Assembly: GCA_016210325.1 (NCBI GenBank)
Contig: JACQUK010000151.1
Span: forward strand, 1 to 51,281
Direction of reading: 5' to 3'
From: Chloroflexota bacterium
GTDB taxonomy: Bacteria > Chloroflexota > Dehalococcoidia > Lucifugimonadales > HRBIN23
Length of the DNA stretch: 51,281 nt
Shown: positions 1 to 51,281 of the stretch, piece by piece
Layout: every line of letters starts with the position of its first letter
Numbering within the stretch: the first letter of the stretch is position 1
The notes under the pieces: model-generated
Seen by the model: only the letters and a program-made list of their open reading frames with translations
Databases searched by the model: none
Told to the model about the DNA's origin: nothing
Program-made: the position numbers and the translations under genes

Positions 1-273
1 GCCCTGCACCCGCAATCCGCCACAGCGGGGTCGAACTCCCCCTCGAGGCCCGGTGCTTCAGCCTCTGCCCGATGATGGCGGTGATGAAGGCTGGGTCCTA
101 TGCGACGGGGCCCTGTGAACCCCGCCAGGCCCGGAAGGGAGCAACGGTTAGCAGTCTGCCTCGAGCGCCGTAGGGTTTCCTGGCCGGAGCCGCCACGTTG
201 TCGCACGCTGAGGGATCGCGGTCGACAGGGGGTGCACGGCCTCTCCTTTCTTATCTTCCAGGAAGGAGTACCT

Positions 274-1119
274 ATGCGAGCCATTGATGTCCACGTCCAT
301 GTGCCGCGGCAGCCGGGACTCCCACCCCGCTGGAACACCGAACAGATGCAGCGCTACTTCCGTGCTGCTCCTCGCCCCAAGGACGCTACCGAGATGGCCG
401 CCAGGTTCAAGGAGCTAGACATCTTCGGCGTGCTCTTCTCGGTGGATGCTGAGACGGTCACTGGCGAGCCCCCGGACAGCAATGACTACGTAGCTAGCAT
501 AGTCCGCCAGTACCCCCACCAGTTCATTGGCTTCGCCTCGGTGGACCCCTGGAAGGGGAAACAGGCGGTCCAGGAGGTCGAGCGCTCCGTGAAGGAGCTG
601 GGGCTACGGGGTCTCAAGCTCCATCCCCCGCTCCAGGCCTTCTTTCCCAATGACCAGCGGTTTTATCCCCTCTACGCCAAGTGTTCGGAGCTGCGGATAC
701 CGGTCCTGTTCCACTCCGGACATTCGGCAGCAGGCTCCACCTTGCCGGGGGGCGGCGGCATCAAGCTGAAGTACGCGGCGCCTATCCCCTACATTGATGA
801 CGTGGCAGCCGACTTCCCTGAGCTTACCATCATCATGGCCCACCCTGGCTGGCCCTGGACCCAGGAGCAGATCTCGGTGGCCGTGCACAAAGCTAATGTC
901 TACATTGACCTATCGGGGTGGGCACCCCAGTACTTCCCGGAAGAGCTGGTGCACAACGTGAACACCCGGATTCAAGACAAAGTCCTGTATGGCTCCGACT
1001 ACCCTTCGCTCCAGCCCGACCGCTGGCTCCGGGAGTTTGACGCCATGCCTATTCGGGACGAAGTACGGCCAAAAATCCTCTTAGAAAACGCCAAGAAAGT
1101 GCTCAAACTGGACCTGTGA
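274..1119 (+). CDS. Amidohydrolase-2 family metal-dependent hydrolase (TIM-barrel)
   Basis: ORF 100..1119. MRAIDVHVHVP (HxH metal motif) starts at ATG 274, preceded by GGAAGGAG at 261-268. HSGH and GSDYP motifs occur later. The upstream 100-273 part is Arg/Pro-rich and judged non-coding. Confidence 0.75.
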   Translation: MRAIDVHVHVPRQPGLPPRWNTEQMQRYFRAAPRPKDATEMAARFKELDIFGVLFSVDAETVTGEPPDSNDYVASIVRQYPHQFIGFASVDPWKGKQAVQEVERSVKELGLRGLKLHPPLQAFFPNDQRFYPLYAKCSELRIPVLFHSGHSAAGSTLPGGGGIKLKYAAPIPYIDDVAADFPELTIIMAHPGWPWTQEQISVAVHKANVYIDLSGWAPQYFPEELVHNVNTRIQDKVLYGSDYPSLQPDRWLREFDAMPIRDEVRPKILLENAKKVLKLDL

Positions 1120-2000
1120 CCGGGCAATCACCGCTTCTACCGCCAAAGGCGCTCTTGCGGCGCCTGGGCCTGAGCCCCCGCAAGGCCCTGGGCCAGCACT
1201 TCCTGGTGGACCGTGATGCGCTGGCAAAGGTCCTGGAGGCTGCTGAGGTGGCCCCGGGAGACACCGTTGTGGAGGTGGGGCCGGGCCTGGGGGTGTTGAC
1301 CCAGCGGCTGGTGGCCCTGGCGGGCCGGGTCGTTGCGGTGGAGTTAGATGCCGAGTTGGTGACTGCCTTATCGCGGCTCTTCGCTTCGCAGAAGCACCTC
1401 CAGATCGTCCACGGCGACGCCAGGACGGTTGACCTGTCACCCTATCTGCCCGGCGACCGAGCGTACAAGGTTGTCGGCAACCTGCCTTACTATGTGGGTA
1501 CTTACATCGTCCGGCGCTTCCTGGAGGGGACGCCCAAGCCCTCCCGCATCGTGGCCATGCTTCAGAAAGAAGTTGCTGAGAGCATGGCGGCGCGGCCGGG
1601 CCGCATGTCCCTGCTGAGTGTGGCGGTCCAGTTCTATGCCGAGCCGGCCGTTGTAGGGTACGTGCCACCGCTGGCCTTCTACCCACCCCCCAAAGTGACC
1701 TCGGCCATCGTGCGCCTGGATGTCCGTGCCCGTCCGGCGGTGGACGTGGATGATGTGGAGAGGTTCTTCGCCCTGGTGCGGGCTGGCTTCAGCGCCCCGC
1801 GCAAGCAACTGGGCGGCGTGCTGCGCCATGCCCTGGCGCTGCCCGCATCGGACGTCGGAGGCCTACTGGCTGCTGCTGGAGTGGACCCGCGTCGGCGCGC
1901 TGAGACCCTGAGCTTGGAGGAATGGGGTGCCCTGTTTCGCGCCTGCCGGCAAGCCGATTCCGCAACCTTTCCCAACAACCCTTCGGACACCGCACCCTGA
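1116..2000 (+). CDS. rsmA: 16S rRNA (adenine1518/1519-N6)-dimethyltransferase RsmA/KsgA
   Basis: ALGQHFLVD and SAM-binding VVEVGPGLGVLT motifs, plus NLPYY. The GTG start overlaps the upstream stop (GTGA). Confidence 0.9.
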   Translation: MTGQSPLLPPKALLRRLGLSPRKALGQHFLVDRDALAKVLEAAEVAPGDTVVEVGPGLGVLTQRLVALAGRVVAVELDAELVTALSRLFASQKHLQIVHGDARTVDLSPYLPGDRAYKVVGNLPYYVGTYIVRRFLEGTPKPSRIVAMLQKEVAESMAARPGRMSLLSVAVQFYAEPAVVGYVPPLAFYPPPKVTSAIVRLDVRARPAVDVDDVERFFALVRAGFSAPRKQLGGVLRHALALPASDVGGLLAAAGVDPRRRAETLSLEEWGALFRACRQADSATFPNNPSDTAP

Positions 2001-2077
2001 AGAGCGCGCGGCATGACACCCCCTGCCTCATGGTGGTTGACAAAACACCGCGCGACATACCCCCAGATACTATTCTC

Positions 2078-2103
2078 CCCCCTTCTCCTGCAGGAGAAGG
2101 GGG
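2078..2103. repeat. Perfect 11-bp GC-rich hairpin (CCCCCTTCTCC-TGCA-GGAGAAGGGGG) between rsmA and ispE
   Basis: Read directly from the sequence. No T-tract follows it, so it is not a canonical intrinsic terminator. Confidence 0.6.
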
Positions 2104-2192
2104 CAAAGGGGATGAGGTATCAGCAGAGGCAGCAACACCAATATCGTTGCAAATTGGTCAATGACCATCAGGCGCGGGTGAAAAGCGAATTC

Positions 2193-3086
2193 ATGGATGA
2201 CCTTTGGAGAAGCAGCGCCGTGCAAGCCCCTATCATGCTGAAGGCCTACGCCAAAGTCAACCTGACCCTGGAGGTGCTGGGCCGCCGGGAGGACGGCTAC
2301 CACGAAGTGGTCACGCTGCTCCAGACGGTCAGTCTCCACGACCAGCTTTCGGTCCGGCCCGCGCCGGGGCTTGGCATTCAGTGCGACGATCCAACGCTGG
2401 AGGGCCCGGACAATCTGGCCTTCCGGGCCGCCCTCTTGCTTCAGGGGAAGTACGCTCCAGGCCGGGGGGTGGCTATCGGCATCAAGAAGGGTATCCCGGT
2501 GGCGGGCGGGCTGGGTGGCGGCAGCACCGACGCCGCGGCCACGCTGGTGGCCCTGGACCGCCTGTGGGGACTGGACCTCGGTATGGCCCGGCTGCTGGAT
2601 GCAGCGGCGGCGCTGGGCTCCGACGTGCCCTTCTTCATCCGTGGGGGGACAGCCGTAGCCCGCGGCCGCGGCGAGGTGGTCGAGACTCTGCGGCCTGCAC
2701 CTCCTTTCTGGATGGTGCTGGTCTGTCCCCCTGTTCGGCCGGCCAATAAGACGGCCTCCCTGTACCGCCTCCTGGGCCCGGGCCACTACACGCGGGGCGA
2801 AGCGACAGAGACCGTCCTTGAACGGCTGAAGGCGGGGCGGCCCTTCGAGCCGGACCAGTTCTGCAACGTGTTCGAGGCTGTGGCAGATGGGGTGTTCCCG
2901 GAGCTGGCGGGCTACCGCCGGGCCCTGGAGGAGGTAAGCGGCCATCGTGCCCACCTCTCAGGGACCGGCCCCTCGCTCTTCGCCCTCGTCCCTGACCGGG
3001 CTGCCGCAGAGCGGGCCGCCGGCGCCCTCTGGGCCAGGGGGCTGGCCGCATGGGCCGTATCTTCGGTGAACGGCGGGCCTGCATGA
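2193..3086 (+). CDS. ispE: 4-diphosphocytidyl-2-C-methyl-D-erythritol kinase IspE
   Basis: KVNLTLEVLGRREDGYHEV and the GHMP kinase motif GIPVAGGLGGGSTDAAATL. The start is uncertain: ATG 2193, GTG 2220 (GGAG at 2206) or ATG 2235. The ORF-track start 2013 runs through a repeat hairpin and is unlikely. Confidence 0.85.
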   Translation: MDDLWRSSAVQAPIMLKAYAKVNLTLEVLGRREDGYHEVVTLLQTVSLHDQLSVRPAPGLGIQCDDPTLEGPDNLAFRAALLLQGKYAPGRGVAIGIKKGIPVAGGLGGGSTDAAATLVALDRLWGLDLGMARLLDAAAALGSDVPFFIRGGTAVARGRGEVVETLRPAPPFWMVLVCPPVRPANKTASLYRLLGPGHYTRGEATETVLERLKAGRPFEPDQFCNVFEAVADGVFPELAGYRRALEEVSGHRAHLSGTGPSLFALVPDRAAAERAAGALWARGLAAWAVSSVNGGPA

Positions 3087-3105
3087 CCGATGGCTCCTGC
3101 CTTTG

Positions 3106-3134
3106 TTGACGCTAGCAGACACGGCCAGTAGAAT
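3106..3134 (+). promoter_or_regulatory. Sigma-70-like promoter TTGACG-17-TAGAAT upstream of the PHP gene
   Basis: -35 at 3106-3111 and -10 at 3129-3134 with a 17-nt spacer, 50 nt before the start codon. Confidence 0.45.
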
Positions 3135-3183
3135 AGCTCCGAAACCCGTAAGGGTGCTTGCTCAGTAAGGATTCACCAGGTAG

Positions 3184-3996
3184 ATGGGCGCCCTTTTCGA
3201 CCTCCATGTGCACACGGTCAAAGGCAGTGGCGACAGCAGCCTCTTGCCCGCGGAGCTCCTCGTCGAGGCGAAGCGCCGGGGTCTTCGGGGCGTCTGCCTC
3301 ACCGAGCACAGCGGGTGGCGCGACGCCGAGGGGTTGAGGCGGTTCGCCGCCCAGGCTGATCTCATCGTGGTCCCTGCCCTGGAGATCGAGACTGCTATGG
3401 GGCACATCCTGGTATTTGGCATTAAGGGCTACCCCGAGGGGGCAGCGGACGTCCGGCGGCTGCGCAAAGTCGTCTCCAAGGCTGGGGGCTACATGGTCGC
3501 CGCCCACCCGTTTCGCAATCTGTTCAATCCTCCTCCGTACAACCGGAGCCTCCTTTACCCCAGTCCGGATGGGTATCCTGCCACCCCTCAGGAGGCGGCG
3601 ACGCACCCCCTCTTTGAGCTGGTGGACGCCCTTGAGGTGGTCAACGGCGCCAACACGGGACAGGAGAACCTCTTCGCTCTGGAGGTCGCCGGCCTGCTGG
3701 ACAAGGGTGCGGTGGGTGGCAGTGACGCCCACTCGCGGAGCGGAGTCGGTGCAGGGCATACGCTCTTCGACGGCGACGTCCGCAACGTGCAGGACTTCCT
3801 GGAGGCGCTTCACGCTGGCGCCTTCCGTCCAAGGGTGGGCACGGGCCTGCCCCTTTTGGCCGACCTCGGCGCGGTAGCGGCCGCCATCGAGGGTAAGAAC
3901 GGTGTCAGCCGCCAGGCATACGACCACTCTGGTGCTATGCCAGCGCCCTCGACGTTGAAAGGCCGGGCCCCGGACCACCTTCCCCCCTGGCGATGA
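3184..3996 (+). CDS. PHP-domain metal-dependent phosphoesterase
   Basis: N-terminal FDLHVHTVKGSGDS (PHP HxH motif), then LTEHS and GGSDAHS motifs. Confidence 0.7.
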   Translation: MGALFDLHVHTVKGSGDSSLLPAELLVEAKRRGLRGVCLTEHSGWRDAEGLRRFAAQADLIVVPALEIETAMGHILVFGIKGYPEGAADVRRLRKVVSKAGGYMVAAHPFRNLFNPPPYNRSLLYPSPDGYPATPQEAATHPLFELVDALEVVNGANTGQENLFALEVAGLLDKGAVGGSDAHSRSGVGAGHTLFDGDVRNVQDFLEALHAGAFRPRVGTGLPLLADLGAVAAAIEGKNGVSRQAYDHSGAMPAPSTLKGRAPDHLPPWR

Positions 3997-4031
3997 GCGT
4001 TGATACTCGGCGGTAGTTGCCCTAGAAGCAG

Positions 4032-6860
4032 GTGTCTTTCGTGAGGGCCCCTTCCCATACGACCCTGGACAGCATCCCCCTATGTGTTGCCCTAGACCTG
4101 GAGACCACCGGGACCTCCCCGGAGCAGGACGAGATCATCGAGGTTGGCGCCGTCAAGTTCCGAGGTGAACAGGTCCTGGAGAGCTTCACTACCCTGGTGG
4201 ACCCGTACTGTCCCCTGCCCCCTTTCGTGCAACGCCTCACCGGCATCACCCAGGCAGAGTTGGAAAAGGCCCCTCCCTTCGCCGTGGTGGCCGGCGACCT
4301 GCTGGCCTTCCTGGGGGATGCGCCCGTGGTGGGCCACAACGTCAGCTTTGACCTAGCCTTCCTCAGCCGGCGGGGCGTGCGGCTTGCCGCGCCCAGCTAC
4401 GACACATACGAGTTGGCCTCGGTGCTTCTGCCCCGTGGCGAGTATTCCCTGGGCGCCCTGGCCAGGTCCCTGGGTATTGCCCATCCCAGAGCGCACCGCG
4501 CCCTGGCTGATGCCCAGGTCACTCAACAGGTCTTCGTGGCCCTGGTGCAGCGGGCCGCCGGGCTGGACCCCGCCTTGCTGGAGGAGTGGCGGCGGCTGGC
4601 TACCCTGGCTGGAAATCCGTTGCGGTACCTGCTGGGCGTCCTTCTTGCGGGAAAGGAAGGCCGTGCTGGCGGCCCTTCTCGCCTGGGCCTCGGCGGCCTT
4701 GACCTGGCGGCCCTGGCGGGACGGTTGGCATCCTCTGGAGAGGCGGCAAGGGCCAGCAGTGGGCCTCTGCCAAAGCCGGACGACGTGGTTGCACTGCTCA
4801 AGCCGGGTGGAGCGCTGGCCCAAACGCTCCCTGGCTACGAGTTCCGCCCCCAGCAAGAGGAGATGCTGCGCGCAGTGTACCGTGCCTTTAGCGATGGCGG
4901 CAGCCTGGTAGTAGAAGCAGGCACCGGCGTGGGCAAGAGCCTGGCCTACCTGGCTCCCGCTGCCCTGTTTGCCCTGAAGAAAGGAGTCCGGGTGGTGGTC
5001 TCCACCAATACCATCGGTCTCCAGGAGCAGATTGTACGGAAAGACCTCCCCACGGTGACTCAGGCGCTGGAGCGCCACCTGGGCGCCGGTGCCAGGACGC
5101 TCCGGTGGGCCACCCTGAAGGGGCGTGGCAACTACCTGTGCCTCCAGCGGTTTGCCCACCTGCGCTCTGACAGCGGCCTGACGCTGGATGAAAGCAGGGT
5201 GCTGGCCAAACTGCTGGTCTGGCTCCAGGAGACGGCGGCTGGCGACCGCAGCGAGCTTACGTTGCCCCCCAGGGACACCCCGGTCTGGGACCGGCTGTCC
5301 GCGGAGGGGGCTGCCGAGTGCCCCCGGTCCCGTGGCCCCTGCTTCCTGGCATCAGCCCGGTCCCAAGCCGAATCGGCCCATATCCTGGTGGTGAACCACG
5401 CCTTGTTGCTCAGCGACCTGGCGGTTGGCGGCTCCCTCCTTCCTAGCTACGACTACCTGATTGTGGACGAGGCCCACCACTTGGAGGACGAAGCTACGAG
5501 GCAGTTTGGCTTCCAGGTCCGGCAGTACGCAGTCGCAGACCATCTGGAGGCGTTGGCTGGCCCCCGCGGACTGGCGGGCCAGGCAGTGGCGGCCTATGCC
5601 GCGGCAGCGGTAGCCCTTTCGCGACGGCAGGTTACAGAAGGGGCCGCTGCCCAGGCGCGAGAGCGGGTCGCCAGGGCCCGCCAACGCTTCGACGAGATGG
5701 TGGGGCACATCGGAGTGTTCCTGCGCCAGCACGCCAGCGGTGCCGACGAGCGAGGTGCCCAGCTTTGGGTGACGGAGTCGGTGCGTGCGCAGCCGGGGTG
5801 GTCGCGCCTGGAGGTGTTGTGGGAGAACGTTGACCTGGCGCTAGCTGAGGTGCTGCGTGCTACCGACGACCTACAGACGTCGCTAGAGGGCCTGGAACAG
5901 GCCCGCCTGCCCGACTACGAGGCGCTCCGGGCAGAGCTTTCAGCCCACAGCAAGGCCAGCGGAGAGCTGCGACGGCAGCTTCGGGAGTTCCTGGTGTCTC
6001 CGGAGCGGAGTGGGGTCTACTGGGTGGTGCAGGATGCCCACGATGCCCTGTCCCTGTGCGCTGCGCCCCTTGAGGTGGGGGGAAAGCTCAAAAAGCTGTT
6101 GTTTGACCAGAAGAAGACCGTGGTGCTCACCAGCGCGACCTTGAGCACCGAGGGAAGCTGCCAGCCTCTGGCACGGAGACTGGGCCTGGAGGAGTCCGAG
6201 GAGTTGGTCTTGGGGTCTCCCTTCGATTACCGGCGCGCGGCCCTGGTGTGCCTGCCCAGGGACATGCCGGAGCCCGACCGTCCCACATACCACGAGGCCC
6301 TGGCGGTGGCCATCAGCACCGTAGCGGAGGCGGCAAAGGGACGCACCCTGGCACTGTTCACCTCCCACAGTGCGCTAAGGGCGGCTGCCAGTGCCCTGCG
6401 CGGTCCGCTGGAGTCCAGGGGGCTCCGTCTGCTGGCCCAAGGGGTGGAAGGCTCGCCCCGAGGGTTGCTGGAGGAGTTCCAGCGCAACTCCGCCGGGGTG
6501 TTGCTGGGGACCGCCAGCTTCTGGGAGGGTGTGGACCTGCCCAGCGATGCCCTAAGGGTCCTGCTGATAGCCCGACTCCCCTTCAATGTCCCCACTGAGC
6601 CCGTCTTCGCGGCGCGGGGCCAGCTCTATGAGGACCCCTTCAACCAGTACGCGGTGCCTCTGGCGGTCCTGCGGCTACGCCAGGGGTTTGGACGCCTGGT
6701 GCGTCATAGCGAGAGCCGTGGGGTGGTGGTGCTCCTGGACCGCCGCCTGCTGACACGCCCCTATGGCAAAGTCTTCCTCAATTCACTGCCTCCCTGCACC
6801 GTGGCCCAGCCGACCTTGCGCGAAATAGGCCAGGCTATCAAGACCTGGCTCTCAGGATGA
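4032..6860 (+). CDS. dinG: Bifunctional 3'-5' exonuclease / DinG-family ATP-dependent DNA helicase
   Basis: N-terminal DnaQ-like exonuclease motifs (ALDLETTG, HNVSFD, HRALADA). Helicase Walker A is AGTGVGKS and the DEAH box is IVDEAHHLED. Cys residues sit in the Fe-S region and the C-terminal helicase motif is SFWEGVD. Confidence 0.85.
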   Translation: MSFVRAPSHTTLDSIPLCVALDLETTGTSPEQDEIIEVGAVKFRGEQVLESFTTLVDPYCPLPPFVQRLTGITQAELEKAPPFAVVAGDLLAFLGDAPVVGHNVSFDLAFLSRRGVRLAAPSYDTYELASVLLPRGEYSLGALARSLGIAHPRAHRALADAQVTQQVFVALVQRAAGLDPALLEEWRRLATLAGNPLRYLLGVLLAGKEGRAGGPSRLGLGGLDLAALAGRLASSGEAARASSGPLPKPDDVVALLKPGGALAQTLPGYEFRPQQEEMLRAVYRAFSDGGSLVVEAGTGVGKSLAYLAPAALFALKKGVRVVVSTNTIGLQEQIVRKDLPTVTQALERHLGAGARTLRWATLKGRGNYLCLQRFAHLRSDSGLTLDESRVLAKLLVWLQETAAGDRSELTLPPRDTPVWDRLSAEGAAECPRSRGPCFLASARSQAESAHILVVNHALLLSDLAVGGSLLPSYDYLIVDEAHHLEDEATRQFGFQVRQYAVADHLEALAGPRGLAGQAVAAYAAAAVALSRRQVTEGAAAQARERVARARQRFDEMVGHIGVFLRQHASGADERGAQLWVTESVRAQPGWSRLEVLWENVDLALAEVLRATDDLQTSLEGLEQARLPDYEALRAELSAHSKASGELRRQLREFLVSPERSGVYWVVQDAHDALSLCAAPLEVGGKLKKLLFDQKKTVVLTSATLSTEGSCQPLARRLGLEESEELVLGSPFDYRRAALVCLPRDMPEPDRPTYHEALAVAISTVAEAAKGRTLALFTSHSALRAAASALRGPLESRGLRLLAQGVEGSPRGLLEEFQRNSAGVLLGTASFWEGVDLPSDALRVLLIARLPFNVPTEPVFAARGQLYEDPFNQYAVPLAVLRLRQGFGRLVRHSESRGVVVLLDRRLLTRPYGKVFLNSLPPCTVAQPTLREIGQAIKTWLSG

Positions 6861-6863
6861 CCC

Positions 6864-7742
6864 ATGTTCTTGTCTGTCACGCAACCTCTGGACCTGGCGG
6901 CGACACTCTTCAGTGGCCAGGACTTCCGCTGGCGGCATGACGACGCCTTGGGGTCCCACGGGGTGGTGAAGGACCACCTAGTGGCCTTGCGGCAAGTGCC
7001 CGGTGGACTCGAGGCGTGGTCCCCCGGTCTGGGGGAGAAGGCGCTGACAAGCCTGTTGCGGTGGCATTTCCGGCTGGATGACGACCTGGAGCGCATCCAC
7101 GCTGGCCTGTCCACCGACCCGGTGCTGGCACGAGCAGTGCAGCGGCATCGGGGTCTGCGGCTCCTTCGCCTGGAGCCCTGGCCGGCCCTGGCCAGCTTCA
7201 TTTGCTCCAGCCACGCCAATATCTCGCGGATTGCGCAGATGGTGGAGGCGCTGGCCACGGCCCTGGGCCGCCCGCTTCAGTCCAACGCGTTGGTGCGCCA
7301 CACGTTTCCGCCTCCCGCCCTGGTGGCCGAGGCTGGCGAGGCGCGGCTCCGCGAGCTGGGGCTCGGCTTCCGGGCCCGCTCGCTGGCCGCGGCGGCCGCG
7401 GTGGTGGCCGGCGGCCAACTCTCGCTGGAGGCTCTGGCAGGGGTGCCCCTGGACGAGGCCCGCCGGCGCCTCATCACGCTGCCCGGCGTGGGCGAAAAAG
7501 TAGCCGACTGCGTGTTGCTGCTGGCGTATGAGCACTTGGACGCCTTTCCTATTGACCGATGGGTGCGCCGTGCAGTGGAGCAATGGTACCGGGTGCCGCG
7601 TGGCTGGCGGTACGAGGCGGTGGCGGCGTGGGCGCGGGAGCACTTTGGTCCCTACTGTGGCTATGCGCAGCTCTATATTTTCCAGGCCGCCCGTTTGGGT
7701 CCTGGGAGCTTCGCAAAGGGAGCCGGAGATGCCACGGTCTGA
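6864..7742 (+). CDS. HhH-GPD DNA glycosylase (8-oxoguanine glycosylase / AlkA-like)
   Basis: Helix-hairpin-helix LPGVGEKVADCVLL followed by AFPIDRWV (catalytic Asp region). The N-terminal LFSGQDFRW is Ogg-like. Confidence 0.7.
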   Translation: MFLSVTQPLDLAATLFSGQDFRWRHDDALGSHGVVKDHLVALRQVPGGLEAWSPGLGEKALTSLLRWHFRLDDDLERIHAGLSTDPVLARAVQRHRGLRLLRLEPWPALASFICSSHANISRIAQMVEALATALGRPLQSNALVRHTFPPPALVAEAGEARLRELGLGFRARSLAAAAAVVAGGQLSLEALAGVPLDEARRRLITLPGVGEKVADCVLLLAYEHLDAFPIDRWVRRAVEQWYRVPRGWRYEAVAAWAREHFGPYCGYAQLYIFQAARLGPGSFAKGAGDATV

Positions 7743-7815
7743 TGAGACTCGGTCGTACCTGTGAATGCAGTACAATAGGGTATCCACCATTTCCGATGGC
7801 CGGTTGGAGACTTGA

Positions 7816-7920
7816 AGCTATCCCGAAATCATCCGAGACACCGCCCCCTCGAGGGGGCATCATAATGCTCCCGCCTCGACACGTCGGGGCGGGGGTGGAA
7901 GCAGCATTTCATGATGAGTT
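7816..7920 (+). repeat. Inverted-repeat element copy A (MITE-like / structured leader)
   Basis: Termini are ATCCCGAAAT (7820-7829) and ATTTCATGAT (7906-7915). Internal hairpins are GCCCCCTCGAGGGGGC (7843-7858) and CCCGCCTCGACACGTCGGGGCGGG (7870-7893). It is about 85% identical by eye to the reverse complement of 13260-13355. Confidence 0.75.
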
Positions 7921-7977
7921 GGTGTGACACATAGTAGGCATAGGGACACCGCGGTCGAGGTTCGGGGGTCGGCTAAC

Positions 7978-9441
7978 ATGGGCCAGGGACCAAGTTCAGT
8001 GGAGCACCGGCTGCGACAGGACACCCTTGGCCAACAAGAGTCCTGGCCAAGGAACCTCAAGCAGCTCCGCTGGCTGGCGTTCTTGTTGCCTGCGGCCGCC
8101 TTGCTGTTGCTGGAGGTGATCCGCTACCAGGTGTTTGTCCGTTTCCTGCCGCGGCCTGTGCACTTCGTGGTGGCGCTGGCGGTAATGCTGGCGGGAGCGT
8201 TTATCTTCTCCCGGATGTTGTTCCGCATCGCGGAGCGCATGGAGCGGCGCATCCTCCAGCAGAACCGGGAGTTGGTAGCCCTGCACACCAACGCCCAGCA
8301 CCGCAACGAGCAAATGGAGGCCCTCACCGATGCCGCCCTGGCGATGACCTCGGAGCTGTCGTTGCAGGCGGTCCTCCAGAAGGTGGTGGACCTGGCCCGC
8401 CGGGTGGCCCAGGCCAGCTACGGCGCCCTGGCGGTCCGTGATGAGGAGGGCCTGATCAAGCAGTTTGTGGTCTCCGGCCTCACGCCTGAGGAGGCCGCGC
8501 GGATTGGTAGCCCACCCACGGGCAAGGGGGTCCTGGGCATCCCTCTGGAGTCCGGCCGCCCCCTGCGCCTGGCTGATCTGACAAAGCACCCGCATTCCCT
8601 GGGCTTTCCGCCATATCACCCGCCCATGAGGAGCTTCCTGGGCGTGCCCATCCAGTACAAGAGCCGCACTTTTGGCCAGCTTTACCTGACGGAGAAGCAG
8701 GGGGCCTCTGGGTTTACGGCGGAGGATGAGCGGGTCATGGTGCTGTTTGCCAACCAGGCAGCGGTGGCCATCGAGAACGCTCGTCTTTATGAGCGGGTCC
8801 AGACGCTGGCTGTGCTGGAGGACCGGGAGCGGATTGCCCGCGACCTGCATGACAGCATCATTCAGTCCATCTACGCGGTGGGGCTGAGCCTGGAGAACCT
8901 GCTGGACTCAGTGCCTGCGGCCTCTCCGGAGGCCCGTGAGCGCCTGAGCTATGCCATTGACCATCTCAACGACATCATTCGGGACATCCGGAACTACATC
9001 TTCAACCTGCGCCCCCACGTGGTCCACGGCAAGAAGCTGGTGGGGGGACTAGACGAGCTGGTGGCTGAGCTTCAGCTCAACACCCTGCTGGACGTAGAGC
9101 TGCGGGTGCAGGAAGGGATGGACCAGGTCCTCTCCACTCAGCAGACCAGCACCCTGTTGCAGATTGCGCGTGAGGGCCTGACCAATATCATCAAACATGC
9201 GCGCGCCCGCACGGTGTGGGTGTCAGCTACATTCAGTGGCAGTGACCTGGAGCTCCGTATCCAGGACGACGGGGTTGGGTTTGACCCGCAGCAGGCCCGA
9301 AGTGCAGAGCGGCAGGGCCTCAGCAACATGCAGGGCAGGGCCTACGACTTGGGTGGCAAAATGTCGCTGGAGAGCGGGCATGGCAAGGGCACCACTTTGA
9401 CCTTCACTATTCCTCTTTCGGGGGTCGGGATTGCTACCTAG
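7978..9441 (+). CDS. GAF-domain sensor histidine kinase (HisKA_3 / NarX-DevS type)
   Basis: Two N-terminal TM segments and a GAF-like region. The HisKA_3 H-box is RERIARDLHDSIIQ and the ATPase N/G boxes are REGLTNIIKHA and DDGVGF. ATG 7978 is preferred. GTG 7924 is possible but lies inside repeat element A. Confidence 0.8.
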   Translation: MGQGPSSVEHRLRQDTLGQQESWPRNLKQLRWLAFLLPAAALLLLEVIRYQVFVRFLPRPVHFVVALAVMLAGAFIFSRMLFRIAERMERRILQQNRELVALHTNAQHRNEQMEALTDAALAMTSELSLQAVLQKVVDLARRVAQASYGALAVRDEEGLIKQFVVSGLTPEEAARIGSPPTGKGVLGIPLESGRPLRLADLTKHPHSLGFPPYHPPMRSFLGVPIQYKSRTFGQLYLTEKQGASGFTAEDERVMVLFANQAAVAIENARLYERVQTLAVLEDRERIARDLHDSIIQSIYAVGLSLENLLDSVPAASPEARERLSYAIDHLNDIIRDIRNYIFNLRPHVVHGKKLVGGLDELVAELQLNTLLDVELRVQEGMDQVLSTQQTSTLLQIAREGLTNIIKHARARTVWVSATFSGSDLELRIQDDGVGFDPQQARSAERQGLSNMQGRAYDLGGKMSLESGHGKGTTLTFTIPLSGVGIAT

Positions 9442-9450
9442 GAGGAGAGT

Positions 9451-10098
9451 ATGAGGCTGTTGATTGTTGACGACCATGAGGTAGTCCGGCAAGGCCTGCG
9501 GACCCTGCTAGACCGCCGTGAGGGCCTGGAGGTGGCCGGCGAGGCAGGGTCGGTGGCCGAGGCAGTGCGGGAAGCTGCCAGGCTTTCGCCAGACGTGGTG
9601 GTCATGGACGTGCGGCTCCCTGATGGCACTGGCGTTGAGGCCTGTCGGGAGATCCGGTCGGCCAACCCGGCCATCAGAGTTATCATGCTCACCTCGTACC
9701 CAGACGAGGAGGCTGTGTTCGATTCCATCATGGCCGGGGCCAGCGGGTACCTGCTGAAGCAGATCCGTGGGCAGGAGCTCGTGCAGGCTATTCGGCGGGT
9801 TGGCGCTGGCGAGTCCCTGCTGGACCCGGGCGTGACCCACAAGGTGCTGGAGCGCATCAAGAGCCTTGCGGGTCAGAAGGTGGAGAGCGCCACCACCCTC
9901 AGCGAACAGGAGGAAAAGATCCTGGCCCGCATCGCCGACGGCAAGACCAACAAGGAGATCGCCACTGATCTGTTCCTGAGCGAGAAAACGGTCAAGAACT
10001 ATGTCAGCAGCATTCTGGACAAGCTTAACCTCTCCCGCCGGGCTGAGGCCGCTGCCTACTACGTCCGTCGCTACGGCAAGCGCGAGTCCTCGGGCTGA
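9451..10098 (+). CDS. NarL/LuxR-family response regulator
   Basis: Receiver domain MRLLIVDDHEVVRQGL...DVVVMDVRLPDG with a C-terminal LuxR HTH (LSEQEEKILARIADGKTNKEIA...TVKNYVSSIL). Confidence 0.9.
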   Translation: MRLLIVDDHEVVRQGLRTLLDRREGLEVAGEAGSVAEAVREAARLSPDVVVMDVRLPDGTGVEACREIRSANPAIRVIMLTSYPDEEAVFDSIMAGASGYLLKQIRGQELVQAIRRVGAGESLLDPGVTHKVLERIKSLAGQKVESATTLSEQEEKILARIADGKTNKEIATDLFLSEKTVKNYVSSILDKLNLSRRAEAAAYYVRRYGKRESSG

Positions 10099-10123
10099 AG
10101 GCGCGGCGCACCTCCTCAGGGCG

Positions 10124-10897
10124 TCAGCGGCCCAGGTGTCCCCTCTTGAGGCGGTGCTCCAGCAGTCGGCCCTCCCGCTTCAGCCTGGTCAGGGTGCCGC
10201 GTATGGACTGCGCTTCAATGGCCCCACACGCCTCCAGGGCATGGGCGCTACCCAGCACCACCCAGACAGCCCTCCCCAGGAGGAGGCCCGCCGTGTGGCT
10301 AGGGGGGAGGCTACCTATGGCGCTGCGTTGCCCCAGGTCTGTGGTCTGACGCCTTCGCCCGTCGGGGAGCGTCCTGGCTTCAGACGCCCTCCGCGTGGGT
10401 GCCGCCAGGGGCGCCAGGGAGCGGCGCCACCGCTGGAGCCTTGCCTCGAGCGCAGTTGGTGGGCGCTCGCCGGCGGCACCGCCGGGCGGGGTTACGTGCC
10501 GGCCACTGGCCCTTCCCAACCACCTGGCTGTAGCATTGGCGTCCCGGGCCAGGCGCAGTGCCTCAAGCGTGTTCTCGTAGACGCTCTGTTCCAGCACTAG
10601 CGCTTCGGTCCACAGGCCAGATAGCGCCAGGGTGCGCAGGGCCAAACACAGGTTGAAGGCCCTGGTCGCCAGAGCAAGCACGGCCCGTTGCTGGTCGGAG
10701 AGGCGTGTCTCCTGGCAGGCAGTGGCCAGGAGTTTGAGGTGCAGCCGCATGGCTTGGTCGAACAGCTTCACCGCCTCCGGCGGGGCGCCACCCCGGACGT
10801 GGGGTAAGGCTCGCAGGAGGTCGCGGTAGGCCGCCCCTGCCTGCTGCGGGGACACATCTTGGAGCAGCATGGCCTTGGGCCATAGTGAGAGCTGCAT
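10124..10897 (-). CDS. Hypothetical protein (Ala/Leu/Arg-rich, helical), no recognisable motif
   Basis: Minus-strand ORF 10124..11224 trimmed to ATG 10897 (GAGG 7-10 nt upstream), just downstream of the qor stop at 10923. No family signature recognised, and coding status rests on ORF length and position only. Confidence 0.4.
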   Translation of the reverse strand: MQLSLWPKAMLLQDVSPQQAGAAYRDLLRALPHVRGGAPPEAVKLFDQAMRLHLKLLATACQETRLSDQQRAVLALATRAFNLCLALRTLALSGLWTEALVLEQSVYENTLEALRLARDANATARWLGRASGRHVTPPGGAAGERPPTALEARLQRWRRSLAPLAAPTRRASEARTLPDGRRRQTTDLGQRSAIGSLPPSHTAGLLLGRAVWVVLGSAHALEACGAIEAQSIRGTLTRLKREGRLLEHRLKRGHLGR

Positions 10898-10922
10898 CTG
10901 GGCCTCGTGGTATCGGGTTCGC

Positions 10923-11963
10923 TCAGGAGACCAGCAGCACCAGCTTCCCAAAGAAGCTACGGCCCTCCATAACCTCGTGGGCCTGGCGGGCTTCCTCCAG
11001 CGGGAAGGTCTGGGAGATGTGGGCACGGACCGCGCCACGGGCTGTCGCAGCCAACACCTGGCGCAGGTCGGCGCGCGACCCCATGCTGACGCCGAACACG
11101 GTAAGCTGCTTGCTGAAAAGCTGCCCCAGGTGGAGCTCCGAGCGGTACCCCGTGGTGACGCCGCACACCCCGTAGCGGCCACCGCGGGCCAGGGACGCGT
11201 AGGCCTGGGGCCAGAACTGGGCACCCACGTGGTCCACCACCATGTCCACGCCGCGGCCCCCGGTCAGCTCCTTGAGGCGCGTCTCCAGGTTTTCGGTGCT
11301 ATACAGGATGACCTCGTCGGCGCCCAGGGCGCGTGCCTGCTGCGCCTTCTCCGGGGTGCTGGTAGTGGCGATGACCCTGGCGCCTACGCCCCCCTTCGCT
11401 ACCTGGATGGCAGCGGTGCCAATGCCGCTGGAAGCAGAGAGCACTAGCACCGTTTCCCAGGGCTTGAGCTGGCCCTTGCGCACCAGCATCTGCCACACGG
11501 GCATGAAAGTGGTGGGCAGGGCAGCCGCCTCGGCATAGCCCACGTGGTCAGGCAGGGGAAGAGCGTTGACCGCCGGGGCCTTCACCAGCTCAGCGTAGCC
11601 GCCGTCCACCGTGGAGCCCAACATGCCGCGCCGCTCGCAGAGCTGGTCCTCGCCGGAGAGACAAGGCCAGCACCGCCCACACGAGAGGACGGGGTCTAGC
11701 AGGATGCGCTGGCCTGGCGAGAGGGAGGTCACCCCCTCCCCCACCTGGGCCACATCCCCTGCGATGTCTGTGCCCAGGACAAGGGGTTCCTTGAACTCTC
11801 GCTTTGTCCCCCGCAGGCCCTGGCGGTTCCACAGGTCCAATCGGTTCAGGGCGCAGGCCCGGATACGGACCAGTACCTCGCCGTCGCCCGGTTTCGGGTC
11901 CGGCCGCTGGCCGAAGGTCAGGACCTCTGGCCCACCCTGGGCCTGGATGTACACAGCCCTCAT
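10923..11963 (-). CDS. Zinc-type alcohol dehydrogenase / NADPH:quinone oxidoreductase (MDR family)
   Basis: MRAVYIQAQGGPEVL...GEVLVRIRACALNRLD (GroES-like domain), structural-zinc Cys cluster CGRCWPCLSGEDQLC, and Rossmann ASSGIGTAAIQVAK. Confidence 0.85.
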   Translation of the reverse strand: MRAVYIQAQGGPEVLTFGQRPDPKPGDGEVLVRIRACALNRLDLWNRQGLRGTKREFKEPLVLGTDIAGDVAQVGEGVTSLSPGQRILLDPVLSCGRCWPCLSGEDQLCERRGMLGSTVDGGYAELVKAPAVNALPLPDHVGYAEAAALPTTFMPVWQMLVRKGQLKPWETVLVLSASSGIGTAAIQVAKGGVGARVIATTSTPEKAQQARALGADEVILYSTENLETRLKELTGGRGVDMVVDHVGAQFWPQAYASLARGGRYGVCGVTTGYRSELHLGQLFSKQLTVFGVSMGSRADLRQVLAATARGAVRAHISQTFPLEEARQAHEVMEGRSFFGKLVLLVS

Positions 11964-11982
11964 CCAACCCTCCTATGGTGCT

Positions 11983-13230
11983 TCAACCTTTCGCCTCTGT
12001 CAGCCGACGGAGCACATACTCCTTCTCCGCTTCCCGTCCCGTCAGTTCCCCGTCCAAACACTTTTGCTTTAGCTCTTCCATCAGGGACCCCAGGAGCGGT
12101 CCCTGGGGGACCCCCAGGGCCAGCAGGTCGTCGCCGCGGAGCCGGGGCTTGGCGTAGCGGTCCACCGAGAGGAAGCGATCCAGGTGGTCCTTGGCAGGCC
12201 CAGGAGGCAACAGCAGGGATACCGTCTGGATGGCGGCCTCGTCGAAGCGGGCCACGGTGGCGTAGACCTGGCTGGAGCGCAGGGTGACATCGTCGAGTTC
12301 GCCCAGGCGCTCTCGAAGTGCCACTGTGTGCCGCACTGCTGTTGCCCAGCGGGATGGCAGGGCCAGGCGGCTGATGAACCCCTCGGCCTGGGGAGGAGTC
12401 AAGTCCGCAGCCAGCAGCGCCAGGAGCAGCAGCGGCCCGGCCTTCCGTCCGGAAGACGTTTGGTCGGCAACTGCCTGTCCCTTGGCCGGACTCCAGCACA
12501 ATGGCGGGAAGGAGGCGGCCAGGACCCCAAGCTCCTTGGCCCTGGCAAAGGCCCGCTCCGGCTGTGACTCGTCCAGGGTCCTCTCTACCTCGTGGCGCAG
12601 CCGGTCGGGACTGATGGTGTCCAGGTAGGCCAGGTCGCGGCGAAGGGCGTTCTCCGTCCCGTCCTCCAGGTGGAACCCCAGGCGTTGCTCATACCGCACC
12701 GCGCGCCATATGCGGGTGGCATCGTCCTGGAAGCTCTTGTCGTGGAGGGCTCGGACCAGCCCCTGGCGCAGGTCCTTCTCTCCATGCAAGGGGTCCAGCA
12801 AAGGCCAGTCGTCACCTGGACAGAGCCTGAGGGCCATGGCGTTGATGGTAAAGTCCCGGCGGGCCAGGTCCTCCAGGATGGTGCCCGGATAGACAGCCGG
12901 GAGTGCGCCTGGGTGGGGGTAGGTCTCGTAGCGGGCCGTGGCGATATCCACCGCGAGACCCGGAAGCTTCACCTTGGCGGTGCCGAAGGGGTGGTGGGCC
13001 ACCACCTGGCCGCCTGTCGCCTTCGCCAGCAGCGAGGCCAGGGCAGGGCCATCTCCCTCGGTCACCAGGTCCAGGTCCAGCACTGGGCGGGCCAGGAGCA
13101 GGTCGCGCAGGGGGCCTCCCACCAGGTAGAGGCTATAGCCCTCTTTGGCCGCTAACTCCCTGACGCGCAGAAGCAGGGCCACCAGGGGCGGTGGTAGGCC
13201 ATTTTCGACCAAGGCCCATCGTTCAGCCAT
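11983..13230 (-). CDS. cca: CCA-adding tRNA nucleotidyltransferase / poly(A) polymerase family
   Basis: PolyA_pol head motif LYLVGGPLRDLLL...LDLDLV, then RRDFTINAMA. Confidence 0.8.
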   Translation of the reverse strand: MAERWALVENGLPPPLVALLLRVRELAAKEGYSLYLVGGPLRDLLLARPVLDLDLVTEGDGPALASLLAKATGGQVVAHHPFGTAKVKLPGLAVDIATARYETYPHPGALPAVYPGTILEDLARRDFTINAMALRLCPGDDWPLLDPLHGEKDLRQGLVRALHDKSFQDDATRIWRAVRYEQRLGFHLEDGTENALRRDLAYLDTISPDRLRHEVERTLDESQPERAFARAKELGVLAASFPPLCWSPAKGQAVADQTSSGRKAGPLLLLALLAADLTPPQAEGFISRLALPSRWATAVRHTVALRERLGELDDVTLRSSQVYATVARFDEAAIQTVSLLLPPGPAKDHLDRFLSVDRYAKPRLRGDDLLALGVPQGPLLGSLMEELKQKCLDGELTGREAEKEYVLRRLTEAKG

Positions 13231-13254
13231 ATGACACCGGCGATGGTTTCCGCC

Positions 13255-13360
13255 AGCTCATCCCGAAATGCTGCTTTCACCCCGCCCCGACGTGTCGAGG
13301 CGAGGACATCATGCCGCCCCCTTGAGGGAGCGGTTTTCTTGGATGATTCCGGGATAGCTC
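13255..13360 (-). repeat. Inverted-repeat element copy B
   Basis: The reverse complement aligns along its whole length with copy A. Both termini are flanked by AGCTC (13255-13259 and 13356-13360). It lies between an extended -10 box and the cca start codon. Confidence 0.75.
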
Positions 13361-13364
13361 CGCC

Positions 13365-13373
13365 ATTATAGCA
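13365..13373 (-). promoter_or_regulatory. Extended -10 (TGCTATAAT) directed toward cca
   Basis: The reverse complement of 13365-13373 is TGCTATAAT. The predicted TSS falls at about the start of repeat element B. Confidence 0.4.
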
Positions 13374-13386
13374 TCGGCTTCTCGCT

Positions 13387-13415
13387 TTGACTTTATGCTG
13401 AATCGCCCGTAGAAT
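13387..13415 (+). promoter_or_regulatory. Sigma-70-like promoter TTGACT-17-TAGAAT upstream of rnc
   Basis: -35 at 13387-13392 and -10 at 13410-13415 with a 17-nt spacer, 47 nt before the rnc GTG. Confidence 0.5.
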
Positions 13416-13461
13416 ATCTGTCGATAGCCACTGCGATTTCCTGGCTGGGTGATAGGGTTTC

Positions 13462-14157
13462 GTGCCAGAACTGGCTGCTCTTCAGGACTCCCTTGGTGTA
13501 TCCTTCCGGGACCCCCGCCTCTTGAGGCAAGCCCTCGTCCACGGCTCCTACGTCAACGAACATGCTGAAGAGGACTCTGCCGGCAACGAGCGCTTGGAGT
13601 TCCTCGGTGATGCCCTGCTGGACTTCGTAGTGGCGGAGGAGTTGTACCGCTGTCTCCCAGAGAGCAATGAGGGAGACCTCACTGCTCTTCGGGCTAACCT
13701 GGTCTGCGGTCCAACATTGGCAAGGGTGGCGGCTTCGCTGAACCTGGGCGAATACTTGCTCCTGGGTCGCGGTGAGGAGGCTGGTGGAGGGCGCAGCCGC
13801 CTGTCCAACCTGGCTTCGGCACTGGAAGCGGTGTTGGGTGCCGTGCTGCTGGACCAGGGGTACGACGTGGCGCGCCGCGCTATCCTGAATATCATGGGAC
13901 CGGACATCCAGACCGTGGTGGCGGACGGTGTCCAGAAGGACCCCAAGTCTCTGCTGCAAGAGTTGGTCCAGACGCAAGGAGGTCCACCTCCGGTGTACCA
14001 GGTGGTAAGGTCGGCGGGCCCGGAGCACCGCCCGGCCTTCGAGGTGGAGGTCCACGTCGGCGATGTGGTGGTGGGGCGAGGCGCAGGCCCCCGCAAGGCC
14101 GATGCCGAGCGGGAGGCTGCCGGAGATGCACTGCGGCGGCTACAGCAGAGGGACTGA
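13462..14157 (+). CDS. rnc: Ribonuclease III
   Basis: RNase III signature ERLEFLGDALLD and a C-terminal dsRBD (DPKSLLQELVQ...GPEHRPAFEVEV...GRGAGPRKADAEREAA). GTG start. Confidence 0.9.
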   Translation: MPELAALQDSLGVSFRDPRLLRQALVHGSYVNEHAEEDSAGNERLEFLGDALLDFVVAEELYRCLPESNEGDLTALRANLVCGPTLARVAASLNLGEYLLLGRGEEAGGGRSRLSNLASALEAVLGAVLLDQGYDVARRAILNIMGPDIQTVVADGVQKDPKSLLQELVQTQGGPPPVYQVVRSAGPEHRPAFEVEVHVGDVVVGRGAGPRKADAEREAAGDALRRLQQRD

Positions 14158-14214
14158 CCTGGCCCTGATACCGTCGGCAGCCCTGGGTTAGCAGAACGTT
14201 CACGGGAGACCGCT

Positions 14215-15174
14215 GTGTTTGGACTGTTGAAATGGCGTGAGAAGACCCAGCAGGGGGTCAAGAAGAGCCGCGAGGCCTGGTTCGGTCGCCTGTTGCAAGC
14301 GGTGCGGCGGCCTAAGATCGATGAAGGCCTGTGGGACGAGTTGGAAGAGACCCTGTTAGGCGCCGATGTAGGGGTGGCAACCACCACCCGCTTGCTGGAG
14401 CGGATGAAGGAAAGGGCCAAGACGGAGCGGGTGACCGAGCCCGAAACCCTTCTCCCACTGCTCCAACAGGAGATGAGGGCGGTCCTTGAGGCGCCGGGCC
14501 AGGCAGGCCTGCTTCCGGAGCGCGACGGTGAGGCCCCAAAGCCCACGGTGGTACTGGTGATAGGCGTCAACGGTGTGGGCAAGACCACCAGCATTGCCAA
14601 GCTGGCCGGTTATCTGCAAAACGAAGGGAAAAAGGTGGTCCTGGGTGCCGCCGATACCTTTCGTGCCGCTGCCATCGAGCAACTCCAGCTTTGGGGGCAG
14701 CGAGTTGGCGTCGAGGTGGTTGCCCACCGCCAGGGGGCCGACCCCGGCGCGGTGGCTTTCGACGCCTACCAGGCGGCCAAGGCGCGTGGCGCCGATGTCC
14801 TGATTATTGATACCGCGGGGCGGCTGCACACCAAGGTCAACCTGATGGAGGAGATGAAGAAAATCAGCAGGGTGCTGCATCGCCTGGACTCGCAGGCCCC
14901 GCACCAGGTTCTGCTGGTGCTGGATGCCACCACCGGACAGAACGGCCTGGCTCAAGCCCAAGCCTTCACCGAGGCCTTGGGGGTCACGGGCATCTTTGTA
15001 GCCAAGCTGGACGGCACGGCGCGGGGCGGCATTCTTCTCAGCATCTGCGACCAGTTGAAGCTGCCCGTCCTCTTCATCGGCACCGGAGAGGGCCCGGACG
15101 ACCTGGCCCCCTTCTCCGCTGAGGAGTTTGTCGCTGCCCTCCTGGCAGCCAGCCCTCAGCAGGCCCCTTCCTAA
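14215..15174 (+). CDS. ftsY: Signal recognition particle receptor FtsY
   Basis: SRP GTPase motifs [25 protein letters not shown]. Confidence 0.9.
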
Positions 15175-15183
15175 CCCCCCTCC

Positions 15184-17496
15184 ATGCTGAGCGCAGGCTA
15201 CGCCCTCCTGTGGTTGGTAACCCTGGAAGCCATCGGAGTGCTGGCCTTCCCGGTGGCCTTCGTGCTCTTCCCCTCCCTGCGAGACCGCGGCTATGCCTTC
15301 AGCAAGCTCCTGGGGCTTCTACTGTTGGCCTTTCCTCTGTGGCTCCTGGGGAGCCTGCACTTCCTCCCCACGGCCCGCTGGAGCATTCTGCTGGTCCTGG
15401 CGGCCCTGGCCGTCGTCTCCGCCCTCCTGTTCAGGCGACACCGCAGGGCAGTGAGTGAGTTGGTGCGGCGGGAATGGCCGCTGCTGTTAGTAGTGGAAGT
15501 CGCCTTCCTGCTGTTCTACGTAGGATGGGCCCTGTACCGTGCCTATGACCCGGCCATCAACCACACCGAGCAGTTCATGGACTTTGCCTTCCTCAACGCC
15601 TCGGCCAGGACGGCCTACTATCCCCCGGAGGACCCCTGGCTCAGCGGTCACGGCATCAGCTACTACTACCTGGGCTACCTGCTCTTCGGGCTGGTGGCCC
15701 GGCTCACCGCCATCCCCACCAGCTTTGTCTATAACCTGTCCCTGGCGACGGTGCCGGCCATGGCCGCTGCTGGCGCCGTGGGGCTGGTGAGCAGCCTGGT
15801 GCGGGGCCGGTGGTCGGGCCTGGCCTACGGGGCTTTGGCCACCGTCCTCTTGCTAGTCATCTCGAACCTGGAGGGCACCCTGGAGCTGGTCCGTTCCCTG
15901 GGGATGGGTAGCACAGCCTTCTGGACAGGGCTGGGCATCAAGGGGCTGGATGGCCCTGCGGCCAGCGCCTCATGGTACCCCAACGAAGCATGGTGGTGGT
16001 GGCGCGCCACCCGCGTCATTGACACCGTGGTGGATGGGCGCAGCCTGGACTACACCATCCAGGAGTTCCCCTTCTTCAGTCACCTGCTGGGGGACCTCCA
16101 CCCCCACGTCATGTCGCTGCCCTTTGTGATGATGGCGATGGCCCTGGCCTGGTGCTTGTTTGCCCAGGGGACCGGGTACCTAAGTCTCTCCCCACGGTCC
16201 TGGCCCAAGCTGCTGCTGGCAGGCATTGTCCTGGGGGCGCTGGGGCCCCTCAACGCGTGGGACCTGCCGGTCTTCCTGGGACTGGCCCTGGCGGGCCTGG
16301 TGCTTTGGGGCTACCACCACCGGAAGGACCTGGGCCTTGTCCAGGGAGTGTTGCACCCTCTCGGTGTAGGGGGGATGGTACTTGCTCTGGCCTTTGTGCT
16401 TTACCTCCCCTTTTACCGGAGTGTCAGCACCCAGGTGGAGGGGGTGCTGGCGGTGCAGGGGCCGGTGACCAGTCTGAAGCACTTCCTGATCGTGTGGGGG
16501 CCTTTTGTCCTGCTGTTGGCGCCGTTCCTGGTGCTGCAGCTTGTCTGGGCCGCGACCCGTCGGCTGAGCTGGGGCCGTCTGGTGGCCGCAGTGCTGGTAC
16601 CCCTGGTGCCTTACCTGGCCTTTGTGCTGCTGGCCTCCTTGCAGGGAGTTGAAGGCCAGCTCCTTCCCCGCCTACTCCACATCTTGCCTGGTGCTCTTCT
16701 CCTTGGCCTGGTGGTGTACCGGGCGCTGGACGCGACTCCGGATGCGGAGGGGCGCAGCCAGTCCTTTGTGCTGCTGCTTCTGGCTTTCGCCTTCGTGCTG
16801 GTCCTGGGGCCGGAGCTCCTCTTCATTGTGGATGTCTTTGGCAACCGAATGAACACTGTGTTCAAGGTATACTATCAAGCATGGGCAATCCTGGCAGTGG
16901 CAGGAGCGCTGGCCGTCTACTACTGGGAGCGCTGGCTGGCCAACGCAGTAGCGGCCCTGATGCCGGTGCGGCTGGCCTGGCGGGGTCTCCTGGCGGTGAT
17001 GCTGATTGCCCTTCTCTACTACCCGCTGGCAGCCGTCGCCAGCAAGCCGTCGGGAGGTGCGGACGTGCCGACCCTGGATGGGCTGGCCTACCTGAAGGCC
17101 GACCTTCCAGGGGCACACGAGACCGTGGAGTGGCTGCGCCGTGAGGCCAGGCCGGGCCAGCGGCTGGCGGAGGCAGCGGGCGGGAGCTATTCTGAGTATG
17201 GCCTGTTTGCCGCGGCCACGGGGATTCCCGCGCCGCTCAACTGGGCAGGGCACGAGCGGCAGTGGCGTGGTTCCTATCAACCGACCCTGGGGCGTGCGGA
17301 GGACCTGGCAACCCTCTATACGACTCCCGACGCGCAGCGGGCGCGGGAGATAGTAAAGAAGTATGGGCTTACCTTCGTGGTCGTCGGGGCCAGGGAGCGG
17401 GCCGTCTATGGGGCGATTGCTGTGGACACGTTGAATGAAGTGATGGGTAGGGCTTTCGAGTCCGGCGATGTGGTGGTCTACCGCGTGAGGGAGTAG
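15184..17496 (+). CDS. DUF2298 / Chlor_Arch_YYY-domain polytopic membrane protein
   Basis: 770 aa, highly hydrophobic, with many TM segments. It carries the characteristic GISYYYLGYLLFG 'YYY' motif and has a soluble C-terminal domain. Confidence 0.8.
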   Translation: MLSAGYALLWLVTLEAIGVLAFPVAFVLFPSLRDRGYAFSKLLGLLLLAFPLWLLGSLHFLPTARWSILLVLAALAVVSALLFRRHRRAVSELVRREWPLLLVVEVAFLLFYVGWALYRAYDPAINHTEQFMDFAFLNASARTAYYPPEDPWLSGHGISYYYLGYLLFGLVARLTAIPTSFVYNLSLATVPAMAAAGAVGLVSSLVRGRWSGLAYGALATVLLLVISNLEGTLELVRSLGMGSTAFWTGLGIKGLDGPAASASWYPNEAWWWWRATRVIDTVVDGRSLDYTIQEFPFFSHLLGDLHPHVMSLPFVMMAMALAWCLFAQGTGYLSLSPRSWPKLLLAGIVLGALGPLNAWDLPVFLGLALAGLVLWGYHHRKDLGLVQGVLHPLGVGGMVLALAFVLYLPFYRSVSTQVEGVLAVQGPVTSLKHFLIVWGPFVLLLAPFLVLQLVWAATRRLSWGRLVAAVLVPLVPYLAFVLLASLQGVEGQLLPRLLHILPGALLLGLVVYRALDATPDAEGRSQSFVLLLLAFAFVLVLGPELLFIVDVFGNRMNTVFKVYYQAWAILAVAGALAVYYWERWLANAVAALMPVRLAWRGLLAVMLIALLYYPLAAVASKPSGGADVPTLDGLAYLKADLPGAHETVEWLRREARPGQRLAEAAGGSYSEYGLFAAATGIPAPLNWAGHERQWRGSYQPTLGRAEDLATLYTTPDAQRAREIVKKYGLTFVVVGARERAVYGAIAVDTLNEVMGRAFESGDVVVYRVRE

Positions 17497-17503
17497 GCAC
17501 CGG

Positions 17504-19597
17504 ATGGATGTGGCAGAGACCCCGTTAGCTGTGCTGCCCCAGCGGGCACAGCCCCGTGGCGTGGAGGCGTGGCTGCCGGTGCGCTGGGAGGTGGCTGGCT
17601 ATATCCTCCTCATGGCGGTGGCGCTGGCCATGCGTCTGTGGGACCTGGGATCCCGGGCGATGCACCACGACGAGAGCCTGCACGCGGTCTATAGCTGGTA
17701 CCTGTACTCCGGTCGTGGCTACCACCACGACCCCATGATGCACGGCCCCTTCCAGTTCCACATGAACACCCTGGTCTTTTTTCTCTTTGGTGACACCGAT
17801 TTCACTGCCCGCCTGGGCTACGCCCTGTTCGGCACGGCACTGGTGGGCCTCCCCTGGTTCCTGCGGCGCCACCTGGGGCGGGCTGGCGCCCTGGCCACTG
17901 CCTTCTTGCTGGCCTTCTCACCGACGCTGCTGTACTTCAGCCGCTTTGCCCGCAACGACATCCTCATGGCGGTGTGGACCCTGGGCCTGGTCATCGCCAT
18001 ATGGCGCTATCTGGACGAGCGGAGAGCCACTTATCTGTACATCCTGGCGGCACTGCTGGCCCTTGCCTTCGCTACGAAGGAGACGGCCTATTTGGCGGTG
18101 GTGGTGCTGGGCGCCTTTCTTTTCTTCTTGGCGCTCGAGGACATTAAGGGCTTTCTCATGGGCAGAAGGCGGCTGTCCCAGTTCGGCCCGGCGGGGACAC
18201 TGCTCATTGTGATAGGAAGCCTAGCATTGCCCCTGTTTGCGCCACTGGTGAGTCTGGCCCAGGGGAAGCTAGGTATCGTCCTGGCCAACCCTGACTTCAC
18301 CAAAGGAGCCATCGGCCTGCCCCAGGGGGCAGGCTGGTACGTGGCTGTAGCCATGATGGCCGCGATGTTGCTCCTTTCGGTGGTGGTGGGCCTCCTCTGG
18401 AACTGGCGGCGCTGGCTGGTCCTGGCCACGGTCTTCTACGGCATCTGGGTCGTCCTCTACACTACCGAGTTCACCAACCCGTTTGGGGTGGTTTCGGGCA
18501 TGTGGCAGTCCATGGGCTACTGGATCGCCCAGCAGGAGGTCCGTCGGGGAGGCCAGCCCTGGTACTACTACTTTGTCATTGGGTGGAACTACGAGTTCTT
18601 GCCGCTGCTGCTGGGCATCGTAGCTGGCGTCTACTATGCACTGAGGGGGTCGCTGTTCGCCCGCTTTCTGGTGTTCTGGGCGGTGGTCAATTTCGCCCTT
18701 TATACCTGGGCGGGCGAAAAGATGCCCTGGCTGCTGGTCCATGTTACGCTGCCCTTCATTCTGCTGGGCGGGAAGGCCCTGGGTGCCCTCATCGAAGCGG
18801 TGCCCTGGACGGTGGCCTGGCGGCGCAGCGCCCTTTTGGGGGCGGCCCTGGTGCCGCTCTTGATGATTGTTTTCTTCAGGGTCGTGTTCTTGTCCCCCCA
18901 CAAGAGCCTGGCAGGCTTTCTGAGCCTGTGGGGATGGCTGTTGGTCATAGCAGCCCTGGTGATAGCCATCGTCCTCTTTGTGCGACGGGTGGGCTGGCGT
19001 GGTGGGTGGGCGCTGGTAAGCCTTGGCGGCGTTGCCATGCTGGTGCTGCTCACCGTCCGTGCTGGGTGGATAGCTACGTACCGCAACGGCGACGTGCCTA
19101 AAGAGATGTTGGTCTACACCCAAAGCTCGCCGGACATCCCGCGCATTGCCCGACAGGTAAGGGAGCTAGCCCAGGCTTCGGCGGACCGGGAGGCCATCAA
19201 CATTGTGGTGGACGGCGACGACGGCTTCGCGTGGCCGTGGGTCTGGTACCTCCGTGACTTCACCGCGGTTGGGTACCCGGGCCTGGCGGCGGTCTCCCCC
19301 GGGCAGTTCGCCAACACCAAGGTGGTCCTGGCCAACGCGGGCAACCTCGGCGCCGTGCGAGACGTGCTGGGCCAGGGCTTTGTGGAGGGCGGGCTCTATT
19401 ACCATCGCTGGTGGTTCCCCGAGACCTACCGGGATGTGACGCCTTCCAAGTTCTGGCGAGGTCTGCGCGACCGTGGAGTGTGGCGCAAGGCCATGGACTA
19501 CTGGCTCTACCGCAAGCTGGGCACGCCCCTGGGGCACGTGGATGCGTATGCCTTCTACGCCACAGACCTGGCCCGCCTCAGCCGGCCCGGTCCGTAG
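17504..19597 (+). CDS. TIGR03663-type / GT-C (PMT-ArnT-like) polytopic membrane protein, putative glycosyltransferase
   Basis: 697 aa with many TM segments. The N-terminal loop motif is RLWDLGSRAMHHDESLHAVYSWYLY..HHDPMMHGPF. It lies 7 nt after the DUF2298 gene, the usual partner of this family. Confidence 0.7.
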   Translation: MDVAETPLAVLPQRAQPRGVEAWLPVRWEVAGYILLMAVALAMRLWDLGSRAMHHDESLHAVYSWYLYSGRGYHHDPMMHGPFQFHMNTLVFFLFGDTDFTARLGYALFGTALVGLPWFLRRHLGRAGALATAFLLAFSPTLLYFSRFARNDILMAVWTLGLVIAIWRYLDERRATYLYILAALLALAFATKETAYLAVVVLGAFLFFLALEDIKGFLMGRRRLSQFGPAGTLLIVIGSLALPLFAPLVSLAQGKLGIVLANPDFTKGAIGLPQGAGWYVAVAMMAAMLLLSVVVGLLWNWRRWLVLATVFYGIWVVLYTTEFTNPFGVVSGMWQSMGYWIAQQEVRRGGQPWYYYFVIGWNYEFLPLLLGIVAGVYYALRGSLFARFLVFWAVVNFALYTWAGEKMPWLLVHVTLPFILLGGKALGALIEAVPWTVAWRRSALLGAALVPLLMIVFFRVVFLSPHKSLAGFLSLWGWLLVIAALVIAIVLFVRRVGWRGGWALVSLGGVAMLVLLTVRAGWIATYRNGDVPKEMLVYTQSSPDIPRIARQVRELAQASADREAINIVVDGDDGFAWPWVWYLRDFTAVGYPGLAAVSPGQFANTKVVLANAGNLGAVRDVLGQGFVEGGLYYHRWWFPETYRDVTPSKFWRGLRDRGVWRKAMDYWLYRKLGTPLGHVDAYAFYATDLARLSRPGP

Positions 19598-19625
19598 AGC
19601 ATCAACATCTCCCCTTGCAAGCTGG

Positions 19626-19654
19626 TTGTAAGGCAGCCTTCGCCGAAGTATACT
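19626..19654 (+). promoter_or_regulatory. Sigma-70-like promoter TTGTAA-17-TATACT upstream of the UPF0104 operon
   Basis: -35 at 19626-19631 and -10 at 19649-19654. Confidence 0.4.
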
Positions 19655-19702
19655 GCCCCGAAAGCCTCTTGCCGTGAAGGAGAGCCGGCAACAAGGAGTA
19701 GC

Positions 19703-20785
19703 TTGCTAAGGTCACGTAGGTTCTGGCTGGGGCTCGTAGGCAGCATCATCTTCATGGGGCTCTTCCTGTACCGGACTGACCTGGTAGCTATGCTTCACGC
19801 GCTGCGAGGTGCCAACTACTGGCTGGTCATTCCGGGGGTGGCCTGCTATTTCGTGGCCCTGTGGTTCCGCACGTTGCGGTGGCAGATCATCCTCGCGCCC
19901 CTGGGTCAGGTCAAGCTCCGTCGGCTGTGGCCGGTGGTGACCATCGGTTACATGGCCAACAACCTGCTGCCGGTGCGCCTGGGGGAGTTGGTGCGTGCCT
20001 ACTTCCTGTGGGATAAGGAGCGCATCAGCAAGACCGCTGGCCTGGCCACCATTCTGGTCGAGCGGGTGTTCGACGGCATGGCCCTGCTACTGCTCGCCAT
20101 GCTGGTATCCCTCGTCATCCCTATAGCAGGGCTGCTCCAGAGCCTGGGGACACGGACTGGCGTCAACTGGCTGGTGCTGACCCTGGCACTGAGCATTCCG
20201 TTCTTTGTTGCCACAGCCCTGATGGTGGTGGTGGCCTGGTTCCCCGCCGGGGTGGAGCGAATCATGGAGCGGGCCGCCGTTGTGCTGCCGCGACCCGCAC
20301 GGGGACGGGCGTTAGACCTGGCGCGGCGCTTCTTGAGCGGGCTGTCGGTGCTGCGGAGCCCCCGCCGGCTGTTTGCCATTTACCTCCTGTCGCTGCCGGT
20401 CTGGATTGCCGAGGCGGCCATGTACATGGTCATCGCCTTTGGGTTTGGCCTTGACCTGGACTTCGCCAACTGGGGCCTTCTGGGCGCGGCCATGATGTTG
20501 ACCACCGTCATCTCCAACCTGGGTACCTCGGTGCCGTCGACCGGCGGTAGCGTTGGACCCTTTGAGTTCTTCGCTGCTGAGACGTTGGTTATCCTGGGGG
20601 TGTCCAGGGATGGCGCCTCCGCCTACGTCTTGGTGCTACACCTGGCCCTCCTGGCACCGGTTACCCTCCTGGGCCTGTTCTATCTATGGAGCGACAACAT
20701 CTCCCTCTCGAGGCTGGCCCAGAAGAGCCAGCAGGCGGAACCGCTGGCTGGGCCTGTGGAGGGCGTGCAGGGTGGTGAGCCGTGA
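19703..20785 (+). CDS. UPF0104 (LPG-synthase-TM / flippase-like) membrane protein
   Basis: Polytopic, with RTLRWQIIL and NNLLPVRLGELVR motifs typical of UPF0104. TTG start with AAGGAG at 19693-19698. Confidence 0.7.
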   Translation: MLRSRRFWLGLVGSIIFMGLFLYRTDLVAMLHALRGANYWLVIPGVACYFVALWFRTLRWQIILAPLGQVKLRRLWPVVTIGYMANNLLPVRLGELVRAYFLWDKERISKTAGLATILVERVFDGMALLLLAMLVSLVIPIAGLLQSLGTRTGVNWLVLTLALSIPFFVATALMVVVAWFPAGVERIMERAAVVLPRPARGRALDLARRFLSGLSVLRSPRRLFAIYLLSLPVWIAEAAMYMVIAFGFGLDLDFANWGLLGAAMMLTTVISNLGTSVPSTGGSVGPFEFFAAETLVILGVSRDGASAYVLVLHLALLAPVTLLGLFYLWSDNISLSRLAQKSQQAEPLAGPVEGVQGGEP

Positions 20786-22167
20786 AGGTGGGGGTTATCG
20801 GCGGCGGTGCGGCGGGCTTGGCCGCTGCCTTCGAGGTCGTCCGCCAGGGCCATCAGGCCATCGTCTATGAGCGAGCGCCTTTCCTGGGAGGGCAGGCCTC
20901 GACCTTTGAGGTCGGTGGTGCTCGTCTGGAGCGAGGGTACCACCATCTGTTCACCAGCGACGTAGACATGGTGTGGCTGGTCCACGAGCTGGGCCTGGGC
21001 CACAAGCTGGCCTGGATCCCCTCTAAGGTCGGCCTCTACCACCGTGGCCGCATCTGGAACTTCACTACTCCAACGGACCTGCTCAGGTTCGGTTCCCTGG
21101 GCCTGACTGACCGCCTCCGCCTGGGCCTGGCGACCCTGGCCATTCAGCGCCAGAAAGACTGGCGCCGCTATGAGGGCATAACCGCCGCCGAGCGTCTTCC
21201 AAAGATGGTGGGTCGGCGTGGCTATGAGGTGGTCTGGGAGCCGCTGCTCCGGGGCAAGTTTGGACAGCACTACCAGGATGTGGGGATGGTGTGGTTCTGG
21301 GGCAAGATTGCCCTGCGCTTCGCGTCCCGAGGCCGAGGCATGGCGCGAGAGAAGCTGGGGTACCCAATGAGCAGCTTTGGTGAGGTCTTCGATACCCTTG
21401 GGCAGCGCGTCCAGCAGATGGGTGGAAAGGTACACACCTCGGCGGTCGTGCGTCGCGTCCTGGTGCAGGACGGGAAGGCAGTTGGGGTGACGGCCGAGCT
21501 GCCTGGGCAGGGTTTGACGGAAGAGACCTTCGACGCGGTCATCGCTACCGTGCCCTCCTACGTGTTCCCGCGGCTGCTGCCTGAGCTTCCGCAGGAGTAC
21601 CTTTTGAAGCTGACCGGGGTGACGTACCTGGCTGCGGTCTTGGTGGTCATGGCTCTGTCGCAGCCCCTGTCCGGCATCTACTGGCTCAACATCGCTGACC
21701 GGAGTATCCCCTTCGTGGCAGTCATTGAGCACACCAACTTCATCCCGCCCGAGCACTATGGCGGCCAACACCTGGTGTACCTCTCCAACTATCTGGGCAA
21801 GGAGAACCCCATGTACCATATGGGGCACCAGGAGCTCCTGGATGCCTACCTGCCCCACCTCCGGAGCATTAACCCCCAGTTTGACAAGAGCTGGATTCTG
21901 CAAAGCTACTACCACCGCGAGGAGGCGGCGCAGCCGGTCATTGGCACTGGCTACTCCGCCCGCATCCCCGCGCACCGCACGCCGGTCAAGGGCCTTTACC
22001 TTGCCAATACTACCCAGATCTACCCGGAGGACCGGGGCACCAACTACAGTGTGCGCCTGGGACGGAAGGTTGCCCGGCTCCTTCTACAAGACTACGGCCA
22101 TCCCGTGGTGGGAGAGCTCCCTGTGCCTGCCATCAGGAACAGCATCACCTCGTTGGGGGAGTGGTAG
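20782..22167 (+). CDS. FAD/NAD(P)-dependent oxidoreductase (amine-oxidase / HemY-phytoene-desaturase-like fold)
   Basis: N-terminal dinucleotide fold KVGVIGGGAAGLAAAFE...YERAPFLGG. The GTG start overlaps the upstream stop by 4 nt. Confidence 0.8.
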   Translation: MKVGVIGGGAAGLAAAFEVVRQGHQAIVYERAPFLGGQASTFEVGGARLERGYHHLFTSDVDMVWLVHELGLGHKLAWIPSKVGLYHRGRIWNFTTPTDLLRFGSLGLTDRLRLGLATLAIQRQKDWRRYEGITAAERLPKMVGRRGYEVVWEPLLRGKFGQHYQDVGMVWFWGKIALRFASRGRGMAREKLGYPMSSFGEVFDTLGQRVQQMGGKVHTSAVVRRVLVQDGKAVGVTAELPGQGLTEETFDAVIATVPSYVFPRLLPELPQEYLLKLTGVTYLAAVLVVMALSQPLSGIYWLNIADRSIPFVAVIEHTNFIPPEHYGGQHLVYLSNYLGKENPMYHMGHQELLDAYLPHLRSINPQFDKSWILQSYYHREEAAQPVIGTGYSARIPAHRTPVKGLYLANTTQIYPEDRGTNYSVRLGRKVARLLLQDYGHPVVGELPVPAIRNSITSLGEW

Positions 22168-22170
22168 GGG

Positions 22171-23043
22171 GTGGGTGCCGGACGCAATGCCCTGGCGGTC
22201 GCCCGGCGCTACCTGGCGGCCTTGGCTGCCCGGGACTGGGAAGGCTTGGGCACTTTGCTGTCAGAAGACGCGGGCCTCTACGATTGCCGACGCCCCCAGC
22301 GGCCGGTCCTGGGGGCTGCGGCAGTTGTTGGATATTGGCGAGACCTGACGACCCGGTTGCCTGACCTGGCTATCGAGGAGCGTGCTGCCCTATGTTGCGG
22401 GGACGAGGTCGTCCTGGAGGTCGCATTGCAGGCCACGTTCCCTGGCCTGGGCACCCTGTGGGTCAGCGGGTGCGACGTGGTGCAGACAAAGAACGGTCAC
22501 ATAGCCAACATCCGCGCCTACTGGGATGGAACGCTGTTCCGCGCCGTGGGGCTTCTGCCACCCGCTGAGGGGGAAGACTGGCGGCGTCCCACCCTGCGAC
22601 CGTGCCTATCTGGGTCCTCTAGGGAAGGGCGGGCCATTGCTGCTGTCCGCGAGTACCTTGCGGCCTGCAACGCCCACGACAAGGCTTGGGTTGCGCGTTG
22701 TCACATACCCAACGCCGTCAGCGTGTTCAACGACATGCCCTCGCAGGCGCTCCGGGGCGCGGCGGCCATAGCCAGCTTCTGGGACATCGTCTTCTCCAAG
22801 CGGCCGGACTGCTCCTGGACGGAGGACCACTCCGTGGCCCAGGGAGGCCAGGTAGCGCTAGAGTGGTCCCTGTACGCCACCTACCCGGGGCTGGGGCCCA
22901 TCTGGGTGTGCGGCGTGGACTGCTACGTCGTTCGTGGGGGAAGAATCGCGCAGGCCCGCCAGTACTGGGATGGCTCCGTGGCACGGGTGGGCCGCACGCC
23001 CAGGCCCCAGGAGCGGGCAGGCCCTATGGTCTGGCCGGTTTGA
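22171..23043 (+). CDS. Tandem NTF2-like (SnoaL-type) domain protein
   Basis: Two internal repeats, each opening with a YLAA-helix (ARRYLAALAARDWEGL and VREYLAACNAHDKAW) and each ending in ...YWDG. It starts 3 nt after the FAD oxidoreductase gene. Confidence 0.65.
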   Translation: MGAGRNALAVARRYLAALAARDWEGLGTLLSEDAGLYDCRRPQRPVLGAAAVVGYWRDLTTRLPDLAIEERAALCCGDEVVLEVALQATFPGLGTLWVSGCDVVQTKNGHIANIRAYWDGTLFRAVGLLPPAEGEDWRRPTLRPCLSGSSREGRAIAAVREYLAACNAHDKAWVARCHIPNAVSVFNDMPSQALRGAAAIASFWDIVFSKRPDCSWTEDHSVAQGGQVALEWSLYATYPGLGPIWVCGVDCYVVRGGRIAQARQYWDGSVARVGRTPRPQERAGPMVWPV

Positions 23044-23056
23044 AAGCTCCACGCCA

Positions 23057-23086
23057 TTGAACCTCCGTGTTCCCCTGTGGTATCAT
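23057..23086 (+). promoter_or_regulatory. Promoter TTGAAC-18-(TGG)TATCAT upstream of the nuoE-like gene
   Basis: -35 at 23057-23062 and -10 at 23081-23086 with a TGn extension. Confidence 0.4.
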
Positions 23087-23116
23087 CCGTGGCAAAGTTC
23101 TCCATTTCACGAGGCG

Positions 23117-23626
23117 ATGGTGACGCACCAGCAGTCTGCCCTGCGAGAACGGATCCGTCAGGCCATCACCACTCAGCCCCAGTCCTTCTCCACTATTCTG
23201 TCTTCCCTCCTGGCCGTCCAGGACGCTCTGGGCTGGCTGCCTGAAGAGGCCATCGAGGAGGTGGCGGCCCATTCTGGGGGCACCGTCAACGATGTTTGGG
23301 CGGTTGCTTCCTTTTACACCAACTTCCGTTTCACGCCGCCGGGCCGGCACGTCGTCGAGGTGTGCTGGGGGCCCACCTGCCACTTGAAGGGTGCCCAGGC
23401 TATCCTGGACGAGGTCCAGCGGGCCCTGGGGCTGGAGCACGAGGGCGATACTTCAGATGGGGGGGTCTCCCTGAAGTACAACACGTGTCTTGGCGCGTGT
23501 TCTCAGGGGCCGGTCATTATGGTGGACCACGCCATCATGGGCAACATGACGTCCGCCCACGCCCACGAGGCGGTGGCCCGGCTGGACAAGTCCGATGGCA
23601 ACCATGCCTCCCAGCACGGGGCGTGA
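23117..23626 (+). CDS. NuoE/FdsG/HoxE-like [2Fe-2S] thioredoxin-like subunit
   Basis: VCWGPTCHLKG...YNTCLGACSQGPVIMVD (four Cys of the NuoE 2Fe-2S site). ATG 23117 is chosen because the ORF-track start 22934 overlaps the upstream gene. Confidence 0.85.
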   Translation: MVTHQQSALRERIRQAITTQPQSFSTILSSLLAVQDALGWLPEEAIEEVAAHSGGTVNDVWAVASFYTNFRFTPPGRHVVEVCWGPTCHLKGAQAILDEVQRALGLEHEGDTSDGGVSLKYNTCLGACSQGPVIMVDHAIMGNMTSAHAHEAVARLDKSDGNHASQHGA

Positions 23627-23701
23627 CCCAGCGGGTGGCCGATGGGCCAGGCAACTACTGAGCCATGCATAGCGACCTAAACTGGTAGCCACATTGTCAT
23701 A

Positions 23702-23770
23702 CTGAGGAGCGAAGCGACGAAGTATCTGGGGGGCTGTGCCCCACCACCCCAGACCCTTCGCTGCGCTCAG
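23702..23770. repeat. Long imperfect palindrome in the nuoE-like / nuoF-like spacer
   Basis: TCTGGGG (23725-23731) pairs with CCCCAGA (23747-23753), CGAAG with CTTCG, and GAGCG with CGCTC. It has the GTCACCCTGAGCGCAGCGAAGGG-type arm (read on the reverse strand) common in repeat hairpins. Confidence 0.6.
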
Positions 23771-23864
23771 GGTGACAGCTTGGTTTAGATTTCTGTTCAA
23801 GGATCAGTAGAAGACTGCAGAGGTAGCGGCGGGGCCGCTACGACCGAGCCGGAGGAGCAGGGAC

Positions 23865-25619
23865 TTGGCGAACACGTACGACGCTCTTGCCAGCGAAGCC
23901 CGGAAACGGTGGGAGGGCCTGGAAAAGGGGCCTCAGCCCTGGATTAGAGTGGGGACTGCCATCTGCGGGAAGGCCGCTGGAGCGCTGGAGACACTGGAGG
24001 CGCTCAAGGCAGAGCTAGGGCGCCGGGACATCAATGCAGTCATTAGCCAGGTGGGCTGCCTGGGCCTTTGCTTTGCCGAACCGCTGGTGGACATCACCAA
24101 GCCGGGTCACCCACGGGTTTTTCTCAAGAACGTCACGCCGGAGGTGGTGCCTGCTCTGGTAGAGTCCTACCTGGCCGGCGACCGGCCGGACCCTGGGCTG
24201 GCGCTGGGCACCCTGGGGGGCAACATCCCGGGGGTGCCCTCGTTGGAAGACCTGCCCCAGTGGAAGCGCCAGGTCAGGGTTGCCACCCGGAACTGCGGCA
24301 CCATTGACCCCGGCGACATCCACCACTACATCGCACATGGGGGCTTCGCCGGCCTGGCCCGGGCACTGACAGAGATGCAACCGCCCCAGGTGCTCCAGGA
24401 GGTGACCCAGTCCGGGCTGCGGGGCCGCGGTGGTGCCGCTTTCCCCACCGGCACCAAGTGGAGCTTCCTGGCCCGCTCCAATGTGTCACCCAAGTACATC
24501 CTGGTCAACTGCGAGGAGGGCGACCCCGGCGCCTTCAATGACAAGGGCATCCTGGAGAGCGACCCCTTCACCCTCATTGAGGGGTGTATCATCGCCGGCT
24601 ACGCCACCGGGGCTAGCCACGGCTACGTGTTCATCCGCCACGGCCACGAAGGGCCCATCCATCTGACGCGCCAGGCCATTGCCCAGGCCCGGAGCCTGGG
24701 ACTAGTAGGCCAGAACATCCTGGGCAGCAAGTTCAGCTTCGAGATGGACGTGGTGCTGACCGGCGAGTCCTACGTCTCCGGCGAGGAGACGGCGTTGATG
24801 GAGGCCATGGAGGGCAAGCGGGCCATGCCCCGCTCTCGCCCCCCCTTCCCGGCGGCGGTAGGCCTCTGGGGCAAGCCCAGCAACATCAACAATGTGAAGA
24901 CCATCTCCTATGTGCCGGAGATCATCGCCCGCGGCGCCAAGTGGTTTGCCGGCATTGGCACCGAGAAGAGCAAGGGCACTGCCATCATATGCTTCTCCGG
25001 CGCCATCAAGTACCCCGGCATGTACGAGGTACCCTTTGGCCTCACGATACGGCAGGTGGTGGAGGAGATCGGCGGGGGTGTCCCTGGTGGGAAACAGCTA
25101 AAGCTGCTGCAAACGGGAGGCCCGCTGGGGGGTGTCCTGGGCGCAGCCAAGCTGGACACGGTGCTGGACTTCGACGCCATGGCCTCGGCTGGCGCAATCC
25201 TGGGCTCCGGTGGCATCATTGTTGGGGACGAGACGGTCTGCGCCGTGGACCTGACACGGAACCTGGTGGCCTTCTGCCAGTTCGAGTCGTGCGGCAAGTG
25301 CTTCCCGTGCCGTTTGGGGATGACCCACCTGTTGGAGGTGCTGGAGCGCATTATCGCAGGGGAAGGCCGCCCGGCTGACCTGGAGCTCATGAAGGCCATA
25401 GGCCAGACTATGGCCGTCGGGTCGCTGTGTGGCCACGGACAGTTGGGCTTCAACCCCGTGCAATCAGGTCTCCAGGCCTTCGCCGAGGACTACAAGATGC
25501 ACCTGGAGCAGAAACGCTGCCCTACCGGCGCCTGCAACCGCCTATTCCACAAGCCTACACGTACCCGGCCTGTAGCATCAGGGGGATGGTATGCCCGACG
25601 AGATTACGTTCACCATTGA
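23865..25619 (+). CDS. NuoF/FdsB-like NAD(H)-binding FMN, [4Fe-4S] subunit with N-terminal thioredoxin-like domain
   Basis: GLRGRGGAAFPTGTKW (FMN/NADH site), EGDPGAF, and the 4Fe-4S motif ESCGKCFPCR...GSLCGHG. TTG start with GGAGGAG at 23851-23857. Confidence 0.85.
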   Translation: MANTYDALASEARKRWEGLEKGPQPWIRVGTAICGKAAGALETLEALKAELGRRDINAVISQVGCLGLCFAEPLVDITKPGHPRVFLKNVTPEVVPALVESYLAGDRPDPGLALGTLGGNIPGVPSLEDLPQWKRQVRVATRNCGTIDPGDIHHYIAHGGFAGLARALTEMQPPQVLQEVTQSGLRGRGGAAFPTGTKWSFLARSNVSPKYILVNCEEGDPGAFNDKGILESDPFTLIEGCIIAGYATGASHGYVFIRHGHEGPIHLTRQAIAQARSLGLVGQNILGSKFSFEMDVVLTGESYVSGEETALMEAMEGKRAMPRSRPPFPAAVGLWGKPSNINNVKTISYVPEIIARGAKWFAGIGTEKSKGTAIICFSGAIKYPGMYEVPFGLTIRQVVEEIGGGVPGGKQLKLLQTGGPLGGVLGAAKLDTVLDFDAMASAGAILGSGGIIVGDETVCAVDLTRNLVAFCQFESCGKCFPCRLGMTHLLEVLERIIAGEGRPADLELMKAIGQTMAVGSLCGHGQLGFNPVQSGLQAFAEDYKMHLEQKRCPTGACNRLFHKPTRTRPVASGGWYARRDYVHH

Positions 25620-28338
25620 CGGCGTCCAGGTCAAGGCCAAGCCAGGCCAGACCATTTTGCAAGCGGCCATTGACGCCGGCGTCTACATCCCATACCTCTG
25701 CTACTTCCCAGGCATGAAGCCCTACGGGGCCTGCCGTGCCTGTCTGGTGGAGGTCGAGGGCGGGCGGGGTGCACCCGCCTCGTGCACCACCCCGGTGGCG
25801 CCCAACATGGTGGTGAAGAGCGACACCCCCTTGGTCAAGGCGCTGCGCAAAGGCGTCCTGGAGCTACTGATGTCCGAGCACCCACACGGGTGTCTCTCCT
25901 GCCATCGCATCGAGCTATGCGGCCCCCAGGACATCTGCCTGCGACACGTGCGGGTGACCGACCGCTGTGTGGTCTGCCCCAAGAACGAGCGGTGCGAGCT
26001 CAAGGACACCGTTCGTCTGGTGGGCATCTCTATGGAGTTGCCCACCAGCTACAACTACCGCAACCTGCCCATTCACACCCAGGACCCCTTCTATGACCGG
26101 GACTACAACCTGTGTATCGTGTGCGCCCGCTGCGTCCGCGCCTGCGACGAGTTGCGTGGCGACGACGCTATTTGCATGGTGGAGCGCTCTGGGAAAGCCC
26201 TGGTGGGCACCTCCCGGGGGACGTCGCTGCTGGAATCGGGCTGCGAGTTCTGCGGTGCCTGCATTGACGTGTGCCCCGTGGGCGCCCTGGTGGAACGTGA
26301 CTACAAGTGGGAGAAGGCTGCCCATTCTGTCTACACGACATGCCCCAACTGCGCAGTGGGCTGCCAGATGAAGCTGGAGGTTGACCGCTGGCAGCGGGTC
26401 ATCCGCGCGGTGGGGGACTGGAACGGCGAAGCAAATCACGGCCAGCTCTGCTACCGGGGGAAGTTCGGACTGGACTTCGCCAACAAGGCCGAGCAGCTCC
26501 ACTACCCACTGGTCCGCCGCGATGGGCGCCTGGTCGAGGCCACCTGGGAGGAAGCGCTGGATGTCATTGCCCAGGGGCTTGCTCCCCACAAGGGCGAAGC
26601 CTATGCCCTCCTGGCCTCGCCTCGTAGCACCAACGAGGACGCCTATGTGGCCCAGAAGTTCGCCCGGACGGTGATGGGTTCCAACAGCGTAGATACATCT
26701 ACAGACAGCCGACCGGAGTTGGTGCTGGGGCTGGCGGACATGCTGGGTGTGCACGCGGCCACGGGCTCCACCTGGCAGTTGCTGGGGGCACGCTGCACCC
26801 TGGTGGTCAACAGCAACACCACCGAAGACCACAATGTGATGGCGGTGCCCATCAAGCAGGCCCATCGTAAGAACGGGCAGAAGGTCATTGTGGTGGACCC
26901 ACGAGAGGTGGAGCTGACCCGCTACGCGGACCTGTGGCTCCGGCCGCGGCCGGGGACCGAGGTGGCCTTGATCGGCGGCATTCTCCGTGCCCTCCTGGAC
27001 GAGAGCCTGGAAGACAAGGACTTCGTCTACAAGAGCTGCGAGGGCATTGAGGAGTTGACCCGTTCCTTGGCACATCTGGACCTGGTCCGGGTAGAGGGGG
27101 TCACCGGAGTACCCCAGGCGAGCATCCGTCAGGCGGCCCGCCTGTTTGCCAAGGAGCGGCCGGGGGCCATCCTCTATGCCCTGGACAACGTGGCGTCGGA
27201 AGACCGGCTGGCGCTGGTCCACGCCCTGGTAGACCTGGCCCTGCTCACCGGCAACGTTGGGAAGCCCTCGTCGGGCCTGTTTCCGCTGCGCAGTGGGACC
27301 AACGAGCAGGGCGCCTGGGATGTAGGCTGTGCGCCGTCCTTCCTGCCAGGCTACCGGCCGGTGGCCGATGCGGCTGCCCGCGACGAGGTGGGCAAGGCCT
27401 GGGGAGCCAGCCTGCCATCGGCTCCTGGCTTGGGCGTAAGGTCGGTGCTGGCGGGCCTCAGGGAAGGGCGTGTGAAAGCGGTCCAGGTGATCGGTGACAG
27501 CCCCACCTTCGATGCTGAGGCCCTGGATGCGCTGTCCCAGGCACAGTTCCTGGTAGTCCACGAGCATTTCCTCTCGGACCTGGCGAAGCGAGCGAATGTC
27601 GTGTTACCCCTGAGCACCTTTGCCCAGGCCCAGGGCAGCTACACCAGCCTGGAGCGCCGGGTGCAGCTTGTGCGACGGGCCCGCTCCGCTCGTGCTGAGG
27701 AGCAGCCCGCCTGGCGGGCACTGGCTCAGCTAGCACAGCGCATGGGGGTCAAGGGCTTCGAGTACCAGGACCCCGGTCAGGTATTCGGCGAACTGGCTGC
27801 GCTAATGCCGGCCTACCGTGGCCTTAGCCATGAGCGACTGAGCAAGGGAGGTGTCCAGTGGCCCTGCCCAGAGGAGGGGCACTCAGGCACCCCGGTCCTG
27901 CTGGCCGAGGGACTCGGTGCGGGCAAGGCCAAGCTGACCCCCGTAGAGTCACCCAAGGCACCCAGGGAGTCGCCCGCCGAATACCCGCTGCTCCTGGCAC
28001 CGGGGCGTGTGCTGGCCCAGACGCAGCGAGAGATGCAGGTGGTCTCTGTAGAAGGACTCAACCGCGTGCAGCGAGACGAGGTGGTTGAGCTCCACCCCAG
28101 CGATGCGGCTGCCCTTGGCGTGGCGGCAGGCGACATGCTGGAGGTGGCAGCCACCTCGGGCGCGCGCATCCGGGCTGTGGCATCCCTCACGGGGCAACTG
28201 CCGGGCGTGGTGAGCATCACCACGCTTTTTGGGCAGCTTGCAAGCCAGCTTCAGGCTAGCAGCGCGCCGGACCGGATGCTTCGGGTGCCTGGCCTGGAGG
28301 TAGTCCCGGTCAGGCTGGAGAAGGTAGCCGCAAGCTAA
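25591..28338 (+). CDS. NuoG/FdsA-like Fe-S subunit with molybdopterin-oxidoreductase-like domain lacking the catalytic Cys/Sec-His
   Basis: N-terminal 2Fe-2S ferredoxin fold (ITFTIDGVQV...CYFPG...CRAC), a His-ligated cluster HPHGCLSCH..C, and two 4Fe-4S motifs (CIVCARCVRAC, CEFCGACIDVCP). The MopB cluster is TTCPNCAVGC. At the FdhF 'VDxCARxC/UH' position the sequence reads VDTSTDSRPE. Confidence 0.8.
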   Translation: MPDEITFTIDGVQVKAKPGQTILQAAIDAGVYIPYLCYFPGMKPYGACRACLVEVEGGRGAPASCTTPVAPNMVVKSDTPLVKALRKGVLELLMSEHPHGCLSCHRIELCGPQDICLRHVRVTDRCVVCPKNERCELKDTVRLVGISMELPTSYNYRNLPIHTQDPFYDRDYNLCIVCARCVRACDELRGDDAICMVERSGKALVGTSRGTSLLESGCEFCGACIDVCPVGALVERDYKWEKAAHSVYTTCPNCAVGCQMKLEVDRWQRVIRAVGDWNGEANHGQLCYRGKFGLDFANKAEQLHYPLVRRDGRLVEATWEEALDVIAQGLAPHKGEAYALLASPRSTNEDAYVAQKFARTVMGSNSVDTSTDSRPELVLGLADMLGVHAATGSTWQLLGARCTLVVNSNTTEDHNVMAVPIKQAHRKNGQKVIVVDPREVELTRYADLWLRPRPGTEVALIGGILRALLDESLEDKDFVYKSCEGIEELTRSLAHLDLVRVEGVTGVPQASIRQAARLFAKERPGAILYALDNVASEDRLALVHALVDLALLTGNVGKPSSGLFPLRSGTNEQGAWDVGCAPSFLPGYRPVADAAARDEVGKAWGASLPSAPGLGVRSVLAGLREGRVKAVQVIGDSPTFDAEALDALSQAQFLVVHEHFLSDLAKRANVVLPLSTFAQAQGSYTSLERRVQLVRRARSARAEEQPAWRALAQLAQRMGVKGFEYQDPGQVFGELAALMPAYRGLSHERLSKGGVQWPCPEEGHSGTPVLLAEGLGAGKAKLTPVESPKAPRESPAEYPLLLAPGRVLAQTQREMQVVSVEGLNRVQRDEVVELHPSDAAALGVAAGDMLEVAATSGARIRAVASLTGQLPGVVSITTLFGQLASQLQASSAPDRMLRVPGLEVVPVRLEKVAAS

Positions 28339-28465
28339 AGCAACTCACGCGCCCTGGCTGTTCCTGACAAAACGCAGTGGTTGTGCGTCGCTTTTCGCCA
28401 CAACTCCGACAACCACAGGCACAAAGACCTATGTGTACCTATGTGTCGAGTGTGAAGGTCCAGAT

Positions 28466-28494
28466 TTGTGCCCCCTTCGTACCCGTCCTACAAT
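28466..28494 (+). promoter_or_regulatory. Promoter TTGTGC-17-TACAAT upstream of the GltD-like gene
   Basis: It lies in the 245-bp lower-GC spacer after the NuoG-like gene. Confidence 0.4.
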
Positions 28495-28583
28495 AATCTA
28501 TGGAGCGAGCTACAGGACCCGGCCCGGGGGTTGAGGCTGTGTGAGAGTCCGCACACGCTTGAGTGTGGACCGAGGTGATAAGG

Positions 28584-30107
28584 ATGGTCCAAGCGCATAG
28601 CAGGAGGCCCGTGCCAAAGGTCGCAGCCCCTCGGATCCTGGCGCCGTGCGTCCGCGAGTGCCCGGCCAATATTGACGTGCCACGGTATATCGGCCTCATC
28701 GAGCAGGGCCGCTTCGCCGAGGCTGTCGCGGTGGTCCGCGAGCGCACACCCCTTCCCTCCATCTGTAGCCACGTCTGCTACCACCCGTGCGAAGCCTTCT
28801 GCCGCCGGGCCTCCCTTGACAGTACGGTCGCTATCAACGCGCTAAAGCGGGCTGCCACCGACCGCGACACCCAGCTCTGGCGGCGCAACTGGCAGACTAG
28901 CATTGCACCCAGCTCCGGCAAGCGGGTTGCCGTGATAGGTTCCGGCCCGGCCGGCCTCACCGCTGCCTACTACCTTGGCAAGGTGTGCGGCCACGCCGTT
29001 ACGGTGTTTGAGGCGTTGCCGCAGCCAGGCGGCCAGCTTCGTATTGGGATTCCAGCCTACCGCTTGCCCAGGAGCGTCCTGGAGGAGGAGATTGCGGTCA
29101 TTGCTGAGACCCGGGTGGGTATCCAGTGCAACTACCGGGTAGAAGCTCTGGACCAGCTCTTTGCTCAGGGCTTCAACGCCGTTTTCGTTGCTACAGGGGC
29201 CTGTCCGCCTAATGCGTTGGGGTGTCCGGGCGAGGAACTGCCTGGGGTGCTCACATGTGTTGACTTGCTGCGGGAGGCCAATCTGGGGGGCCGACCTACC
29301 ATTGGGGAGAAGGTCGCCGTGGTCGGCGGAGGCAACGTAGCCATTGACGGAGCGCGCGTTGCGCTGCGCCTGGGCGCCAAAGAGGTCGCTATTCTCTATC
29401 GCCGGACGCGACAAGAGATGCCAGCCCACGACTTTGAGGTCCACGAGGCGGAGGTAGAGGGCGTTGCCCTGCGCTTCCTTGCAGCCCCACTTCGCATTGA
29501 GCCTGGGAAGTCCAGGCGCTTGCGGGTGGTGCTGCAACAGATGCAGTTGGGAGAACCTGACAGCAGCGGGCGGCGCCGGCCGGTCCCCATCCCTGGCGAC
29601 GTTGCCACCGAGGAAGTAGACACCCTGCTGGTCGCTATTGGCCAGCACCCAGAGGCGCCGGCGTCCTGGGACCTGGAGCTCAACGGTGATGGCACCATTC
29701 GTGTAGACCCCGCCACCTGGATGACCTCCCGGCCGGGGGTCTTCGCTGGAGGCGATGCCGTTAGCGGGCCGGTGAACGTTGTGGAGGCCGTCAGCGCCGG
29801 CCGCCGCGCCGCTGAGGGCATAGACCGTCATCTGGGAGGCGATGGTAACATTGAGGAAGTCCTGGCGCCAACTGAGGCCCAGGCCCTGGACTTCCCAACA
29901 GTCGTGCATCCGGTGGGCAGAGAGGCCGAGCGCATGGTGGCTTTGGAGGCGCAGAAGCGGGTGAGCTCCTTTGCCGAAGTGGAGTTGGGCTACACTGAAC
30001 CCCAGGCCATCGAGGAGGCCCGCCGTTGCATCCGATGCGACCTGTGGCGCTACCGGGGTGTCCCTGCGGTGTGGCCGAAGGGCAAAAAAGTGGCACCTAT
30101 GGCCTAG
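28584..30107 (+). CDS. GltD/NfnB-like NAD(P)H-dependent FAD/Fe-S oxidoreductase
   Basis: CVRECPANIDVPRYI...ICSHVCYHPCEAFC (GltD Fe-S region), RVAVIGSGPAGLTAAYYL, VAVVGGGNVAIDGA, GVFAGGD. ATG 28584 is preferred over GTG 28563. Confidence 0.8.
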   Translation: MVQAHSRRPVPKVAAPRILAPCVRECPANIDVPRYIGLIEQGRFAEAVAVVRERTPLPSICSHVCYHPCEAFCRRASLDSTVAINALKRAATDRDTQLWRRNWQTSIAPSSGKRVAVIGSGPAGLTAAYYLGKVCGHAVTVFEALPQPGGQLRIGIPAYRLPRSVLEEEIAVIAETRVGIQCNYRVEALDQLFAQGFNAVFVATGACPPNALGCPGEELPGVLTCVDLLREANLGGRPTIGEKVAVVGGGNVAIDGARVALRLGAKEVAILYRRTRQEMPAHDFEVHEAEVEGVALRFLAAPLRIEPGKSRRLRVVLQQMQLGEPDSSGRRRPVPIPGDVATEEVDTLLVAIGQHPEAPASWDLELNGDGTIRVDPATWMTSRPGVFAGGDAVSGPVNVVEAVSAGRRAAEGIDRHLGGDGNIEEVLAPTEAQALDFPTVVHPVGREAERMVALEAQKRVSSFAEVELGYTEPQAIEEARRCIRCDLWRYRGVPAVWPKGKKVAPMA

Positions 30108-30110
30108 AAG

Positions 30111-30896
30111 GTGATGGGGCAGGGGGGAGGAGCAGTGCAAGAAGCGAACATCCCGCCAAAAGCGGCTAGTGCTGTTGCTTTATCTACGGGGCTTTCCATA
30201 GCAGAGGTTACGCGGCGCCGGGACGTGACCCATGACCTGTGGGTCGTGTGGCTCCGTCCGAGTCTCCCCTTCACCTTCAAGCCGGGCCAGTACTGCACCA
30301 TCGGCTTAAACGGTGTCGAGCGGGCCTACTCCATCGTCTCAGCGCCGCACGAGCCAGAGCTGGAGGTCTTTATTGAACTGGTCCCCCACGGGGAGCTGAC
30401 GCCTCCGTTGTATACGCTCCAGGTGGGCGACCAGGTGACGTTGCGGCCCCGTGCCAAGGGCATCTTTACCTTGGACCCCAGCTACGTCAGCCATGTGATG
30501 GTGTCTACCGTCACCGGCATTGCTCCTTTTGTCAGTATGTTGCGTGACCACCTGTACCGGGGGCAGAAGGGCCACCGTTTCTACGTCCTGCAAGGGGCCA
30601 GCTATCAGCACGAGTTCACGTACGCTGAGGAGCTGGCCGGAATGGCACGCCAACACCCGGATTTCATCACCTATGTCCCGACGGTTAGCCGCCCGCAGGA
30701 GGCGCCCAACGCTTCCTGGAGTGGCGAGGCTGGCCGGGTCAACCTCCTTGTGGAGCACTACCTGGAGCAGTGGCAGCTTGGCAAGCAGGACACCCTGGTC
30801 TATGCCTGCGGCCACCCTGGCATGATCGAGGACGTCAAGCAGCGCTTCATCCCGCAGGGCTGGAAGGTCAAAGAAGAGCGCTTCTGGAAAGCGTAG
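30111..30896 (+). CDS. Ferredoxin-NADP+ reductase-type flavoprotein (FNR family)
   Basis: FAD-binding RAYSIVS (RxYS), NAD(P)-binding VSTVTGIAPFVSM, and the C-terminal region YACGHPGM. It starts 3 nt after the GltD-like gene. Confidence 0.8.
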   Translation: MMGQGGGAVQEANIPPKAASAVALSTGLSIAEVTRRRDVTHDLWVVWLRPSLPFTFKPGQYCTIGLNGVERAYSIVSAPHEPELEVFIELVPHGELTPPLYTLQVGDQVTLRPRAKGIFTLDPSYVSHVMVSTVTGIAPFVSMLRDHLYRGQKGHRFYVLQGASYQHEFTYAEELAGMARQHPDFITYVPTVSRPQEAPNASWSGEAGRVNLLVEHYLEQWQLGKQDTLVYACGHPGMIEDVKQRFIPQGWKVKEERFWKA

Positions 30897-30927
30897 GCCG
30901 CCATCACCTCGGTCCAGTGGCCTCTAT

Positions 30928-30949
30928 ACCGTGGCCGTAATGCCACGGT
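30928..30949 (+). terminator. 8-bp hairpin ACCGTGGC-CGTAAT-GCCACGGT after the FNR-like gene
   Basis: Read directly from the sequence. No U-tract follows, so its function as a terminator is uncertain. Confidence 0.25.
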
Positions 30950-30987
30950 ACTGCCCCTTGTCTACCCTGGCCTGCCTGTATTTCCCT

Positions 30988-30996
30988 TGCTAGAAT
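30988..30996 (+). promoter_or_regulatory. Extended -10 (TGCTAGAAT) upstream of mutS
   Basis: Read directly from the sequence. The -35 is poor. Confidence 0.3.
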
Positions 30997-31023
30997 GGCG
31001 GTACTCAGCAGAGCGAGTGTAGC

Positions 31024-33648
31024 GTGGAGCGGGAGAGCAGCAAGGGCGAGCCCGGGCGGGCCACCCCCATCTGGCGCCAGTACCAGCGGGTGAAGCGCCG
31101 GTACCCTGACTGCATCCTGCTGTTCAGGATGGGCGACTTCTACGAGACCTTCGGTGAAGACGCACGCGTCGCCGCCCACGAGTTGCAGATCACCCTGACG
31201 GGCCGCCCGTTGGGCAAGGGGCACCGGGAGCCCATGGCCGGTATCCCCTACCACGCCCTGGAAGGCTACCTGGCGCGCCTCATCCGCGCCGGCCACCGGG
31301 TTGCCATCTGTGAGCAGCTCAGCGACCCCGCGGCCTCCAAAGGGCTGGTAGAGCGGGACGTCATTCGGGTGGTCACCCCTGGCACAGTGACTGAGCCAGC
31401 GCTGCTGGAGCAGAAAGCCAACAACTACCTGGCAGCCGTGGTCGCTAGTGGGCTGGAGGCGGGCCTTGCCTACGCCGACATCACCACTGCCGAGTTCGCT
31501 ACGACGCAGCTCCCGCTCGCCCAGCTTCCGCTGGAGCTGGAGCGACTCGCCCCTGCCGAGGTGCTGGCTGTGGAGGAGCTCAAGGGGGCGTTGGCGCTGC
31601 CACGGGTCACCGCCCTGCCGTCACACCTGTTTGACTTGGCCCTGGCTCGGGACGTGCTGCTGGAGCACTTTGGCGTGGCCTCGCTGGAGGGGTACGGCTG
31701 CGAAGGGCTGCCCCTGGCGGTTCGGGCCGCCGGTGCCATCCTCCAGTACCTCAAGGAGACTCAGAAGGGCTTTCTGGGGCGGCTGACTTCGCTGCGGACC
31801 TACAGTACAGGCCAGTTCATGGCCCTGGACCCCCAGACGCGCCGCAACCTGGAGCTGTTCCAGGGTGGAAGATCGGGCAGTGGGCCTTCGCTGTTCTCGG
31901 TGCTGGACTTCACCAGGACGCCCATGGGCGGGCGGCTATTACGACGCTGGCTTGGCCAGCCGCTGCTCGACATAATCAGTCTCCAGCAGCGGCAGGAAGC
32001 GGTGGCCTGGCTGCACGCCAGCAGCCTGCGACGCGAGGCGGTGGCGACTCTCCTGCGCGAGGTGCCAGACCTGGAACGACTGATTAACCGGGTTGGCGCC
32101 GGGACAGCGATGCCTCGGGACCTGTTGGCCCTGAGGCGCGGGCTGGAGGCGGTGCCCAAGGTGCTCGCTTTGTTGGCTGAGGGCGCGGAGGCCGTGGCTT
32201 GGTTGACGGGGCAGGTCAAACCCTGTGCCGAGGTGGTGGCCCTCATCGCCAGTGCCATCGAGGAGGAGCCGAGCACCGCCGTGGGCGAGGGCGGGGTCAT
32301 CCGCGTCGGCTTTTCGACGGAGCTGGACGAGCTGCGACAGGCGGGCCGGAGCGCCCGTGAGTACCTGGCGGGCCTGGAGCGGCAGGAGCGGGAACGCAGC
32401 GGAATCTCCACCCTCAAGGTGGGGTACAACAAGGTCTTTGGCTACTTCATCGAGGTGAGCAAGGCCAACCTGTCCAAGGTGCCGCCGGACTACATCCGGC
32501 GGCAGACACTGACGGGCGCAGAACGGTTCATCACACCGGACCTCAAGGAATACGAGGCCCTCATCTTGAACGCTCAGGAGAGGCTGGCAGAGCTAGAGGG
32601 TACCCTTTTCCGCCAGGTGTGCCGCCAGGTGGCCCAGAGCGCGGAGCGGGTCCTGGCTACGGCAGAAGGGCTGGCCCAGGTAGACGTCTTCTACTCGTTG
32701 GCCGAGGCGGCGGCCCGCCATGGGTACGTGCGCCCCGTCCTGAACGGCGGAGACACCATCGAAATCCACGGCGGCCGGCACCCCATCGTTGAGCGGGCGC
32801 TGCCTGCTGGCAGCTTCGTACCCAACGATACCACGCTGAGCAACAGCGGTTGCCAGGTCCTGGTGTTGACTGGCCCCAACATGTCTGGCAAGTCCACTTA
32901 CATCCGTCAGGTGGCCCTCCTGGTGCTGATGGCCCAGGTGGGCAGCTTTGTCCCCGCCGAGTCGGCACAGGTTGGGCTAGTGGACCGCATCTTCACTCGC
33001 GTGGGGCTCCAGGATGACCTGACCACAGGCCAGTCCACCTTCATGGTGGAGATGTTGGAGACGGCCCAGATCCTGAACCACGCCACGCCCCGCTCCCTGG
33101 TCATCGTGGACGAGATTGGGCGAGGCACCAGCACCTACGATGGCATGGCTATCGCCCGTGCTGTGGTGGAGCACCTGCACAACCATCCGAAGCTGGGGTG
33201 CAAAGCCCTCTTTGCTACGCACTATCACGAGCTGACCCGCTTGGCCGACTACCTCCCCCGGGTGCGCAACTGCAACGTGGCCGTGGTGGAGGAGGGCAAC
33301 CGGGTGGTCTTCTTGCACCGCATTGTACCTGGGGGCGCGGACCGCAGCTACGGGGTCCACGTGGCCCAGCTCGCAGGCCTTCCGCCACCGGTCATCCACC
33401 GCGCCTGGGAGCTGCTCCGAGAGTTGGAGGCATCGGCCCCTGGAGCGGGCCGGGGAGCCAGGAGCGGGCGCAGGGCAGCGGCCCACCAACTCCCTCTCCT
33501 GCAAGGCGCAGGCGATGGGACCTTGCAGGAGCTTCTGGCTGCGCTGCTGAAGCTGGACCTCAACACGCTCTCCCCCCTTGAAGCCCTGAACAGGCTGTTT
33601 GATCTGCAACAAAAAGCTCGTGAGGCGGGGTCCAGCCACAAGCTGTAG
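31024..33648 (+). CDS. mutS: DNA mismatch repair protein MutS
   Basis: TPIWRQYQRVKRRYPDCILLFRMGDFYETF, Walker A GPNMSGKST, DEIGRGTSTYDG, and THYHEL. Confidence 0.95.
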   Translation: MERESSKGEPGRATPIWRQYQRVKRRYPDCILLFRMGDFYETFGEDARVAAHELQITLTGRPLGKGHREPMAGIPYHALEGYLARLIRAGHRVAICEQLSDPAASKGLVERDVIRVVTPGTVTEPALLEQKANNYLAAVVASGLEAGLAYADITTAEFATTQLPLAQLPLELERLAPAEVLAVEELKGALALPRVTALPSHLFDLALARDVLLEHFGVASLEGYGCEGLPLAVRAAGAILQYLKETQKGFLGRLTSLRTYSTGQFMALDPQTRRNLELFQGGRSGSGPSLFSVLDFTRTPMGGRLLRRWLGQPLLDIISLQQRQEAVAWLHASSLRREAVATLLREVPDLERLINRVGAGTAMPRDLLALRRGLEAVPKVLALLAEGAEAVAWLTGQVKPCAEVVALIASAIEEEPSTAVGEGGVIRVGFSTELDELRQAGRSAREYLAGLERQERERSGISTLKVGYNKVFGYFIEVSKANLSKVPPDYIRRQTLTGAERFITPDLKEYEALILNAQERLAELEGTLFRQVCRQVAQSAERVLATAEGLAQVDVFYSLAEAAARHGYVRPVLNGGDTIEIHGGRHPIVERALPAGSFVPNDTTLSNSGCQVLVLTGPNMSGKSTYIRQVALLVLMAQVGSFVPAESAQVGLVDRIFTRVGLQDDLTTGQSTFMVEMLETAQILNHATPRSLVIVDEIGRGTSTYDGMAIARAVVEHLHNHPKLGCKALFATHYHELTRLADYLPRVRNCNVAVVEEGNRVVFLHRIVPGGADRSYGVHVAQLAGLPPPVIHRAWELLRELEASAPGAGRGARSGRRAAAHQLPLLQGAGDGTLQELLAALLKLDLNTLSPLEALNRLFDLQQKAREAGSSHKL

Positions 33649-33946
33649 AGCGGCCCTCTGTCGAGTAGAGGTCTGGTGTGGTTCGCGCGTTCTCGCTCAA
33701 GGCGCCCCGCGGGCGAGGGTCGCTGGAGCAAGGCAGCGTCGCCTGACAGAACCAGGGGTTCCAGGGTCTTCTCGTTTTCACCCCCTCTCTGACTCTCCCC
33801 CTCGCGGGGGCGAGGAGGGTCCCTTCCCTCGTTTCCGGGGGAAGAGCCTGCTGAGGTTCTCGAAGGGTCAGGATGGGAGCGAATGAGCAACGTGGAATAG
33901 GGAGCTAGCTACGAAGAGGCTCAGGTCGGCGACGGCGTGGCGCCAG

Positions 33947-35215
33947 GTGGCGCCCTGGCGGTTGACCCTGGTCACGGCGACGCTGGCCGCCGTAATCCTT
34001 GGCGACTCCATGCTTTACAACGTGCTCCCGGCTCAGGTCCAGGCCTTTCAGGTCCCGGTCGGCCTCGTGGGTGTACTTCTGAGTGCTAACCGCTTCGTGC
34101 GGTTGGCTTCCAATCCTCTGGCCGCCTGGGCCTTCCGGCGGTTTGGCCTGGTGAAGCCTCTGGTGGCCAGCGTTGTCGTGGCGGTGGCCACCACCGCTGC
34201 GTACGGGGTTGGCCAGGGGTTCGCAGTCCTGCTGGTAGCCAGGCTCCTTTGGGGGGTCTGCTTCTCCGTGCTGCGGCTTGGGGGCTACCTGGTGGTCCTG
34301 GAGGAGGGTGGGGAGCACTCCCTGGGGCGTCTCATGGGGTTCTTCCGTGGTGGCTGGAGGGCCGGAAGCGTGATTGGGGTGCTGGCAGGCGGCATCATGT
34401 TCGACCTGACCGGCAGGACCACCAGCTTCCTGGCCGTGGCGGCTGTGGGACTCCTGGGCTTACCCGCCGCGCTGGCCCTGGGCCGGCGGCCCCAAGGCTC
34501 TGCCGCTCCGGTAGCTGTTGGGCAAGGCGGCGCCGATCCCGATGGTGCGGCCCACCAGTCTCAAGGCCAACCACAGACGGGGTGGGGCGCGACGGACGCT
34601 CCCGCACCGGAGATGAACGTCGGCAGCCGACGCAAGCTCCTGGTGGTAAACTTCACCTCCTTTGTCCTCTACTTCACCATCGGTGGCTTGGTGGTCACGA
34701 CGCTGGGCTTGCTCTTGGCCCAGCGCCTGGGGCCGGGAGCAACCATCGCTGCCGCGATGGGAGGCATCGCCACGCTCAACGGCATCCTTCTGGCTGTCCG
34801 CCACCTGGCAGACGTGGCTGCTCCATACCTGGGGCACCTGGGTGACCGGTTGGGTAGGGAGCAAGTGCTGGCAACCAGCGTGGCCATCTGCCTGGCTGCC
34901 ACCCTTCTCCTGGCGTACCCGGTGGTCATTGGCGTGACTCTGGCGATGGTCCTCGTGGCGTTTGTGGCGACCAGCGCGGCGCTGACCACCCTGGACGCGA
35001 TGGCAGGCAGGCTGGCCCCTGTGCATCGGCGGGCCCAGGTGATGAGCCGTTACGCGACTTGGCAGGATGTGGGCGCGGCAGCAGGCCCGCTCCTCGGCTA
35101 CGCCCTTCTGAGCGTCATGTCGCTGGGCATGGTGTACCTCGGCGGCGCTGCCTTGCTGGCCGCCGCCCTGGCATCCCTTGTCATCGTCTTCCGCGCCCAC
35201 CCTTTCAGCCAGTGA
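33947..35215 (+). CDS. MFS transporter
   Basis: About 12 predicted TM segments, an MFS-like loop GHLGDRLGRE, and a central hydrophilic linker. GTG start. Confidence 0.75.
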   Translation: MAPWRLTLVTATLAAVILGDSMLYNVLPAQVQAFQVPVGLVGVLLSANRFVRLASNPLAAWAFRRFGLVKPLVASVVVAVATTAAYGVGQGFAVLLVARLLWGVCFSVLRLGGYLVVLEEGGEHSLGRLMGFFRGGWRAGSVIGVLAGGIMFDLTGRTTSFLAVAAVGLLGLPAALALGRRPQGSAAPVAVGQGGADPDGAAHQSQGQPQTGWGATDAPAPEMNVGSRRKLLVVNFTSFVLYFTIGGLVVTTLGLLLAQRLGPGATIAAAMGGIATLNGILLAVRHLADVAAPYLGHLGDRLGREQVLATSVAICLAATLLLAYPVVIGVTLAMVLVAFVATSAALTTLDAMAGRLAPVHRRAQVMSRYATWQDVGAAAGPLLGYALLSVMSLGMVYLGGAALLAAALASLVIVFRAHPFSQ

Positions 35216-35288
35216 CGGTAGTAGCTTCTTTCCCCAAGCGGCGGTGCTGGGGTGCTCCGCCCTCCCCAGGTAGTGATCATGCGCTTCC

Positions 35289-35318
35289 TTGTGGACGGGA
35301 AAGGTGTCCCCCTATAAT
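35289..35318 (+). promoter_or_regulatory. Promoter TTGTGG-18-TATAAT upstream of the HAD-mutL pair
   Basis: -35 at 35289-35294 and -10 at 35313-35318. Confidence 0.4.
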
Positions 35319-35351
35319 ACGTTCACAGTCAGTGCCGCGCGTGAGGAGGCC

Positions 35352-35786
35352 ATGCGTATTTTCTTCGATATGGACTATACCATCGTTTCGACTGAGGGGA
35401 GGCTGCGGCCTGGCGTCGTTGAGGTGTTCCAGCGCCTGCGCGAGGACGGCCACAGCATCTATATCTGGTCTGGCATGGGGGTGCGCGCCGGCGAGGTCCG
35501 TTACCTGGGGCTGGAACCCATGGTGTCGGGCGTCTACCGGAAGCCGCTCATCCACTACAAGGAGGCGGTATGCAAGGCGGTGGAGCAGGGAGAGATCGGT
35601 GTAATGCCTGACCTGGTGGTAGACGACTACCCCGAGGTGGTCGCCGACTTCGGTGGTGTGGCTGTGAAGCCCTACTTCTTCCGCAATCCCGAAGACCGGG
35701 AGATGGAGCGCGTCTACCGCGTCATCTCCGAGCTGGCGGCCAACGGGCACGCTCCAGGCAGCTCCAGCAGCACGCCAGGGACCTAG
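35352..35786 (+). CDS. Small HAD-superfamily-like phosphatase
   Basis: MRIFFDMDYTIV (DxDxT motif I) directly after GAGGAGG at 35344-35350. SG and DD motifs occur later. It ends 6 nt before mutL. Confidence 0.55.
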   Translation: MRIFFDMDYTIVSTEGRLRPGVVEVFQRLREDGHSIYIWSGMGVRAGEVRYLGLEPMVSGVYRKPLIHYKEAVCKAVEQGEIGVMPDLVVDDYPEVVADFGGVAVKPYFFRNPEDREMERVYRVISELAANGHAPGSSSSTPGT

Positions 35787-35792
35787 CGGCCT

Positions 35793-37571
35793 ATGCCTAT
35801 CCGAGTGCTGAACCCCTGGGTGGCAGCCCAGATCGCTGCCGGCGAGGTGGTAGAGCGTCCGGCCTCCGTGGTCAAAGAGCTGGTGGAGAACGCCCTGGAT
35901 GCTGGGGCCTCGGCGGTCAGGGTTGAGGTCAACGGCGGTGGGCTAGGGTCCATCCGCGTGGTAGACAACGGCAGCGGTATTCCCACCGACGAGACTGAGC
36001 TCCTTTTCCAGCACCACGCCACCAGCAAGCTCCAGAGCAGTCAGGACCTGGCGGGTCTCCGGACCCTGGGGTTCCGCGGCGAGGCCCTGCATAGCATCGC
36101 CGCGGTGGCGCGCCTCTCGCTGCTCACCCGGACCGCTGAGGCCTCCACCGGCGTCTATCTGGAAGCATGGGAGGGACGCCTACAGCGCCGGGAGCCGCGC
36201 GGTGCCCCCCAGGGGACCACGGTGCTGGTCCGTGGGCTGTTCCAGTCGGTGCCGGCCCGGCTGAAGTTCCTGAAGTCTCCCGCCGCCGAGGCGGCCCGGG
36301 TGCAGACCCTGCTGGGACTGTACGTTCTGGCCTACCCTGAGGTCAGGTTCACTCTGCTGGTAGACGGGCGTCAGGCCATGGCATCGCCGGGCGGCGGAGA
36401 GTTGCGCCAGGCCGCCGCTGAGGTCTACGGCACCCAGGTCGCCAGGGAGCTCCTGGAGTTTGGTGGCCCTTCAGGTGATGCCGAGAGTCCTGACCCGGCG
36501 AAAGGAGAGGGGGAACAGGCCAGGGTCTGGGGGCTTGTCAGCCCCCCGCATCTTCATCGGGCCAACCGCAGCTACATTGCCATCTTCGTCAACCGGCGGC
36601 CGGTGCAGGCCCGCTCCCTGGCCTATAGCCTGGAGGAGGCCTATCACGGCTTTCTGCCGGAGGGCAGGCACCCGCTTGCGGCCGTCAACATCGCCCTCCC
36701 GCCAGAAGAGGTGGACGTCAACGTTCACCCGGCCAAGGCGGAGGTCCGGTTCCGGAACGAGGGCCAGGTGTACCGGGCGCTTCAGCGCGCCGTACGGGGT
36801 GCCTTGGTGGCCATCGCCCCCGTGCCGTCCTTTGACATGGAGCCTCCTGCCACGGTCGTCGCCCCTGCTGGGCCGCCGCCCCTTGTTCCGAGTCGCCATC
36901 TGCCCATTCCTCCAATCCGCTCGCCTGCCGCCCAGGAAGGGGGAACGCCCAGTGCCTCCCAAGGGTTGGACGCGGTCCCGCCAGCGTCGCCTGGTCCCGC
37001 GGAGGTACTCCCCGTGCTCCGGGTGGTGGGCCAGGTACAGAGCACGTACATCGTGGCCGAGGGCCCCGACGGCCTCTACCTGGTGGACCAACACGCCGCC
37101 CATGAGCGGGTCCTGTTCGAGCGAGTCCTGAGGGCAGTGGGCCAGCACGCACCGGAGACCCAGGGGCTTCTGGCGCCTGTGGTCGTCGAGCTTTCACCGG
37201 TCCAGGCCCAGACGGCGCGCGAGGTTGGCCTGGCACGCTTCGGGTGGCAGGCCGAGCCTTTTGGCGAGCATGCCCTGCTGGTCCGCGCGGTGCCGTCGGT
37301 GCTGGCGGGGCGCGACGCCGCGCAGTCCCTGGTGGACCTGCTGGACACCTTCCGCTCTGAGACAGCCACGGGGGAGGGCGAGGCCCGGATGGCGGCGACC
37401 ATAGCCTGCCACAGCGCGGTCCGCGCCGGCCAGTCCCTCAGTTCTCAGGAGATGTCCGAGATGCTGCGGCTTCTGGAGGGGTGCCAGGAGCCCCATACCT
37501 GCCCCCACGGCCGCCCTACCATCGTGCACCTCAGCGTCAGCCATCTGGAGCGGGAGTTCCGTCGGAGGTAG
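35793..37571 (+). CDS. mutL: DNA mismatch repair protein MutL
   Basis: IAAGEVVERPASVVKELVENALDAGA, DNGSGI, and GFRGEAL. The C-terminal dimerisation domain carries QHAAHERV and CPHGRP. Confidence 0.95.
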   Translation: MPIRVLNPWVAAQIAAGEVVERPASVVKELVENALDAGASAVRVEVNGGGLGSIRVVDNGSGIPTDETELLFQHHATSKLQSSQDLAGLRTLGFRGEALHSIAAVARLSLLTRTAEASTGVYLEAWEGRLQRREPRGAPQGTTVLVRGLFQSVPARLKFLKSPAAEAARVQTLLGLYVLAYPEVRFTLLVDGRQAMASPGGGELRQAAAEVYGTQVARELLEFGGPSGDAESPDPAKGEGEQARVWGLVSPPHLHRANRSYIAIFVNRRPVQARSLAYSLEEAYHGFLPEGRHPLAAVNIALPPEEVDVNVHPAKAEVRFRNEGQVYRALQRAVRGALVAIAPVPSFDMEPPATVVAPAGPPPLVPSRHLPIPPIRSPAAQEGGTPSASQGLDAVPPASPGPAEVLPVLRVVGQVQSTYIVAEGPDGLYLVDQHAAHERVLFERVLRAVGQHAPETQGLLAPVVVELSPVQAQTAREVGLARFGWQAEPFGEHALLVRAVPSVLAGRDAAQSLVDLLDTFRSETATGEGEARMAATIACHSAVRAGQSLSSQEMSEMLRLLEGCQEPHTCPHGRPTIVHLSVSHLEREFRRR

Positions 37572-37600
37572 CCGCCCGCGGCCCTTGGCGTGCTGCCCGC

Positions 37601-38869
37601 CTATCTGATTTCGACGGCCACTACTCGGTGGATGCCGCGGCGGGTGCCCAGGTACAGATAGCCATCAGGCCCGTTGGCCACGCTGATGATGCCCTCGCCC
37701 AGGAGGCGGAGCACCACCTCTTGGCGTACCACCTGGTCCTGGGCCGGGCCGCCAAGCTCCACCATGTGCAGCGACCCCGTGTTGTAGTCTCCGAAGAAGA
37801 GCCTTCCGCTGTACTGGGGAGGCAGCTTGTCGCCAGTGTAGAAGGCTATACCGGTGGGGGCGATGTTGGGGGTGTAGGTGAGCAGCGGGTCAACATAGCG
37901 GGGGTCGTTGGCCACCCCAGTGAAGCGGGGCCAGCCGTAGTTGCCTCCTGGACGGAGCAAGTTCAACTCGTCGTCCACGTTGGGGCCGTTCTCCGTAATG
38001 TAGGGTCTTCCCGTCTGGGGGTGGAAGGCGATGCCGAACATGTTCCGGTGCCCCAGCGTGTACACCGTGGAGCCGGGGAAGGGATTGTCGTCTGGGACGC
38101 CCCCATCGGGCCGGACCCGGTGCACCTTGCCGGCCGGCTGGACCGGGGCCTGGGCCGCATCACGCTGAGTTGTGTCGCCCACCGGCACATACAGCAGCCT
38201 GTCGGGGCCAAAGGCGATGGCTCCCCCGTTGTGGATGCCTGCTGCGGGCAGCTTGTCGAGCACCACCCCCAGGGGCCCCGCTTGCTGCCCCTCCAGGGGA
38301 AAGCGTGCCACCTGATTGAGATTACTTTGCCCCTGGCGGTACGTGTAGTAAACGTAGACCCACGGCGCATTGGAGAAATCAGGATGCAGCGCCAGGCCCA
38401 GCAAGCCCGCCTCGGGCAGGTTGCTGACCACCGGCAGTTGCACCACGGGCTCAGGTGAGAGTTGGCCGTCCTGGAAGACCCGGACCGTGCCCTTGAGCCG
38501 CTCGGTGAAGAACAGGCGGCCATCGGGAGCGAAAGCCAGGGCGGTCACCCATTCCACGCCCTGGACGACAGGCTCGGCCCGGAGCACGATTTGAGGGGTG
38601 GGCGTTGGGGTGGCGCTCGGGGGCGCCGCCGTTGAGGTGGGCGTTGGGCTGGCTGCTGTTTGCGGCGTGACGGTCGCTTGGGGCGCGGTGGGTGATGCCG
38701 TCGGGGTGGGCCCGCAGGCAGAGAAGGCCAGCACTGCGGCTAGGCCCAGCGATGCTATTGCTGCGGAAGGGCCGTGGAGCAGTGCGCCATGTAGGAAACG
38801 GTAAGCAGAAGCCGTCTGCTCTGCCTCCCGCGTCTGCGTGGGAAAGGGTAGGCCATGCGTCGTGTCCAT
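37601..38869 (-). CDS. PQQ-dependent (soluble glucose/sorbosone-type) sugar dehydrogenase, lipoprotein
   Basis: Lipobox LAFSAC, then a Pro/Thr/Ala linker. Beta-propeller motifs: LGLALHPDF, HNGGAIAFGPDRLLYVPVGD, GHRNMFG, NYGWP. Confidence 0.8.
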   Translation of the reverse strand: MDTTHGLPFPTQTREAEQTASAYRFLHGALLHGPSAAIASLGLAAVLAFSACGPTPTASPTAPQATVTPQTAASPTPTSTAAPPSATPTPTPQIVLRAEPVVQGVEWVTALAFAPDGRLFFTERLKGTVRVFQDGQLSPEPVVQLPVVSNLPEAGLLGLALHPDFSNAPWVYVYYTYRQGQSNLNQVARFPLEGQQAGPLGVVLDKLPAAGIHNGGAIAFGPDRLLYVPVGDTTQRDAAQAPVQPAGKVHRVRPDGGVPDDNPFPGSTVYTLGHRNMFGIAFHPQTGRPYITENGPNVDDELNLLRPGGNYGWPRFTGVANDPRYVDPLLTYTPNIAPTGIAFYTGDKLPPQYSGRLFFGDYNTGSLHMVELGGPAQDQVVRQEVVLRLLGEGIISVANGPDGYLYLGTRRGIHRVVAVEIR

Positions 38870-38884
38870 AGATTGGTCGGCCGC

Positions 38885-39340
38885 TCAGCTTTTGGCCTGC
38901 TGCCCCAGCCATCGAAGCAGGTCAGCGCCGTGCTCGTCATAGTGCTCCGTCGTCTCCATTAGCAGGAAGCGCCGCACGGCATCCTGCTGGTACGCTTGCT
39001 CTGGGAGGCCTTGCAACAGCTCGACCGTCCTGGTGTGGGTGCGGCGTAGCGCTTCGGCTGCCTGCTTGGGTGTGAGAGCGCGCCGCTGTTCCGCCGCCTG
39101 CTGGTTCCATTGGTCCACGTTCCCGTACCTTGGCTGAGGCTTCCCTTCCAGTAGGAGTTGGACACCTTTGACCGCCTCATCTTCCCAGGTTGAGATGTGG
39201 CCCATGATGTCCTTGGCTGACCAGGCCCCTATTACCCCCTGCTCCTCCATCCGCGCTGAGGGCACCTTCTGGACGGCTGCCAAGAACCTGTTCCAGGAGC
39301 CTTCGAGCTGCTGTAGCACCTGTTGCTTTTCGGTGGGCAT
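38885..39340 (-). CDS. DinB/ClbS-like four-helix-bundle protein
   Basis: GAWSAKDIMGHISTWEDEA and C-terminal TEHYDEH motifs typical of the DinB/DUF1706-like bundle. ATG 39340 chosen. Confidence 0.6.
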   Translation of the reverse strand: MPTEKQQVLQQLEGSWNRFLAAVQKVPSARMEEQGVIGAWSAKDIMGHISTWEDEAVKGVQLLLEGKPQPRYGNVDQWNQQAAEQRRALTPKQAAEALRRTHTRTVELLQGLPEQAYQQDAVRRFLLMETTEHYDEHGADLLRWLGQQAKS

Positions 39341-39482
39341 GGCGTCCTCCGCTGGGTGAAAGTGCCACGGAGCCGTGGCCTTGTGTTCTGCGTAGCGAAA
39401 CAACAGACCGGGATGGCTGTGCTAGCGGTCGGGGTAGCTAGGGCAATTATAGCGTGGTAGTTTGCGCAGATACAAGCGGTGC

Positions 39483-39630
39483 GTCCGTCCCGAGAACAGC
39501 GATTCAATCGGTAGGTCGGGTTTCCCAACCCGACCGTCCCCCACGGGCAGGTTCGTCCCGACGTGTCCCGATGAATCGGGACGTGTCGGGATGCCCTACA
39601 AGGGTCAATCGCTGATTTCGGGTCCGTCCC
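39483..39630. repeat. Related inverted-repeat element copy C with direct flanking duplication
   Basis: A 16-bp closing inverted repeat, CCCGAGAACAGCGATT (39489-39504) with AATCGCTGATTTCGGG (39607-39622), 14/16 complementary. Internal hairpins are GGTCGGGTT-TCCC-AACCCGACC and TCCCGACGTGTCCCGAT-GA-ATCGGGACGTGTCGGGA. GTCCGTCC(C) is repeated directly at 39483-39491 and 39622-39630. Confidence 0.7.
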
Positions 39631-39693
39631 CGCCTTGGCTACTGCCCTCTATCGTGTGCCCGCCTGGGCCGTTATCCTGTTTAGGGGGAGTTG

Positions 39694-40287
39694 ATGACCA
39701 GGGCTGGATGGACATACCTTGGATTGGGCCTCGGCCTGGTGGTACTGCTGGCCGCAGTGGCCGCTGGTGGCTACCTTGCCGCCCAAACGAAGGACAATGC
39801 GAAGACGCCTTCTGCTCCGGCGGCCCAGCCTACTAGGGTGTTCCCTGGACCAAGTCCGAAGCCAGCGCAAGAACGCCCGCCACAGTCGGAAGGAGGTACC
39901 GCAATAACAAGAGGTGGAGATACCTCGGCCTTTGTGACGCCGTCGCCCGTCCCGGTGGGTTTCGACCTGGCGGTCCTGGACATGAGCGGCGGCGGCTTTT
40001 CGCGTACGGTTACGGCCAGGCTCACCAACCTGGGCTTCCAGGATGCCACTGGGGTCTGGGCCAAGGTGGAGCTCTACGCCGGCGCATCACGGGTGAAGCT
40101 CAGCGGCCAGGACTCGCTGCGCATAGACATTGGGGCGCTGTCAGCCCGGGCTTCAGTGCAAAGGCAGGTGATGCTGAGCGTGGGGCTCTTGGATGGCTTG
40201 CGGTTGCAGAGCAACGGTGCCCGTGTGGTGGTCACCGTCTACTCGGACCAGGCCACCCGTAGTATTGAATACCCGTTCCAGCCGTAG
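39694..40287 (+). CDS. Membrane-anchored hypothetical protein with Pro-rich linker and CARDB-like beta domain
   Basis: GGGGGAG RBS at 39684-39690. N-terminal TM segment LGLGLGLVVLLAAVAAGGYL, a Pro-rich spacer, and DLAVLDM...VTARLTNLGFQDATGVWAKVELYAG. Confidence 0.5.
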   Translation: MTRAGWTYLGLGLGLVVLLAAVAAGGYLAAQTKDNAKTPSAPAAQPTRVFPGPSPKPAQERPPQSEGGTAITRGGDTSAFVTPSPVPVGFDLAVLDMSGGGFSRTVTARLTNLGFQDATGVWAKVELYAGASRVKLSGQDSLRIDIGALSARASVQRQVMLSVGLLDGLRLQSNGARVVVTVYSDQATRSIEYPFQP

Positions 40288-40297
40288 CTGGTAGCTT

Positions 40298-40918
40298 ATG
40301 GGCCAAAGGCGAGTCCTGCTGGCCAGCACAAACCCTGCCAAGCGGGCCAAGCTGCGCTGGTTGGTAGCGGGCCTGGGCCTGGAGGTCGAGGGACCTGATG
40401 CCAGCATTGCTGGCCCTGCCCTTGACGAGGCGGGCCGCTCGCACCGAGAGAACGCGGCCCTGAAGGCGGTTGCCTGGTCGCGGGCCTACCCGGGCCTGAC
40501 GATCGCCAGCGATGGGGGGCTGGTTATCCCTGCCCTGCTGGGACGATGGAATAGTCTCCGCACGAGCCGCTTCGCCGGGCCGGGGGCAAGCGACGTCCAG
40601 CGCGCCGACGCGCTGCTGCGGCTGGCGCAATCCCTGTCCGGCGATGAGCGGACTGCCCACTGGGAAGAAGCTGTGGCGGTGGCGAGTCAGGGCCTGCTGC
40701 TCAAGACGTTCTCTTCCAGGAGCGGGCCGGGCCTTCTGCTGGCGGCGCCGCCCTCGGGCGGACTGGTGCCTGGCTTCTGGGCCGCCTCCCTGTGGCACTT
40801 TCCATCCTTGGGCAAGACCTATGTACGGTTGACCGCCAGGGAGCTCAGGCAGATAGGCGACCACTGGAGCAAGCTGCGGCCCAGGGTGCGGCGCTATCTT
40901 CGCAGGGTAATAGATTAG
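40298..40918 (+). CDS. Divergent Ham1/RdgB-like (non-canonical NTP pyrophosphatase family) protein
   Basis: LLASTNPAKRAKL (family: ATxNxxK), DEAGRSHRENAALKA (E..tf.eNA..KA), and ASDGGLVIPAL (family: ADDSGL). The FGYDP and SHR motifs are not conserved. Confidence 0.55.
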   Translation: MGQRRVLLASTNPAKRAKLRWLVAGLGLEVEGPDASIAGPALDEAGRSHRENAALKAVAWSRAYPGLTIASDGGLVIPALLGRWNSLRTSRFAGPGASDVQRADALLRLAQSLSGDERTAHWEEAVAVASQGLLLKTFSSRSGPGLLLAAPPSGGLVPGFWAASLWHFPSLGKTYVRLTARELRQIGDHWSKLRPRVRRYLRRVID

Positions 40919-40951
40919 GCAGTCAGGTTCTCCGGGGCGGGCATGCCCCGT

Positions 40952-41911
40952 TCACGGCAGGCTGACTCGCCAGTGCAGCGGGTCGCCACTGTCACTCTCC
41001 CGATGTACCTGCACCAGGCTGTCTCGCTCCAGGCCCTCCACGAGCCGTGCCAGCCAGCTTGCAGCGTGAGGGCTGAAGTCCTGTCGCAGGTGCAGGCCTA
41101 GCTCGGTCAACCGCACCGCCTCGCCGGGGGCCAACGTCCGCAGGTGGTCAACGATGCGTCCCCGGTAGTACCGGGACGACCCGGCAAAGGGTGGCTGCTT
41201 GGCCCGATAGGGCGGTCTGGCCTCGGCCACCTTTGGGGCCTCTCCGCGGCCCCGAAAGAAGGGCGCTGCCCGGCAGGATGCCTGCCACGGGCAGCGCGAG
41301 CAAGCAGGGCGCCGGGCCAGGCACACGGTGGCCCCCAGGTCCATGAGGGCCTGGTTCCACTCAGAGGCCACGTCCTGCGGCAGGGCCCGCCCTGCGACCT
41401 GGCGGATGAGCAACTTGGGAGCGTCCTCAGCGCCGAAGAACGCCCGCCTGAGCACCCGTCGCACGTTGGTATCCAGCACCGGGAGGGGGGTGCCAAAGGC
41501 AAAACAGGCCACGGCAGCGGCGGTATACTCGCCCAATCCGGGCAGCGCTTCCAGGATAGTGACCTCTTGTGGGAGCACCCCGTGGTGCGCGTCCATGACT
41601 ACTTTTGCAAGGCGGTGCAACCGCACTGCTCGCAGGTTGTAGCCCAGCGGCGCCCAGGCGCGGATCACGGCACCGGGCGGGGCCGACGCGAGGGTGGCGA
41701 AGGAAGGGAACTGCGCGAGGAAGCGGTGGTAGTGTGCGACGACGCGCTGCGCCTGGGTCTGCTGAAGCATCACCTCTGATACCAGGATGGCGTAGGGGTC
41801 GTCCGTGTGTCGCCAGGGCAGGTCACGCTGGTGTGTGTGGTACCAACGAAGGAGGTCCCCCCGCATGGCCTCGACCTGGGCATCTGGAGGGCCAAGGGCG
41901 GCGCTGCCCAT
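40952..41911 (-). CDS. mutY: A/G-specific adenine DNA glycosylase MutY (short form)
   Basis: LLRWYHTHQRDLPWR...DPYAILVSEVMLQQTQ, HhH LPGLGEYTAAAV, and the Fe-S loop CLARRPACSRCPWQASC. ATG 41911 chosen. Confidence 0.85.
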   Translation of the reverse strand: MGSAALGPPDAQVEAMRGDLLRWYHTHQRDLPWRHTDDPYAILVSEVMLQQTQAQRVVAHYHRFLAQFPSFATLASAPPGAVIRAWAPLGYNLRAVRLHRLAKVVMDAHHGVLPQEVTILEALPGLGEYTAAAVACFAFGTPLPVLDTNVRRVLRRAFFGAEDAPKLLIRQVAGRALPQDVASEWNQALMDLGATVCLARRPACSRCPWQASCRAAPFFRGRGEAPKVAEARPPYRAKQPPFAGSSRYYRGRIVDHLRTLAPGEAVRLTELGLHLRQDFSPHAASWLARLVEGLERDSLVQVHRESDSGDPLHWRVSLP

Positions 41912-42195
41912 GGTGCGCTCATCTCCCCGGATTTCTTGACGACTCCAGTCATTATAGAGGGCCGAACGCAAGAGGCTCCACTCGGCCGCGCATCTCGCGA
42001 AGGGCGTTGCCAAGGGAGGGCACGTTGATAGAGGCGCACCAAGGATGTACTATTCTCCGAAGGTGAATCTGAGGACACGCCCGAACGCGGTCCAGGTCAC
42101 CTGGTAGGTGGCGCGAGCAATGCGATGGGCCGGTGAGGCAGTCCGCCTTGCCGGCTTGGTCAGAGGGAGAAGGCAAGTGGAGGGTGCTCCAGTAG

Positions 42196-43260
42196 ATGGC
42201 GCTGGGCGTAGCTGTGCCGGGGCGTAGCCGGCCCCGAAGCTGGCTGCTGTGGGCTGCGGCTGGGGTCGCCTCCACGGTGCTGGGTGCAGCCCTGCTATGG
42301 CTCGCCCTGCGTCAGGTAGACTGGGGCCAGGTCCAAAGCTCCCTGTCCCAGGCTTCAGTAGGCTACCTTTTGATGGCCGCAGGGTTCATGGCGGGAGCCA
42401 TGTTCCTGCGGGGGCTGCGTTGGCGCCTGCTGTTCCAGGGGGTACGGGTCAGCACACTACGCTTGTTGCTCGTTGAGAACACCGCCATAGGGGTCAATAG
42501 CACCACCCCCATACCCATCCTGGACGAGCCGGTCCGCGTTGGACTGCTGGCACTCCAGGGCCTCAGCGTGGGCCAGGTGCTGGCTACTATGGCGGCCCAG
42601 CGCATCTTCGAGCTGGGCACCCAGACCCTTCTGGCAACGGTGGCCCTGGTGCTGCTGCCGCCGCTGCGGCCCCTGGCCCCCTACGTGGCCGCTGCTGCTG
42701 GCGTAACGGTGGTTGCGCTGGTTGCCCTCTTCGCTGTTGGCCCCAGGCTCCAACACGTTTCCTGGCTACAAGCACTGCCATTGGCCAGGGACTTTGGGCG
42801 GGCGGTCCGGCTCATGCGCCAGGCCAGGCTGTCGGTGCTGGCCTCTTTTCTACTGACCATTGCCTATTCGGTTGTTGTGGGCATGGTGGGGTGGGCAATC
42901 TCGCAGTCCCTTCATCTGTCCATGCCGTTTCTGGCCATGATCATCCTGACGCTGGCGACCATCTTCTTCACTGACTGGATCCCAGGCCTGCCGGGGGCTG
43001 TGGGCACCTTCGAGTTTGTCGCCATCTCCCTGCTGGACCTGTTCGATGTCTCGCGCTCCATCGCTTTTAGCTTTGCCATTGTCCTTCATGGGGTCCTTTT
43101 CCTGCCCTCCATCCTTATTGCTGCTGTGTACCTCCCCTACGCTGGGGTCCGCTCCGTCAGGGCGCTTCAAGCCCTTCTTCGCCAGTGGAGCAGCGGGGCG
43201 CGGACGGCACAGCCCGCTGACCCGCCTGTGGTGATGGGTGGCGAGAAGAAGGCACAGTAA
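42196..43260 (+). CDS. UPF0104 (LPG-synthase-TM / flippase-like) membrane protein, second paralogue
   Basis: Polytopic, with the RGLRWRLLF motif and the same architecture as 19703..20785. Confidence 0.65.
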   Translation: MALGVAVPGRSRPRSWLLWAAAGVASTVLGAALLWLALRQVDWGQVQSSLSQASVGYLLMAAGFMAGAMFLRGLRWRLLFQGVRVSTLRLLLVENTAIGVNSTTPIPILDEPVRVGLLALQGLSVGQVLATMAAQRIFELGTQTLLATVALVLLPPLRPLAPYVAAAAGVTVVALVALFAVGPRLQHVSWLQALPLARDFGRAVRLMRQARLSVLASFLLTIAYSVVVGMVGWAISQSLHLSMPFLAMIILTLATIFFTDWIPGLPGAVGTFEFVAISLLDLFDVSRSIAFSFAIVLHGVLFLPSILIAAVYLPYAGVRSVRALQALLRQWSSGARTAQPADPPVVMGGEKKAQ

Positions 43261-43326
43261 TATTCTGGCTGTTTGTTCGCTGGGCTGACCATCGGTTGTG
43301 GCAGACTCTCGACGAGGAGGCTCGAG

Positions 43327-44280
43327 ATGACCGTGGTGAACTCGGTGCTGGGGCCGCTGGATACGAGCAAGTTGGGCTTTACCCTGTGCCACGAGCATGT
43401 GGCGGTAAGCTCCGCCGGAATCCCGCAGGTGTACCCGGAGTTCATTGGACCCCAGGGCACGACCGAGCGCGCCGTGGCAGCCCTCCGGGACGCCTACCAG
43501 GAAGGAGTGCGCTCCATTGTGGACCTGAGCACCATGGACCTGGGTAGGGATGTCAGGCTGCTCCAGGAGGTGTCAAGGCGCAGCGGTGTGCAGATCATCG
43601 CGGCCACCGGCACCTGGCGCGACATCCCACGTGCATTCTGGGGGGCTTCTCCGGATGCAGTGGCGGCCCTCTACGTCAGGGAGGTCCAGGAGGGAGTAGA
43701 GGGGACGGGCGTCAGGGCAGGCATCATCAAGGTGGCCAACGACGTGGGCGGCGTGACCCCGGAGGGCGAGATTATCCTGCGGGCGGCGGCCCGTGCCCAG
43801 CGACGTACCGGCGTGCCCATCTCCACTCACACCTATGCTCCCCAGCGGGTGGGGGAGCAGCAGGTCCGCATCTTCGAGGAGGAAGGGGTTGACCTGGACC
43901 GGGTGTGCATAGGCCATAGCAACGACACAACTGACATGGCCTACCTGCTGGGCCTGCTGAAGAAGGGGGTGTGGACTGGCCTGGACCGCTACCCTGGGGG
44001 GCGCACGCCGGACACCCCCAACTGGGAGCAGCGCACCGACACAGTGAGACGTCTCATTGAAGCTGGCTACACCCACCGAGTCCTGCTGTCCCATGACTGG
44101 TCCGTGACACTGGCCATTGTGAGCCAGGAGCAGCAGGAGGCGCGCCACCGGTACAACCCTGATGGCTACCTGTTCATCACCCGCAGGGTGCTGCCCAGGC
44201 TCAGGGAGTTGGGAGTCCCCCCTGAGACCCTGCACCAGATCATGGTGGACAACCCCCGGCGGTTTTTCGAGGGCGGGTAG
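43327..44280 (+). CDS. Phosphotriesterase-related (PTER/Php) amidohydrolase
   Basis: LGFTLCHEHV (HxH), IKVA, STHT, IGHSND, and LSHDW metal-ligand motifs. GAGGAGG at 43313-43319 precedes ATG 43327. Confidence 0.8.
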   Translation: MTVVNSVLGPLDTSKLGFTLCHEHVAVSSAGIPQVYPEFIGPQGTTERAVAALRDAYQEGVRSIVDLSTMDLGRDVRLLQEVSRRSGVQIIAATGTWRDIPRAFWGASPDAVAALYVREVQEGVEGTGVRAGIIKVANDVGGVTPEGEIILRAAARAQRRTGVPISTHTYAPQRVGEQQVRIFEEEGVDLDRVCIGHSNDTTDMAYLLGLLKKGVWTGLDRYPGGRTPDTPNWEQRTDTVRRLIEAGYTHRVLLSHDWSVTLAIVSQEQQEARHRYNPDGYLFITRRVLPRLRELGVPPETLHQIMVDNPRRFFEGG

Positions 44281-44326
44281 CCTACAGCGGCCGTGTCACT
44301 GGTGGGCGGTCTGTGGGCGAAGTAGG

Positions 44327-44366
44327 AGGCCGGCCACGCGAGGGCACCGGCCTATCCTTGTCCTCT
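44327..44366 (+). terminator. Hairpin plus T-rich tract after the phosphotriesterase-like gene
   Basis: AGGCCGG (44327-44333) pairs with CCGGCCT (44347-44353), followed by ATCCTTGTCCTCTTT. Confidence 0.4.
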
Positions 44367-44505
44367 TTGTGAATGACACGACTGTCCTACGCCGAGAGTT
44401 GCCAAACTCTCTCTCAAGAGGACATACTCATCTCCGTTACACTCAGTATCCTTGGCGACAGCTTGCTGCGATGGGCCTGCCGGGACACACCGCCAGGAGG
44501 ATCTC

Positions 44506-44760
44506 ATGAAGCCCACGAACTGGCTGCTGTTCACAACTGTGACTGTCCTCATGATTCTCGCCATGGCTTGTGGCACACCAACCCCAACGCCAACTCCGAC
44601 CGCAACTCCTTCGCCAACCCCTACTCCACCGCCACCATCCACTGTTGCCACGAAGCTCGATGAAAGCTACGGGACTGCGCCGACGGCTGGATGGAAATGG
44701 GGCGTCGCAGACATTACGACAGGACCAGAGGAGCGGACGGAGGACACTAGCAGTCACTGA
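44506..44760 (+). CDS. Lipoprotein N-terminal fragment (signal peptide, Pro/Thr linker) ending at an in-frame TGA
   Basis: AGGAGG at 44493-44498, lipobox ILAMAC, and a (TP)n linker. The stop TGA 44758-44760 is in the same frame as the downstream cupin ORF. Confidence 0.5.
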   Translation: MKPTNWLLFTTVTVLMILAMACGTPTPTPTPTATPSPTPTPPPPSTVATKLDESYGTAPTAGWKWGVADITTGPEERTEDTSSH

Positions 44761-44823
44761 TTCGCATGGATTTTTTATGTCGATCGTGGTTCCACCGAAA
44801 TCGGCACTGCCACTGGAAAGAAG

Positions 44824-45225
44824 GTGCTTACCGCCGGTGAGGCAGCGATACTACCAGCGCGACAAGACCATACCCACCGCTTCCTTCCACAAAGTCGGGT
44901 TCTTGTTTTCCGCCCTGCTGACCGTCCATTTGGCGAGTTTCATCGGGGAATGCGGCTTTACGAGTCCGATACAGCGTTGCCACTCACAGCAGGACAGGAT
45001 TACAAAGTAAGGATAAAAGAGCACACGCTTTCCCCAGGGTCGGCGAGTATTACTGTAGATGCTAACTTCGGGTACGTCATTGAGGGAACTCTCACCGTTC
45101 GCGCCGGCGACGCCGTGACTACCCAGCAGGCAAGCAACGCCTTCGGATTGCCCTCAAATGTGCGCCAAGTCCTGAGCAATGGAGGAGCCACGCCAGTGCG
45201 TTTCATCTTGGTGGACTTGCACTAG
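44824..45225 (+). CDS. Cupin-fold protein (possibly the C-terminal part of a disrupted lipoprotein bicupin)
   Basis: Cupin-like strands GEAAILPARQDHTHRF and FGYVIEGTLTVRAGD...ATPVRFILVDL. The GTG 44824 start would truncate a barrel that continues in frame upstream (FAWIFYVDRGSTEIG...). Confidence 0.55.
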   Translation: MLTAGEAAILPARQDHTHRFLPQSRVLVFRPADRPFGEFHRGMRLYESDTALPLTAGQDYKVRIKEHTLSPGSASITVDANFGYVIEGTLTVRAGDAVTTQQASNAFGLPSNVRQVLSNGGATPVRFILVDLH

Positions 45226-45353
45226 CTAGTAACACTTATGGTTTCGGATAGAGGTGCTCCAGTTTTATGCGCGCATTGGCGGTGAAGAAGTGCCAGTGAT
45301 GCTGGACTGGTGGTTGTTCCGGTAGACCCCGGTAGCGACGCAGCGCGAAAGGC

Positions 45354-46181
45354 CTACACCGTTGCCAGGATGGCCAAGCCAAGGACTACCACACCTGTGC
45401 CAAGGCCCAGCCGGACGCCTTCGCGGTGGTGCAGGTTCCAGTGGGCCAGCCGGTTGAGGGCGGGCCGTGCTGAGACCGCAGCCAGAATGGCCACCAGCGG
45501 AACAATGAACATTACGTTGTACAAGACCAGGTAAAGATAGGACCGGACAAAGTTGTCCTGCAACGCCAGCATACTCAGGATGGCCAGGTACACCGCGCCG
45601 CTGCACGGCACGGTACACAGGCCCACCAGGATTCCCAGGCCAAACATGGCGGTGAGCGTGGCGCGCTGGCTCCACTCTTTGAGCAGGTTACCTACGAATG
45701 ACGGTGCCCTGAGACGCGGACCCCACCCGGGCAGCAGCGAGTCCTTCACCATCCAGAGCCCCAGGAACACCGAGGCCAGGGCCCCCAACCGAGCGCCCAC
45801 GTGGTTCTGGGTCAGGACGGTTGATGCCCGTAGTAGTCCGGTGCCCAGGGTTAGGTAGGTGGCGAAGATGGCCAGGACGAAAGCTCCCCCGAAGAGCAGC
45901 AACCTGGTGCGCATGGCACCTATGGGCGCTTCACCCACACCGCGGTACATGGAGGCCAGGGTTGCCGCGAACAAGAGGAGCACCGTGAAGGCACAGGGAT
46001 TGATGCCGTCCAGCAGCCCCGCGGTCACCACCGTGGGCAGCGCAACGGACGTTGATGACAGGGGGCCAGCGGGCCCTGAGTACAGGCTGGTAGGTGCCTT
46101 CAGGACACCGGCCGCGAGGCCAATGGTGAGGGCCAGGACGGCTGGAAACGCAACCGCGAAGATCAGTTTCCGGCGGGCCAC
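45354..46181 (-). CDS. ccdA: CcdA/DsbD-like thiol-disulfide electron transporter (cytochrome c biogenesis TM family)
   Basis: Polytopic, with the two conserved Cys-containing helices GINPCAFTVLL and LCTVPCSGAVYL. GTG start. Confidence 0.8.
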   Translation of the reverse strand: MARRKLIFAVAFPAVLALTIGLAAGVLKAPTSLYSGPAGPLSSTSVALPTVVTAGLLDGINPCAFTVLLLFAATLASMYRGVGEAPIGAMRTRLLLFGGAFVLAIFATYLTLGTGLLRASTVLTQNHVGARLGALASVFLGLWMVKDSLLPGWGPRLRAPSFVGNLLKEWSQRATLTAMFGLGILVGLCTVPCSGAVYLAILSMLALQDNFVRSYLYLVLYNVMFIVPLVAILAAVSARPALNRLAHWNLHHREGVRLGLGTGVVVLGLAILATV

Positions 46182-46183
46182 GC

Positions 46184-46663
46184 TTAGCTCCTGACTTCCA
46201 ACGTGCCCTGCATGTACGGGTTCTCTCGCCCACCGCAGCAGATGTCGCAGTAGAACTGGAACGTGCCGCTCTTGGTGGGCGTGAAGGTAAACTCCTGGGT
46301 CTTGAGCGGACCGACCTTCCAGTCGATCCCCAGCTCGTCACTGGCAAGCTGGTGCCAGCCACCGCCGTCGGTGTGGAACCCGTTGTCCCTGTTCACCAGG
46401 CGCAGTGTCACCGTCTCTCCCACCCTGGCCTCAACGCGGGAGGGGTCAAAGCCCCCCATAGAGAGCTGCACGGGGATGGCGCCTGGCGTGGCGCTGGTGC
46501 TAGACCTGAACGCGGGCCAGAGGAAGAATGCGGCCGCGGCCAGGACAACAACGGTGAGCGTGCCAAAGGCGATGATGCGTCCTCGCCCCGGAGACCCGCG
46601 GTGCCCTGTTTTCTTGCGCTGGCCCTTTTGCCGTGCTTTTGCGTGTGGTCTGGGTCTCGTCAT
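46184..46663 (-). CDS. Membrane-anchored cupredoxin-like domain protein
   Basis: Basic N-terminus plus a TM anchor, then the cupredoxin_1-like VGETVTLRLVNRDNGFH...GTFQFYCDICCGGRENPYMQGTLEV. Confidence 0.65.
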   Translation of the reverse strand: MTRPRPHAKARQKGQRKKTGHRGSPGRGRIIAFGTLTVVVLAAAAFFLWPAFRSSTSATPGAIPVQLSMGGFDPSRVEARVGETVTLRLVNRDNGFHTDGGGWHQLASDELGIDWKVGPLKTQEFTFTPTKSGTFQFYCDICCGGRENPYMQGTLEVRS

Positions 46664-46677
46664 GGTGCTTCTCGCTT

Positions 46678-46920
46678 TCAGTCCCCTGCCGTCGAGGGCT
46701 GGCCCGCCGCCTCGTCCATCCATGCTTTCCAGTCCAACTCCTTGGCGCGGAAACGCCAGCGCAGCGTTTTCACCGGCTCCGTGGGGTCATCGCTGCGGAC
46801 ATCCACAGCAAAAACGTGTTCCGAGTCCATTCCCTGGTGCATGCCCATAAAGAGCGGCATCTCCAGCACCGTGCTCTCTCCAGGTCTCAGGGTGGTCGCA
46901 CCGACCACCGCCTGGGGTGG
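46678..46920 (-). other. In-frame continuation of the DUF1573-like lipoprotein after TGA 46921-46923 (Sec/readthrough extension or pseudogene remnant)
   Basis: Same frame as 46921..47553. It encodes PPQAVVGATTLRPGESTVLEMPLF...HVFAVDVRSDDPTEPVKTLRWRF, which aligns with the second half of repeat 1 (...HRLAVHVQSDDPTRPVADLSMRF). Confidence 0.6.
46888..46914 (-). promoter_or_regulatory. SECIS-like stem-loop downstream of the in-frame UGA
   Basis: mRNA reads UGA-CCACCC-CAG-GC-GGUGGUC-GGUGC-GACCACC-CUG. It has a 7-bp perfect stem plus a 3-bp lower stem with a 2-nt bulge. The apical loop starts with GG, 21 nt after the U of UGA. Confidence 0.4.
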
Positions 46921-47553
46921 TCAGCATCCCTGTTCGACCCGCACCAGCGGCACCCCCTCCAGGACCAGCGGCGCATCGCCGTCGTTGCGCAGCGTGAACT
47001 GCTCGTACATGGGCCAGTCGTAGGGCACCACGCCCACGTCAATGGTCTCCTTGTCTACGCGCAGCCGGGGCCCACGCTCCTGCGATGTGGCGCCAGCCAC
47101 TACCGTAAATCGCATGGAGAGGTCAGCCACGGGCCTGGTGGGATCGTCTGACTGTACGTGCACTGCCAGGCGGTGGGGACCAAGCTCCTGGTGCTGGCCC
47201 AGCTTGATGGGCAGCACAGCCACTTTCCCAGAATCTATCTTGAGGTCTCTTGTGGCTGTGGATGCGCCTTCACATCCCTGTTGCGTCTCGACATCCACCG
47301 AGCTTATCTGAAGCGGCTTCTCGCCCCGGTTCACCACCAGGAACGTCTCTACTCCTTGCTGGTCCTGCGGCACAGTGCCCAGGTCTACCTGAAGCTTGTC
47401 AAAGGTGATGGCGGGAGCACCACGCACCAGGTCTTCGGCTCTCACGGACGGGGGAGTCGCCGATGGAGGCGGTCCGGATGTGCACGCGGCAGCCAGGGCC
47501 GCAAGGACAGCCACGGCCAAAGCGAGCAGGGCCTTGACCACACGACTCTTCAT
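46921..47553 (-). CDS. Tandem DUF1573-like lipoprotein, portion upstream of the in-frame TGA
   Basis: Lipobox LAAAC and a Pro-rich linker, followed by repeat 1 complete and repeat 2 interrupted at ...VRVEQGC-TGA. The ATG overlaps the lgt stop (ATGA). Confidence 0.7.
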   Translation of the reverse strand: MKSRVVKALLALAVAVLAALAAACTSGPPPSATPPSVRAEDLVRGAPAITFDKLQVDLGTVPQDQQGVETFLVVNRGEKPLQISSVDVETQQGCEGASTATRDLKIDSGKVAVLPIKLGQHQELGPHRLAVHVQSDDPTRPVADLSMRFTVVAGATSQERGPRLRVDKETIDVGVVPYDWPMYEQFTLRNDGDAPLVLEGVPLVRVEQGC

Positions 47554-48362
47554 CCTCTGCGCACCATCGCCCGCCCTTTGGACAGCGGTGCCTTGGTCAG
47601 GAGGGTGCCTCCGACCACCGCCAGCGCCAGAGCTACCAGCGCTATGACCTGGGCCTGCTGGAGGTCCCACAAGACGGCCGCCTCCTGACGGACAAAGGTC
47701 AGGACAAAGCGTCCCAGAGCGTAGCCGCCAACGTAGGCCAGGAAAAGCAGCCCTTGCGGCAGCGGCCGCCGACGGAGAAGCAGCAGCAGGCCCAGCAGCG
47801 CCAGGTCCCACAAGACCTCGTACACTGGGTAGGGGTGCGTTGGCACGCCCTTCAGCGCCTCCGGAATCATGGCACCTGGGTTAATGTAGGTGAACCCCCA
47901 CGGCATTCCTGTGGGGCCGCCGTAGGCGTCGCCATTGATGATGCACCCGATGCGCCCCAGCATCTGGCCGGCGATAAGGCCGATGGGTGTTGCATCGGCC
48001 AGCTTGGCAATGGGCAAGCCCTCCCGGTAGGCTACATAGGCTGCTGCCAGCCCGCCGACAAGGATTCCTCCCCAGATGGCCAGGCCGCCCTGATTGAGCA
48101 TGAGGATTTGGTATGGGTTGGCCAGGTAGTAGCTGAGCTTGTCTACGATATGAAAGAGGCGCGCACCCACCAGCCCGGCCAAGACCGACCACAGGGCCAC
48201 GTTGGTGACTTTCCCAGTGTCCAGCCCCCGGCGACGCGCCTCGCGCAGGACCAGCAGCACCGCTACCAAGACGCCGGCAGCAAAGGTCAGGCTGTACCAC
48301 CGCAGGGCGAACCCGCCCAGGTGGGCGATCACCGGGTCTACGTTGATGGTGATGCCGCTCAT
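47550..48362 (-). CDS. lgt: Prolipoprotein diacylglyceryl transferase
   Basis: LRWYSLTFAAG, GARLFH, GGLAIWGG, and GRIGCIINGD, typical Lgt motifs and topology. Confidence 0.9.
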   Translation of the reverse strand: MSGITINVDPVIAHLGGFALRWYSLTFAAGVLVAVLLVLREARRRGLDTGKVTNVALWSVLAGLVGARLFHIVDKLSYYLANPYQILMLNQGGLAIWGGILVGGLAAAYVAYREGLPIAKLADATPIGLIAGQMLGRIGCIINGDAYGGPTGMPWGFTYINPGAMIPEALKGVPTHPYPVYEVLWDLALLGLLLLLRRRPLPQGLLFLAYVGGYALGRFVLTFVRQEAAVLWDLQQAQVIALVALALAVVGGTLLTKAPLSKGRAMVRRG

Positions 48363-48414
48363 GGCCGTAGCTCCGGGTCGTGCTGCGCTGCGGCTTCTGG
48401 CTGCATTGGTCTGT

Positions 48415-48756
48415 TCATGCTGGCCTTTCAGACAAAGCGGTCGGCGTATGCTGCAATGCGGACTCGCTGCGGACGTCGAAGCCCATCCGCCGGGCCGCAG
48501 GGTGGTACAGCGACACCGTGACCTCAGTCACCAGCTCGTAGGGCAGGAAGACCAGGTCCATGTCGTCGCAGGTCTCCGCGTCCCGGAAGGACTGGACGGC
48601 GAACCACGACTCCGCCAGGTGCACGATGTGGCACAGGTCCAGGGTCCTGCCGTTGGCCAGGTACAGATTGACCACCGGCACGGAGTCAGGCCGTCCGTGG
48701 CACTCTTTCGTCACTCGCTCCGGCAGAACGCTCCGATAGAACTCGGCGTCGAACAT
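48415..48756 (-). CDS. Hypothetical small cytoplasmic protein
   Basis: ORF trimmed to ATG 48754-48756 (MFDAEFYRS...). No motif recognised. Confidence 0.4.
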   Translation of the reverse strand: MFDAEFYRSVLPERVTKECHGRPDSVPVVNLYLANGRTLDLCHIVHLAESWFAVQSFRDAETCDDMDLVFLPYELVTEVTVSLYHPAARRMGFDVRSESALQHTPTALSERPA

Positions 48757-48785
48757 GCGGCTCCTTCTCGGCCCTGGCAGAGGAG

Positions 48786-49163
48786 CTACCACCCGCCCAT
48801 CATGCCCGAGCGCCCGCCCATCATACCGGACCGTCCACTCCCGCCCATCATGCCAGTGCCCGTTTGCCCCATCATGGAACCCTGTCCCTGGCCCCCCATG
48901 TGGGCGCCCATGTTGGCATGGTGTCCGTCGCTCATGTGCCCCTGCATGGCCTGCCAGTCCTCTTCGGTGATGGACCCCATGGCGTCACCCATCGCCTGGG
49001 TGTCGCCTGCCACACACGCCGCGTGCATGGCCGCATACGCGTCGGGCTTGGGCTCGTCCGCCTGCTTTGAGGGTGCAGCCCAGACCGGCAGGGAAAAGAG
49101 CACCCCTGCGAGCACAAAGGCCAAGCCTGTCCCCCCTAGCCACCAGAACCGGTACGTTTTCAT
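48786..49163 (-). CDS. Secreted Met/His/Gly-rich protein (putative Cu(I)-binding)
   Basis: AAGGAGG RBS and the signal peptide WWLGGTGLAFVLAGVLFSLPVWAAP. Followed by MHAAC, QAMQGHMSDGHHANMGAHMGG, and repeated GMMGG at the C-terminus. Confidence 0.6.
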   Translation of the reverse strand: MKTYRFWWLGGTGLAFVLAGVLFSLPVWAAPSKQADEPKPDAYAAMHAACVAGDTQAMGDAMGSITEEDWQAMQGHMSDGHHANMGAHMGGQGQGSMMGQTGTGMMGGSGRSGMMGGRSGMMGGW

Positions 49164-49363
49164 GCCTGCCTCCTTTGCATAGGGTTTCGTTCGTTGATAC
49201 GTCATGGTGTCGAGGCAACGTGCTGCGCCAGAGTAGTACCTCCTTGCTGAAAAGGGCGCCGTAATTAACCGCTCGTGGTGAGCCTGTCGAACCATGAGCG
49301 GAAGGCCGCTGGACCCGCTCGCCCTTCGAGAGCCTCAGGGTGAGCGGACAATGTCAACAGAAC

Positions 49364-49873
49364 CTAGAACTCCCATACGAACTCCCGCTGGGGCACGCTC
49401 GCTATCCCTTTCAACGTCAGCCTGGCTCTGGCCTTCTGCGTCTCCCACATCCCGTTGCTCTCCCCGGCAAAGGCCAGCACACCTTCTCGATGGTGGCTGT
49501 CCCCGTTGATGCTGATCCAGGCCGCCGCGTTGGTCTCCGCGCCATCGGGCTTGCTGAGCGTTGCAATGCGTGCCAGGTTGTACTGGGAAAGGTCCACCGA
49601 GTGGGTGTCCAGCTTCAGGTGGACCAGGGTGTAGCGGTCAGGAGGATAGTCTTTGAAGGTGTTCGCGGGCATTCCTTGAAGGTGCGACGGGGACCCCCAG
49701 ATGGCCTCAACCGTGACGCCGCCCTGGCCCCCGTCCACACGTGCCAGGCTCCCCGCCGTCTCTCCCTGTCCGGTATCCTGGGCTGCGCCTGACGACCCGC
49801 ACGCGATGGTGACCACTCCTACAACGACGACTGCGAAAACGGCGAGGACGCCCTTCCAGTGGACAGCGCTCAA
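49364..49873 (-). CDS. Hypothetical lipoprotein
   Basis: Lipobox VTIACG. The TTG start overlaps the upstream stop. The mature part is beta-rich and contains HLQGM and DSHHREG. Confidence 0.55.
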   Translation of the reverse strand: MSAVHWKGVLAVFAVVVVGVVTIACGSSGAAQDTGQGETAGSLARVDGGQGGVTVEAIWGSPSHLQGMPANTFKDYPPDRYTLVHLKLDTHSVDLSQYNLARIATLSKPDGAETNAAAWISINGDSHHREGVLAFAGESNGMWETQKARARLTLKGIASVPQREFVWEF

Positions 49874-50370
49874 GGCGGTGTTACCTCCGTTGCGATGTGT
49901 GATGCCATGGCGCGCAGGTGCGCCCGGCCCCCGAGCACTACTCTTACCATAATGGCGATGCCCATCGCGTTGACGACCAGCCCCGCCACCATGAATGGTA
50001 TGCGGTACTGATTGAGGAAGATGGCAGCGCCGGACAGACCCAAGACCGGCAGTACGTCAGCTACGTGGTGGAGGCAGCAGGCCACCATAGCCATGGATGA
50101 TGCACCAGTGCCCATCCCCGTTGTCGCCGTAGGCACGGCCAGACGGACCCCGTGGTGTACCACAAGGCGAAGGTAGCTATACAGGCCAATCTGGATGCCG
50201 AAGCCGGCCGCTATGGCGGCCACAAAGGCCCGGTCCTGGGAGAGAAGCTCCAGCGCGTGGTCTATGCCCTGGGCCCAGGTGACGGTCCCCAGGTACAGCA
50301 GTACCAGTGCTCCCGCGCCGGCCAGCCCCAGGATGAGGGGCAGGATACGTCTAACGGGGCTGGGCCTCAT
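49870..50370 (-). CDS. Four-TM membrane protein with intramembrane CCxHH motif
   Basis: ATG 50370 (MRPSPVRRILPLILGL...). About four hydrophobic helices, plus VVHHG and MAMVACCLHHVADVLP. Confidence 0.55.
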   Translation of the reverse strand: MRPSPVRRILPLILGLAGAGALVLLYLGTVTWAQGIDHALELLSQDRAFVAAIAAGFGIQIGLYSYLRLVVHHGVRLAVPTATTGMGTGASSMAMVACCLHHVADVLPVLGLSGAAIFLNQYRIPFMVAGLVVNAMGIAIMVRVVLGGRAHLRAMASHIATEVTPP

Positions 50371-50440
50371 GAATGCTAGCCCCGCGTTCCCCGGTGCGGC
50401 ATGGCACGCTGCTTGCTGGTCCATGCGTCCCGCTCCTTGC

Positions 50441-50770
50441 CTAGTGGTGGCACCCGCCACCATGCTGGTGCATGGGTGGCGGGGTGTTGGGCGCCTCGAT
50501 GGTGAAGCCGATGCCCAGTCCATCCTCCCGGTAGTCAATAAGGGCGCCCTCCAGGGCTTCTGCTAGGTCTGGCTCAACCAAGAGCCGCACCCCACCCGCC
50601 TGGACCACGGTGTCTTGTGGGGCCGGGGCATCTTCCAGGGCCAGCTTCCAGCCGTGAACGCACCCGTGGGGGCCAAGCACTGCGGCGATCCTCACCGAGG
50701 CGTTGGGCAGGCCGTTGGAGTCCAGTACCGCGTGGAGCTTTTCCTGGGCCTTAGGCGTAAGTGCCAGCAT
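50441..50770 (-). CDS. HesB/IscA-fold protein with atypical His-rich C-terminus
   Basis: LTPKAQEKLHAVL...VRIAAV...GCVHGWKLAL...GGVRLLVEPD...LEGALIDY matches the IscA/HesB fold. The canonical C-terminal CGCG motif is replaced by PPPMHQHGGGCHH. Confidence 0.6.
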   Translation of the reverse strand: MLALTPKAQEKLHAVLDSNGLPNASVRIAAVLGPHGCVHGWKLALEDAPAPQDTVVQAGGVRLLVEPDLAEALEGALIDYREDGLGIGFTIEAPNTPPPMHQHGGGCHH

Positions 50771-50829
50771 TCAGGCACCCTCCTTTCCATGTATCCTGCC
50801 ACTCTGTGACCGCCACGCGCTCTCCTTCC

Positions 50830-51281
50830 TTAATGACGCATGCCAGGCATCGAGGATGGCATAGGGGTGGGCGTGGCAGCCCCAACAGTTTCCTGGTAGT
50901 AGCCCCGGAACCCTTCGTACTGGATGATCTGGACCAGGCCTCCGGGCTCCACGCCGTCGTTTTCCGTGTGATGGAGTTCGTGGCAATGGAAGACCCAGTT
51001 CCCTGGGCTGTCGGCAATAAAGGCGATGTCGTAGGTTTCACCAGGGTTGATGGTGAGGGTGTTCATCCACTGCTGATTAGCCGGCGGCACCGGCTCGCCG
51101 TCCTTGGCGATGACCTTGAAGTCATGGCCGTGCAGGTGCATAGGGTGGAACAGGTTACTCAGGTTCACGATACGGACCCGGACCTTGTCTCCCTCCTTGA
51201 CGTTCCACGGCTCTACAGCGGGGTAGGCCTTGCCGTTGATGGTGAAGTAGTTGTAGTCCATGGCCATGCCCTGGCCTGCAC
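50830..51281 (-). CDS. Multicopper oxidase, C-terminal domain (partial, continues beyond window)
   Basis: HPMHLHGHDF (T2/T3 copper HxHxH) and HCHELHH (T1/T3 HCH motif). The N-terminus lies outside the window. Confidence 0.8.
   Translation of the reverse strand, partial: AGQGMAMDYNYFTINGKAYPAVEPWNVKEGDKVRVRIVNLSNLFHPMHLHGHDFKVIAKDGEPVPPANQQWMNTLTINPGETYDIAFIADSPGNWVFHCHELHHTENDGVEPGGLVQIIQYEGFRGYYQETVGAATPTPMPSSMPGMRH

Follow-up and report, generated by a model that had tools for sequence, protein, structure and literature searches.

The window, that is, the whole stretch of DNA analysed (51,281 nucleotides from a Chloroflexota bacterium), carries on its minus strand a lipoprotein gene whose reading frame is interrupted by a TGA codon (Table 1). 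Its translation runs for 210 residues up to this codon and for 80 further in-frame residues behind it, and the true stop of the gene is another TGA at 46678-46680. The start codon (ATG, 47551-47553) overlaps the stop codon of the Lgt gene in an ATGA. The N-terminus, MKSRVVKALLALAVAVLAALAAAC, reads as a signal peptide with a lipobox Cys at position 24 (assigned by reading the translation rather than with a dedicated predictor), and we take this lipobox to match the PROSITE pattern PS51257. Most orthologues possess an equivalent lipobox ([LV]-A-x-[AG]-C), while a few lack the Cys. The DUF1573 profile (PF07610) matches the protein in two stretches and passes the Pfam gathering threshold (E = 4.9e-14; 52.6 bits, cut-off 26.1). 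When repeat 2 is read through the TGA, it aligns with repeat 1 over 108 residues (37% identity, E = 1e-19), and the TGA column faces Glu95 of repeat 1. The original prediction had placed an in-frame UGA directly after a Cys of a tandem DUF1573 lipoprotein, in the middle of a domain whose remainder is intact; the translation, the Pfam match and the lipobox bear out the former point and the repeat alignment the latter. The residues around the predicted Sec211 are …VEQGC-U-PPQAVVGATTLR. Repeat 2 is the most conserved portion of the protein among orthologues, which do not keep the QGC Cys of repeat 1.

Table 1. Features of the candidate selenoprotein locus and its neighbours.
Feature	Position	Strand	Remarks
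CcdA/DsbD-like membrane protein (at best)	45354..46181	minus	two membrane-embedded 'PC' motifs (INPCAF, TVPCSG), identified by eye
Cupredoxin-like protein	46184..46663	minus	Pfam Cupredoxin_1, E = 1.5e-13
Predicted selenoprotein gene, complete	46678..47553	minus	291 codons including the putative Sec-UGA; frame continues past the UGA in orthologues likewise
DUF1573 repeat 2 (GPRLRVDK…WRF)	46750..47073	minus	split by the putative Sec codon
M-G-M-H-Q-G-M-x3-H motif, residues 236-246	46816..46848	minus	invariant Met/His columns; putative metal ligands
Candidate SECIS element	46888..46914	minus	CAG-GC-GGUGGUC-[GGUGC]-GACCACC-CUG
Cys210 codon (TGC, 46924-46926) and putative Sec211 codon (TGA, 46921-46923)	46921..46926	minus	vicinal Cys-Sec, then Pro-Pro
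DUF1573 repeat 1	47104..47418	minus	best Pfam stretch 49-141; no Sec
Signal peptide and lipobox (…LAALAAA-C24)	47482..47553	minus	read from the translation
Lgt, prolipoprotein diacylglyceryl transferase	47550..48362	minus	Pfam LGT, E = 7.6e-59; immediately upstream, translationally coupled

Orthologues of the gene were compared at 33 loci (27 of them distinct) from metagenome-assembled genomes (MAGs) of Chloroflexota/Dehalococcoidia, with protein identities of 43-65%; GCA_016179845.1, GCA_030648205.1 and GCA_034433305.1 are among the assemblies with an orthologue. The arrangement G-C-TGA-P-[PG] occupies one and the same column in 33/33 loci with an invariant Cys, and the UGA is followed by C in all orthologue sequences. 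At least 57 in-frame residues after the UGA are strongly conserved while synonymous sites are free outside the hairpin described below; for instance, the glycines at +14, +26 and +30 are each written with four codons (entropy 1.7-1.9) at invariant residues. By this comparison, purifying selection acts on the protein encoded downstream of the UGA. These results refute a very recent nonsense mutation, the alternative named in the original prediction. A pseudogene or a sequencing error in the contig is likewise of negligible probability: nothing speaks for either except the bare stop codon within a domain, whereas the same TGA recurs in independent loci from many samples and assemblies and no complete locus has lost its downstream frame. 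The 39 database homologues all carry gene calls of about 177-231 aa that end in …G-C-stop.

The SECIS-like hairpin that had been pointed out behind the UGA is present as described and agrees with the published consensus. Its upper stem has 7 bp (nt 15-21 with 27-33, counted from the U of UGA; 46891-46909) and carries the apical loop GGUGC (46898-46902), with a possible lower extension of 3 bp (CAG/CUG). Bacterial SECIS elements are expected to have an apical loop of 3-9 nt, an upper stem of 4-16 bp, a G within the first two loop positions at 16-37 nt from the UGA and a minimum free energy (MFE) of at most -7.5 kcal/mol (PMC13188914). All 24 distinct sequences lie within these limits, with a loop of 5 nt (NGUNC), a UGA-loop spacing of 18 nt and a core MFE of -8.5 to -14.0 kcal/mol. 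The hairpin consensus, GGUGGUC[NGUNC]GACCACC, begins 11 nt past the UGA; the stem is of 7 bp, or 6 bp in several sequences, and G23-U24 of the loop are invariant. Moreover, the four-fold-degenerate codons +5 to +9 within the hairpin are frozen to one codon each, apart from GCG at codon +5 in L028/L030, and they include GGT, which is a minority Gly codon at other Gly columns. None of the 20 other conserved four-fold codons is frozen in this manner (Fisher p = 9.4e-5).

Compensatory changes were observed from U-A to C-G in L028/L030 and from G-C to C-G in L001, together with one U-G wobble in L013, and the helix is paired in 96.4% of cells. Covariation is otherwise sparse because the hairpin hardly varies, and the whole-structure score, at 31/500 shuffles, is only in modest excess over shuffled alignments. 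The fold of the lone sequence is unexceptional (z = -0.46 for 66 nt), so the significance of the hairpin becomes visible only when orthologues are compared. Of the two checks that had been proposed for the hairpin, folding of the single sequence was uninformative by itself, and covariation supplied the two base-pair replacements. RNAalifold favours a competing pairing of GCUGACC with GGUCGGU; we nevertheless prefer the SECIS stem, since its geometry agrees with the published one and the compensatory changes fall within it. An extended lower helix, joining the P-P codons with the P-G codons, was dropped, as only 65% of its cells are paired and its register shifts among sequences. Rfam searches returned the SRP RNA alone for the whole window at the gathering threshold, and only noise, with no family match, for 200 nt around the UGA at E <= 10; to our knowledge, bacterial SECIS elements are poorly covered in Rfam.

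Cys-containing counterparts of repeat 2 are found in G-C-C-P-P DUF1573 proteins of Anaerolineae and relatives, such as Aggregatilinea lenta, which appear to be its direct Cys homologues. All 60 single-domain homologues that were aligned, from more than 436 matches, have G-C-C-P-P, and hence Sec would replace the second Cys of a vicinal pair; a few single-domain homologues (P0055, P0051 and P0059) have W, R or G at the Sec column. In the comparison of orthologues proposed in the original prediction, the aligned position is TGA throughout the orthologues and Cys in the aligned single-domain homologues. The two forms have in common G-C-[C/U]-P-P, P-G, M-H-x-G-M-x-G-x-H and (T/S)NDP. The Cys forms differ by Cys in place of Sec, the absence of a SECIS hairpin, a single domain, a variable segment past the Cys pair and an N-terminal membrane helix instead of the lipobox. 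Their genes, too, are flanked by those of CuA-like cupredoxins and of cupredoxin-cytochrome c proteins. They are annotated merely as DUF1573. Compared with canonical DUF1573, the Cys forms reach an hhalign probability of 97%, and the profile-profile alignment sets E-G-C-U against C-G-C-T, with Sec one residue past the second canonical Cys. The earlier placement of the TGA at the C-x-C region was only partly right, as Sec lies outside the canonical C-x-C.

The comparative signature of Sec decoding is thus seen in the UGA, in the downstream frame, in the Cys homologues and in the hairpin, and it supports the main reading of the original prediction, a Gly-Cys-Sec protein with a bacterial SECIS element. 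Judging by these sequence comparisons, translation almost certainly inserts selenocysteine at the stop codon within the lipoprotein gene, and we hold it highly probable that the gene encodes a genuine selenoprotein by decoding of this UGA. In such a case SelB·GTP·Sec-tRNA(Sec) would bind the hairpin through its NGU apical loop, Sec would be inserted at codon 211 and translation would go on for 80 residues. Neither selA, selB, selD nor tRNA-Sec was found in the 51-kb window or about 400 kb of flanks, which are a small part of each genome; this includes a search for tRNA-Sec in the window and 21 flanking loci and a tblastn search of 406 kb with an approximate E. coli SelD query. The Sec trait and tRNA-Sec, the latter reported in an 8/4 form, are present in Chloroflexi, and MAGs of Dehalococcoidia have been recorded that hold 46-49 selenoproteins. 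In one orthologue lineage a second in-frame UGA occurs in a fused TlpA-like domain (FWQSG-U-ATC) and, judging by its motif, belongs to a type of selenoprotein that is already known (UxxC). When in-frame TGA codons with Cys/Sec motifs were scanned for, the window yielded only noise, and the sole other result was this TlpA-like UxxC in L005/L031/L032.

Could the TGA be a true terminator? The product would then be a 210-residue lipoprotein of one and a half domains, the downstream frame would be translated separately (with, for instance, the conserved GTG at 46906-46908 as its start codon), the hairpin would act as a coupling or regulatory element and the pieces would reassemble. Gene callers do divide the locus in this way in every genome, the GTG is present within the hairpin except in the L028/L030 lineage, and the conserved alternative pairing found by RNAalifold takes in the UGA itself. 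However, the break would cut midway through one beta-sandwich domain, which more than 400 homologues encode unbroken, with Cys at exactly the UGA column. A stable stem (-8.5 to -14 kcal/mol) sequesters the GTG, no conserved Shine-Dalgarno sequence is apparent when the alignment is inspected by eye, and the four residues between UGA and GTG (P-P-x-x) are conserved in frame, which makes separate translation very improbable. Readthrough with a standard amino acid, inserted by a near-cognate Trp or Cys tRNA with the help of UGA-C and the hairpin, or a reassignment of UGA, likewise has only a slight chance of being correct. UGA-C is a weak termination context, and its occurrence in all sequences is in line with such readthrough, as are the W, R or G residues of the three homologues mentioned above. 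Reassignment is contradicted by the use of TGA as the ordinary stop of the selenoprotein gene, of Lgt and of the orthologues, which indicates no change of the code. Against readthrough without Sec stand the SelB-type geometry of the hairpin, with its invariant G23-U24 and its stem 11 nt from the UGA, the aligned Cys of the homologues, which is the classic partner of Sec, and the second UGA in a UxxC thioredoxin motif within the same ORF of one lineage.

Accepting Sec decoding, the gene neighbourhood offers hints of function. Lgt adjoins the selenoprotein gene here and in seven other loci. The cupredoxin-like gene begins 14 nt past the selenoprotein stop; its product is similar to the NosZ/CoxB CuA domain, though with C-D-I-C-C-G-G…M, and in NCBIfam it matches the NosZ C-terminal region and CopI, both below the cut-off. 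The next product, which the original prediction had called CcdA, shows two 'PC' motifs by eye; its family matches are weak and below threshold (SfLAP, E = 0.0015; ArsG, E = 8e-4) and it has no DsbD match at E <= 0.1. It may at best be termed CcdA/DsbD-like, as a possible route for reducing equivalents. Other neighbours in the window, besides the cupredoxin and Lgt, are a partial multicopper oxidase and a Met-rich protein. Among the orthologous loci, L005 has CueP, CusAB and YtkA, L034 has CopA with HMA, YHS and a multicopper oxidase, and L035 has CopA, YHS, a cupredoxin, cytochrome c, Grx and Lgt. In 15 further loci we counted Lgt (6), cytochrome c (6), Cupredoxin_1 (4), P-type ATPase (4), HMA (3), Cu-oxidase (2) and DsbD_2 (2). 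No copper genes were found near the orthologues L001 and L003, two loci with long flanks. One orthologue lineage is fused to the TlpA-like UxxC domain and to cytochrome c.

The conserved C-U pair, M-G-M-H-x-G-M and His, together with these neighbours, suggest an extracytoplasmic lipoprotein for copper handling or redox chemistry, and the selenoprotein probably handles copper outside the cell; we infer this role from conserved residues and gene neighbourhoods. The C, C/U, M, M and H residues are invariant in the alignments, and the Met/His residues are putative metal ligands. Residues arranged as M-x-M-H-x-x-M…H are typical Cu(I) ligands and not residues of a redox relay. In a structure model of a Cys homologue, the Met/His loop is predicted at the same end of the sandwich as the Cys-Sec pair. 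Foldseek searches with this model returned generic PapD/ASH Ig-like domains only, PDB sequence searches gave nothing useful, and the literature on PCYCGC and DUF1573 held no functional data.

We propose that the signal peptide would export the product, that the co-transcribed Lgt would lipidate Cys24 and that the protein would be anchored on the outer face of the membrane. In repeat 2 the Cys210-Sec211 loop and the Met/His loop may together bind a soft metal, Cu(I) being the likeliest. The Cys-Sec pair may also be able to close into a selenenylsulfide, which would then need reduction by a TlpA-like thioredoxin, the proposed reductant that is fused to the selenoprotein in one lineage, and by the CcdA/DsbD-like membrane protein. 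The CuA-like cupredoxin and the cytochrome c proteins encoded nearby could receive copper or electrons from the lipoprotein, or else the lipoprotein could serve copper detoxification alongside the multicopper oxidase and CopA.

A selenoprotein whose Cys-Sec is a pure redox centre without metal, which would work outside the cytoplasm as a selenenylsulfide/selenol reductase or peroxidase and draw on CcdA/TlpA, seems rather unlikely. The invariant M-x-M-H-x-x-M…H residues, which resemble Cu(I) ligands, and neighbourhoods dominated by copper genes argue against it, while the fusion to a TlpA-like UxxC domain and cytochrome c in one lineage, the CcdA/DsbD-like genes nearby and the glutaredoxin gene near the L035 orthologue are in its favour. 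Most bacterial selenoproteins are, moreover, thiol-type oxidoreductases (PMC13188914). The redox and metal roles are mutually compatible. Returning to the copper-handling reading, we raise as a tentative possibility that the locus encodes the first Sec-based extracytoplasmic Cu(I) site. It would consist of a lipid-anchored Ig-like domain that binds Cu(I) through Cys-Sec and a Met/His loop, and a Sec-containing TlpA-like reductase of its own would keep it reduced together with a CcdA-like protein. Its partner, for maturation or for the exchange of copper or electrons, would be an unusual module, widespread in Chloroflexota, of a CuA-like cupredoxin with cytochrome c.

The protein almost certainly represents an uncatalogued selenoprotein subfamily of Chloroflexota, while DUF1573 selenoproteins as such are already known. 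Neither the subfamily nor its Sec position occurs in the May-2026 catalogue of 119 prokaryotic selenoprotein (sub)families or in NCBIfam release 20. The novelty claimed in the original prediction hence applies to these two, but not to a selenoprotein in DUF1573, for which OS_HP2 has been published. Every public orthologue that we saw is deposited or called in truncated form (about 177-231 aa), and the named ones are 'DUF1573' or 'hypothetical protein'. Recognition of the Sec codon would add a selenoprotein subfamily, a clean example of a SECIS element in Chloroflexota and corrected gene models, and would tie the use of selenium to the copper/redox machinery of the cell envelope in groundwater Dehalococcoidia-type bacteria. 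It also draws attention to the G-C-C-P-P proteins, a large and uncharacterised branch of DUF1573 (more than 400 members), whose ligand-like residues and cupredoxin/cytochrome c partners make the function of this DUF testable.

Several known systems resemble the window protein in part. PCuAC and Sco, periplasmic chaperones that deliver copper in CuA assembly, are functional analogies only, together with the TlpA reductase. They are small exported proteins of beta-sandwich or thioredoxin fold with Met/His/Cys copper ligands, encoded beside CuA-type cupredoxins and dependent on a TlpA/CcdA reducing pathway (Bradyrhizobium, Thermus). The window protein has no PCuAC or Sco match in Pfam/NCBIfam, its top Foldseek matches are PapD/ASH, and the motifs H(M)x10Mx21HxM and CxxxC are absent. 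Animal thioredoxin reductase shares the Gly-Cys-Sec sequence, which can form an eight-membered selenenylsulfide ring. In that enzyme, however, the motif is a flexible C-terminal tail of a flavoenzyme, while the pair in the window protein is internal (210-211 of 291), is followed by Pro-Pro and lies in an Ig-like domain that is exported and lacks a flavin partner. The resemblance to the GCUG centre noted in the original prediction is therefore confined to the vicinal Cys-Sec and does not extend to a C-terminal tail on a pyridine-nucleotide disulfide oxidoreductase. Adjacent Cys-Sec residues in a suspected soft-metal context are also a feature of the vicinal 'CU' selenoproteins predicted in metal/organometal biochemistry, namely MbdU, SaoC, SaoL, HgcA and CopZ-family form 2 (PMC13188914), but these belong to unrelated folds and families, and none is a DUF1573 or Ig-like lipoprotein.

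The closest comparison is with the OS_HP2 family (NCBIfam NF041425, motif UGC), the sole catalogued DUF1573 selenoprotein (Zhang & Gladyshev 2007, PMC1976440). Both belong to the same Pfam superfamily (DUF1573, Ig-like PapD/ASH fold), have Sec in the same Cys-containing loop and are predictions from comparative genomics only. Against NF041425 the window protein scores 39.4 bits, below the cut-off of 100 and through the Sec-free repeat 1 only, which places it outside that family; the Cys forms score 30-34 bits. The Sec of OS_HP2 corresponds to the first Cys of the canonical C-G-C, as mapped, unaligned, from the listed U-G-C motif alone, and on this mapping the Sec of the window protein lies three residues beyond it, in a vicinal C-U pair (G-C-U-P-P). 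The window protein differs further by its tandem-domain lipoprotein architecture and the added M-x-M-H-x-x-M…H motif, and its subfamily is found in Chloroflexota, whereas OS_HP2 is found in Desulfobacterota symbionts.

The candidate selenoprotein opens with a signal peptide and lipobox (MKSRVVKALLALAVAVLAALAAA-C24). PF07610 (DUF1573) matches it in two stretches (Pfam; 52.6 bits, cut-off 26.1), and the two repeats, the second read across the TGA that follows Cys210, share 37% identity over 108 residues (E=1e-19). In the repeat alignment the TGA column lies opposite Glu95 of repeat 1, and the stop therefore falls in the middle of an otherwise whole domain, as the original prediction had it.

A protein search recovered 39 homologues with 43-60% identity, all called as 177-231 residues, and those that are named belong to Chloroflexi or Dehalococcoidia MAGs; public annotations also shorten the selenoprotein gene. 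All 16 sequences retrieved from these 39 end in R-V/I/T-x-x-G-C. At the DNA level, G-C-TGA-P-[PG] occurs at the same column in each of 33 orthologous loci from genome and metagenome collections (27 distinct sequences), and the frame remains open for at least 57 residues past the TGA in every locus with complete sequence. The consensus after the TGA is PPxxVVG[ATS]TTLQPGxxTxLxLPLxMGMHxGMxxxHxFAxDxRSNDPxxPxxTxxWRF. Its invariant residues vary in codon (four codons each and entropy 1.7-1.9 for Gly+14, Gly+26 and Gly+30), and such synonymous variation at invariant residues is, in sequence terms, the signature of in-frame translation under purifying selection. A very recent nonsense mutation, which had been named as the alternative, is therefore excluded together with a pseudogene and a sequencing error, given the TGA in every fetched locus and the selected frame downstream.

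The proposed alignment of orthologues for Cys, TGA or another codon thus returned TGA throughout, with Cys in single-domain homologues. The 80-residue stretch beyond the UGA, used as query in a full HMMER scan, detected longer proteins in which E-G-C-C-P-P precedes the post-UGA segment, and a follow-on profile search yielded more than 436 proteins of this type. These Cys forms have a single domain, about 155-175 aa and an N-terminal membrane helix, and the few with a named organism come from Anaerolineae, among them the cultured Aggregatilinea lenta. Invariant in 60 aligned Cys forms are G-C-C-P-P, P-G, M139, G142-M143, G145 and H147. Since the homologues align at G-C-C-P-P, Sec211 matches the second residue of a vicinal Cys-Cys pair, judging from the alignment the classic relationship between Sec and Cys homologues. 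Beyond the pair the Cys forms vary in sequence, and their genes lack the SECIS hairpin (48-nt MFE -9 to -14 kcal/mol; Sec forms, -17 to -26); this fits the notion that the VVG[ATS]TT peptide of the Sec forms would be dictated by an RNA element. At the Sec/Cys column, a few single-domain homologues (P0055, P0051 and P0059) have Trp (GCWPP), Arg (GCRPP) or Gly (GCGPP), whose codons differ by a single base from TGA as well as from TGC/TGT; decay of a Sec or Cys form could explain them, as could sequencing error.

Folding of the window hairpin region by itself, one of the suggested checks, was unremarkable (z=-0.46), but constraint is visible across 24 distinct orthologue sequences. Counted from the U of the UGA, the core GGUGGUC-[NGUNC]-GACCACC occupies nt 15-33, with a 7-bp stem, a 5-nt loop in which G23-U24 is invariant, 18 nt from UGA to loop and an MFE of -8.5 to -14.0 kcal/mol. 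All 24 cores lie within every limit of the bacterial SECIS model (loop 3-9 nt, stem 4-16 bp, G in the first two loop positions, spacing 16-37 nt, MFE <= -7.5; PMC13188914), and the fit to the published consensus first noticed in the window is hence borne out. The hairpin codons specify Val, Val, Gly, Ala/Thr/Ser and Thr, all five four-fold degenerate, and only one codon is used at each of these positions in every sequence; the frozen Gly codon is GGT, a minority choice at other Gly columns. Among other well-conserved four-fold codons of the domain, 0/20 show such freezing (Fisher p=9.4e-5). In its 11-nt spacer and its G23/U24 positions the hairpin equals the SECIS of E. coli fdhF. Covariation, another proposed check, is sparse because the stem hardly varies, but compensatory changes do occur, from U-A to C-G in L028 and L030 (both encoded amino acids change) and from G-C to C-G in L001; L013 has the single U-G wobble, and 96.4% of hairpin cells are paired. 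As far as these alignments go, the hairpin is an RNA element under constraint, and its geometry is that of a SECIS.

A longer lower helix was rejected, with pairing in just 65% of cells and a shifting register. RNAalifold favours over the SECIS stem a competing pairing that takes in the UGA itself, between the Cys-UGA region (GCUGACCRC) and the 5' arm plus loop of that stem (GYGGUCGGU; 46903-46926 on the minus strand, columns 2-10 with 19-27 of the orthologue nucleotide alignment A4). This helix would sequester the UGA and is as conserved as the SECIS stem, yet it is without compensatory changes; we report it but have not adopted it over the SECIS stem.

In the orthologue loci L005, L031 and L032 the ORF extends into a ResA/TlpA-like thioredoxin domain with a c-type cytochrome domain (CQECH) C-terminal to it, while the L026 sequence ends early. 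The TlpA-like domain contains a second in-frame TGA (FWQSG-TGA-ATC), which gives a UxxC motif; about 17 nt past this second UGA comes a hairpin whose loop contains GG. Thiol:disulfide oxidoreductases with UxxC are a known selenoprotein type (PMC13188914). The predicted product would be a two-Sec fusion protein; as read from these ORFs, the second UGA is independent support for decoding UGA as Sec in these organisms, and the fusion physically links the DUF1573 domain to a thiol-reducing module.

No selA, selB, selD or tRNA-Sec was found in the window or in flanks of about 400 kb, a small part of each genome. The Sec trait does exist in the phylum: Chloroflexi have selenoproteins (PMC1794560), tRNA-Sec is reported from them (PMC5389517) and there are Dehalococcoidia MAGs with 46-49 selenoproteins (PMC13326102). 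The conserved TGA, the Cys homologues and the SECIS-type hairpin all argue for the predicted Gly-Cys-Sec, and UGA211 is very probably decoded as Sec.

Features of the candidate selenoprotein gene, its neighbourhood and related loci
Feature	Position	Strand	Remarks
Selenoprotein gene	46678-47553	-	292 codons: 210 sense, TGA, 80 sense, TGA
In-frame TGA (codon 211)	46921-46923	-	translation of frame; directly after Cys210
Second (terminal) TGA	46678-46680	-	translation of frame
Lgt	47550-48362	-	Pfam LGT E=7.6e-59; directly upstream
Cupredoxin-like gene	46184-46663	-	starts 14 nt past the second stop of the selenoprotein gene
CcdA/DsbD-like membrane protein	45354-46181	-	weak matches; follows cupredoxin-like gene
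Partial multicopper oxidase	50830-51267	-	cut by contig end
HesB/IscA-like protein	50441-50770	-	ends GGGCHH
222-aa membrane protein	49870-50538	-	MVACCLHH (Cys-Cys pair)
Lipoprotein	49364-49873	-	no family match
Met/Gly-rich protein	48786-49295	-	…GSMMGQTGTGMMGGSGRSGMMGG…
125-aa protein	48415-48792	-	no assigned family
DUF1573-TlpA-like fusion ORF	L005:10001-11569		also in L031, L032
Cys-form cluster	L038:6073-9925		Aggregatilinea lenta, BFCB01000003.1; also L037

The Lgt stop and the selenoprotein start share ATGA (47550-47553), which suggests that translation of the lipid transferase is coupled to that of its likely substrate, and Lgt adjoins orthologues in seven other loci. Of the operon with CcdA that had been proposed, a membrane-protein gene does stand downstream, after the cupredoxin, but its CcdA/DsbD assignment comes from weak matches alone. 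The cupredoxin-like protein resembles the CuA domain of NosZ/CoxB and has F-Y-C-D-I-C-C-G-G-R-E-N-P-Y-M in place of the usual C-x3-C-x3-H-x2-M, so that a vicinal Cys pair is gained and the His lost; its metal site is possibly non-standard.

Upstream of Lgt, a run of closely spaced or overlapping genes (48415-51267, minus strand) looks like a copper island from its gene content. Orthologues neighbour CueP, YtkA, CusB and CusA in L005, CopA with HMA and YHS in L034 (multicopper oxidase directly upstream), and CopA, Lgt, YHS, cupredoxin, cytochrome c and glutaredoxin in L035. Fifteen further loci contribute Lgt (6), cytochrome c (6), Cupredoxin_1 (4), P-type ATPase (4), HMA (3), Cu-oxidase (2) and DsbD_2 (2); near the orthologues in two loci, L001 and L003, there are no copper genes. 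The Cys-form cluster, which is conserved, combines a PCYCGC/CYCXC protein, a CuA-like cupredoxin (Cupredoxin_1/COX2), DUF1573(CC), a Fer4_5 membrane protein of 460 aa and a fusion of cupredoxin with cytochrome c; CYCXC (OS_HP4) is one of the known selenoprotein families.

Elsewhere, the window encodes an uninterrupted 915-aa NuoG/FdsA-type molybdopterin oxidoreductase (25591-28338, plus strand) beside Nuo51-like and Pyr_redox_2 subunits (23865-25619 and 28563-30107), and this same cluster, with MutS and MutL, also lies near the orthologue in L001 (synteny). Positions 1-239 (plus strand) hold a bacterial large SRP RNA (Rfam RF01854, 138.8 bits), its 5' end cut by the contig start.

The AlphaFold model of one Cys form is a beta-sandwich (pLDDT 87, above 94 in the domain), with the Cys pair in the loop after strand 106-111 and M-H-E-G-M in loop 138-144; given an Ig-type topology, we infer that the two loops share one end of the sandwich. 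Foldseek matched just generic PapD/ASH/HYDIN-type domains and the uncharacterised 2qsv. The invariant set of Cys, Cys/Sec, Met, Met and His is what would be expected of a Cu(I) site, as in Met-rich copper sites, and the gene neighbourhoods agree with this reading. The lipoprotein would face outward and use its Cys-Sec pair and Met/His loop to bind or relay Cu(I), or electrons, the pair being kept in its reduced state by a pathway of TlpA/CcdA type. The main functional rival is a purely redox role of the Cys-Sec protein. A copper role of any kind seems to us evenly balanced, and the specific copper chaperone model is put forward tentatively, as the less probable of the two.

Reviews and the original paper hold one DUF1573 selenoprotein, OS_HP2 of the Olavius delta-proteobacterial symbiont, with the motif U-G-C (PMC1976440, PMC13188914). 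Its model NF041425 gives the window protein 39.4 bits, below the cut-off of 100 and with the match confined to repeat 1; the protein therefore lies outside the OS_HP2 family. In profile-profile alignment the Cys forms match canonical Bacteroidota DUF1573 (S-C-G-C-T-T-P) with 97% probability, E-G-C-C-P-P being paired with C-G-C-T-T-P. The predicted location of the TGA at the C-x-C region is accordingly right for the preceding Cys, which is the second canonical Cys, whereas Sec lies one residue on, opposite the canonical Thr. If U-G-C equals the canonical C-G-C, as read off the listed motif alone, Sec is here three residues after the Sec of OS_HP2. The same domain with another Sec position or motif counts as a separate subfamily in a 2026 review (PMC13188914), and that review has no entry for this DUF1573 position, nor does NCBIfam have a dedicated model. 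By these comparisons the protein represents a new subfamily in which Sec has a new position, within a superfamily with one earlier predicted selenoprotein, and the claimed novelty holds at this level but not for DUF1573 selenoproteins as such, OS_HP2 being already known. The resemblance to the GCUG tail of thioredoxin reductase, also pointed out before, is limited to the shared tripeptide; unrelated, metal-associated selenoproteins with a vicinal 'CU' motif are known, namely MbdU, SaoC, SaoL, HgcA and a CopZ-family form (PMC13188914).
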